Below are positions 1 through 46,447 of a stretch of DNA of 46,447 nt, one piece after another. Below the pieces are notes generated by a model, which had not been told where the DNA came from, made no database searches, and saw nothing but the letters and a program-made list of their open reading frames with translations. The stretch comes from Pontiella sp. (GTDB lineage Bacteria; Verrucomicrobiota; Kiritimatiellia; Kiritimatiellales; Pontiellaceae): the NCBI GenBank assembly GCA_050290185.1, contig JBNKHE010000013.1, positions 1-46,447 of the forward strand, given 5' to 3'. The stretch's first letter is position 1. Each line of letters opens with the position of its first letter. Position numbers and translations under genes: made by a program.

Positions 1-848
1 GTCATACGCGATGCACTAGCTGCCGACTCATCCGAAGCAATATCCAACGCGGAGCTAACAATGGATTCCCGGTCAAACTCGTCATGCGTACGCGAAAGCA
101 GCTCCAGACCGATCAGCGACGTACCCGCAATCGTACTGTCCCGCTCATCCAGCGCCGCAAACATTGCTTCTCGGACCGCTGCCAGTTCATCAACTTCATT
201 TTCACCACCCGCTGCGCTAGAGGACTCAGAGGTATTGGAGGCCATTCCATTGTGTTCCTCTGAGCTCTCTGTGGTTAACACTCTCTCTGTCGCAGACCTT
301 TCGTAAAACGGCGACATAAACTGAACGCAGTAGTCCCGCCACACCGGATCATTTTCCGGGTTGGAAGCCATCTCCACCATCTGCAACCCGATCCCCTCCG
401 GTAGCGAATTCTGCCGCAGCAATCGATCCAGCATATCATTCTTCACCGCATTGATCTCGATAGGCCGCATGCCCTCCGGGAACTTGTCGTTCGGCCACGT
501 CAGCATATCCCTCAGCGCCGCCACATCGTCGGCCGATAGATCCTTCGACAGCTTGGCTATTGCATCTTCCAAGGAATTATAGTTCTGCTTCTCGCCAGCC
601 AATCCCAAGAGCGCCTTCACCGCATCGGATAGATTCTCTGCCGAATAGGCTAAACCATCCACAGATTGCACGGGCTTTATGGATTCATTTAAACCACTCG
701 CGCCATTAGAGAACACAGAGCTCCCAGAGGATTCCTTTTCCGCCTGCCCTGAGCCTTGTCGAAGGGTGCTTTCCCCTGAACCCCGAAGGCCGATCCATAA
801 CGCCACAACAACTACACCCGCAATTCCAATCAAAATAATCTTTTTCAT
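1..848 (-). CDS. Hypothetical membrane-anchored/exported helical protein (3' end outside window)
   Basis: Absent from the ORF track because it runs off the edge. Read manually: ATG at 848 with GAGGAG RBS; MKKIILIGIAGVVVVALWIGLRG signal/anchor; open to position 3; later part helical (DPVWRDYCVQFM...AIAGTSLIGLELL-like segment), possibly HEAT-like. Confidence 0.75.
   Translation of the reverse strand, partial: MKKIILIGIAGVVVVALWIGLRGSGESTLRQGSGQAEKESSGSSVFSNGASGLNESIKPVQSVDGLAYSAENLSDAVKALLGLAGEKQNYNSLEDAIAKLSKDLSADDVAALRDMLTWPNDKFPEGMRPIEINAVKNDMLDRLLRQNSLPEGIGLQMVEMASNPENDPVWRDYCVQFMSPFYERSATERVLTTESSEEHNGMASNTSESSSAAGGENEVDELAAVREAMFAALDERDSTIAGTSLIGLELLSRTHDEFDRESIVSSALDIASDESAASASRM
201..278. 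repeat. Imperfect inverted repeat (CACCAC..AGAGGACTCAGAGG / CCTCTGAGCTCTCTGTGG) inside ORF 1-848
   Basis: AGAGGACTCAGAGG (219-232) matches the reverse complement of CCTCTGAGCTCTCT (257-270) at 12/14; flanked by TTCACCAC and GTGGTTAA. Confidence 0.55.
742..766. repeat. GCCTGCCCTGAGCCTTGTCGAAGGG short repeat, in frame in ORF 1-848
   Basis: Related copy at 17224-17247 (minus strand GCCTGTCCTGAGCCAGCCGAAGGG). Encodes LRQGSGQA. Confidence 0.65.
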
Positions 849-979
849 CTAGCTCTCCTCACACTTAGGGGTCAGTAAACATGAAAGGCGGAAAACCTCC
901 AAGACGCGTTGATTAACCCGTCATATAATCAATGAGGCACCGGCAATGAAGCCCTGCCAGATTAACAGGAGGCCCCGCC

Positions 980-2041
980 ATGTATTACTGCGGTATTGAT
1001 TATCACAAGAAGTATTCGGTTGTCAGTATTCAAAACGATACCGGCGACATCGTCCGCGAACAGCGGATCAACCACGCGTGGGAAGGCGTGTTCGAGCAGT
1101 TGCTCGGCTCCCTGGACGAGCCGGTGCACGTGGTGTACGAATCCAGCGTCAACTGGAGCTGGCTGTACGAGATCCTCGAGCGCATAGAAAACGTGGAGAA
1201 GATTGTTTTGGCGAACCCCTACAAGGTGAAGCTGATCTCGGAGGCGCAGATCAAGACGGACAAGATCGATGCACGCAAGCTGGCGTTGCTGCTTCGCCTG
1301 GATGTCATCCCGGCCTGCTACGTTCCTCCCCGCCCGACCCGCGACCGCAAGGAGGTCATCCGCCAGCGCATCTTCTGGGTTCGCGAGCGCACCAAGATCC
1401 GCAGCCGCATCCACAAGATCATCGCCCGCCAGCACAACCTGAACATGCCGCAGGTCACCGACCTGTTCGGACGCAAGGGGCGGGCGGCCCTGAACAAGGC
1501 GGTGCTCCCCGACCCGGATGCCATGATCCTGGGGCAAAATCTCGCGATGCTCGATACGCTCGATGCCTTGATCAAGGCGGACGAGGAACGCATCAGGGCG
1601 GATGGCGCGCAGGACCGGAGCGTGGAGATCCTGCAAAGCATTCCCGGTGTCGGGCTGGTAATCGGCAGCGTCATTGCCACCGAGATCGACACCATCTGCC
1701 GGTTCGGAACCTACGCGAAGTTCGCCGCCTACTGCGGCCTGGTTCCCTCCACCCACAGCTCCGGCGGCAAGACGCACCACGGGCGCATGCTCAACCAGTG
1801 CAACAAGTGGCTCAAGTGGGCGTTCATCGAGGCGGCCTGGGTGGCGGTGGGCTGCTCGCCCTACTTCGGCGGGCTCTACAAGGCCCAGCGCGCACGCGGC
1901 AAGAAGGCCAACACCGCGATTACGATAACGGCAAAACGCATGAGCCAGATCGTCTATCGGCTTTTGAAGGAACATCGGATGTACGAGGAACGAATTTACT
2001 CCGGCCGCTCTGGCATAGGACTGACGGCATCGGCGGCCTAG
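980..2041 (+). CDS. IS110-family transposase/recombinase (DEDD RuvC domain + Transposase_20)
   Basis: N-terminal GIDYHK, VYES, KTDKIDA (DEDD motif), SIPGVG helix-hairpin-helix, GLVPSTHSSGGK with the catalytic-type serine; GGAGG RBS. Confidence 0.97.
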   Translation: MYYCGIDYHKKYSVVSIQNDTGDIVREQRINHAWEGVFEQLLGSLDEPVHVVYESSVNWSWLYEILERIENVEKIVLANPYKVKLISEAQIKTDKIDARKLALLLRLDVIPACYVPPRPTRDRKEVIRQRIFWVRERTKIRSRIHKIIARQHNLNMPQVTDLFGRKGRAALNKAVLPDPDAMILGQNLAMLDTLDALIKADEERIRADGAQDRSVEILQSIPGVGLVIGSVIATEIDTICRFGTYAKFAAYCGLVPSTHSSGGKTHHGRMLNQCNKWLKWAFIEAAWVAVGCSPYFGGLYKAQRARGKKANTAITITAKRMSQIVYRLLKEHRMYEERIYSGRSGIGLTASAA

Positions 2042-2160
2042 CCGGATGCGCGTCTTGGGTCAGTATAGAGGGCCGGGGATCTGAAGTTGAGTTGTGTTGA
2101 ACAGGAACTGAGAGAAGGCTGATCAAGGAATCTCTTGCTGACGAAATAGCATATCAATTT
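1992..2160 (+). ncRNA. Putative bridge RNA / seekRNA of the IS110 element (ends approximate)
   Basis: Stem 1999-2011/2067-2078 and stem 2023-2034/2041-2054 enclose an internal loop. Its strands CATAGGACT and GGGTCAGT match the two halves of the reconstructed target. AGAGAAG (2111-2117) matches the element's own right end. Confidence 0.7.
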
Positions 2161-2190
2161 AGGAGGTTGACTTCTGTTTTTCAGAGAAGT

Positions 2191-2239
2191 CCGATATATG
2201 AATAATTTTATCTTGAGTATTAATATATCGTACTGACCC
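2191..2239. repeat. Remainder of the GGGTCAG...CTGACCC REP-like palindrome interrupted by the IS (other piece at 868-876)
   Basis: Empty site reads GGGTCAGTCCGATATATGAATA-13 nt-TATTAATATATCGTACTGACCC. Confidence 0.85.
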
Positions 2240-2324
2240 TTTTCTCGATATTGACGAGTTGGCCGGGGGGGGGGCAGTCGATGGCTCCCCGGCTGGACAT
2301 GAATGCTTTAACCAGGAATCAGGA

Positions 2325-4121
2325 ATGGAAATTTCGAAAAACCTTCTGCGTACTACCATAGCAGTAGTCGGCCTATTAATGATCGCGTCCTTGCTCGCAC
2401 GGGTATTTGGTAGCAAAGAGAATTCAAACCTGACTGAAACTCAGCTTCTTAAAGACAATGGCGGGACAAAACTGGTCGTTGTGATGCATGCGTTTACGAA
2501 TGATCGCGACGACATGAAACATGTAGTTGACGCAGTCGTAGAAGCCCACCCCGATGCCGATATACTTGCGCCAAACTACAACTCCTCATTATTTGCGAAT
2601 ACAAGCCTACCGCATACTGCGGCTAAGCTCAGCGCTACAATTGAATATTATTATAACGAGTCTCGAAAATCCGGACATGAGTATTCAGAAATCATTTTGG
2701 TAGGACATAGCATAGGCGCATTGTTGTGCCGAAAAAGTTATCTGTATGGTTTAGGGATCGGAACAGATTATCCTTATCCGGCATTTAAGAAACAGGACTG
2801 GGTTGATCAGACCTCAAGAATTATATTGCTTGCCGGAATCAACCGGGGCTGGAATCCAGACAAGCTTCCTCTAGGGCAGAAAATAGGAGGCCGGATAGCA
2901 TCTTGGATTGCCAGCTTTTTCGGCCACGGAAAAATGATTCATTCTGCCGAGCGAGGCTCACCTTTTGTCACCGATCTGAACCTCAACTGGAAGAAGGCAT
3001 CGCATGAAAACCTTATTAAAGCTCAAGTAATTCAGCTTCTAGGAAAAGACGACAAAATCGCTCCTCTCGAGGAACAAGAGGAAATACTCTCGACGCCAGA
3101 TTTCATCATGATGAATTTAATTCAGGATGCGACGCATGCAAACATCATAGACATGGACAAGCATTCGGATGATATCTCCTCTCTCCGGAAACGCAGTCTG
3201 TTTATTGACGCGCTAACCTTGCCCGAAGAACAATTAAAACAAGCATATGGATCTAATAGTTACGATCATCTAAATGATCTATATTCAGACCGCTACACGG
3301 TTAAACACATTGTCATGGTTGTTCACGGAATCCGAGATGAAGGGAAATGGATCGAAGCCCTTGAGGGTCAGTTAAACCAAAGCAAAGAGGCCTCTACGAT
3401 TATCGAAGGAGGTGAATATGGGTGGTTCCCAATGGGTAGATTTCTGCTGTTTAACGAGCGAGAAAAGTGGGTTAGATGGTTTGTGGATCAGGTTGCGCAT
3501 TTTTCATCCATCTATCCAGATGCCGAAATCAGCTTCATTGGCCATAGCAATGGAACCTATTTGTTGGCTAGTGCTTTGGAGCAATACACCGCACTCCGTT
3601 TTAACAACATCTACTTCGCCGGCTCGGTAGTTAGAACCGATTTCCCTTGGGATGATTACCTTAAATCATCTGATCGAGTTCATCATTTCAGAAATGACAT
3701 CGCTGTTGATGACTGGGTGGTCGCGTGGTTTCCACATTTTTATCAAATCATTAGAAAGCAACTTAACCTCAGCGATGACGGGTTTTTTAATATAGGAAGC
3801 GGAGGGTTCACAGGTTTTGAGCAGCAATCCGGTAAAGACAATGTTAACTATGTAACCGGAGGGCATGGGGGTGCATTGAAAAATGCTGAATCCATATCCA
3901 ATTTCATTCTTTTTAACGATACAGAGAAACTAACTGAGCAATCCGAATATAATAATCTTATGGTTATGAGTTCACACCTATGCTGGATTATCTGGTTTGC
4001 TATTATCTCCTTTTTCCTCGGTCTTGGCGCGCTGATTTGCAAGTTGCCATTCATCAAAAACAAAGTTATCGCAACTACAGTATACGTTTTCTTAGTTATC
4101 GCCATTTTGTTGACTATATAA
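2325..4121 (+). CDS. Membrane-anchored protein with two tandem alpha/beta-hydrolase domains
   Basis: N-terminal TM; two nucleophile elbows LVGHSIG and IGHSNG, each preceded by VMHAF / VVHGI; two C-terminal TMs. ATG 2325 preferred over TTG 2259. Visibly AT-rich. Confidence 0.8.
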   Translation: MEISKNLLRTTIAVVGLLMIASLLARVFGSKENSNLTETQLLKDNGGTKLVVVMHAFTNDRDDMKHVVDAVVEAHPDADILAPNYNSSLFANTSLPHTAAKLSATIEYYYNESRKSGHEYSEIILVGHSIGALLCRKSYLYGLGIGTDYPYPAFKKQDWVDQTSRIILLAGINRGWNPDKLPLGQKIGGRIASWIASFFGHGKMIHSAERGSPFVTDLNLNWKKASHENLIKAQVIQLLGKDDKIAPLEEQEEILSTPDFIMMNLIQDATHANIIDMDKHSDDISSLRKRSLFIDALTLPEEQLKQAYGSNSYDHLNDLYSDRYTVKHIVMVVHGIRDEGKWIEALEGQLNQSKEASTIIEGGEYGWFPMGRFLLFNEREKWVRWFVDQVAHFSSIYPDAEISFIGHSNGTYLLASALEQYTALRFNNIYFAGSVVRTDFPWDDYLKSSDRVHHFRNDIAVDDWVVAWFPHFYQIIRKQLNLSDDGFFNIGSGGFTGFEQQSGKDNVNYVTGGHGGALKNAESISNFILFNDTEKLTEQSEYNNLMVMSSHLCWIIWFAIISFFLGLGALICKLPFIKNKVIATTVYVFLVIAILLTI

Positions 4122-4222
4122 TACAGCAAACTGAGAACGTCCCTCGTCTTGCCGGCTTCAGCAAATTACAATTCTGCCTTATCCAGCGGCATCGCGCAAC
4201 TCTGGCAGAACGGCTCCTGTCA

Positions 4223-4246
4223 AACGCGGCTGGAAGCCGCGTCTAC
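4223..4246 (-). repeat. GTAG-type REP (GTAGACGCGGCTTCCAGCCGCGTT)
   Basis: GTAG followed by a GC hairpin; near-identical copy at 39503-39527. Confidence 0.8.
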
Positions 4247-4293
4247 ACTCCCGATCTGCGTATACCCTTGAGGAGCGAAAGATCACCGCGCGT

Positions 4294-5919
4294 CTACTTT
4301 GTTCCCTTCAGGATATCGGCGAAGAAGTTGTTGCCTTTGTCGTCGACGATGATGACGGCGGGGAAGTCGACCACTTCGATCTTGCGGACGGCTTCCATGC
4401 CGAGTTCTTCCATGTCGACGATCTCGACCTTCTTGATGTTCTTTTCGGCGAGCAGGGCGGCGGGGCCGCCGACGGAGCCGAGGTAGAAGCCGCCGTGCTT
4501 GGCGCAGGCGTCTGTGACGCCTTGCGAGCGGTTACCTTTGGCCAGCATGATCATGGAGCCGCGGTGCGACTGGAATTCGTCGACGTAGGGATCCATGCGC
4601 TGGGCGGTGGTGGGGCCGAAGGAGCCGGAAGGTTTGCCGACGGGCGTTTTGGCGGGGCCGGCGTAGTAGACGGGATGGTCTTTAAAATAGGCCGGCATTT
4701 CTTCGCCGCGGTCGATCATTTCCTTGATCTTGGCGTGGGCGATGTCGCGCGCAACGATGAGTGGGCCGTTGAGCCGGACGCGGGTGCAGACGGGATATTT
4801 CGACAGCTCGGCGAGAATGTCGTCCATCGGCTGGTTCAGGTCTATTTCCGGTGCGGTATCGGTTCCTTTACCAAGATTGGAGGGCGCATATTTGGCGGGG
4901 TCGTGTTCGAGCTGTTCGAGGAAGACGCCGTCGCGGGTGATCTTGGCCTTGATGTTGCGGTCGGCGGAGCAGGAGACGCCGATCCCGACGGGGCAGGAGG
5001 CGGCGTGGCGCGGCATGCGGATGACACGGACGTCGTGGCAGAAATATTTGCCGCCAAACTGTGCGCCGATCTTGGAGTCGCGGCTCCATTCGAGCACCTT
5101 CTGTTCCCATTCGGTATCGCGGAAGGCTCGGCCGGAGGCGTCGCCGGTGGTGGGCAGGTCGTCGAGCGCGCCGGTGGAGGCAAGTTTGACATATTTCATG
5201 GTGGCTTCGGCGGAGGTGCCTCCGATGACGACGACATAGTGGTAGGGCGGGCAGGCGGCGGTGCCGATGTTGAAGAATTCGGCCTTGATGAAGGCCTCGA
5301 GGTTTTCTTCAGTGAGCAGGGATTTAGTCTTTTGGTAGAGGTAGGATTTGTTAGCGGAGCCGCCGCCCTTGGCGACGAAGGTCAGTTCGTATTCCATGCC
5401 GGTGCCGGCGTAAATGTCGATCTGTGCGGGGAGGTTGTTCCCGGTGTTTTTTTCCTCGAACATGGAGAGCGGAGCGATCTGGGAATAGCGCAGGTTGTAT
5501 TCCTGGAAGCAGCGATAAACGCCGTTGGAGAAGGCGGCTTTTTCGTCGAAATCGGTCCAGACCTGCGCGCCCTTGTGGCCTACAACAATGGCGGTGCCGG
5601 TGTCCTGGCAGGTGGGCAGCTCGCCGACGGCGGCGATGACCGAGTTTTCGAGGAAGCAGCGGGCGACGAAGAGGTCGTTTTCGCTGGCGTCGGGATCGTC
5701 GAGAATAGAGGCCACCTGTTTCATGTGGGCGGGGCGTAGGTAGAATGAGATTTCATAGAAGGCTTCGTAGGCAAGGCGTTCGAGCACCCCGGGTTCGACG
5801 ACCAGCACGTCCTGTCCGTTGAATTGCTCGATGCGCACGCCGTCTTTGGTGACGAGTCGATATTCGGTGTCGTCTTTGCCGCTGTGCTGGATGGTGGGGG
5901 TGTAGGTGTAGTCGCTCAT
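4294..5919 (-). CDS. fumA: Class I (Fe-S) fumarate hydratase
   Basis: [23 protein letters not shown] and GPTTAQRM motifs; start at MSDY (5919). Confidence 0.95.
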
Positions 5920-6074
5920 CGATTCTGCTCCATATTTCTTATTTTGTACCGACCGGATTTTGGCCGTAAACCCGCAAGTTGCAAGTTCCAATTGAGGTTC
6001 TGTTTTTGCTGTAAAGATATTGCGCCGTCGCGGTCTCTTGAATAGGGTTTCGCCTTTAAATCAAAAGGAGATGC

Positions 6075-6806
6075 GTGATGAGGATGATCAAGGGAATTGC
6101 GTTGTGTGCAATGCTGGCCTTGCCGATGGCTGGACTGGCCGATGAAGTCACCAATGTTACGTGGAAGAGCAGTCTTTCGCTGGGTGCGACGTTCAAGGAC
6201 GGAAACACGGACAAGGAGTTGTATACCATGAATCTCAAGGGCGACCGTTATGCGCCTAAGAGCGACTGGGTCAACAGTCTGTATGGCGAATATGGAAAAA
6301 CCGAAGGTGCCCAGACAGAAGGCCAGTTGCGCGGCCAATCCAACTATCGCTACAAGTTTGATTCCGAAAACTTCTATGGCGGTGTGTTTGCCGAAGGCTA
6401 CCACGATGCGCTCAAGGACATAAACTACCGCTTAAAACTGGGTCCAAACGTAGGTTATTATTTCATTAACCATAAAGCTGTGAAGCTCGATGGCAGCTTT
6501 GGTGTCAACTATGTGCATGAGACGAATTCCGACGGCAACGATGACCATGCAGAGTGGCGCGTGGCTGGGAACTATGTGCAGACGTTGTCTGAAACCGCAT
6601 CGCTGTATGCAAACGCTGAGTACAGCTCCTCCGTTGACGACTCCAAGGATGGAACCGGCCTGTTTGTGGTCGGGGCCAAGAGCAAGATGAACGAGAAGCT
6701 CTCGCTGTTCCTTGAAGTGCGCGAAGAATACGACAACCTGCCGGTCTCCGGACGGGAACGTGTCGATACGACCGTCGTTGCCGGTCTGACCTACGACATC
6801 ATGTAG
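6075..6806 (+). CDS. DUF481/YdiY-family outer-membrane beta-barrel protein
   Basis: Signal peptide, SLGATFKDGNTD, alternating beta strands, C-terminal AGLTYD; AAGGAG RBS. Confidence 0.8.
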   Translation: MMRMIKGIALCAMLALPMAGLADEVTNVTWKSSLSLGATFKDGNTDKELYTMNLKGDRYAPKSDWVNSLYGEYGKTEGAQTEGQLRGQSNYRYKFDSENFYGGVFAEGYHDALKDINYRLKLGPNVGYYFINHKAVKLDGSFGVNYVHETNSDGNDDHAEWRVAGNYVQTLSETASLYANAEYSSSVDDSKDGTGLFVVGAKSKMNEKLSLFLEVREEYDNLPVSGRERVDTTVVAGLTYDIM

Positions 6807-6826
6807 TACTGCCCGCAGACGTTTGC

Positions 6827-6859
6827 AAAACCGCCCCGCGCAAGCCGGGCGGTTTTTTT
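6827..6859. terminator. Bidirectional intrinsic terminator
   Basis: AAAACCGCCC..GGGCGGTTTTTTT between convergent genes. Confidence 0.8.
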
Positions 6860-7610
6860 ATGTCCGGCAGTATGCGACCACGTCCTGATAGGCCAGGGTG
6901 CCGCCGAACAGATCGAGGGCGGATCCTACCGTGACGTCGATCCTCCCGCGTCCCGCTTCGTTCAGTTTTTCCAGATCCTCGAACGAACGGACGCCACCGG
7001 CATAGACGCAGGGGATCGGTGAGTATTCGGCCAGCAGCGCAATCAGCTCCTCGTCCATGCCTTGTTGTTTGCCTTCCACGTCGACCCCGTGAATCAGGAA
7101 CTCGGAACAGTAGGCGGCAAGTCCTCGAAGTGAGGATTCATTGACGATGGTGTTGGTGAAGGTCTGCCAGCGGTCGGTAACCACATAGTATTCGCCGTCC
7201 TTCTTGCGGCAGCTCAGGTCGATCACCAGCTGGTCCTTGCCGACGGTATCGAGCAGAAGCTTAAGCCGTCCGGGATCAAACTGCTGGTTCTGGAAAAGGT
7301 AGGAGGTGACGATGACCTGCGAGGCACCGGCATCAAGCCATTTAGGGGCGTTTTCAGCGGTAATGCCGCCACCGATCTGCAACCCGCCCGGCCAGGCGGC
7401 CAGGGCCTCGCGCGCGGCATCGTCGTTGCCGGTGCCCAGTTTGATGATGTGGCCGCCGGCGAGGTTGTCATCGCGGTACAGCCGGGCATACCAGTCGGGA
7501 CTTCGGTCGGAGACAAAGTTGGTTTCTGGTTCCTGTCCGTCGGTGAGGGAGCCGCCGACAATCTGTTTCACTTTGCCGTTATGCAGGTCGATGCAGGGTC
7601 TGAAGTTCAT
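6858..7610 (-). CDS. hisA: ProFAR isomerase, HIS6/eukaryote-like type
   Basis: MNFRPCIDLHNGKVKQIVGGSL, LQIGGGI, FLIHGVDVEG, TVGSALDLFGG. Confidence 0.93.
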   Translation of the reverse strand: MNFRPCIDLHNGKVKQIVGGSLTDGQEPETNFVSDRSPDWYARLYRDDNLAGGHIIKLGTGNDDAAREALAAWPGGLQIGGGITAENAPKWLDAGASQVIVTSYLFQNQQFDPGRLKLLLDTVGKDQLVIDLSCRKKDGEYYVVTDRWQTFTNTIVNESSLRGLAAYCSEFLIHGVDVEGKQQGMDEELIALLAEYSPIPCVYAGGVRSFEDLEKLNEAGRGRIDVTVGSALDLFGGTLAYQDVVAYCRT

Positions 7611-7633
7611 AGGTTCACCATCAATCTCGTTCG

Positions 7634-7702
7634 CCACGAAAGACACAAAATACACGGAACCGGGCCGATGTGTTCTTTTCGTGTATTTTGTGTCTTTCGT
7701 GG
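7634..7702. repeat. Perfect 23-bp inverted repeat with 23-nt spacer
   Basis: CCACGAAAGACACAAAATACACG (7634-7656) / CGTGTATTTTGTGTCTTTCGTGG (7680-7702). Confidence 0.9.
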
Positions 7703-7811
7703 TTGGCTATAAAAGCTAGCAGGGCGGGGCGGGTAATTCAACGCTTGTATCTTGCGGCGTTCTCCCTATCATCCCTGCTTCGATTTTTAAAACAGAAGAA
7801 GAGATGTTTCC

Positions 7812-9800
7812 ATGAGCGAAAAACCATCCAAATACTATGTAACGACGCCGATCTACTATGTGAACGACAAGCCGCATATCGGCCATTCCTACACCACCAT
7901 CCTGGCGGACGTGCTGGCCAACTATCACCGGCTGCTCGATGTGCCGACCCATTTCCTGACGGGAACCGACGAGCATGGCCAGAAGGTGCAGCAGGCGGCG
8001 GACAAGAACGGCATAACCCCGCAGGAACAGTGCGACCAGACCGTTGTCCGGTTCCAGGAGCTGTGGAAGCGGCTCGAAATCGGGCATGACGACTTTATCC
8101 GCACCACCGAACCGCGCCATAAAAAGATTGTTCAGGAGATCCTGCAGGAACTCTTCGACCGCGACGAAATCTACAAGGCTGAATACGAAGGCTGGTACTG
8201 TGTCGGGTGCGAACGTTTCTTTACCGAAAAGGATCTCGTCGACGGAAACTGCCCGGAATGCGGCCGCAAGGTAGATGCGATCGTCGAATCCAACTATTTC
8301 TTCCGCATGAGCAAGTACCAGGAGTGGCTCATCCAGTATATCGAGGAACATCCCCAATTTATCCAGCCTTCTTTCCGGGCCAACGAAACCCTGGGATTCC
8401 TGAAAAACAAAGAACTGCAGGATCTCTGCATTTCACGGCCCAAGTCGCGATTGTCGTGGGGTATCGAACTGCCCTTTGATGATGAATTCGTGACCTACGT
8501 CTGGTTCGACGCACTGATCAATTATATTTCAGCCATCGGCTACAGGTCCGATGACGAGCAGTTCAACAAGTGGTGGCCGTGTTCGTGTCAGTTGATCGGC
8601 AAAGATATTCTCACGACCCATACGGTCTACTGGCCGACGATGCTCAAGGCGATGGGTGTTGAAATGCCGGAATCCATTTTTGCCCACGGCTGGTGGCTGA
8701 CGGGGCGCACTAAAATGAGCAAATCGCTTGGCAACGTCGTCAACCCGATGGATATGATCGACCGCTACGGCGTGGATGCATTCCGCTACTTTCTGATTGC
8801 GGAGATGACGTTGGGGCAGGATGCTTCCTTCACCGAAGAGGCTTTTGTGAAGCGTTACAACTCTGATCTGGCCAACGATCTCGGCAACGTTGCGAACCGC
8901 GTACTGAACATGATTTCCCGCTACTGCGACGGCAAAATGCCTGCTCCTTCTTCCGGCGGCTTTGAAACCCCGCTCGAAGATACACTGTGGCGGGAAGCCT
9001 CCACGGTGGCCGCGGACATGGGTGAGCTGATCAGCTCGATGAAACTTGACCATTCAGTGGCAACGGTCATGGGCGTGGTTCGGAAGATCAATGTCTACCT
9101 GCAGGAACGGGCTCCATGGAGTCTTGCGAAGCAGGAGGGTACCGAAGCCGAAGTCGCGCATTGCCTCTACACCGCCGCGGAATGCCTGCGCGTCTGTGCC
9201 GCACTGCTTTATCCGGTGATGCCCGAAAAGATGCTCGCCCTGCGCACCGCGCTCGGCATGGCCGATGCCAAACCTCATCTCGGCAAGCTTGCTGAATTCG
9301 GCGTGCTGGTGCCCGGTTCCGAAATTTCCCAGCCGGGTGCGTTGTTCCCGCGTATCGAGGTCAAGAACGCAGAAACGACAGCCCCGTCGCTTCCCCCGAA
9401 GAAGGGAAAACGCGACAAGAGCGTCGCGCCTGCGAAAAAGAAAGATGGTGGGACGGCGTCCACGCCATCGGCCGATGGCCTCATCACTTTTGATCAGGTC
9501 ATGGCCGTAAACCTCAAGACGGCGGTCGTGCTCGAGGCAGAGAAGATTGAAGGGGCCGACAAGCTGCTTAAACTGCAAGTCGATCTGGGTAGTGAAAAAC
9601 GCCAGCTTGTGGCCGGAATCGCCCTGCACTACAAACCGGAAGAACTGGTGGGCAAGACCATCGTGGTCGTGGCCAACCTGAGGCCGGCGAAATTGCGCGG
9701 GGTGGAATCGCAGGGCATGCTGCTGGCGGCATCCATCGGCGACACCCTCAAACTGGTGACCGTGGAAGGCGATATCGGAGCCGGTGCGGCCGTAAAATAG
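7812..9800 (+). CDS. metG: Methionine--tRNA ligase with C-terminal tRNA-binding OB domain
   Basis: HIGH and KMSKS motifs, CxxC..CxxC knuckle, C-terminal NLRPAKLRGVESQGM. Confidence 0.98.
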   Translation: MSEKPSKYYVTTPIYYVNDKPHIGHSYTTILADVLANYHRLLDVPTHFLTGTDEHGQKVQQAADKNGITPQEQCDQTVVRFQELWKRLEIGHDDFIRTTEPRHKKIVQEILQELFDRDEIYKAEYEGWYCVGCERFFTEKDLVDGNCPECGRKVDAIVESNYFFRMSKYQEWLIQYIEEHPQFIQPSFRANETLGFLKNKELQDLCISRPKSRLSWGIELPFDDEFVTYVWFDALINYISAIGYRSDDEQFNKWWPCSCQLIGKDILTTHTVYWPTMLKAMGVEMPESIFAHGWWLTGRTKMSKSLGNVVNPMDMIDRYGVDAFRYFLIAEMTLGQDASFTEEAFVKRYNSDLANDLGNVANRVLNMISRYCDGKMPAPSSGGFETPLEDTLWREASTVAADMGELISSMKLDHSVATVMGVVRKINVYLQERAPWSLAKQEGTEAEVAHCLYTAAECLRVCAALLYPVMPEKMLALRTALGMADAKPHLGKLAEFGVLVPGSEISQPGALFPRIEVKNAETTAPSLPPKKGKRDKSVAPAKKKDGGTASTPSADGLITFDQVMAVNLKTAVVLEAEKIEGADKLLKLQVDLGSEKRQLVAGIALHYKPEELVGKTIVVVANLRPAKLRGVESQGMLLAASIGDTLKLVTVEGDIGAGAAVK

Positions 9801-9940
9801 TGGGGGCGTAGAGCTTGCCATTATAGCCTGAAAAAGGGGTTGCAACGCACTGATGCACGTGTATCGTACACACAACTTTTTCTTCGTACCGCGATGGGCG
9901 CGGTATGGAATGTTGAGGATAAACTGGAGGAGTACTTCGG

Positions 9941-10768
9941 ATGAATAAAGTAATTACAATTGGTTTTGCGGCCCTCATGGCTGCGGGTATTGCAGGTGCC
10001 GAGGATGATATGGTTATGACCGGAATGGCTCCGGCGGCTCAGGCCGAGCCCGAAGTGACTGCTCAGGCAGCACTCCTTTCGTCCTATGTGTGGCGCGGAC
10101 AGGTTTACAACAACGACTTTGTGTTTCAGCCCCAGATCACCGTTTCTCAGTACGATGTGAGCTTCAATGTCTGGGCCAACTACGATGCGGCCGGCTCCAG
10201 CGCCGGAGGCGTCTCGGACGATATTTCTGAGCTCGATCTTTCGTTGGGCTACAGTCTGCCGGTGATTATCAACGAGCTGGCCTTTGATGTCGGTGCGATC
10301 TATTACTCGTTCCCGAACAGCGGTGTGGCCGCGGGATCTTCGGTGGCACCGTCGACGATCGAGCTGTATGGCCGCGCAACGGTCACAAGCTGGGAAGACT
10401 ATGAAATTCCGGTTATTCCGTCCTTGACCATCTTTGGCGATTTGGACGAAGTGAACGGTACCTATGTGCTGCTCGATGTCCATGTTCCCTATGCCATTAC
10501 TGATGTGCTTGATCTTACCGGCGGCATTTCGGCCGGTTATGGCAACACCGCATACAATGATTACTACTTTGCAGCCGGCACGGATGCCGGTTGGAACGAC
10601 TACAATTTCTATGCGATTGCCAGCTATGAAATCAGCGATTCAGTAACCGCACAACTGAACTTGACCTACACCATGCTCGAAGGCGGAGCCATCGAGAATG
10701 CGGCGAAGAGTAACTACGACTCCAAGGAAAAAATCTGGGGCGGCGCCGGTATTGCCTACGACTTCTAA
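9941..10768 (+). CDS. Outer-membrane beta-barrel protein (TorF/Gcw_chp-like putative porin)
   Basis: Signal peptide, SSYVWRG, ELDLSLGYS, C-terminal aromatic YDF. Confidence 0.75.
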   Translation: MNKVITIGFAALMAAGIAGAEDDMVMTGMAPAAQAEPEVTAQAALLSSYVWRGQVYNNDFVFQPQITVSQYDVSFNVWANYDAAGSSAGGVSDDISELDLSLGYSLPVIINELAFDVGAIYYSFPNSGVAAGSSVAPSTIELYGRATVTSWEDYEIPVIPSLTIFGDLDEVNGTYVLLDVHVPYAITDVLDLTGGISAGYGNTAYNDYYFAAGTDAGWNDYNFYAIASYEISDSVTAQLNLTYTMLEGGAIENAAKSNYDSKEKIWGGAGIAYDF

Positions 10769-10788
10769 TCAGAAGGCTCGGCACAATC

Positions 10789-10818
10789 AAACGCCCCGGT
10801 CAACGGGGCGTTTTTTTT
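10789..10818 (+). terminator. Intrinsic terminator
   Basis: ACGCCCCG-GTCAA-CGGGGCGT followed by a T tract. Confidence 0.9.
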
Positions 10819-10887
10819 GGTTTGGTCGCTCAACCGCAAATCGCTAAACTCCGCCGAATTTTTAATCAACCCGAGGGGAGGACTCCC

Positions 10888-11367
10888 ATGAATGAACTGC
10901 TCAATCTGCTGAAGCAAAATGCAATCGAAACGCCGGAAAACCTGGCCAAGATGCTCGGTATAACCGTCGACGAGGTGAAAAAACAGATCGCGGAATACGA
11001 GAAGGAAGGCGTGATTCGCGCCTATCAGGCCATCGTCAACGAAGAAAAGCTCGACGCCTCGCTGGTCACCACCGTGATCGAAGTCAAGGTGACCCCCGAA
11101 AGCGAAGGCGGGTTCGACCGTATTGCCGACCGTATCAGCCGCTTCCCCGAAGTGGAGGCCGTCTATCTTATGTCGGGCACGTTTGACCTGTTGCTGTTCA
11201 TCAAGGGACGCACCATGCACGAGGCCGCCAGCTTCGTCAGCGAAAAGCTGGCGACCATGCAGGGCATTACCTCCACCGCGACGCACTTCATGATGAAGAC
11301 CTACAAGCAAAATGGAATCCTCATGCACACAAGGGACGATAATGAACGACTCAAAGTCTCTCCATAA
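10888..11367 (+). CDS. Lrp/AsnC-family transcriptional regulator
   Basis: N-terminal HTH (LAKMLGITVDEV) and RAM domain (VYLMSGTFDLL); start MNEL after GGAGG. Confidence 0.93.
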   Translation: MNELLNLLKQNAIETPENLAKMLGITVDEVKKQIAEYEKEGVIRAYQAIVNEEKLDASLVTTVIEVKVTPESEGGFDRIADRISRFPEVEAVYLMSGTFDLLLFIKGRTMHEAASFVSEKLATMQGITSTATHFMMKTYKQNGILMHTRDDNERLKVSP

Positions 11368-12517
11368 CCGGATTGCCAAAACCGTACGCGATATTCCCCG
11401 ATCGGGCATCCGCGATTTTTTCGATATTGTCAGCTCCCGCGAGGATGTCATCAGTCTCGGGATCGGTGAACCCGATTTCGTCACTCCCTGGCATATCCGC
11501 GAGGCCGCGACGCTGGCACTCGACCGCGGGATGACCAGCTATACCTCCAACATGGGATTGCTGGCGTTGCGCCGTGGCATTGCCCAGTACGTGGAGAAGA
11601 AAACCGGCATTGGATACTGTCCCGAGGAAGAGGTGCTTGTAACCGTTGGCGTAAGTGAAGGTCTCGATCTGGCCATCCGTGCCCTGATCGAGCCGGGCGA
11701 CGAGGTGATCTATCATGAACCGAGCTATGTTTCCTACAATCCTTTGATCCAGTTTGCCTACGGCAAGCCGGTCGCTATCCAGACCAGGAAGGAAAACGGA
11801 TTCCGGCTTACCCGCGCCGAACTGGAGGCACATGTTTCGCCCAGATCGAAGGTGCTCCTGCTCAACTATCCGAATAATCCGACCGGTGCGGCGCTGACCC
11901 GGCAGGACGTCGAGGACATCGCCGCTTTTGCGATCGAGCATGACCTGATTGTGCTGACGGACGAGATCTACGACGAACTGACCTACGACCGCGAGCACTA
12001 CAGTATTATTTCCGTTCCCGGCATGAAGGAACGCACGGTCTACCTGCATGGATTCTCCAAGGCATGGGCCATGACCGGCTGGCGCATGGGCTTCACCTGC
12101 GCGCCGCCCGTATTGACGGAAGCCATGATGAAGATCCACCAGTATACGATGCTCTGTGCGCCGATCCTCAGTCAGGAAGCCTCCATCGAAGCACTCAAGA
12201 AAGCCGATGCCGATATTGCCTACATGAAGGCTGAATACAAAAAACGCCGCAATTTCATCCATGCCTCCTTCGAGGAGATGGGGATCCCGTGCGTCTATCC
12301 CGACGGCGCGTTCTATGCCTTTGCCGATATTTCGAAGTTCGGCATGTCCGCCAAGGAATTTGCCTTGAAGCTGCTCGACGAGCAGAACGTGGCCTGCGTT
12401 CCCGGTACCGCATTCGGCGCCTGCGGGGAAGGTTTTATCCGTTGCTCCTATGCCACGGCGATGGATGAAATCAAGGAAGCCATGGTTCGCATCGCACGCT
12501 TTATCGAAAAACTATAA
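11342..12517 (+). CDS. PLP-dependent class I/II aminotransferase (YugH/AlaT-like)
   Basis: LGIGEPDF, NYPNNPTG, DEIY, GFSKAWAMTGWRMG; overlaps the Lrp gene. Confidence 0.93.
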   Translation: MNDSKSLHNRIAKTVRDIPRSGIRDFFDIVSSREDVISLGIGEPDFVTPWHIREAATLALDRGMTSYTSNMGLLALRRGIAQYVEKKTGIGYCPEEEVLVTVGVSEGLDLAIRALIEPGDEVIYHEPSYVSYNPLIQFAYGKPVAIQTRKENGFRLTRAELEAHVSPRSKVLLLNYPNNPTGAALTRQDVEDIAAFAIEHDLIVLTDEIYDELTYDREHYSIISVPGMKERTVYLHGFSKAWAMTGWRMGFTCAPPVLTEAMMKIHQYTMLCAPILSQEASIEALKKADADIAYMKAEYKKRRNFIHASFEEMGIPCVYPDGAFYAFADISKFGMSAKEFALKLLDEQNVACVPGTAFGACGEGFIRCSYATAMDEIKEAMVRIARFIEKL

Positions 12518-15500
12518 TGCCTGTCATTAATGCCCAGCGCGAGTTGATCGTCTTTCCGACGGAACTGGCGTTGCGCCGTTATCAGCAGGCCCAGGCGCTG
12601 GAACGGGGGTGGGTCGATGCCTCCGGCCACACGACGTTTGCGCGGTTGCGCAAGCTTTGCCTGCCCTATGCCAGACTGAAGGGCAGCAGCATGAATCCTG
12701 CACAGCAGGTGCTCATGCGCAATCAGGTGGTCCAGGTGGCCCATGGTCACTTTGCTGGACAGGGCACCCTGGGCGAGTTGTCCTCCTCGGCCCTTTCCGA
12801 AGTCCTTGAACAGCTGGTCAGGGAAATGGCATTGCTTCCCGGAGAAACGACGCGAATCGTCGACTGGATGCTGGATCGGCCACGGAATCACAAGGTGCAC
12901 CAGCTCGGCACACTGTTCAGTGTCTGGCGGGCAATCCTGAAGCAGGAGGGCTACGCCGACGGCCTTGATGTCAATCTTGGGATTCTCCGGTTGCTGAGAG
13001 GCGGCCGCGAAAACTGGCCCCCTCTGTTGCGCGATGCCAAACAGATCACCTTTCGTTCGGTGCGCTGGTTCAACCCTTTCGAGGAATCCTGCGTTACGGC
13101 ATTGAATCATAAAATGAAGGTCCGGATTGAGTCGGCCTTGCCGTCGGCCCATGCGGAAGGGGCGGCAGACAGGATGGGTCAGCAAGTCCGTTCGGAAATC
13201 ATGACCGAGCCGTGGGCCATGTGGGCCGAGGACCTGGGCGATGCCCTGGCCGTGAACAGCCCCGACCTCTTTCAGATGGATGCCATTGAACGCATTGGCT
13301 TTTCCCGTTCGTCGGGGGCCTATGGCGAAATCGAAGATCTTGCGCGGCGCATCTGCTGGAGCCTTCGGGATAGTGGCATGGCTCCTGACCGGATGGCTCT
13401 CGTCGTACCGGATATCGGCAAGGTGCAGGACATCATTCCGCATGTTTTCGGACGCTTCCGGATTCCTTATTATTTCCGTCGCGGCAGGCCGGTGCTGTCA
13501 TCCCCATGTGTAAAAGCCTTTCTATCCTGGCTGGCCTTTCCGCTGCGCCCGGAACGCGATACGCTGATTGATCTTATCCGCAATCCCGCCATTCGCTTTG
13601 AAGACCGTGAACAGGCGGTTGACGGATTGCTCAAAGCCCCGCCTCGTATCGATCTTGATTCGGTGCCCTGTTTGCATGGTGTGGAATCTTGCTCCGGCAT
13701 CCGGGCCACAGCGATATTGCAGGAGCGGATCCTCGAACCCGACGATCATTTCAACAGTGAAGCGGTAAAGGCCGTGGGCGCCGCACTTGACGGATTGGAA
13801 AACCACATGATGCCGCTGCGCGAGCTGGTTGACCTGCTCGAAGAATTACTGGAAAACGTAACCATCAAGCCGCGCGACAGCCACGAGCAGGGCGTCTGGG
13901 TGCTCAATCCATACGATACCGTCGGGCTGGATTTCGATGTGGTTATGTTTGCTGCGCTCAACGAAGGCGAATTCCCGGCCGTACCCCAGCAGGATGCCCT
14001 GCTCAGCGACGATGAACGTCAATGGCTGCGCCGCCATCTGGAAGAGCAGGGCAGGCATCTTCCGTCAATGGCTTTGCCCAAGGCCGATGTCCTGTATGCG
14101 CAGCAGTCGGTACTTTTTTTGACCGTCCTCGGTATGGCGCGAACGCAACTGGTTCTTTCGTACCAGTCCGCGGATCAGGAGGGGAACGAAAAGAGCGAGA
14201 GCGAATACTTCCGGAAGCTATGGGATCTGGCCGGTTGGTGCTCGCAGGAACAGATCGTTCCCGGCCCATACGACCGGTGGCGTATCGACCAACTGGACCA
14301 TGACACTGTTTTTGCGCGTCATCTGGCAGCGCAACAGAATGTTATGCCCGAAGACCGGATACCCATGCCGGGCGAATCTTTCCTGACTATCGTTCCGCTT
14401 CCGCTTTGCCGGGCGAAGGACGAGGCATTGCAGGCGCTGGTGAATGGAGGGACCGCGCCCTCGCTGTCCGCGGATGATGAGGGGGACGCCGCCCCTCCAG
14501 TTCTCGGGCATCTCATTGCTATGCTCGACATCGAAGCCGAGCGCGAGGCCTTTCTGGATGCACCGATCGACGGGCGCGCCCCTTCGAAATATTGCGGACA
14601 TATTCCGGCGCTGAAGGGAAAGGTTGCCGAATGGCTCGACGCGAAGAAGGAGCTGAGTCCAACGGCGCTGGAAAAGCTGGCGCAGTGCCGGTATGTCTTC
14701 CTGCTGGAGCAGGTGTTCGGCCTGAAGGATGAGCGCCGGGCCGACGATACGCCCGATCCGATGAAAAAGGGCGGGTTAATCCATTCCATCCTGCACGAAA
14801 TCTATGCCGCTGTTGCAACCGGTGAATCCGGGATCGATACGCCGCGATGTTGGGCCGTCAAAACGGCGGCAGGGTGGATGCGGCGTGCGGAAGGAGGCCT
14901 CGATGCCATTCCGCTGGCCGTCTTTGTTCCGGAGCTAGAACATCAGTATGTTGCGTTTGCGAAGCAGGTCGCCCGGAAGTACATGGATCGTGTGGAGCTG
15001 GGCCATCCGGGTGTATGGGCGGCTGAAGGGGAAAAAGTGCTCGAGCAGATTCTGAACTTCGTGCGTCACGATGCCCAAACCTGCGTCGATGAAAGCCGCT
15101 ATCCGGCCTTGTTCGAGTTGAAGTTTTGCGGCGATGCCGCGGTCGAACTTGGAGATCTGAGTTTAAAGGGGATCATCGACCGCATTGATCTGGTTTTCGC
15201 GGATACCGGGGCGCTGGAAAAGATTCGGGTGCTGGACTATAAGGGAGCCAGCCGGTCCCGCAGCAAGCAGGACGACTATTTCGACGAAATCCGGCGCAAT
15301 CTCGATTGTCAGCTTCCGGTCTACGCCTTTGCGGCCCAGCAGCATTTTTTCGGGGAGTCCAATACGGAAACGATCAATGGGCAGACTGAAGCCGGATACC
15401 TGTTTTATGAACGCAAGCTATCCGATATCGCTACCAAGCTAAAGAAGAGCCTTGTGCCGATGGATGAACCGGGATTGCTCGGAGCCTTCATGGAAACCCT

Positions 15501-15621
15501 GTTCAAAAACATAGCGCTTTTGAAAGAATGCGATTTTTCTGTCGATCCCCTGATTGCTTCCTATAATGATTACGAGTCGATTTGTCGGACGACCGCGCTC
15601 GCGCATGATGAGTTGGATTAG
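12517..15621 (+). CDS. AddB/RexB-like protein with C-terminal PD-(D/E)XK nuclease
   Basis: Inactive helicase-like core (EIEDLARRI, GLDFDVV, LNEGEFP); nuclease motifs LSPTALE..C, GGLIHSILH, KGIIDRID, LDYK, QLPVY. Confidence 0.85.
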   Translation: MPVINAQRELIVFPTELALRRYQQAQALERGWVDASGHTTFARLRKLCLPYARLKGSSMNPAQQVLMRNQVVQVAHGHFAGQGTLGELSSSALSEVLEQLVREMALLPGETTRIVDWMLDRPRNHKVHQLGTLFSVWRAILKQEGYADGLDVNLGILRLLRGGRENWPPLLRDAKQITFRSVRWFNPFEESCVTALNHKMKVRIESALPSAHAEGAADRMGQQVRSEIMTEPWAMWAEDLGDALAVNSPDLFQMDAIERIGFSRSSGAYGEIEDLARRICWSLRDSGMAPDRMALVVPDIGKVQDIIPHVFGRFRIPYYFRRGRPVLSSPCVKAFLSWLAFPLRPERDTLIDLIRNPAIRFEDREQAVDGLLKAPPRIDLDSVPCLHGVESCSGIRATAILQERILEPDDHFNSEAVKAVGAALDGLENHMMPLRELVDLLEELLENVTIKPRDSHEQGVWVLNPYDTVGLDFDVVMFAALNEGEFPAVPQQDALLSDDERQWLRRHLEEQGRHLPSMALPKADVLYAQQSVLFLTVLGMARTQLVLSYQSADQEGNEKSESEYFRKLWDLAGWCSQEQIVPGPYDRWRIDQLDHDTVFARHLAAQQNVMPEDRIPMPGESFLTIVPLPLCRAKDEALQALVNGGTAPSLSADDEGDAAPPVLGHLIAMLDIEAEREAFLDAPIDGRAPSKYCGHIPALKGKVAEWLDAKKELSPTALEKLAQCRYVFLLEQVFGLKDERRADDTPDPMKKGGLIHSILHEIYAAVATGESGIDTPRCWAVKTAAGWMRRAEGGLDAIPLAVFVPELEHQYVAFAKQVARKYMDRVELGHPGVWAAEGEKVLEQILNFVRHDAQTCVDESRYPALFELKFCGDAAVELGDLSLKGIIDRIDLVFADTGALEKIRVLDYKGASRSRSKQDDYFDEIRRNLDCQLPVYAFAAQQHFFGESNTETINGQTEAGYLFYERKLSDIATKLKKSLVPMDEPGLLGAFMETLFKNIALLKECDFSVDPLIASYNDYESICRTTALAHDELD
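14445..14499. repeat. GGAGGG...CCCTCC palindromic element, in frame in the AddB-like gene
   Basis: First 28 nt are 24/28 identical to 26100-26127; same 3' end after a 3-nt gap. Confidence 0.8.
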
Positions 15622-15707
15622 CAACGAATGCAGGAAAATCAACTAATCAGCGCGACTGGATATTCGTTGTTTTGCCTGCATTCGTTGCACATAACCAGGA
15701 GGATGAG

Positions 15708-17114
15708 ATGGACATTAAACTCAAGTTTTTCGGGGCGGCCAGGAATGTTACGGGATCATGCTACTTTCTCGAGGCCAACGGCGTTCGGTTGCTGGTCGAT
15801 TGCGGGCTGTATCAGGAACGCGATCTGAAGCAACGCAACTGGGACGATTTCCCTGTTCCGGCAAACACCATTGATGCCGTTCTGCTGACCCATGCCCATC
15901 TCGACCACTGCGGACGTCTGCCCAAACTGGTGAAGGAAGGGTTTAACGGGACGGTCTTCGCTACGGCGGCCTCGGCAGAAATCGCCAACATCATCATGCT
16001 CGATTCGGCGCATATCCAGGAAGAGGACATTAAGCATAAGATGAAGCGCCATGAGCGTTCTGGTAAAAAAAGCCCATTCCCGTATGAACCACTCTACACC
16101 ATGGAAGACGCGGAGAAGGTCAACACCCTGTTCAATAAGGTGAAATACAACACCAAGGTTCCGATCGGCGAAGGTATAACTGCCGAGTTCCGGGAAGCCG
16201 GACACGTATTCGGGTCTTCATCCATCCGTATCGAAGTGGAGCAGGACGGCGAGACCCGCACCATCCTGTTTTCGGGCGATGTGGGCCGATGGGATCTGCC
16301 GATCATGCGCGATCCCTTCCAGTTCGAGCATGCCGACTATGTGCTGATCGAATCGACCTACGGCGACCGGGTTCATGAAGGTGTTGCCGATATTCCCGGC
16401 GAGTTGGAGCGGGTCATCAACGAAACACACAAAGCCGGCGGCAACGTGGTGATTCCGAGTTTTGCGCTAGAACGCACACAGGAACTGCTCTACCACCTGA
16501 ATAATCTGCTGGCAGAAGACCGCATTCCGCATCTGGTGGCCTTTGTCGACAGCCCGATGGCGGTCAAGATTACCGAGGTGTTCAAGAAGCACGAAGAGCT
16601 CTTCGATGAAGAAACCATGGCGCAGGTCCGTGCCGGCGACAAGCCGTGTGATTTTCCGGGACTCACCATGTCGCGCACGGTTGACCAGTCCAAGTCGATC
16701 AACCACATCAACGGCACGGCGATCATCATTGCCGGGTCCGGCATGTGCACCGGTGGCCGCATTAAGCACCACCTCAAGAACAACATCGGCAGGCCGGAAA
16801 GCACGATCCTGTTTGTCGGCTACCAAGCCGTCGGGACGCTGGGCCGCCGCATACTTGAAAAGCCCGAAACGGTTCGCATCTTTGGGGAAGAACATGCCAT
16901 AAGAGCACGCATTGAACGCATTTCCGGCTTTTCAGCCCACGCCGATCAGAACGAGCTCTATCAGTGGATTTCCTCCATCAAGGAACCTCCCCGCAAGGTC
17001 TTTGTCACCCACGGCGAAGAATCGCAGGCCACCGCCTTCCAGCAGTTCCTGATGGAAAAGACCGGCTGGACCTGCGTTGTGCCCGAGTACGAACAGGAAG
17101 TTGTGCTGGATTAA
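15708..17114 (+). CDS. MBL-fold beta-CASP ribonuclease (CPSF3/YSH1-like)
   Basis: THAHLDH, AGHVFGS, ESTYG, SGMCTGGR, FSAHAD, VTHGE. Confidence 0.93.
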   Translation: MDIKLKFFGAARNVTGSCYFLEANGVRLLVDCGLYQERDLKQRNWDDFPVPANTIDAVLLTHAHLDHCGRLPKLVKEGFNGTVFATAASAEIANIIMLDSAHIQEEDIKHKMKRHERSGKKSPFPYEPLYTMEDAEKVNTLFNKVKYNTKVPIGEGITAEFREAGHVFGSSSIRIEVEQDGETRTILFSGDVGRWDLPIMRDPFQFEHADYVLIESTYGDRVHEGVADIPGELERVINETHKAGGNVVIPSFALERTQELLYHLNNLLAEDRIPHLVAFVDSPMAVKITEVFKKHEELFDEETMAQVRAGDKPCDFPGLTMSRTVDQSKSINHINGTAIIIAGSGMCTGGRIKHHLKNNIGRPESTILFVGYQAVGTLGRRILEKPETVRIFGEEHAIRARIERISGFSAHADQNELYQWISSIKEPPRKVFVTHGEESQATAFQQFLMEKTGWTCVVPEYEQEVVLD

Positions 17115-17119
17115 GACAT

Positions 17120-17148
17120 GTAGACGCGACGCCTCGTCGCGTGTCTAC
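17120..17148. repeat. GTAG-type REP palindrome GTAGACGCGACGCCTCGTCGCGTGTCTAC
   Basis: GTAGAC...GTCTAC ends with an inner CGCGAC/GTCGCG stem; lies between convergent genes. Confidence 0.8.
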
Positions 17149-17154
17149 GCTAAG

Positions 17155-17182
17155 AAAAAGGCGCTCCGGATGGAGCGCCTTT
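17155..17182. terminator. Intrinsic terminator (stronger for hcp, minus strand)
   Basis: AAAAAGGCGCTCC-GGAT-GGAGCGCCTTT. Confidence 0.85.
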
Positions 17183-17236
17183 CTAATTTCCCCGTGGTTA
17201 CACCAATCTGGTTATACCTGAGGCCCTTCGGCTGGC

Positions 17237-18826
17237 TCAGGACAGGCAGTCGGCCATGTCCGCTTCAACCGTGGTGGTCGGTGCAATGTTGAAGTTGTCG
17301 ACGAGGACCTGGAGCACGGTCGGAGTGATGAACGCGGGCAGACTTGGGCCTACCTTGATGTCCTTGATGCCGAGGTGCAGCAGGGTGAGCAGGATGCAGA
17401 TGGCCTTTTGCTCGTACCAGGAGAGCACCATGGAGAGCGGTAGGTCGTTGACGCCGCAGTCGAACGCGCCGGCGAGGGCGACGGCGATCTGGATGGCGGA
17501 GTAGGCGTCGTTGCACTGGCCGATGTCGAGCAGGCGCGGAATGCCACCGATATCGCCGAACTCAAGCTTGTTGAAGCGGAATTTACCGCAGGCCAGCGTG
17601 AGGATTGCGCAATCATCCGGCACTGCTTCGGCAAAGTCGGTGTAGTAGTTGCGGCCGGATTTAGCGCCGTCGCAGCCGCCGATCAGGAAGAAGTGCTTGA
17701 GGGCGCCGCTCTTGACGGCATCGATCACCTGCGGGGCGACGCCGAGGACGGCGTTGTGGCCGAAGCCGGTCAGGATGGTTTTTTCCTCTTCGGTTTCCTT
17801 GAAGCCTTCGGAGGCCAGCGCCGCCGCGATGACCGGAGCAAAGTTTCCGTCGTCAATGTGCTCTACGCCCGGCCATTGGACGAGGCCGGAGGTGAAGATG
17901 CGGGCCTTGTAGTTTTCCTTCGGCTTCTGGATGCAGTTGGTGGTCATGAGAATCGCGCCGGGAAAGGCTTCGAACTCGGCACGTTGATCCTGCCATGCGC
18001 CGCCATAGTTGCCGACGAGGTGCGGGTATTTCTTCAGTTCCGGATATCCGTGGCAGGGAAGCATTTCGCCGTGTGTGTAAATGTTGATACCCTTGCCTTC
18101 AGTCTGCTTAAGCAGCAGCTCGAGATCCTTCAGGTCGTGGCCGGAAACGAGGATGGCCTTCCCTTCGACCGGCGTGATGCGGACCGGGGTGGGGACGGGG
18201 TGGCCATAGGTGCCGGTGTTGGCGGCGTCGAGCAGGCCCATGACGGTCAGGTTGACTTCGCCGGTCTTCAGGGCGTAGCCGACGAGCTCGTCGACGGTCG
18301 GGGCCGGGTTGAGCAGGAAGGCGAGCGCTTCGTGGAAGAAGGCAAAAACGGAGTCGTCTTCCTTTCCGAGTACGAAGGCATGGTCCGCGTAGGCCGCCGT
18401 GCCCTTGAGGCCGTAGAGGATCAGTTCCTGCAGGCCGGTGACGTCTTCGCCGAGGGTGGTCATGCGGCTTTCTATGCCGACTTTCTCGCCCTGGGAGATT
18501 AGACCGTCGATATCGCTGGGCAGTTCCCATTCGCCGCCGAGTTCCTTGAGCAGGGCCACGCCGCGGGAAATGATGCCGGCAATGTCGTTGGGGTCGAAGT
18601 TGACGTTGGTGACGGTGGTGAAGAGGCCTTCCATGACGAAGAGATCGGCCTCGCGGGTGGCCTGTCCGGCCTGGCGCTTGGCGTGGGCCTTTTCAGAAAT
18701 CTTCTTGCAGACTTGCACGAGCAGGTCCTGCAGGGCCGCGGTTTCGGGATCCTTGCCGCATACGCCGAACGAGGTGCATCCGGTGCACTGGCTTGTTTGT
18801 TCACATTGGTAGCAAAACATGCTCAT
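17237..18826 (-). CDS. hcp: Hydroxylamine reductase / hybrid-cluster protein
   Basis: MFCYQCEQT..C..C..VCGK, SGHDL, THGEMLP, GGCDG, GQCNDAY, SWYEQKA. Confidence 0.98.
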   Translation of the reverse strand: MSMFCYQCEQTSQCTGCTSFGVCGKDPETAALQDLLVQVCKKISEKAHAKRQAGQATREADLFVMEGLFTTVTNVNFDPNDIAGIISRGVALLKELGGEWELPSDIDGLISQGEKVGIESRMTTLGEDVTGLQELILYGLKGTAAYADHAFVLGKEDDSVFAFFHEALAFLLNPAPTVDELVGYALKTGEVNLTVMGLLDAANTGTYGHPVPTPVRITPVEGKAILVSGHDLKDLELLLKQTEGKGINIYTHGEMLPCHGYPELKKYPHLVGNYGGAWQDQRAEFEAFPGAILMTTNCIQKPKENYKARIFTSGLVQWPGVEHIDDGNFAPVIAAALASEGFKETEEEKTILTGFGHNAVLGVAPQVIDAVKSGALKHFFLIGGCDGAKSGRNYYTDFAEAVPDDCAILTLACGKFRFNKLEFGDIGGIPRLLDIGQCNDAYSAIQIAVALAGAFDCGVNDLPLSMVLSWYEQKAICILLTLLHLGIKDIKVGPSLPAFITPTVLQVLVDNFNIAPTTTVEADMADCLS

Positions 18827-18893
18827 GATAACTCTCCTTGGTTGGTTGTTGTTCAAATGATGCCGCCATTGTGCACATCATCAAAGGTGAAAC

Positions 18894-18909
18894 CTTGACG
18901 CAGGTCAAG
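18894..18909. promoter_or_regulatory. Crp/Fnr-family (HcpR/Dnr-like) box upstream of hcp
   Basis: CTTGAC-GCAG-GTCAAG palindrome with the FNR-type TTGA-N6-TCAA geometry, about 70 bp upstream of the hcp start. Confidence 0.7.
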
Positions 18910-18951
18910 AAGCGCGAAAAAACAAGGAAAATACCACGGAGTGCGGAACAC

Positions 18952-18980
18952 TTGACCTTCGGTCAGGGCTCCGTTAGCTT
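18952..18980 (+). promoter_or_regulatory. Probable sigma70 promoter of lepA
   Basis: TTGACC-17 nt-TAGCTT. Confidence 0.55.
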
Positions 18981-19033
18981 GTCCGATCGTTTTTTGAGGC
19001 TACAATCAACCGGAAGTAAAATTACGCAACTGT

Positions 19034-20839
19034 ATGAACGATCTTAGTTTAATCCGAAATTTTTCCATTATCGCCCACATCGACCATGGCAAATCGACGC
19101 TGGCCGACCGCATGCTGGAACTTACCCATACGGTGGAACAGCGTAAAATGAAGGAGCAGTTGCTCGATTCCATGGATTTGGAGCGCGAGCGCGGCATTAC
19201 CATCAAAGCCCATCCGGTAACGATGAAGTACAAGGCCAAGGATGGTAAAGTCTACACCTTCAACCTGATCGACACCCCCGGCCACGTCGACTTTTCCTAC
19301 GAAGTTTCCCGCAGCCTGCAAGCCTGCGAAGGCGCGATTCTTGTGGTTGATGCCTCTCAGGGCGTGGAGGCCCAGACGGTATCGAACACCTATCTGGCCG
19401 TGGAGAACGGGCTTGATGTCATTCCCGTGCTCAACAAGATTGAGATGCCCAACGCCGATGTCGATGAAGTGTGCCAGCAGATTGAAGACATCCTTGCGAT
19501 CGAGGCCACCGATGCCCTGCAGATCAGCGCCAAGAAGGGGGTTGGTATCGAGGATGTGCTGGAGGCCGTGGTGACCCGCTTCTCTCCGCCGAAACCGGCC
19601 CAGGACCATTTTACCCGTGCCCTCGTGTTCGATTCGAAATACGACGCCTTTCGCGGCGTTGTCGTCTATATGCGTTTGTTCAGCGGTACGTTGAAGGCGG
19701 GTGACAAAGTGCGCGTGATGAGCACGGAGCAGGACTACGAAATCAAGGAAGTTGGTGTTTTTACGCCCGGGATGGTAAAGCGAAAACAGCTGGACGAGGG
19801 GTCCGTGGGCTATGTCATCGCCAATATCAAGGATGCTTCGGAGATCCAGATCGGTGATACGCTCACCCTGGCAAAGATGCCCGCCCAGGATGCACTGCCC
19901 GGTTTCAAGGAAATCCACCCCATGGTCTTTTCCGGCATCTATCCGGTGGAGACGAGCGATTATGAAAAGCTCGGCGCCAGCATGGACAAGCTTCGGCTGA
20001 ACGACGCTTCGTTCTCCTTCCAGGCGGAATCCTCAATTGCGCTGGGATTTGGTTTTCGCTGTGGTTTCCTGGGATTGCTTCACATGGAAATTATCATGGA
20101 GCGTCTGCGGCGTGAGTATAACCTCGATATCATTTCTTCGTATCCGAATGTGGTCTACCGGGTCGTGATGAAGAACGGCGATGTGTCGGAGATCGACAAT
20201 CCGTTGCATTTGCCTGATATGAGCAATATCGAGCATATCGAAGAACCCATGATCAATACCACGATCATTTGCCCGACGGATTATCTGGGCGAAATGATGA
20301 AGCTGATCATGGAGCGGCGAGGGGAGATCACCAAGACCGACTCCATTGATGGTCACCGTGTGATGCTGTCGTGCTATATGCCGTTGAATGAAGTCCTGAT
20401 CGATTTTTACGACAAGCTCAAGACCATCAGCCGTGGCTATGCGTCGATGGATTATGAATATGCCGACTACCAGCAGTCCGAGCTGGTTAAGATGGACATC
20501 ATGATCCATGGCGAAGTGGTTGATGCCTTTTCGAGCATCCTGCACCGTTCCAAGGCGGAGTTCCGGGGGCGGCAGATGTGCAAATCGCTGCTCGATGTGA
20601 TTCCGCGCCAGGCGTTCGCCGTGGCCCTGCAGGCTGCCGTCAACGGCAAGATCATTGCCCGGGAAACGATCCGTGCCTACCGCAAGGATGTGACGGCCAA
20701 ATGCTACGGCGGCGATATTTCGCGTAAGCGAAAGTTGCTAGAGCGTCAGAAGGAAGGTAAGAAAAAGCTCAAGAAGATCGGCAAGGTGAATATTCCGCAG
20801 GAAGCGTTCATTGCCGTTTTGAAAACCAATAGTCAATAG
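19034..20839 (+). CDS. lepA: Elongation factor 4
   Basis: IAHIDHGKSTLADR, RGITIK, DTPGHVDF, GFRCGFLGLLH, KCYGGD. Confidence 0.99.
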   Translation: MNDLSLIRNFSIIAHIDHGKSTLADRMLELTHTVEQRKMKEQLLDSMDLERERGITIKAHPVTMKYKAKDGKVYTFNLIDTPGHVDFSYEVSRSLQACEGAILVVDASQGVEAQTVSNTYLAVENGLDVIPVLNKIEMPNADVDEVCQQIEDILAIEATDALQISAKKGVGIEDVLEAVVTRFSPPKPAQDHFTRALVFDSKYDAFRGVVVYMRLFSGTLKAGDKVRVMSTEQDYEIKEVGVFTPGMVKRKQLDEGSVGYVIANIKDASEIQIGDTLTLAKMPAQDALPGFKEIHPMVFSGIYPVETSDYEKLGASMDKLRLNDASFSFQAESSIALGFGFRCGFLGLLHMEIIMERLRREYNLDIISSYPNVVYRVVMKNGDVSEIDNPLHLPDMSNIEHIEEPMINTTIICPTDYLGEMMKLIMERRGEITKTDSIDGHRVMLSCYMPLNEVLIDFYDKLKTISRGYASMDYEYADYQQSELVKMDIMIHGEVVDAFSSILHRSKAEFRGRQMCKSLLDVIPRQAFAVALQAAVNGKIIARETIRAYRKDVTAKCYGGDISRKRKLLERQKEGKKKLKKIGKVNIPQEAFIAVLKTNSQ

Positions 20840-20877
20840 AGACGGTCGAACGACCGGGTTTTGCCCGAAGGAACAGC

Positions 20878-22002
20878 ATGACTGGAAAATTTAAGCAAAG
20901 AAAGTTGCGCAAACTGTTGAAGGAATACCTGCATGCGGCCCAGCATGCGCGCAACATGCGCGAGGATATTGCCGATCCCAAGGATCTTGCTGCTCTGGAT
21001 GCTGCGGAAGAGGTGGTGCGCAAGATCAGCGAAACGGGAGAAGGCAACCTTGAAAAAGCGATCGAAATCCTCGATGCCGCTACCGATAAGGTTTATCCAT
21101 CGTCATACCGGCGCGGGGTCCGCGAAAACGTCGAGGTGGTGATTGTCGCTCTCGCGGCCGCCATGGCCATCCGGGCCTTCTTTTTTCAGCCGTTCAAGAT
21201 CCCGACCGGATCGATGCAGCCGACCCTCAACGGCATCACGGGTGAGACCCATGCGGGGTCCGGCATCATGGATCGCCAGCCCCTGCGGTTTGTAAAGTGG
21301 GTTCTGACCGGGACGACCTATCATAAAATGGCTGCAATGACCTCCGGGCGACTGGATGGTTCGCTGCGTCGGGATGGAGATTCCTGGAAGTTTAATCTGG
21401 GAGGTGTTGAACACCGGATGTCCGATTATATGTTCCGCGCATGGATGGGGGACGACGATACGATCCGGGGATGGTACAAGAAGGTTTCCGAACGGCATTT
21501 CTATGAAAAAGGGGAACCCATATGGGAGGGGTATAAAATTGCCGGCGACCATATCGTGGTAAACAAGATGAAGTATAACTTCATGAAGCCTGAGCGCGGG
21601 GACATCTCCGTATTTGACACCCGCAGCATCAAGCACGAGCAGGTGCGCAAGGATACTTTCTATATCAAGCGGATGGTCGGACTGCCCGGCGAAAAGATCC
21701 AGATTCAGAACCGGCACCTGGTGGCCGACGGTAAAATCATCGACGACCCGCCTATTTTCAAAACCATCGACACCGACCCTATATACAGTGGCGGCCATGA
21801 TATTGCCGAGGGAAGTCTACTCGACTCCGAGGATGCATTTATTCAATTGGCCGATAATGAATATTTGATGATGGGGGATAACACGAAGCCCAATATGAGT
21901 CTGGACGGGCGGTTTTTTGGCGGGGTGCCTCGCCGGGATTTCCAAGGGCCGGCGATGTTCGTTTACTGGCCCTTCCGGTCACATTGGGGCGTTGTTCATT
22001 AA
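20878..22002 (+). CDS. lepB: Signal peptidase I
   Basis: IPTGSMQPTL (Ser), YIKRMVGLPGE (Lys), MMGDN..SLDGRFFG; follows lepA. Confidence 0.95.
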   Translation: MTGKFKQRKLRKLLKEYLHAAQHARNMREDIADPKDLAALDAAEEVVRKISETGEGNLEKAIEILDAATDKVYPSSYRRGVRENVEVVIVALAAAMAIRAFFFQPFKIPTGSMQPTLNGITGETHAGSGIMDRQPLRFVKWVLTGTTYHKMAAMTSGRLDGSLRRDGDSWKFNLGGVEHRMSDYMFRAWMGDDDTIRGWYKKVSERHFYEKGEPIWEGYKIAGDHIVVNKMKYNFMKPERGDISVFDTRSIKHEQVRKDTFYIKRMVGLPGEKIQIQNRHLVADGKIIDDPPIFKTIDTDPIYSGGHDIAEGSLLDSEDAFIQLADNEYLMMGDNTKPNMSLDGRFFGGVPRRDFQGPAMFVYWPFRSHWGVVH

Positions 22003-22028
22003 ACCATGTTTTTTGCAGGATTTGCGGG

Positions 22029-22056
22029 TTGACTTAGGATCATCCCCCGCTATTAT
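22029..22056 (+). promoter_or_regulatory. Probable sigma70 promoter of rpsT
   Basis: TTGACT-16 nt-TATTAT. Confidence 0.6.
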
Positions 22057-22111
22057 CCGACTCTTCTTTCCCAGAAACAGGAACAAATTTGATTAAACGG
22101 AGTAATTTAAT

Positions 22112-22381
22112 ATGCCGAATCTGAAAAGCGCCAAAAAGAGAATGCGCCAGAACGTGGTGCGTCATGATCGCAATTTGCAGATCCGCACGCGCATCAAAAC
22201 CGCACGTCGTGCGATGATGGAAGCCCTGGAAGCCGAGAATGCCGAAACAGGTGCAGAGGCACTGCGTACGTACAGTTCGGTTCTCGATAAGGCCGCCAAA
22301 GCGGGTGTGATCAAGAAGAACACCGCGGTTCGTCGCAAGACCAATGCGGCCAACGGTCTGCGCAAGATTGCTTCTGCCTAG
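22112..22381 (+). CDS. rpsT: 30S ribosomal protein S20
   Basis: MPNLKSAKKRMRQ...DKAAKAGVIKKNTAVRRK. Confidence 0.98.
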   Translation: MPNLKSAKKRMRQNVVRHDRNLQIRTRIKTARRAMMEALEAENAETGAEALRTYSSVLDKAAKAGVIKKNTAVRRKTNAANGLRKIASA

Positions 22382-22403
22382 AACAGGGAATCAAGCGCAT
22401 TGT

Positions 22404-22430
22404 AAAACCCGCCAGAGAGCGGGTTTTTTT
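22404..22430 (+). terminator. Intrinsic terminator
   Basis: AAAACCCGC..GCGGGTTTTTTT. Confidence 0.85.
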
Positions 22431-22550
22431 GTGTCTAGGAAGAATTCAGGGCTTACGGGGTTGAGTTTTAAACCCTGTGTGGGTTCTGTATTTGTCCGGC
22501 TCACAACCTCAGCCCTGACACCTTATCCTCTTGAAGCTGCGGGGTGCGCC

Positions 22551-23060
22551 CTACCACTGCTCGATCAGATCATCGACCATGTATTTTGCAATTTCAGCAG
22601 CGGCGTCGGGGAGTGCGTCACGTTTGGCAGAGGTGAGGTCGGACTGGAAGGGCAGGGTGGCTTCTCCATAGGTTTCCGATACGGAGACCACGGAGCCTGT
22701 GTCGGACCGTTTCAGCACGGCCTTGCCTGTTACGCGCAGGCGGTATAGTTGAGGTGTGGTTCTTTTTTTGTCCAGATAGGCGATTGGAGTCAGGTCGTAT
22801 TTTACGAGCGTGACTTCGATGATACCATCTGCCACATCGTTGGAATCGACCAGTTTCAGACGTCCGTCGAACTGGATCCGCTCCCGGAGCGCATGGGTGA
22901 CCTGTAGCTCGATCGCCGGTTCGGAGGTCTGGTTGACAACCGGTGCTACGGAGACGGTTTCAATGCCTGCGGGGCGGCCTCCTCCTAGTTGATATCCCAT
23001 GCATCCCGAAAGCAGGAGGAGGGCGGCTACACTGTTGGCTAAATAGACTGTTCTTTTCAT
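22551..23060 (-). CDS. lptE: LPS-assembly lipoprotein LptE family
   Basis: Lipobox LLLSGC followed by GYQLG; NQTSEPAIE; typical size. Confidence 0.8.
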   Translation of the reverse strand: MKRTVYLANSVAALLLLSGCMGYQLGGGRPAGIETVSVAPVVNQTSEPAIELQVTHALRERIQFDGRLKLVDSNDVADGIIEVTLVKYDLTPIAYLDKKRTTPQLYRLRVTGKAVLKRSDTGSVVSVSETYGEATLPFQSDLTSAKRDALPDAAAEIAKYMVDDLIEQW

Positions 23061-23178
23061 ATTGCGATCCAGTTAAAGCATGAGACTCTCCCAGAAAAAT
23101 GGATTTGTCAAAGCTTGATTCCGGTAGGCCCCCTGCTTACTGTGCACTCCTATTTTCAACCCCAACCGAGAGGAAACA

Positions 23179-24756
23179 ATGAAGAAGGTACTGATCCCGA
23201 CCAAGCTCAACGCCATTGCCCGCGAAACGCTGAACAAGCACGGCAACTATGAAGTCGTTCAGGACGATTCATCGGATCTTGCTACCTTGGCCTCCCAGCA
23301 TCCCGACACCTATGCACTGTTTGTCCGTTCCGAAAAAGTGACGCCTGAGATTATTGATGCCTTGCCGGAGCTTAAGGTGATTATCCGTGCTGGAGCAGGC
23401 TATAACACCATCGACACCAAATATGCGCGGTCCAGGAACGTGGACGTAATGAATACCCCCGGCGCCAATGCCAATGCGGTAGCTGAAGAGGTGATTGCGC
23501 TTATGCTGGCTGATGCTCGACATGTGGTGCCTGGTGATGCATCCACCCGCGCCGGCAAGTGGGAAAAGAAGAACTTCATGGGCAAGGAGATCACCGGAAA
23601 GACAGTCGGTATCGTTGGTTTCGGTGCGATCGGACAGCTGGTGGCCAAGCGTCTGTCTGGTTTTGATGTCAAGATTCTTGCCTATGACCCCTTCCTTTCC
23701 GATGAGCGCGCCCGCGACCTCAAGGCGGAATCGGCCGAGCTGTCGGATATTTTCGAGCAGTGCGACTATGTCTCGTTGCACATGCCGGAAAACGATGAAA
23801 CCCGCGGCATCATTAACAAGTCGCTGCTGGCCCGCATGAAAAACGGCGCTACGGTGATCAACTGCGCCCGTGCCGGCATCATCAACGAAGACGACCTGCG
23901 TGCATTGAAAGCGGACAAGGGGTTGCGCTATCTCAACGATGTCTATCCGAAGGATGAGGCGGGCGACAAGCCTGTTGCCGACATTGCCGACATCATGCTT
24001 CCGCATCTCGGTGCCAGCACGACCGAGGCGAACTTCAACGCGGCGCTGCGTTCTGCCACCCAGCTGATCGGCTACGACGACAAGGGAATTGCTTCCTATG
24101 TGGTTAATCGCGACGTTCCTGAAGGACTCGACAAGGCCTACAGCGAGCTTGCCTTTGCCCTGGCGCATCTCTGCCGCGGCATTGCCGGTGGCAACAAGCA
24201 GATGAAACTTATTGAAACCAGCTTCTACGGCGATCTCGCCAAATTTGGCGACTGGTTACTGGTGCAGATCGTGGCGGCGCTCAGCGACGACTTTGATCGC
24301 ACGCAGGGCTACGATGCAGCTCTGGAGTACCTTAAGGAGATGGGCGTTGAATATTTCAACCGCGAAACCGATACCAGTAAAGGATACGGTAATTCCATCA
24401 CCGTGGATGTCACGACCTCCGTTGATGCTGCGCATTTCCAGCGCATCAGCGTACGCGGCACTGTGGCGGAGGGCAACATGATGGTTTCGCGGGTCAACGA
24501 TTTCGACAAGCTCTACTTCGAGCCGGTCGGAACGGCCCTGCTCTTCATCTACAAGGATCGTCCAGGCGTGATCGGCCAGATCGGAAACGCACTTGCCGAA
24601 GCGGGAATTAATATCGACGATATGCGCAATCCGCACGATCCGTCTGGTGAAAATTCACTGGCACTGATGAAAATCAGCAGCAAGGTCGATTGTGAAGTGG
24701 TCGAAAAAATTGCTCAGAAGATCGAGGCGCTCCACGCCTCATGCGTGAACTTCTAA
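23179..24756 (+). CDS. serA: D-3-phosphoglycerate dehydrogenase with C-terminal ACT domain
   Basis: IRAGAGYNTID, GIVGFGAIG, NCARAG, PHLGAST, DRPGVIG. Confidence 0.93.
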   Translation: MKKVLIPTKLNAIARETLNKHGNYEVVQDDSSDLATLASQHPDTYALFVRSEKVTPEIIDALPELKVIIRAGAGYNTIDTKYARSRNVDVMNTPGANANAVAEEVIALMLADARHVVPGDASTRAGKWEKKNFMGKEITGKTVGIVGFGAIGQLVAKRLSGFDVKILAYDPFLSDERARDLKAESAELSDIFEQCDYVSLHMPENDETRGIINKSLLARMKNGATVINCARAGIINEDDLRALKADKGLRYLNDVYPKDEAGDKPVADIADIMLPHLGASTTEANFNAALRSATQLIGYDDKGIASYVVNRDVPEGLDKAYSELAFALAHLCRGIAGGNKQMKLIETSFYGDLAKFGDWLLVQIVAALSDDFDRTQGYDAALEYLKEMGVEYFNRETDTSKGYGNSITVDVTTSVDAAHFQRISVRGTVAEGNMMVSRVNDFDKLYFEPVGTALLFIYKDRPGVIGQIGNALAEAGINIDDMRNPHDPSGENSLALMKISSKVDCEVVEKIAQKIEALHASCVNF

Positions 24757-24777
24757 CCGATTCGCTCTTCAGCTGAT

Positions 24778-24808
24778 AAAAGCCGCGCATTTTTTTGCGC
24801 GGCTTTTT
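24778..24808 (+). terminator. Intrinsic terminator
   Basis: AAAAGCCGCGCA..TGCGCGGCTTTTT. Confidence 0.85.
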
Positions 24809-24858
24809 GATGCAGACGGAGCTTCCTGCTGCTGAGAGCACATATTAACCTCTGAGCA

Positions 24859-25419
24859 ATGTCCGATAAAAACACACAACCGACATTGTTGGAACTGTTC
24901 CTCGTTTTCCTGCGGATCAGTGCGGTTACCATCGGCGGTGGCTATGTCATGTTCCCTATGCTGAAGCGGGAAGTGGTTGACTCGAAGAGGTGGATTTCCG
25001 ATCAGGAGATGGTCGACTACTATGCGCTCGGCCAATCGATTCCCGGCATCATCGCCATGAATACCTCGACCCTGATTGGCTACCGCAAGCGGGGTGTGCC
25101 GGGGGCCTTCGTCGCTGCAGCTGGAATGGCGACTCCTTCATTGGTTGTCATTCTGTTGATAGCGGCGTTCCTCACTCCTTACTTTAACCTTCCGGTCGTA
25201 CAGAAGGCTTTTGCGGGTATTCGCGCGGCTGTTGTTGCCATGATTGTCATGGCGGTGCTCCAGGTCGGGAAGAAGTCGGTTGATTCCGTCGCTAAGCTGG
25301 TGATTTCCATCGGTGCTTTTCTTGCGATAGCCGGGTTGCATATTCATCCGGTACTGATGATCGTTGCCGGGAGTATGCTCGGATTGCTTCTGTTCAGGAA
25401 GGAGCCCGTGCAGGAATGA
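24859..25419 (+). CDS. Short-chain chromate transporter (CHR), first half
   Basis: TIGGGY, LGQSIPG, GYRKRG. Confidence 0.9.
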   Translation: MSDKNTQPTLLELFLVFLRISAVTIGGGYVMFPMLKREVVDSKRWISDQEMVDYYALGQSIPGIIAMNTSTLIGYRKRGVPGAFVAAAGMATPSLVVILLIAAFLTPYFNLPVVQKAFAGIRAAVVAMIVMAVLQVGKKSVDSVAKLVISIGAFLAIAGLHIHPVLMIVAGSMLGLLLFRKEPVQE

Positions 25420-25934
25420 ATATTTTTCTCCAGCTGATCGTATCCTTTTCCACCATCGGACTGTTTGCTTTTGGCGGGGGATATGCTGTTTTGTCCTTTC
25501 TTCAGCATGAGGTGGCCCGCCGCGGGTGGATGACTACCGAGCGCTTTGCCGATCTGATCGCCATTTCGCAAAGTACCCCCGGCCCGATCGCGATTAATCT
25601 CGCGACCTTTGTCGGATACGAAACAGGCGGCGTTCCGGGCGCTTTTTTCGCGACGATTGCCGTGGCCTTGCCGGGGATGATTCTCATCATCCTCTTCGCC
25701 CTGTGCTTCTTCCACTTCTACGAACGGCCGATGGCGCAGGCCGTATTCAAAGGATTGCGTCCGGCAGTCCTTGGGCTCATTGCTGCGGCGGCGTGGCAAA
25801 TCGGATGCGTGGCCCTCGTGAACTGGGTTGCAGTGGGGATTGCCGTCGCCTCCTGCCTGCTCATCGCGAAATGGAAAGTTCATCCGGTCTTTCTGGTGGT
25901 GGGATCGGCGATTGCCGGGATGCTCTTTTTTTAA
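25416..25934 (+). CDS. Short-chain chromate transporter (CHR), second half
   Basis: AFGGGY, SQSTPGPIAINLATFVG; ATGA overlap with the first half. Confidence 0.9.
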   Translation: MNIFLQLIVSFSTIGLFAFGGGYAVLSFLQHEVARRGWMTTERFADLIAISQSTPGPIAINLATFVGYETGGVPGAFFATIAVALPGMILIILFALCFFHFYERPMAQAVFKGLRPAVLGLIAAAAWQIGCVALVNWVAVGIAVASCLLIAKWKVHPVFLVVGSAIAGMLFF

Positions 25935-25948
25935 AGGAGAATACGAAT

Positions 25949-25995
25949 TTCCGCCTTCAGGCGGTCAGTTCTCAAAGCCGCCTAAGGGCGAAGTA
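25949..25995. repeat. Degenerate pair of CCGCCTTCAGGCGG-type palindromes
   Basis: TTCCGCCTTCAGGCGG ... CCGCCTAAGGGCGAA between convergent genes. Confidence 0.55.
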
Positions 25996-26005
25996 TAAAT
26001 CTCTT

Positions 26006-26527
26006 CTATCTTTCCTTTTTGTTTTTCAAGAGGTCGCTGTCGGCATCGGCAATGAGATTGTCGCAAGGCAAGGCCGCGATGCCGACGGTAAACAATACTG
26101 GAGGGACTGCGTCCCCGCTTTCCGCGGTCGATGAGGACATCGCCCCTCCTTCATATAGCCGGTAGAGGAGCTTCCGGGCGTCATTCTTGTTCGTTTCCGG
26201 GAGAATAACGGCAAACTCGTCTCCGCCGTAGCGGCAGACGATGTCGGCCTTGCGCACGGTGGATTTGAGCAGTCCCGCAAATTGACGCAATGCATCGTCG
26301 CCCGCCTCATGTCCGAAGTTGTCGTTGATGTGCTTGAAATCATCGAGGTCGAAAAGTATGAGACTCAGATCCCTTTCGTAGCGGTTGGCCGCTTCGATAT
26401 GGTCGGCGAGCGTGTCGGTGAAATAGCGTCGGTTGTAGAGTCCGGTCAGGGGATCGTGCGTGGCCTGTTTGGCCAGGGCAAGAAATGCAAGCCAAAGCGG
26501 GAGGTTGGAATCGGCTTCGTTCATCAT
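26006..26527 (-). CDS. Stand-alone GGDEF diguanylate cyclase
   Basis: DPLTGLYNRR, DLDDFKHINDNFGH, RxxD I-site (RKAD), YGGDEF. Confidence 0.93.
   Translation of the reverse strand: MMNEADSNLPLWLAFLALAKQATHDPLTGLYNRRYFTDTLADHIEAANRYERDLSLILFDLDDFKHINDNFGHEAGDDALRQFAGLLKSTVRKADIVCRYGGDEFAVILPETNKNDARKLLYRLYEGGAMSSSTAESGDAVPPVLFTVGIAALPCDNLIADADSDLLKNKKER
26099..26149. repeat. GGAGGG...CCCTCC palindromic element, in frame in the GGDEF gene (opposite orientation)
   Basis: Homologous to 14445-14499; read as GGAMSSSTAESGDAVPP. Confidence 0.8.
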
Positions 26528-26528
26528 G

Positions 26529-27179
26529 CTACGGGTGGAAGAACAGTTTGGCGTAGATGTAGGCAACAAATTCGCCGATGACGGATCGAGCGCCTTCGCT
26601 GCAGGTGTACCAGCTATTCGAATCGTACGAACTTTCTTCGAGGCAGGTCACGCCAATGTTGTAGTCCCTGCCCAGCGCCTTTTTGAAAAGCATGCGGCTG
26701 CGCCGTCCATGGGGCCCGGCCGTGACCAGGTGCAGGTTGGTTTCATCGATGTTGTAGGCCATGATGCCTTCCCGCATGGCGACCGCGGCCTGATAGGTGC
26801 GGTCTTTTGTATTGTCATCGGCAACCGTTACCACGATTTCTTCTTCGGGAATCCCCAGTTTCCGCAGACGGGCCGCCGTCATTTCCGGATATGATTTGAA
26901 CTGCTGGATATAGCTTCCGGTTTCGATGGGTACACCGGTGCATACGATTTTCGAATAGTTTCCTGATTTGTACATGAGCACCGCTTCGTCGAGTGCGAAG
27001 TCGTGAATCCATCCCTCGACAATCATCACCCCGGATTTTGGAGGCTTGTCGGGGGCGAGAAAGGGGTAGAGATTGGCTAAAAAGGTGATAAATGCACCGA
27101 TAATGAGGATGATTGCAAGCAACCAGCCTCGCCATGTAAGGTGCCGCCCCGTATGCTCTTTCGTTAGTGCCAGTCTCAT
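26529..27179 (-). CDS. DUF218/YdcF (ElyC/SanA-like) membrane-anchored protein
   Basis: N-terminal TM, IVEGW, IVCTG, RTYQAA, LVTAGPHGRRS. Confidence 0.8.
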   Translation of the reverse strand: MRLALTKEHTGRHLTWRGWLLAIILIIGAFITFLANLYPFLAPDKPPKSGVMIVEGWIHDFALDEAVLMYKSGNYSKIVCTGVPIETGSYIQQFKSYPEMTAARLRKLGIPEEEIVVTVADDNTKDRTYQAAVAMREGIMAYNIDETNLHLVTAGPHGRRSRMLFKKALGRDYNIGVTCLEESSYDSNSWYTCSEGARSVIGEFVAYIYAKLFFHP

Positions 27180-27239
27180 GTATCGCTTATAGCACGTGAA
27201 ATGGGGGTGTAAAAACAATAAACTTCTTGCGTAGAGGGG

Positions 27240-27268
27240 TTGACACACCTGCCCGCCTACTATAACTT
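27240..27268 (+). promoter_or_regulatory. Probable sigma70 promoter of rplM-rpsI
   Basis: TTGACA-17 nt-TAACTT, within CTATAACTT. Confidence 0.6.
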
Positions 27269-27313
27269 CCCCGACCTTGTGTTTGTACCAAACCGAGCAA
27301 GAGGACGTTTTAA

Positions 27314-27748
27314 ATGAAAACTTTTGTGCCTAAAGAGGCTGATATAGTACGTGAATGGTTTGTTGTCGATGCCGCCGACAAGCCTGCTGGCCGCCTTGCG
27401 GTCGTGATTGCAGATGTGTTGCGTGGCCGTAACAAGCCCACATACACCCCCCATGTTGACACCGGCGCATTTGTGGTCGTGGTCAATGCCGAGAAGATCA
27501 AGCTGACCGGCAACAAGGAAGAAAAGAAAATCTATCAGGATTATTCCGGTTACAGCAGCGGTCTCAAGGAAACCAAAGCCAAGGATATCCGTGAGAAGAA
27601 TCCGGAACGAATCATCGAGCAGGCCGTCAAGGGTATGCTGCCGACCAACCGTCAGTCGCGTCAAACCCTGAAGCGTCTTAAGGTTTATACCGGTCCTTCG
27701 CACCCGCATGCCGCGCAGCAGGTTCAGCCGCTCGAACTCAACATCTAA
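27314..27748 (+). CDS. rplM: 50S ribosomal protein L13
   Basis: [32 protein letters not shown]. Confidence 0.99.
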
Positions 27749-27765
27749 GCAGGATAAAAATAATC

Positions 27766-28168
<403 letters not shown>

Positions 28169-28184
28169 TGGAAACTGCGAATGC

Positions 28185-28215
28185 AAAAGCCTCCCGTTCC
28201 GGGGGGCTTTTTTTT
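28185..28215 (+). terminator. Intrinsic terminator
   Basis: AAAAGCCTCCC..GGGGGGCTTTTTTTT. Confidence 0.9.
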
Positions 28216-28279
28216 GTTTCCCATCCCGTGGAAAATCATTTTAATCATATTTCCTGCCAGTAGGAAAAAGGAACCGTTT

Positions 28280-29461
28280 ATGTATTCAGAAATAACTATG
28301 CCGAAAGGCTTTAAATGTGCCGGGATTTCCGCAGGCATAAAGGCCGGCGGCGTCAAGGATATGGCGTTGATCTTCTCGGAAGTTCCCGCGGCATCTGCCG
28401 GCGTATTCACGACCAATCAGGTGTGCGCTGCTCCGGTCAAGGTGTGCCGGGAGCATTTGGAACAGGGTATGGCGCGGGCGATCGTTATGAACAGCGGAAT
28501 TGCCAATGCCTGTACCGGCTCCGCGGGTATGGTCGCGGCCAGGGACATGGCTGCCGAGGCCGCCCGGATCATCGGATGCGAACCTCGGGAGGTGTTCATC
28601 TGTTCTACCGGCAAAATCGGCCCGCAACTGCCGTTGGATAAAATTGTACCCGGCGTCGGGAAACTTGCTGAAGCCGCGGACGGTGCACATGTGCAGCAGA
28701 CTGCGGAGGCCATGATGACCACCGACACGCGACCCAAGGTGGCGGTCGCTGAACTCGACATGGACGGCACGGCCGTAAAAATCGTTGGATTTGCCAAGGG
28801 TGCGGGAATGATCGAACCCAACATGGCCACCATGCTGTCGTATATCACAACCGATGCGGCGATTGAGCAGTCTGTGCTGCAGAAGGCTCTCAAACAAGCA
28901 GTGGATGCCAGCTTCAACCGCATATCGGTCGACGGCGATCAAAGTACGAATGATACGGTGCTGGCGCTGGCGAACGGCGAGGCGGGGAATGTTCCCTTGA
29001 CGGAGTCGTCGAAGGATTGGGGTGCCTTTTATGGCGCTTTTGCACGGGTTTGTTTTGAACTGGCGATGATGATTGTTCATGACGGTGAGGGGGCCGATAA
29101 GTTTGTGACGGTCAATGTCACCTGTGCCGGGTCCGATGCCGATGCGGAGCTGGCTGCCCGGGCTGTTGCTAATTCGATGTTGAACAAGACGGCCTGGGCG
29201 GGATCCTATCCCGATTGGGGGCGGATCATGGATTCGATCGGCTATTCCAAGGCGCGGGTGGACGAGGAAATGGTGGATATCCATTATGATGACACCCAGG
29301 CAGTATGCGGCGGGGTTCGGTCCGGGGTGCCACAGGAGGATCTGATTAAGGTGGTCTCGCAAACTGATTTTGCTATAAACATCAATCTGCATCTGGGAGA
29401 GGGTAAGGCCACGGTTTATACCTGTAACTGTACCGAGGAGTACGTGCGGATTAACTACTAG
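28280..29461 (+). CDS. argJ: Ornithine acetyltransferase / glutamate N-acetyltransferase
   Basis: NSGIANACTG, MMTTDT, AKGAGMIEPNMATML, DGDQSTND, DGEGA. Confidence 0.97.
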   Translation: MYSEITMPKGFKCAGISAGIKAGGVKDMALIFSEVPAASAGVFTTNQVCAAPVKVCREHLEQGMARAIVMNSGIANACTGSAGMVAARDMAAEAARIIGCEPREVFICSTGKIGPQLPLDKIVPGVGKLAEAADGAHVQQTAEAMMTTDTRPKVAVAELDMDGTAVKIVGFAKGAGMIEPNMATMLSYITTDAAIEQSVLQKALKQAVDASFNRISVDGDQSTNDTVLALANGEAGNVPLTESSKDWGAFYGAFARVCFELAMMIVHDGEGADKFVTVNVTCAGSDADAELAARAVANSMLNKTAWAGSYPDWGRIMDSIGYSKARVDEEMVDIHYDDTQAVCGGVRSGVPQEDLIKVVSQTDFAININLHLGEGKATVYTCNCTEEYVRINY

Positions 29462-29504
29462 TCGTTGCCGTCCTTCAGTGGGGGGACTTTGGGAGAAATA
29501 AGTC

Positions 29505-30377
29505 ATGGAGAAATTTATTGAGAAAGCCTCGGTGCTGATCGAGGCGTTGCCGTTTATCCAACAGTTCCGCGGCGAAACGGTTGTGGTTAAATTTGGCGGC
29601 AGCATCATGGAAAGCGAGGACGGATACAGCCGCATCCTGCAGGATATCGCGTTCATGGAGTGCGTCGGTCTGCGCCCCGTCGTGGTGCATGGTGGCGGCA
29701 AGGCCATTTCGCGGGCCATGAAGGAATCCAATATTGCACCTAACTTTGTTCAGGGGCTCCGTGTTACCGATGATGAAACGATCCATGTCGTGGAAAGGAT
29801 ACTTAACCATGAGGTTAATCCCCACCTGGTGGAGATTATTCAAAAATGCCACGGCAAGGCCCGCGGTATTCATGGGGAAGACATTATCCGCGTCGACAGG
29901 ATGACGGGAACGGATCCGGCGAGCGGTGAGCTGCTTGACTGGGGCTATGTGGGCAAGGTGAACCATGTGGATGTTGAACCGATACAGGCGTATCTGCGCT
30001 CGGATATGGTTCCGGTTATCACACCGCTGGGCAGGGGCGCGGACGGCCACCTCTACAACATTAATGCCGATGACGCCGCCACGGCGATAGCCTGTGCGCT
30101 TAACGCGCGAAAACTGGTATTCCTGACGGATGTGCCGGGGCTCCTGCTGGATCCGGAAGATAAGTCATCACTGGTTTCTTCGCTGCATTTGAGCGAGGTG
30201 GATGAACTGGTTGAGCGCGGAGTCATCTCCGGGGGGATGCTGCCGAAGATCAGCGGGATGGTCGACGCTGTGAAGAGGGGCATCAAAAAAGCCCACATTA
30301 TCGACTCCTCCATGCCGCATTCGCTCCTGTTGGAATTGTTCACAAGCGAAGGGGTGGGAACGGAGATTACCGAGTAA
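29505..30377 (+). CDS. argB: Acetylglutamate kinase
   Basis: VVKFGG, VVHGGG, GLRVTD, NINAD, GGMLPK. Confidence 0.97.
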   Translation: MEKFIEKASVLIEALPFIQQFRGETVVVKFGGSIMESEDGYSRILQDIAFMECVGLRPVVVHGGGKAISRAMKESNIAPNFVQGLRVTDDETIHVVERILNHEVNPHLVEIIQKCHGKARGIHGEDIIRVDRMTGTDPASGELLDWGYVGKVNHVDVEPIQAYLRSDMVPVITPLGRGADGHLYNINADDAATAIACALNARKLVFLTDVPGLLLDPEDKSSLVSSLHLSEVDELVERGVISGGMLPKISGMVDAVKRGIKKAHIIDSSMPHSLLLELFTSEGVGTEITE

Positions 30378-30422
30378 GGTTTGATGAATTGGTCGAATCC
30401 GACGGATTCGAAGGATAGGATT

Positions 30423-31655
30423 ATGAAAACAAACGAAATTTCTGAGCTACAGAAGCAATACGTTATGCCGACCTATGCGCCGGGCCTGGCCCTGGTTGAA
30501 GGTGCCGGGACGCATGTCTGGGACGCGGAGGGGAATGAATATCTCGATTTTGTATCGGGTATCGCCGTCACGAATATTGGCCACTGTCATCCGAAAATGG
30601 TTCGGGCGGTACAGGATCAGGTCGAAACGCTGGTGCATGTTTCCAACCTGTTCTACAACGAAAAGCAGCCGCAGTTGGCCAAGGCGCTGTCCGGGCATTC
30701 CGGTCTGCCTGGAGCCAAATGTTTTTTCTGCAATTCGGGGGCGGAGGCCAACGAAGGGCTGATCAAGCTGGCGCGGTTGTGGGGCAGTGAAAACGGCAAA
30801 TATGAAGTGATTACGATGCGGCAGTCGTTTCATGGACGAACGCTGGCGACTCTGACGGCTACCGGCCAGGACAAGGTGCAGAAGGGGTTCGGCCCATTGC
30901 CGGAAGGATTTGTTTACGCCAACTTCAATGATTTGCAGTCGGTGGAGGACGCCATAACGTCCAAAACCGCAGCGGTGCTGGTTGAAGCGTTGCAGGGCGA
31001 GGGGGGGGTTATTCCTGCGGAGCAGGAGTTTCTTTCTGATCTGCGGAAGCTGTGCGATGAAAAGGGCATCCTGCTACTTTGTGATGAAGTCCAGTGCGGC
31101 ATGGGCCGGACCGGTAAATGGTTCGGATTCCAGAACTACGATATCCAGCCCGACGCATTTTCATTGGCCAAGGGGCTGGGGAACGGATTTCCGATCGGGG
31201 CGATCGTTGCCGGCGAGAAACTGGCCAACGTATTCCAGCCGGGTCATCACGCCACTACATTCGGAGGAACCCCGTTGGCGTGTGCCGCGGCCTTGTCGGT
31301 GATCGAAGTGATCGAAGGGGAGGAACTGCTGGCCAATACCATGATGATGGGGGCATATTTTGTGGAAGGCCTCTGTGATATCGCGCAGCAGCATAAGAAA
31401 TGGATTGCGCAGGTGCGGGGGCTCGGCCTCCTGCTGGCTCTGGTGCTCGATGTGCCGGCATTGCCGCTGCAGAAAAAGCTTCAGGAAAAAGGATTGCTGA
31501 CGCTGGCGACGGCAGGCAATGTGCTGCGGTTGCTTCCGCCGTTGAACGTTGCGCAGTCGGATATTGAGCAGGCGTTGGAGCTCATTCGCACGGCCTGCGA
31601 CGAGTTGCACGATGAAATGGCGGCGCAGTCGCCCAATCCCTGTCAGTGTAGCTAG
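30423..31655 (+). CDS. argD: Acetylornithine aminotransferase
   Basis: NSGAEANE, SFHGRT, QGEGG, DEVQCGMGRTG, AKGLGNG; arg-operon context. Confidence 0.93.
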   Translation: MKTNEISELQKQYVMPTYAPGLALVEGAGTHVWDAEGNEYLDFVSGIAVTNIGHCHPKMVRAVQDQVETLVHVSNLFYNEKQPQLAKALSGHSGLPGAKCFFCNSGAEANEGLIKLARLWGSENGKYEVITMRQSFHGRTLATLTATGQDKVQKGFGPLPEGFVYANFNDLQSVEDAITSKTAAVLVEALQGEGGVIPAEQEFLSDLRKLCDEKGILLLCDEVQCGMGRTGKWFGFQNYDIQPDAFSLAKGLGNGFPIGAIVAGEKLANVFQPGHHATTFGGTPLACAAALSVIEVIEGEELLANTMMMGAYFVEGLCDIAQQHKKWIAQVRGLGLLLALVLDVPALPLQKKLQEKGLLTLATAGNVLRLLPPLNVAQSDIEQALELIRTACDELHDEMAAQSPNPCQCS

Positions 31656-31688
31656 GGAAAATGTTTTAAAAACAAAGGAGATAAAGAA

Positions 31689-32045
31689 ATGGCATATGAT
31701 TTGACCGGAAAAGTTAAGCTCATCCAGGACGCGCAGACGTTCGGAAGCGGATTCACCAAGCGCGAAATGGTGGTCGTCGTGGAAGATGGCAAGTATCCGC
31801 AGGAAATCAACCTCGAGTTTGTTCAGGACAAGGTGAGCCTGCTGGACACCGTTGAGGTGGGGCAGGAAGTTACCGTTACCTTCGATATCCGCGGACGCGA
31901 ATATAATGGCCGTTACTTTAACAACCTTCAGGGTTGGAAAATCCAGGCCGGTGCCGCCGCGCCGCCCGTCGGCGAAAAACCGCCGGTGTCCGACAAAGAT
32001 GTTCCCGCCGACTTCGATGAATACGAAGACGATATCCCGTTTTAA
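31689..32045 (+). CDS. DUF3127-family OB-fold protein with SSB-like acidic tail
   Basis: FTKREMVV, YPQ, FDIRGREYNGRYFNNLQGWKI, C-terminal EDDIPF. Confidence 0.88.
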   Translation: MAYDLTGKVKLIQDAQTFGSGFTKREMVVVVEDGKYPQEINLEFVQDKVSLLDTVEVGQEVTVTFDIRGREYNGRYFNNLQGWKIQAGAAAPPVGEKPPVSDKDVPADFDEYEDDIPF

Positions 32046-32063
32046 TCTGGAAAGGATTCAATC

Positions 32064-33266
32064 ATGAAAGTGGTTCTCGCTTATTCCGGTGGTCTTGATA
32101 CTACCGTTTTGCTGACCTGGCTGCAGGAAAAATACGATGCCGAGGTCATTTGCTACTGTGCCAATGTCGGTCAGGAAGAGGAGCTCGACGGGCTGGAGGA
32201 AAAGGCGCTCAAGCATGGTGCGGTCAAGTGCTATGTAGACAACGTGGAAGAAGAGTTCGCCAAGGACTATATTTTCCCGATGATGCAGGCCAATGCCATC
32301 TATGAAGGCACTTACCTGCTCGGCACCTCCATTGCCCGCCCGTTGATCGCCAAGCGCATGGTCGATATTGCCATCGCCGAAGGCGCGGAAGCCATCTGCC
32401 ATGGTGCCACCGGAAAGGGTAACGATCAGGTCCGCTTTGAGCTGACGGCCTATGCACTCAAGCCCGATATCAAGGTGATTGCCCCATGGCGTATGCCAGA
32501 TGAATTTACCTTCCAGGGACGTTCCGACATGATCAAGTATCTGGAAGACAAAGGCATTCCCTGTTCCGTTTCGACCAAGAAGCCTTACAGCATGGATCGC
32601 AATATGCTCCATATCAGCTTCGAAGGCGGTATTCTTGAAGATCCGTGGAACGAACCCGACGAAAACATGTGGTGCATGACCAAGCCGCTCAGCCAGGCAA
32701 AGGATGAACCCGAATATGTCGAGATCGGCTTCGAGAAGGGTATTCCTGTTTCCGTCAATGGCGAACAGCTCAGCCCGGCCGCGCTGGTGAAGAAGCTGAA
32801 TGCCCTTGGGTGCGAACATGCTGTCGGTCGTATCGACATTGTCGAAAACCGCTACACGGGTATGAAGGACCGCGGGGTGTACGAAACGCCCGGTGGAACG
32901 ATTCTTCATCATGCGCACCGAGCAATCGAATCCATTACGATGGACCGCGAAATGATGCATCTGCGCGACTCGTTCATTCCGAAATATGCCGAGTTGGTCT
33001 ACAACGGCTATTGGTTTGCCCCGGAACGTGAAATGCTGCAGGCCGCCATTGAAAAGAGTCAGGAATCGGCTACCGGTGACGTCCGTGTCAAGCTCTTCAA
33101 GGGAGGAGTGCATGTGTGCGGCCGTCGGTCGCCGTATTCACTCTACGATCCCAGTATCGTCAGCTTTGACGAAGCGGGCGGCTACGACCAGTCCGATGCC
33201 ACCGGCTTCATCAAGCTCAATGCCCTGCGCCTCCGCGTACTGGCGACGATGAAAAACAAGGCGTAG
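32064..33266 (+). CDS. argG: Argininosuccinate synthase
   Basis: [35 protein letters not shown]. Confidence 0.98.
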
Positions 33267-33284
33267 GCGGACTGCACCATACCG

Positions 33285-33321
33285 AAAGGGTTTTCCTAAT
33301 TTATGGGGAAGCCCTTTTTTT
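33285..33321 (+). terminator. Intrinsic terminator after argG
   Basis: AAAGGGTTTTCC..GGGAAGCCCTTTTTTT. Confidence 0.8.
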
Positions 33322-33351
33322 GTATCTGGTGCCTTTAAAGGGAGAGATGTT

Positions 33352-33438
33352 TTAGGGATATCGGTTGCTACTCTGGATTTGCGGTAGGGTGATCGTGATC
33401 GTCGTGCCGTTGCCTGGGTAATTCCTGCTCGTTTTCAT
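33352..33438 (-). pseudogene. Possible relic of a histidine-kinase C-terminus (28-aa ORF)
   Basis: MKTSRNYPGNGTTITITLPQIQSSNRYP resembles the final HATPase_c strand pGxGTxFxixLP. Confidence 0.4.
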
Positions 33439-33560
33439 GAGTGCTTATCCGGGTTGTGTATTAAACGTTCCGGTCAAAAAAGAAATGATGCCCAAAGTTA
33501 ATCTTTGCTTAAGGTATCAGGCGGTATATTTGCGCTGATCCTGAGCGAAAGGAGCGTCGG

Positions 33561-34952
33561 ATGAAATCGATGGTTATAGTCAGTGTTGCGGGGGTGGCGG
33601 CGTGCGCCGCATTTGGAGGCCACATCAGCTATCCGGTTGTCGATACGGGGCAGATCCGTTGCTACGACGATCGGGCGGAAATCAAGTATCCGCAAAGCGG
33701 CCAGCCCTTTTTCGGGCAGGATGCCGAGTATAATGGCAATCAGCTGTCTTACCGCGACAACGGCGACGGTACGGTCACGGATCTCATCACCGGCCTGATG
33801 TGGCAGGCCGATCCCGGGAAAAAGAAAACCTACGACGAAATCGTGGCAGACGTGAAGAAATGCCGGACGGGCGGATATGACGATTGGCGCCTGCCGACGA
33901 TCAAGGAACTCTATTCCCTGATCGATTTTTCCGGAGCCGATGTGGATCCGCAAGGCAGACAGGGAGGGACTCCGTTTATCGATACGGACTTTTTCAAGTT
34001 TCAATATGGTAAACAGGATGATGGCGACCGCATCATCGATTCCCAATGGGCCACCTCGACGATCTATGTCGGCAAGGTCATGCATGGTGAGCAGGCCATG
34101 TTCGGTGTCAACTTTGCCGACGGCCGAATCAAGGGTTATCCCACCGGAAACATGCCGGGCCGCGGCGCAAAAACCTTTTATGCCATCTATGTTCGCGATA
34201 ATCCGGACTACGGCAAGAATGACTTTGTTGACAACGGGGACGGCACCGTCACCGACCGAGCCACAGAGCTGACTTGGATGAAGGCCGACAGCGGCAAGGG
34301 CATGACCTGGCAGGATGCACTCGACTATGCTGAAAACCTGAAGCTCGGTGGTCAGGACGACTGGCGTCTGCCCAACGCCAAGGAGCTGCAAAGCATCGTC
34401 GACTATTCCCGATCGCCCGACACCACGCACTCCGCTGCCATCGATCCGGTTTTCGACTGTTCGGAAATCACGAACGAAGACGGCCAGAAGGATTACGGCC
34501 ACTACTGGAGCAGTACCACACACGTCAACCCGCGTGGAGGTGACCATGCTGTATACGTCGCCTTTGGTCGCGCGCTCGGATTCATGCACAATCGCTGGAT
34601 GGATGTCCACGGCGCCGGCGCGCAGCGTAGCGATCAGAAATCCGGCGACGAATCTAAGCTGCCTAAAGGCCTCGGACCCCAGGGCGATGCGCAACGGATC
34701 AGCAACATGGTTCGCCTCGTCCGCGGCGGAACCGCTGAACCCAGGACCTTCGGTCCAAAAGTTGAAAAGAAGAGGGCGCTGCACGGAGGCGGCTTTGTCG
34801 GTCACATCGACTTCAACGGCGACGGCAAGGTCTCCCGCGAAGAGTTCGACGGCCCGCCCGATCAGTTCGATATCCTCGACAAGAACCACGATGGCTACCT
34901 CTCCGAATCTGAAGCCCCGCCGCCACCGAACGGGCAACGCCCTCCGTTCTAA
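33561..34952 (+). CDS. Secreted DUF1566 (Lcl C-terminal-like) protein with C-terminal EF-hands
   Basis: Signal peptide; two DNGDGTVTD..T(G/E)LxW..DWRLP..EL repeats; DFNGDGKVSREE and DKNHDGYLSESE. Confidence 0.88.
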   Translation: MKSMVIVSVAGVAACAAFGGHISYPVVDTGQIRCYDDRAEIKYPQSGQPFFGQDAEYNGNQLSYRDNGDGTVTDLITGLMWQADPGKKKTYDEIVADVKKCRTGGYDDWRLPTIKELYSLIDFSGADVDPQGRQGGTPFIDTDFFKFQYGKQDDGDRIIDSQWATSTIYVGKVMHGEQAMFGVNFADGRIKGYPTGNMPGRGAKTFYAIYVRDNPDYGKNDFVDNGDGTVTDRATELTWMKADSGKGMTWQDALDYAENLKLGGQDDWRLPNAKELQSIVDYSRSPDTTHSAAIDPVFDCSEITNEDGQKDYGHYWSSTTHVNPRGGDHAVYVAFGRALGFMHNRWMDVHGAGAQRSDQKSGDESKLPKGLGPQGDAQRISNMVRLVRGGTAEPRTFGPKVEKKRALHGGGFVGHIDFNGDGKVSREEFDGPPDQFDILDKNHDGYLSESEAPPPPNGQRPPF

Positions 34953-34971
34953 TGCGGTTTTGGTCTTGTCG

Positions 34972-35004
34972 AAGGGTTTTCCGGTTTCGGAAAGCCCTTT
35001 TTTT
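34972..35004 (+). terminator. Intrinsic terminator
   Basis: AAGGGTTTTCCG..CGGAAAGCCCTTTTTTT. Confidence 0.85.
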
Positions 35005-35072
35005 GTTGTTCCAAACGTTGGAAACACAAGGGTTTCGTGTATAGTCCCGCCCAATAATTTTAGGAGAAGACC

Positions 35073-36338
35073 ATGGCAGAAAAGAAGTGTCCATTGAACA
35101 GGGAGCAGTTGGAATCGCTGACCGAGCGTTATCCGACGCCGTTCCATATCTATGACGAACAAGGAATCCGAGAAAATGCGCGCAGGCTGAAGGCGGCTTT
35201 TGGTTGGAATCCGGGCTTCAAGGAATATTTTGCGGTGAAGGCCGCGCCGAACCCGTATCTGATGAAGATTCTGAAGGCGGAAGGCTTCGGCTCGGACTGC
35301 TCGTCCTATCCGGAACTGCTGCTGTCCGAAAAGGTGGGCATCACGGGCGAGGACATCATTTTCACCTCCAACGATACGCCGGCCTACGAATACCGGAAGG
35401 CGAAGGAGTTGGGCGCGATCATCAATCTCGATGATATTTCACATATCGAGTTTCTTGAACAGAACGTCGGCCTGCCGGAACTGATCTGCTGCCGCTACAA
35501 TCCGGGGCCGCTCAAGGGTGGCAACGCCATCATCGGCCATCCGGAAGAAGCCAAGTATGGTTTTACCCGCGAACAGTTGTTCGAAGGTTATCGCATGTTG
35601 CGCGACAAGGGTGTGAAGCGCTTTGGCCTGCATACCATGGTGGCCTCGAACGAGCTCGAAGGCTCCTACTTCATCGAAACCGCACACCTGCTGTTTGAGC
35701 TGGTGGGCGAGCTGAGCGCCGAGCTGGGGATTGAATTTGAATTTGTGAATATTGGCGGCGGGATCGGCATTCCGTACAAGCCGGAGGAGAACGCCGTCGA
35801 TCTGGAATCCGTCGGCAAAGGCATCCGCAAGCTGTATGAGGATCTGATTATCGGCAAGGGCCTCAAGCCGCTGGATCTGCGCATGGAATGCGGGCGCATG
35901 GTGACCGGTCCCTACGGCTACCTCGTCAGCCGTGTATTGCATAAGAAGAACACGTACAAGCAGTTTGTCGGACTCGATGCCTGCATGGTGAATCTGATGC
36001 GTCCGGCGATGTATGGCGCCTACCACCACATCACCGTGGCCGGCAAGGAAGACGCTCCGTGCGACTTTGTTTGCGATGTCACCGGCTCGCTGTGCGAGAA
36101 CAATGACAAGTTTGCGATCGATCGCGCCATTCCGCAGGTGGAAATCGGCGACCTCGTGGTTATTCACGACGCCGGCGCGCACGGCCATTCGATGGGCTTC
36201 AACTATAACGCCAAGTTGCGGTCCGCCGAGCTGCTGCTCCGCGAAGACGGCGAAGTCGTCCGGATCCGCCGGGCCGAAACGGTGGAAGATCATTTTGCAA
36301 CATTGGACTTTGGTGGTTTACAGTCCTTCGAGGTTTAA
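35073..36338 (+). CDS. lysA: Diaminopimelate decarboxylase
   Basis: FAVKA (PLP lysine), IGGG, ECGR, RPAMY, GSLCENND, MGFNYN; adjacent to dapA-dapB. Confidence 0.93.
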   Translation: MAEKKCPLNREQLESLTERYPTPFHIYDEQGIRENARRLKAAFGWNPGFKEYFAVKAAPNPYLMKILKAEGFGSDCSSYPELLLSEKVGITGEDIIFTSNDTPAYEYRKAKELGAIINLDDISHIEFLEQNVGLPELICCRYNPGPLKGGNAIIGHPEEAKYGFTREQLFEGYRMLRDKGVKRFGLHTMVASNELEGSYFIETAHLLFELVGELSAELGIEFEFVNIGGGIGIPYKPEENAVDLESVGKGIRKLYEDLIIGKGLKPLDLRMECGRMVTGPYGYLVSRVLHKKNTYKQFVGLDACMVNLMRPAMYGAYHHITVAGKEDAPCDFVCDVTGSLCENNDKFAIDRAIPQVEIGDLVVIHDAGAHGHSMGFNYNAKLRSAELLLREDGEVVRIRRAETVEDHFATLDFGGLQSFEV

Positions 36339-36349
36339 GGAGATAAACG

Positions 36350-37219
36350 ATGTATTTTACAGGCGTACATACAGCCTTGGTCACACCATTCGCATCGGAT
36401 GGATCGGTTGACTATGAGAAGCTCGAAGAGCTGGTCGAGTTCCAGATTTCCGGCGGTGTAGATGGTATTGTGCCGGTCGGAACGACCGGAGAATCGCCGA
36501 CGCTGACTACGGATGAGCATTTGAAAGTGATCGAGGCCGTTGCCATGACAGCGGCGGGACGGTGCAAAATCATGGCTGGAACGGGAGCCAACTCCACGGC
36601 TGAAGCCATTGATCTAACATCGGCGGCCAAAGAGTATGGCGTCGATGGAACCCTTCAGGTGACTCCGTACTACAACAAGCCGAACCGTTCAGGCCTCATC
36701 CAGCACTTTTCCGCCGTAGCGGATTTGGGGGTGCCTGTGGTGCTCTACAACGTGCCCGGCCGTTCGGCTTGTGAAATTCCATTGGAGGTCGTGGCCGAGC
36801 TGGCCAAGCATCCGAATATTGTTTCCATTAAAGAGGCGGCCGGCTCCGTAGAGCGCGTAACCCGGATCAAGCAGCTTTGCGATATCGAGGTGCTGTCCGG
36901 GGATGATTCGCTCGCACTGCCGATGATCAAGGAAGGGGCGGTCGGCGTGATTTCCGTGGCCTCAAACCTGATCCCGGCCGAAGTGGTGGCCTTGATCAAG
37001 GCCGCGCTTGCGGGCGATTATGAAACCGCACAGGGTTTGCACAACCAGTATGCCCGGGTATTCGACGATCTTTTCATCGATACGAATCCGATTCCGATCA
37101 AGGCGGCGATGACGATGAAGGGGATGATTGAAGAGATGTATCGTTTGCCGATGTGTTCGACGACGGATGAAAACAAGGCGATCTTACGTAAGACGCTGGA
37201 AGAAGCAGGAGTACTCTAA
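36350..37219 (+). CDS. dapA: 4-hydroxy-tetrahydrodipicolinate synthase
   Basis: GTTGESPTL, PYYNKP, LYNVPGR, IKEA, SGDD, NPIPIK. Confidence 0.97.
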   Translation: MYFTGVHTALVTPFASDGSVDYEKLEELVEFQISGGVDGIVPVGTTGESPTLTTDEHLKVIEAVAMTAAGRCKIMAGTGANSTAEAIDLTSAAKEYGVDGTLQVTPYYNKPNRSGLIQHFSAVADLGVPVVLYNVPGRSACEIPLEVVAELAKHPNIVSIKEAAGSVERVTRIKQLCDIEVLSGDDSLALPMIKEGAVGVISVASNLIPAEVVALIKAALAGDYETAQGLHNQYARVFDDLFIDTNPIPIKAAMTMKGMIEEMYRLPMCSTTDENKAILRKTLEEAGVL

Positions 37220-38043
37220 TGGCGACTAAAGTTGTAATCCTCGGTGCAGCAGGCCGGATGGGGAAAACCCTGATCCGTTGTATTCTGGAAGAAAAGGTTC
37301 CGAGGCTGGAGCTGCATGGCGCGGTGGATCTGTGGGATGCGCCGGAACTGGGGCAGGATGCCGGACTGATGGCAGGCTCGAAGAAGGCCGGGATCAATCT
37401 GATCAATAATCTGGAAGAAGTTGGTGCCACCGCCGATGTGATCGTCGACTTTTCATCGCACTTTGGTACCGCCGGCAATGCCCCGCGTATTGCGGAGTGG
37501 GGAACGGCATGGGTGATTGGTACCACCGGCCTTAACGAAGAAGAGCTGGCCGCGGTTGCTGCGGCAGCTGAAAAAGCCCCCGTTGTTCTGTCCGGCAACA
37601 TGAGTCTGGGCATAAATCTGCTTTGCTACCTGGTTGAAATGGGCGCCCGTTCGCTTAAGGACAAGGGTTACGATATTGAGGTGCTCGAACGTCATCACAA
37701 CCTTAAAAAGGATGCTCCGAGCGGCACTGCGTTGATGCTCGGACAGGCGGCGGCGGATGGTTATGACTGGAATCTAAAAGAGGTGCATGTAGATGGCCGC
37801 ACCGGCCTGCCGGGTGAGCGTCCGGAAAAAGAAATTGGCTTTCACGCCATTCGTGGCGGCGATATCGTGGGCGACCATACCGTCATGTTTGCGGGCACGG
37901 GCGAGTTGCTCGAATTATCGCATCGCGCCACCAGCCGCGACGTGTTTGCGATCGGCGCATTGCAGGCTGCGGCATGGGTATCAGGCAAGGATGCGAAGCT
38001 CTATTCCATGAAGGACGCGATGAAGCATGTCCTAGGGTTGTAA
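37219..38043 (+). CDS. dapB: 4-hydroxy-tetrahydrodipicolinate reductase
   Basis: GAAGRMG, IGTTG, ERHHNLKKDAPSGTA, RGGDIVGDH. Confidence 0.97.
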   Translation: MATKVVILGAAGRMGKTLIRCILEEKVPRLELHGAVDLWDAPELGQDAGLMAGSKKAGINLINNLEEVGATADVIVDFSSHFGTAGNAPRIAEWGTAWVIGTTGLNEEELAAVAAAAEKAPVVLSGNMSLGINLLCYLVEMGARSLKDKGYDIEVLERHHNLKKDAPSGTALMLGQAAADGYDWNLKEVHVDGRTGLPGERPEKEIGFHAIRGGDIVGDHTVMFAGTGELLELSHRATSRDVFAIGALQAAAWVSGKDAKLYSMKDAMKHVLGL

Positions 38044-38049
38044 ATCAAA

Positions 38050-38784
38050 ATGGATACACAAAAGGAACCGTTAAGCAGTTGCTTTGCCCGGGTTTACGGA
38101 AGCCCAGGTGAAGCGCCGCGTGTTCTAGGATTGCTACGCGCCTTCTGGCCGCTTTTGGTGGTCTGCTTCTTTACCGGGTATCTGTTGCGGGCTCTGCTAC
38201 CTTCGCCCGAACTAGGGCTTTCGCAAGTGGGCATTCTTTTTTTTCTGGTTGCTGCAGCAACGGCGATTCTACTGGCCTGGGGTGACCGGAGGCTTGGCAA
38301 CTTTCTCAAGGGGGCGAAGGGTGAGGAATGGGTAGCTCATGAGTTGGCTTTCCTCAGTTCTGAATATACGGTGTTCAACGGCCTGCGGTTTGGTGGGGGA
38401 AAGCAGAATTTCGATCACATCATTGTAGGGCCTGCCGGCGTGTTCGTGGTGGAAACCAAGAACTGGAAGGGTTCCGTCGAGTTTCGCGAGGGTAAGCTTT
38501 ACGCCGGCGGCAAGGAACCCTCGCGTCCACCGCTCAAGCAGGTCAAGGCCGCCACGGCCGAACTGGTTTCTTACATTGATGATGCCGGGTGCGGCGATCT
38601 CCCGGTTCATTCCGTACTCTGCTTTCTGGGCACAAAGCTTCCCGAAGAGATCATGAACGTCAACGGCGTGGTGGTCTGTGCTGGACAATGTTTAGTCGGT
38701 GTTTTGCAGGAAACCTTCGATGAACCCGTTTCCATTGGTTTGCGTGAGCAAGTGGTCAGCGAGCTTCGGAAGGTGATCGAGTAG
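38050..38784 (+). CDS. Membrane-anchored NERD-domain (nuclease-related) protein
   Basis: Two N-terminal TMs, GAKGEEWV, NFDHIIVGPAGVFVVETKNW, PLKQV. Confidence 0.88.
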   Translation: MDTQKEPLSSCFARVYGSPGEAPRVLGLLRAFWPLLVVCFFTGYLLRALLPSPELGLSQVGILFFLVAAATAILLAWGDRRLGNFLKGAKGEEWVAHELAFLSSEYTVFNGLRFGGGKQNFDHIIVGPAGVFVVETKNWKGSVEFREGKLYAGGKEPSRPPLKQVKAATAELVSYIDDAGCGDLPVHSVLCFLGTKLPEEIMNVNGVVVCAGQCLVGVLQETFDEPVSIGLREQVVSELRKVIE

Positions 38785-38786
38785 AA

Positions 38787-38882
38787 CATTTTGATTTACG
38801 GGTCTGCGACAGCTTCTTTCTAACAGAGGCCAACACCGCTTGAGTTCCATAAATCAAAATTCTAAAATCAGCATTCGAAAAT
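38787..38882. repeat. AT-rich inverted repeat plus degenerate 7-mer run
   Basis: ATTTTGATTTA (38788-38798) / TAAATCAAAAT (38850-38860), then AATCAAA-ATTCTAA-AATCAGC-ATTCGAA. Confidence 0.6.
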
Positions 38883-38902
38883 ATAAAACCGGAGGTTGAG
38901 TC

Positions 38903-39445
38903 ATGAAAGCATTGGTACCGATCGCCAACGGCTCCGAAGAAATGGAAGCCGTCATCATCATCGACACGTTGCGGCGCGCCAAGTGGGATGTCACCGTGGC
39001 AGGTTTGACTGCCGGAACCATCGAAGCCTCCCGAGGCGTTAAACTGGTTCCCGATGCGACCTTTGATCAAATCAATCCCGACGAGTTCGATATCATGCTG
39101 CTTCCGGGCGGATTCGGTGGTACGGAAGCGCTGATGGGGCACGACGGCGTCCAGCAGGCGCTACGTGACTTTCATGCAAAGGGCAAGTGGATCGGCGCAA
39201 TCTGTGCCGCCGCACTGGCGCTCAGCGAGGCGGGAATTCTAGACGGAAGGAAGTTCACTTGCTATCCGGGTGTTGAGCAAAAGCTGCCTGCCCATATCCA
39301 GCCGGTGAATGAACCTGTGGTGGTCGACGACCATCTCATCACCAGCCAAGGGCCCGGAACCGCTTTCGAGTTTGCCCTTAAAGTTATTGCCGAATGCGAC
39401 AGCCCCAACCAATCCGCCGAAGTGCGGGCTGGGCTGCTGCTTTAA
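38903..39445 (+). CDS. DJ-1/PfpI family protein (YajL/ThiJ-like)
   Basis: GSEEMEA, LPGG, AICAA (catalytic Cys), TCYPG, TSQGPGTA. Confidence 0.93.
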   Translation: MKALVPIANGSEEMEAVIIIDTLRRAKWDVTVAGLTAGTIEASRGVKLVPDATFDQINPDEFDIMLLPGGFGGTEALMGHDGVQQALRDFHAKGKWIGAICAAALALSEAGILDGRKFTCYPGVEQKLPAHIQPVNEPVVVDDHLITSQGPGTAFEFALKVIAECDSPNQSAEVRAGLLL

Positions 39446-39446
39446 T

Positions 39447-39527
39447 GTAGACGAAGCATCCTGCTTCGTTGTGCTGGAGCGGCGGTCGGGCCGATCATGC
39501 ACAACGCGGCTGGAAGCGCTCGTCTAC
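39447..39527. repeat. REPIN-like inverted pair of GTAG-type REPs
   Basis: GTAGACGAAGCATCCTGCTTCGTTGTGC ... GCACAACGCGGCTGGAAGCGCTCGTCTAC fills the gap between convergent genes. Confidence 0.85.
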
Positions 39528-39528
39528 G

Positions 39529-41829
39529 TTACAGATCCGCGAAAGGGTTGTTGGAGAAGCCGCGCGGTTTCTGCGAACGGTTGTTCTGTTGCCCATTATC
39601 CCGCCGGTGGTTTTGCGGGTAATTATTGCGACGCGGGCCTTGCGGTTTCCTTTCCGGCGTGGCGGTCTGGTTCTTTTTGGCGGTGAGCGAGATGCGCTTG
39701 CGCTTTAGATCGACTTCCAAAACGCGGACATCGATGCGGTCGCCGGCTTGGACGACTTCGGCTGGATCCTTGATGAAGCGATCAGCCAGCTGGGAAATAT
39801 GTACGAGTCCATCCTGGTGCACGCCGATATCCACAAATGCGCCAAAGGCGGTGACATTGGTGACGATGCCTTTCAGTTCCATCCCTTCCTTGAGATCATT
39901 CATGGTCATCACGTCTTCACGGAATCCGACTTCCTCAAACTTCTCGCGCGGGTCGCGGCCGGGCTTCTTCAATTCGTCGACAATGTCCTTGAGGGTCAGT
40001 TCGCCGATGTCGTCGCCAATGTATTTCGTGATTGAGATCTTGCTTACCACTTCTACATTGCCGACCAGTTTTTCGAGCGGTTCCCCGAGGTCGGATGCGA
40101 TTTGTTCGACGAGCTTATAGCGTTCGGGGTGGACGGCGGAGGCGTCGAGCGGTTGCTCGCCGCCCTGGATGCGCAGAAAGCCGGCGGCCTGTTCAAAGGC
40201 GCGTGGCCCGAGACCGGATACTTCGAGCAACTCCTTGCGGCTCTTGAAGGCACCGTGCTGATTGCGGTGGTCGACAATCTTTTTGGCGAGGCTGTCGCCG
40301 ATGCCGGCGACGCGCGAGAGCAGGGGTGCGCTGGCGGTATTGAGTTCCACGCCGACGTGGTTTACACAGCTCACGACGACTTCGTCGAGCTTGTCGACGA
40401 GCAGTTGCTGGTAGACGTCGTGCTGGTACTGTCCGACGCCGATGGATTTGGGGTCGACCTTTACCAGTTCGGCCAGCGGATCCTGCAAGCGGCGGGCGAT
40501 AGAAATCGCACCGCGGATCGTCAGGTCGAGATCGGGAAATTCCTCGCGGGCGATGGGTGAGGCGGAATAGACCGATGCGCCGGCCTCGCTGACGGAAACC
40601 ACGCTGATTTTGGACTTCATTTCCTGAAGCAACGATTTTGTGAATGCTTCGGTCTCGCGGCCAGCCGTTCCATTACCCACGGCGATGGCTAGGGGCTGGT
40701 GCTTTTCGATAAACGTAGATAGGGCAATCTTCGCCTGTTTTTCTTTTTCCGGGCCCTGGCTGAGATAGATCGTGATGGTGTCGATGTATTTTCCGGTGGC
40801 GTCTAGGGCGACGCACTTGCAGCCGGTGCGCAGGCCGGGGTCGATGCCGATGACGGATTTTTCGCCATAGGGTGCAGATAGCAGTAAACTACGCAGATTC
40901 TTGGCAAAGATTTCCACGGCGGCGCGGTCGGCCTTCATCTTCATTTCGACGGAGACGTCGATCTCGACGCTGGTGGTCAGCAGGCGCTTGTAGGCATCGA
41001 GGATCGCCTTTTCCAGTTCGCTGAAAAAGGGCGAGACGGGATTGGCGTTGCAGAGAGCCTTCATGCGCTCGATCTGCGGATCGGCATCGATGGCCAGCTT
41101 GCGGCGTAGCACGCCTTCGGTTTCGCCGCGGCGGATGGCGAGGTAACGGTGCGAGGGGATATCGGATATCGGCTGGGAGAAATCAAAGTAGTCTTTGTAC
41201 TTCGAGTTTTCGTCGGCATTCGAAGCAATCGCAGGCGCCGAGGTGATGGCTCCGGTTTTGAAATAGGCTTCGCGGACCAGAGAGCGGACTTCCGCCATTT
41301 CGGCTATTCGCTCGGCGATGATATCACGCGCGCCGGCGAGGGCTTCCTCGGTGGTTTTGACTTCCTTTTCCTCGTTGATGAATTGGGCGGATTCGGATTC
41401 GGGGTTGCTGCCCGATCCCTGCTGCCAAATGAGTTCGGCAAGCGGTTCGAGGCCCTTTTCCTTGGCGATGATTGCGCGGGTGCGGCGTTTTGGCTTGTAG
41501 GGGAGGTAGAGGTCTTCGAGGATGGTTTTGGACTGGCACTCCTCGATCTTCAGCCGGAGGTCATCGGTCAGCTTGTCCTGTTCCTCGATCGACTTAAGGA
41601 TCGTCTGGCGGCGCGCTTCGAGCGTGTTGTAGTAGGTCAGCTTTTCCTGAATGTCGGAAATCTGGACTTCGTCGAGATTGCCGTGAGCTTCCTTGCGGTA
41701 GCGGGCGATGAACGGCACCGTGTTGCCCTCGGCAAACAGCTTGGCCACGGCGGCCACCTGCCGCGCGGAAATGTTCAGGTCCTTCGAGGCGAAAGGTACG
41801 GGATCGAAGAGAGTGGTTTCTGTTGTCAT
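39529..41829 (-). CDS. tex: Tex-family RNA-binding transcription accessory protein
   Basis: TVPFIARYRKE, DPGLRTGCK, EAGASVYSAS, RRLQDPLAELVK, C-terminal S1 domain. Confidence 0.97.
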   Translation of the reverse strand: MTTETTLFDPVPFASKDLNISARQVAAVAKLFAEGNTVPFIARYRKEAHGNLDEVQISDIQEKLTYYNTLEARRQTILKSIEEQDKLTDDLRLKIEECQSKTILEDLYLPYKPKRRTRAIIAKEKGLEPLAELIWQQGSGSNPESESAQFINEEKEVKTTEEALAGARDIIAERIAEMAEVRSLVREAYFKTGAITSAPAIASNADENSKYKDYFDFSQPISDIPSHRYLAIRRGETEGVLRRKLAIDADPQIERMKALCNANPVSPFFSELEKAILDAYKRLLTTSVEIDVSVEMKMKADRAAVEIFAKNLRSLLLSAPYGEKSVIGIDPGLRTGCKCVALDATGKYIDTITIYLSQGPEKEKQAKIALSTFIEKHQPLAIAVGNGTAGRETEAFTKSLLQEMKSKISVVSVSEAGASVYSASPIAREEFPDLDLTIRGAISIARRLQDPLAELVKVDPKSIGVGQYQHDVYQQLLVDKLDEVVVSCVNHVGVELNTASAPLLSRVAGIGDSLAKKIVDHRNQHGAFKSRKELLEVSGLGPRAFEQAAGFLRIQGGEQPLDASAVHPERYKLVEQIASDLGEPLEKLVGNVEVVSKISITKYIGDDIGELTLKDIVDELKKPGRDPREKFEEVGFREDVMTMNDLKEGMELKGIVTNVTAFGAFVDIGVHQDGLVHISQLADRFIKDPAEVVQAGDRIDVRVLEVDLKRKRISLTAKKNQTATPERKPQGPRRNNYPQNHRRDNGQQNNRSQKPRGFSNNPFADL

Positions 41830-41926
41830 ATACGGTTTTTCCTGTCGTTAAAATGAGTGCGATAGGGTCTTAAAACTGTATGGCTTCGTCAAGTTCCACG
41901 AGGCCTGTTTGTGGTTTTCCCGTCCT

Positions 41927-42427
41927 CTAATCCGGAAAAATCCGGCTACGCAAACAGACGCGGGGATTCCGCCAAACTACCAGCAGGCCGGAAAGGAGAA
42001 TCAGCAAACTGTTCTCAACCAATTTGAAGCAGATGGCCACCTCGCCAGCGCCACAGCCGCAGTCGAACCGGATAGCGCAGAAGGGCAGGGAAGTTTCCGC
42101 ATGAATCGCCAGCGCCCGTTGGAGAACCAGGATCGTAAATGGGATCTGCATCAACAGGGTGACCGCCGCAGTGCCGCGAACGGCGACGCCCCCGATCAGG
42201 AGCGCGCCGCAAAACACTTCGAACCAAGGAAGCGTGGACGCGATCAGATTGAGCAGAAACGGGATGTCCACCAGATCGTATTGGCGGATCAGCTTGAGGA
42301 AGTCCACGGGGTCCAGGGCTTTCTGCAGGCCCATGTAAACAAACAGTGCGCCCAATGCCCAGCGGGTCAGGACGCCGAGCATCGGCACCACGTGTTCTCG
42401 GAAGCGGGATGGAGAGGGAGAGTTCAT
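41927..42427 (-). CDS. MauE/DoxX-family membrane protein
   Basis: RWALGALF..K, LPWFEVFCG, DCGCG motif. Confidence 0.88.
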   Translation of the reverse strand: MNSPSPSRFREHVVPMLGVLTRWALGALFVYMGLQKALDPVDFLKLIRQYDLVDIPFLLNLIASTLPWFEVFCGALLIGGVAVRGTAAVTLLMQIPFTILVLQRALAIHAETSLPFCAIRFDCGCGAGEVAICFKLVENSLLILLSGLLVVWRNPRVCLRSRIFPD

Positions 42428-43071
42428 GGGGTCGGACTCCGCATCATGCGGCTTTGACGTTCCCCGGTTTCAACCGGATAGCCTTCCGCGGTCCACTCCG
42501 TGATACCGCCGGTAAAGACAAACAGCCGGTCGATCGGGACGCCCGCATCGCGCAGTGTGATGGCGCCAAATTCACTGTCTTCACAGTCGCCGCCCGTGCA
42601 ATAGACCACCACTTGATCCGCATTCAGGCATGCCGGCAGTACGTTGGGAAGTTCCTCCGGGGCCCGGTAGAGGTCGAATGGATAGGCCCCCGGTATATGC
42701 CCCTGTCGGTACTGCGCCTGATTGCGAGCGTCGATAAATACGACCAATTCCTGCGCATGCCGTGGGTCCTGGAAAAGTTGATGCACTTCGCGACCAGTGA
42801 TGATTTGCAATCCCTGGGCTTGAATCCTCGCGGCCATCTGCGCCGCCGCAACGGTTGGGTTTGGCGCATTCGTCGTTTCCCCGGGTTCGGGCAGGGGCCG
42901 ACTCGCGCCCGGAAAATAGTTCCGGTCTAGGTCGAGTCCGTGTGGTGAGATCGAATTGGCGACCAGGGCGAAAGCCAATCCGGCAATCGCCACCGTCAAC
43001 ATTTCTCCGAGAATCCGTTTCCCGCCGGAGCGGTTGGAAGATGTGGAGGATGGCTTTTCTATCTTGGTCAT
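42424..43071 (-). CDS. Membrane-anchored rhodanese-domain protein
   Basis: N-terminal TM, FIDARN..YRQGHIPGA, VYCTGGDCEDS, FTGGITEW. Confidence 0.9.
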   Translation of the reverse strand: MTKIEKPSSTSSNRSGGKRILGEMLTVAIAGLAFALVANSISPHGLDLDRNYFPGASRPLPEPGETTNAPNPTVAAAQMAARIQAQGLQIITGREVHQLFQDPRHAQELVVFIDARNQAQYRQGHIPGAYPFDLYRAPEELPNVLPACLNADQVVVYCTGGDCEDSEFGAITLRDAGVPIDRLFVFTGGITEWTAEGYPVETGERQSRMMRSPTP

Positions 43072-44117
43072 CAGGGTCGGCCTGCCGCGCCGAGGTTGTT
43101 TGGTTGAATGATGGGAACCCGGATGACGGGCTTGGTGGAGCTGTTCGACTTAATGCTCAAATACACGCTCTTGCCCGTTTCAATTTGAAATCCATCCGGG
43201 AAGGTCAATTGCAGACTATACAGGCGTCCCGGCTGCAATCCCTTCATGGTGACTTTGACGCCATCGGCATTGACCGTTGGTTCGGAGAGTTGGAGGGGCT
43301 GACTATCGTTATTGCGGATCCTGACCGAGTAGTGGTTGCCGCTGCCGACCGGACCGTCAGGCAGGACGATCCGCTGCGGCATGACCTGAATGGCCGACAG
43401 CACCATGACATAGGCACTGATGGTCACCTCCGGCTGGTTGGTGGAACTGGTCTTCAAGGTAATGGGCGTTACCGATCGCGACGGTTCAATCGGGGGCACC
43501 AGGCTGACATTGACCTCGAATTCCTTGCCGGGCTTGACGGTTTTCAATTCGGCTTTGAAGGTGGGGTTGTTCCATTCCGGTTCGGAGACCATGATGTTCT
43601 CTGTGCCGTGATTGATGATGCGAATCACCTTGGTCAGGTTGGTTTCACTTCCTTCCCGCACCGTGAAGTAGGCGTGGCGGGGCGTCACCTCCACCGGTCG
43701 CCATACTGATCCTGTGAGCTGGAGATAAACGGAAGACTGCTCGGGATCGTTGCATGTCACGGTCGCGCCCTTGACCACCTTGTCGGTGAAGTTCGAGGGA
43801 TTTAACCGGAGCGGGATAGTTCCGGTCCCGCCCGGCGCGACGGATTTGGTCCATCTGCCGACGGTGATGCAACTGCAGGATGGCCGCACGCCGTTAATCT
43901 CCAGCGTGGTGTTGCCGGTGTTGGTGAAAACGAACTCATGTATGACCGGTTCAGTAGGTTGCGCTTTGCCAAAATCATACACCATGTTATCAAACTGGAT
44001 GTGCGGTGCCGCCGCGGAATCCGCCGACGGCGTTGCCGCCCGCGCCGACAAGGGGCTTAGGCTCAGAAACGCGCCCGCGAGGGTCGCTACGGATATGGGT
44101 ATAAGGCCTTGATTCAT
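43071..44117 (-). CDS. Exported DUF1573-domain protein (start 44117, or 44150)
   Basis: Signal peptide, YDFG..FVFTNTGN..LEI..VRPSCSC, followed by Ig-like domains. Confidence 0.85.
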   Translation of the reverse strand: MNQGLIPISVATLAGAFLSLSPLSARAATPSADSAAAPHIQFDNMVYDFGKAQPTEPVIHEFVFTNTGNTTLEINGVRPSCSCITVGRWTKSVAPGGTGTIPLRLNPSNFTDKVVKGATVTCNDPEQSSVYLQLTGSVWRPVEVTPRHAYFTVREGSETNLTKVIRIINHGTENIMVSEPEWNNPTFKAELKTVKPGKEFEVNVSLVPPIEPSRSVTPITLKTSSTNQPEVTISAYVMVLSAIQVMPQRIVLPDGPVGSGNHYSVRIRNNDSQPLQLSEPTVNADGVKVTMKGLQPGRLYSLQLTFPDGFQIETGKSVYLSIKSNSSTKPVIRVPIIQPNNLGAAGRP

Positions 44118-44311
44118 ATCAGGCCAATGCCTAGCAAAATTCCGTCCCATTCACACGCAGAAGTTTAGGAAATAGCCGAACTGAACAACGTTCCTTTGCA
44201 GCAGCTCACACCATGCATGTTACTGTCACATCTCGGCTGCAACACCCCGGGATTGAACTCACCGCAGTGAATGCGGACGATGTACGGGTTTAATAATGAA
44301 AGATATTTATT

Positions 44312-46447
44312 GTGAAGACTCTCCAGTTCCTTTTGTGCGCGACCCTTATCGGCGTGGGTGCCAGCGCCACTCTTGCGGCCACGATCCCCGCTCCCTACGA
44401 GCTTGCGACTTGGCGCGGGTTTAGCGCGAGTGCTGTTTCCTATACGTTCGACGACAACTCCCCGAAACAGTTCTCGGTGGCCCAGCCCATGTTCGATGAA
44501 AAAGGTCTCCAGGCGACGTTTTTCTGCATTGTCGGCAATCCCGATTGGGCCGTGATAGAAAGTGCTTCGGCTCAAGGGCACGAAATCGGAAGCCATACGT
44601 TGACGCATCCCGACCTCACCACGTTAACGGATACCGAAGTGGTCACTGAGGAGTCAGGCGCCAAGGACCTCATCGAGACGCACACGGGAAAGCCGTGCGT
44701 CAGTATCGCCTATCCTTTTTGCACCGTGCCCAACGAATCCATCACGTCGCAGTATTACTCGTTCGCGCGGAGCTGCAATGGATCATTGGTGCCCAGCACG
44801 CCGTCGGATTTCCTGAGCATCGGTTCGCTCGGCGCTGATGGTGATATGGATGTTGCGTCCGATAATGCGGCCAGTTCGGGAAAATGGCTGGTTTGGTTGA
44901 TCCATGGCATTGATGATGACGCGGCTTGCTGCCCGATCCTTTCCTCGAAGCTTCAGTCAAACCTGGACTACGTCGCGGCCAATACCGACAATTGGTGGGT
45001 CGAAACATTTGGCAATGTTAGCCGCTATATCCAGGAACGGGATGCGGCGGTGCTGACCGTCATTTCGAGTGGAACCACCAACATGACCCTGCAGCTGACC
45101 GACAGTCTGGACGACGCGATCTTCAACTATCCCCTCACGTTGCGCCGCGCAATGCCGAGCGGTTGGCTGGCGGCTTCCGTCACGCAAAACGGAACTGTGA
45201 TACCTAGCCAGGTCGTGAACGGCAAGCTGATGTTCGATGTCGTGCCCAACGGGGGGGACATCGTTCTTTCAAAGCAGGAGGTACCGCTGGCGCTGGTTGC
45301 CTCCACCAATCTTTCCTCTTACGGTGATTCGGTGACGTTCAACGCCTCCGTTCTCACCAACGGCGTTACCGCGAGCAATGCCACGGGAACGGTTATCTTC
45401 CAGGACGGAGGGAGCGCCATCGGAACGAACGCGGTCAACGGCGGACAGGCCACGTTGGTCATCAGCAATTTCTCTGTCGGCGCCCACTCCATCACCGCCG
45501 CATACAGCGGCGACGCGTATTATTCCTCCAACGCCTCCGGCACGCTTGCCCATGAGGTTGTTCCTCGGGCCGTGGTGCTTTCGGGCAGCAAGGTATATGA
45601 TGGAGCAACCACTATCTCTGCCGCGGATCTTGCCATCGCGAACCTCGTGAGCGGGGACAACGTCACCTTGAGCGGTGCGGGAACGCTGGACTCCAAAAAC
45701 GTGGGTTCGCAAGCCATCGCGGCCCTCCCCGATACGTCCCTGACGCCGGCGCTGGTGGATTGGGCCTGGGCGGGTCAAAACTACTGGGGCCTCTATGCGT
45801 GGTTCAATACGCCCCCCAATTTCGGCAACGCCATGATCTGCGTGGTGTCCACCCGCGACAACGTCGGCAGCGGCTTCGTCGATTACGTCTCCTTTCCGGA
45901 CGCGTCCAATTTTACCAGAATCGCCCAAGCGGTTAACGCGAACGGCGTGACCACTGAAATCTGGTATAATCCGAGTGTCTATTCCTCCAACAACCAGCTG
46001 ACCGTTAAATTGAACAACCCCAACATCAGCGCGGTGTGCATCGTAGCCCAATATACCAATTTGGCGCTCGCCGGCGCGCTGGATCAAACCGCCAGCGCCA
46101 CGGGCACCGGAGCGACGACCGTGACCGGCACCACGCCCACCACGACGCAATCCGCGGAATTGTGGATTGTCGGCATCGGCCATGCCAATACCGATTCGCT
46201 CTCGGGCATCTTGGACGGCTTTACCGAGCTCTCCGGCCAAAGCTCAAGCCACCCCGCCACCACCGCCGCGGATCAGGTTACGCTTCATTTTCTGCAAAAA
46301 GTGGTCACGTCGACCGGCGAAGCCGGTTCGGGCGGAACCATTGGCACATCCCGGGAGTGGGCCGGGGCAATAGCCACGTTCAAGGCGGCGGCCGAACAAG
46401 GCGGGCTGTTGCTGGGCGGTCCGGACGCAGGCAACTACACCCTCTCG
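44312..46447 (+). CDS. Secreted polysaccharide deacetylase (NodB/CE4-like) with Ig-like and YDG domains (3' end outside window)
   Basis: Absent from the ORF track because it runs off the edge. Read manually from GTG 44312, open to the window end: signal peptide, SYTFDD, ATFF, HEIGSHTLTHP, AYPF, LIHG; Big_3-like YGDSVTF..HSITAAYSGD; KVYDG..KNVG..DAGNYTL. Confidence 0.88.
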   Translation, partial: MKTLQFLLCATLIGVGASATLAATIPAPYELATWRGFSASAVSYTFDDNSPKQFSVAQPMFDEKGLQATFFCIVGNPDWAVIESASAQGHEIGSHTLTHPDLTTLTDTEVVTEESGAKDLIETHTGKPCVSIAYPFCTVPNESITSQYYSFARSCNGSLVPSTPSDFLSIGSLGADGDMDVASDNAASSGKWLVWLIHGIDDDAACCPILSSKLQSNLDYVAANTDNWWVETFGNVSRYIQERDAAVLTVISSGTTNMTLQLTDSLDDAIFNYPLTLRRAMPSGWLAASVTQNGTVIPSQVVNGKLMFDVVPNGGDIVLSKQEVPLALVASTNLSSYGDSVTFNASVLTNGVTASNATGTVIFQDGGSAIGTNAVNGGQATLVISNFSVGAHSITAAYSGDAYYSSNASGTLAHEVVPRAVVLSGSKVYDGATTISAADLAIANLVSGDNVTLSGAGTLDSKNVGSQAIAALPDTSLTPALVDWAWAGQNYWGLYAWFNTPPNFGNAMICVVSTRDNVGSGFVDYVSFPDASNFTRIAQAVNANGVTTEIWYNPSVYSSNNQLTVKLNNPNISAVCIVAQYTNLALAGALDQTASATGTGATTVTGTTPTTTQSAELWIVGIGHANTDSLSGILDGFTELSGQSSSHPATTAADQVTLHFLQKVVTSTGEAGSGGTIGTSREWAGAIATFKAAAEQGGLLLGGPDAGNYTLS

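Follow-up and report, generated by a model that had tools for sequence, protein, structure and literature searches.

The 46,447-nt stretch of Pontiella sp. DNA analysed here, which we call the window, contains near its left end a mobile element with a recombinase gene, inserted in one arm of a short palindrome (Table 1). The encoded protein matches PF01548 and PF02371 and reaches 212 bits with NF033542, for which the cut-off is 140 bits. Its DEDD residues and the catalytic Ser are all present, and are invariant across seven sequences. The element has a length of 1,314 bp when a single copy of the core is counted at the left; its left end lies 106 nt ahead of the start codon of the recombinase and its right end 146 nt past the stop codon.

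Table 1. Features of the element and of its insertion site, in window coordinates
Feature	Position	Strand	Remarks
Target terminal inverted repeat (TIR) head	868..875	+	GGGGTCAG; AG core = 874-875; the same head precedes two copies on contig C4
IS1111-group element	874..2187	+	Assigned from ends, core and 7/3 spacing of subterminal repeats
-10-like hexamer of predicted circle-junction promoter	877..882	+	AAACAT; inferred, weak: 3/6, 18-nt spacer
Left subterminal inverted repeat	881..893	+	7 nt from left end; 9/13 matches to right repeat
DEDD recombinase, 353 aa	980..2041	+	D7, E54, D94, D97, S261
Predicted target-binding loop of bridge/seek RNA	1999..2078	+	z -4.1; 0/200 shuffles
First target guide (predicted)	2014..2022	+	CATAGGACT; complementary to core and right flank; inside ORF
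Second target guide (predicted)	2057..2063	+	GGGTCAG; left flank and core; 2064-2065, handshake bases, equal the element's first two bases
Probable first donor guide	2086..2090	+	4/5 to left end; least certain position
Second donor guide (predicted)	2111..2117	+	AGAGAAG; right end and core; 2118-2119, handshake bases
-35-like hexamer	2167..2172	+	TTGACT; points out of right end
Right subterminal inverted repeat	2172..2184	-	3 nt from right end
Second core copy and body of interrupted TIR	2188..2204	+	Core copy = 2188-2189
Second, unoccupied TIR of dimer	2218..2239	-	29.3 bits; one base off guide just past core

Both junctions read as in the initial annotation of this DNA, GGGGTCAGT followed by AAACATG at 868–883 and CAGAGAAGT followed by CCGAT at 2182–2195. 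Deletion of 877–2190 does restore the hairpin that was claimed there, with 22-nt arms matched at 20 of 22 positions and a 13-nt loop. The site-specific insertion of an IS110-family element through a short core, without true duplication, is likewise borne out by the junctions, by further copies in the genome and by the core in the 46 clusters of relatives for which both ends are available. AG stands at the right junction in 40 of these clusters, in agreement with the CT core proposed for the other strand. The core had been given as AGT, and its third base is common to both junctions in 12 of the 46 clusters only. We therefore take the core to be 2 bp, AG/CT, with an incidental third shared T, so that the proposed ends had to be moved to 874–2187 (or 876–2189), while the empty site rebuilt from them stays the same.

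The subterminal repeats are degenerate, with 6 to 11 matches over 13 positions in 48 clusters; at positions 7–13, outside the anchors by which the ends were placed, 177 of 336 positions agree, against 117 after shuffling. In the accessible literature, repeats of the IS1111 group are given as perfect or near-perfect over 11–13 bp, and the available text of Durrant et al. gives subterminal repeats of 7–17 bp (PMC11208160). Rebuilding the circle joint yields a promoter-like pair of hexamers for 35 of 48 clusters, a count in which the -10 hexamer is partly set by the anchor, compared to 1 of 48 with the chromosomal flank. A promoter scan of the linear window missed this junction promoter, as expected. 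The left end also folds strongly between 877 and 985 (z -4.0), burying the start codon region, which might allow translational control.

Judged from its sequence, the element is a member of the IS1111 group of the IS110 family with an intact recombinase. Several features of that group are present: guides placed 3′ of the gene, repeats that start 7 nt in from the left end and 3 nt in from the right, and the order of the guides. Against the comparison with IS621 made initially, this is an IS1111-group element with its predicted guide RNA in the right end and is not IS621-like.

A predicted guide RNA and its covariation with the flanks

The predicted bridge RNA in the right end overlaps the last codons of the recombinase gene. 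A stem that opens into an internal loop is predicted for 1998–2080 (z -4.1), and each of ten outer stem pairs is kept in 63–65 of 65 clusters, several of them with changes on both sides. A fold sought in 2030–2190 alone gave a z of -0.1, because this segment cuts the loop, whose 5′ arm sits in the ORF. Rfam returned no match. The first reading of the DNA had overlooked that two guide segments of the element, 2014–2022 and 2057–2063, together spell out its target. The former, which matches the top strand, lies 5′ of the latter, which matches the bottom strand, and this is the IS1111 order. The reading frame reaches the end of the first guide or goes beyond it in 58 of 65 clusters, and thus the first guide is also coding. 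In the window, the donor-loop handshake base (G) is unpaired with the target.

Relatives were collected from 23 genome loci, the best 80 of 245 confirmed metagenome matches and 7 loci from 400 genomes of the phylum; viral contigs held no relative of the element. Of the resulting 111 loci, which include the window, one without a tblastn match and ten below 41% identity were removed, leaving 100 loci that form 76 clusters at 90% nucleotide identity. The ends and RNA segments were placed by fixed anchors from which the target guides were left out; the left anchor demanded AG seven bases ahead of the repeat, and most of the right end was set by the anchor used there.

The second target guide agrees with the left flank at 251 of 260 bases (n = 52; 166 after shuffling) and the first target guide with the right flank at 242 of 392 bases (n = 56; 129 after shuffling). 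Neither value is reached in 10,000 shuffles, which disregard relatedness, and collapsed assemblies may join flanks from different copies. The agreement ends with the guide, as the two bases past the second guide match at 15 of 104, i.e., not at all. The predicted handshake base after the second guide, in the target loop, equals base 1 of the element in 41 of 52 clusters (17.4 after shuffling). Its counterpart in the donor loop, which follows the right-end donor guide, equals base 1 of the target in 38 of 56 (15.9 after shuffling). The donor guides agree with the ends at 287 of 295 bases (shuffled, 270) and 204 of 250 bases (shuffled, 158). Clustering at 80% leaves the covariation unchanged. 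In a FastTree tree of the fetched relatives, with 62 elements and four outgroup proteins, several branches apart from each other show guide switches. Thus, across these alignments, the putative guides track the flanks, and the handshake pattern is as described for IS621.

Two further handshake comparisons were less informative. The second handshake base of the donor loop gives no signal (19 of 56 vs 16.4), and the target-loop handshake shows a weak excess of agreement with the target's own base (22 of 56 vs 12.6 at 90% clustering) that faded at 80%. We also considered whether the handshake base of the donor loop is kept from pairing where the core-adjacent base is common to donor and target; this was rejected, as 6 of 11 clusters fit it and 5 do not.

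The target repeat and the other copies

The target spelled by the guides is GGGTC-AG-TCCTATG. In the available text of Di Nocera et al. (2013), a TIRtron is a Y1 transposase gene enclosed by inverted repeats whose heads follow GGGGWSAS, repeats that are unrelated to REPs and also occur free as singles and dimers (PMC3733652). Most proteins of TIRtron type belong to subclass 2.1, with a long protein, Y---NP and a C-terminal HTH, according to the accessible part of a later study (Quentin et al., 10.1101/279083). The GGGGWSAS head is found at 868–875. The arm rebuilt at the left scores 36.8 bits on a TIR profile of the genus, and its interrupted form -25; at 16 bits or more the profile finds 11 matches in the real genome and none in the reversed one, its first 14 positions coming from a pattern picked with this site in view. 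The initial annotation proposed a GGGTCAG repeat family as the target, which agrees with the other copies sitting in such sites and with the presence of GGGTCAGTCCKATR as a motif in 28 of 52 further congeneric genomes (one match in the reversed control).

In the element's own genome, contig C58 has the sole perfect empty match, along with two others that each differ at two positions, and all three precede Y1 transposase genes. A homologue of the long Y1 protein of this genome is within 1.5 kb at 5 of the 29 loci listed, compared to 0.2% of the genome itself. All three inverted pairs of about 1.1 kb examined in the genus (L182, L188 and L189) enclose a whole TIRYT-like Y1 gene of 337–339 aa. 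The TIRYT-like partner proteins, of 335–339 aa, have HYH and Y---NP and score below the cut-off of the RAYT model; Pfam reported no C-terminal HTH in them. Among short inward-facing TIR pairs in congeners, 9 of 13 listed span 57–58 bp. The rebuilt site, of 57 bp, is 45/57 identical to one such congener dimer and has the length of most free ones, so that the hairpin is a gene-less TIR dimer. The target is the TIR of a TIRtron, a landing site apparently undescribed for IS110/IS1111 elements. No paper linking these elements to TIRYT or TIRtrons was found in the literature searched, to which ISfinder and subscription journals did not belong. Four motifs of the window are absent from the searchable part of the supplements of PMC11208160, in which sequences are indeed included, and five terms are likewise missing from what could be searched in those of PMC11187229.

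Other TIR-like DNA is present as well. A whole TIRtron at L001:1362-2486 (contig C10 of the same genome, G000) has a different TIR body (GGGGTCAGCCCG...), unmatched by the first guide of the element, and is preceded by a tandem partial head, as on C58 and C4. Degenerate TIR-like clusters lie in G000 at C4:30000-68300, C10:23000-28600, C1:55000-60100 and C6:231000-233300; several units are followed by a hairpin, and they may punctuate arrays of foreign genes. Free TIR dimers also occur inside long open frames (L190:95-151 and 1237-1302; L191:80-136 and 1276-1332), apparently in the same gene of two genomes and with the frame apparently unbroken.

The source assembly comprises 163 contigs, and the other copies that the initial annotation expected in like sites are there. 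Both ends of contig C4 carry a left end of the element, each after GGGGTCAG, and the start of C6 (minus strand) carries a right end, followed by TCCTATG and the remnant of a Y1 transposase gene, so that the junctions of the window copy are not due to chance. Two extra left ends and one extra right end imply at least three copies in the genome. The locus L012 holds a partial copy, 99% identical. Contig depth over the element is 2–5x that of the flanking DNA across four sequencing runs from a single study; this is consistent with such a count and gives no copy number. The right flank of the window copy matches the first guide at 5 of 7 bases and that of the C6 copy at 7 of 7; the former value is in keeping with the accessible literature, which reports zero to two mismatches between IS110 guides and their targets. 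As to the empty allele, the right flank (2190–2700) matched none of 52 other genomes of the genus. A joint of the element ends was in none of four DNA contig sets of one study (three of them marked as possible sources), sets that are uninformative on rare circles and empty alleles; loose ends in them match congener flanks and were left out of the copy count for this genome.

Truncated left ends of the same element, of 36–155 bp, are present in congeners (L060, L061 and L067). The flank GGGGGCAG, which differs from the guide at one base, is found at L059, L060 and L067. The DNA to the right of the window copy encodes, next to the TIR dimer (2259–4121), a low-GC protein of 620 aa with two weak alpha/beta-hydrolase regions, and this right-flank DNA was not found in the 52 congeners.

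Three other explanations have to be weighed. The junctions could be an artefact in which a collapsed repeat was joined to unrelated flanks, given that this is a draft assembly and that the public contigs break at both junctions, none of them spanning the stretch. We give this almost no credence, since the flanks rebuild one palindrome with 20 of 22 pairs and the 57 bp typical of the genus, an outcome not expected had flanks been wrongly joined. Another explanation takes the target for a hairpin- or cruciform-forming REP whose structure is part of the recognition, as the REP-like palindrome of the initial annotation would have it. The rebuilt site does fold as a hairpin, the C6 copy sits in a degenerate palindrome too, and IS621 and ISPa11 target REPs according to the accessible literature. 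However, an inverted partner within about 120 bp is present at only 2 of 36 sites of the guide class, so a palindrome is not needed; the arms lack a GTAG/GGAG foot, and the repeat fits the GGGGWSAS consensus of TIRs, stated to be unrelated to REPs, and flanks TIRYT-like genes. This explanation is thus very improbable in our opinion.

A more serious competitor, although still an unlikely one, is that the guides read a short sequence only, and that hits on TIRtron ends are a by-product for most of the clade, so that TIRs would be the target in this genus without being the selected one across the clade. In its favour, among the short contigs available and with one query, a TIRYT-like gene lies in the flank of 4 of 53 guide-class loci (0 of 28 others); as few relatives have such a gene nearby, TIR identity rests on the motif for most of them. 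The wide variation of the first guide and some guide-class sites that are unlike TIRs speak for it as well. On the other side, 37 of 44 distinct flanks have the fourth G of GGGGWSAS, a base that is not written in the guide; 40 of 65 second guides are GGGTC or GGGAC, each of which is contained in GGGGWSAS; tandem partial heads precede the site in 11 of 36 cases against 0 of 12; and, as said, a mere 0.2% of the element's own genome is so close to a TIRYT-like gene.

Proposed mechanism and comparison with known systems

We think it highly probable that this is an IS1111-group bridge-RNA element that excises as an AG-joined circle and is guided into the TIR heads of TIRtrons. Its ends and core, the matches between guides and flanks, their covariation and the identity of the repeat are all read from the DNA. 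The element would leave as a circle joined at the AG core, placing TTGACT of the right end ahead of the -10 hexamer of the left end, from which a transcript would run through the recombinase gene into the right end. The RNA from about 1999–2140 would then be bound by the recombinase. Its first loop would open the target by pairing with both strands, 2014–2022 with the core and right flank and 2057–2063 with the left flank and core, while the second part of the RNA would pair with the circle joint. Handshake bases may favour strand exchange, and insertion would follow without duplication past the 2-bp core. The programmed target is the head of a TIRYT/TIRtron terminal inverted repeat; being a repeat family of the genus, it offers a multi-copy, mostly intergenic landing site. 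Here, the insertion struck one arm of the gene-less 57-bp dimer. The circle, the promoter activity, the expression of the RNA and the chemistry are inferred from the literature on IS621 and ISEc11.

IS4321 and IS5075 are reportedly members of the IS1111 family that insert into inverted repeats at the ends of Tn21-family elements, and would thus likewise land in the terminal inverted repeats of another mobile element. The IS1111 elements ISEc11, ISPa11, ISKpn4 and ISPst6, as far as the available text of Siddiquee et al. (2024, PMC11187229) describes them, share with the window element the guide RNA region downstream of the gene, the repeats 7 and 3 nt from the ends, the junction promoter, the top-strand match 5′ of the bottom-strand match and natural reprogramming. 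This likeness is by description. The window element differs in its degenerate repeats, in a first guide inside the ORF and in its target, which is a TIRtron end and not a linear site, a REP or attC. TIRtrons themselves (PMC3733652; 10.1101/279083, accessible parts) are the host of the insertion and not the element, and no insertion sequence targeting TIRtrons or TIRYT was found in the literature searched.

With IS621, in the accessible parts of Durrant et al. (2024, PMC11208160) and Hiraizumi et al. (2024, PMC11208158), the window element has in common the DEDD plus Ser residues, the CT core on one strand, target guides of 9 and 7 nt, donor guides, and handshake bases that covary with the non-cognate DNA. 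In contrast, the predicted RNA of the window element is in the right end, its orientation with respect to the CT strand is the opposite one, it targets something other than a REP and the protein is only distantly related (43 bits). The mechanism is already known; what the element adds is a named landing site, the ends of the little-studied TIRtrons, and a complete map of the four guides of an IS1111-type RNA, including handshake covariation, as predicted from alignments. Some 65 natural sets of guide and target in a single clade offer ready tests of the programming rules of IS1111-type RNAs, and the exact TIR boundaries can be of use for the study of TIRYT transposases.

Guide changes within the clade

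GGGTC serves as second guide for 37 of 65 clusters, which are found in most parts of the tree, and the first guide varies. Guides such as GGCTC and TGCTC characterise nine clusters that group together (support 0.92), nested in a wider grouping with GGGTC members (support 0.96). The left flank could be recovered for 9 of 13 such loci, and 8 of these 9 rebuild sites of 108–128 bp bounded by RYYYAAC and GTTRRRY, which we take to be the form of attC. In these eight (L103, L112, L119, L123, L136, L137, L141 and L144) the element lies about 13 bp from the GTTRRRY end. Going by these rebuilt sites, the sister elements appear to be retargeted to attC-like sites, unlike the window element; an IS1111-attC group is described in the available text of PMC11187229.

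On a wider reading we are almost evenly divided, leaning slightly towards doubt: that this is a widespread IS1111 clade specialised on TIRtron ends, in which one guide would be fixed on the GGGGWSAS head and the other, within the last codons of the recombinase, re-tuned for each TIR subfamily, a nested branch having moved to the attC-like sites of integrons, for some by a single change of the fixed guide. If this is true, the clade is a natural series of bridge RNA reprogramming, and handshake pairing extends to the IS1111 group.

Besides, a branch with CTAGC, TTAGC or CTAAC guides (L129, L135, L138, L145 and L147) has G(C/T/G)TGCTG and consecutive A residues just after its insertion point. 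This repeat recalls the ends of insertion sequences or a MITE, and inspection of the flank ORFs by eye gave no obvious transposase. At L079, the right flank has a second target-loop region about 25 bp past the right end, without a gene, recalling the solo RNA cassettes reported for ISPpu9 in the accessible literature.
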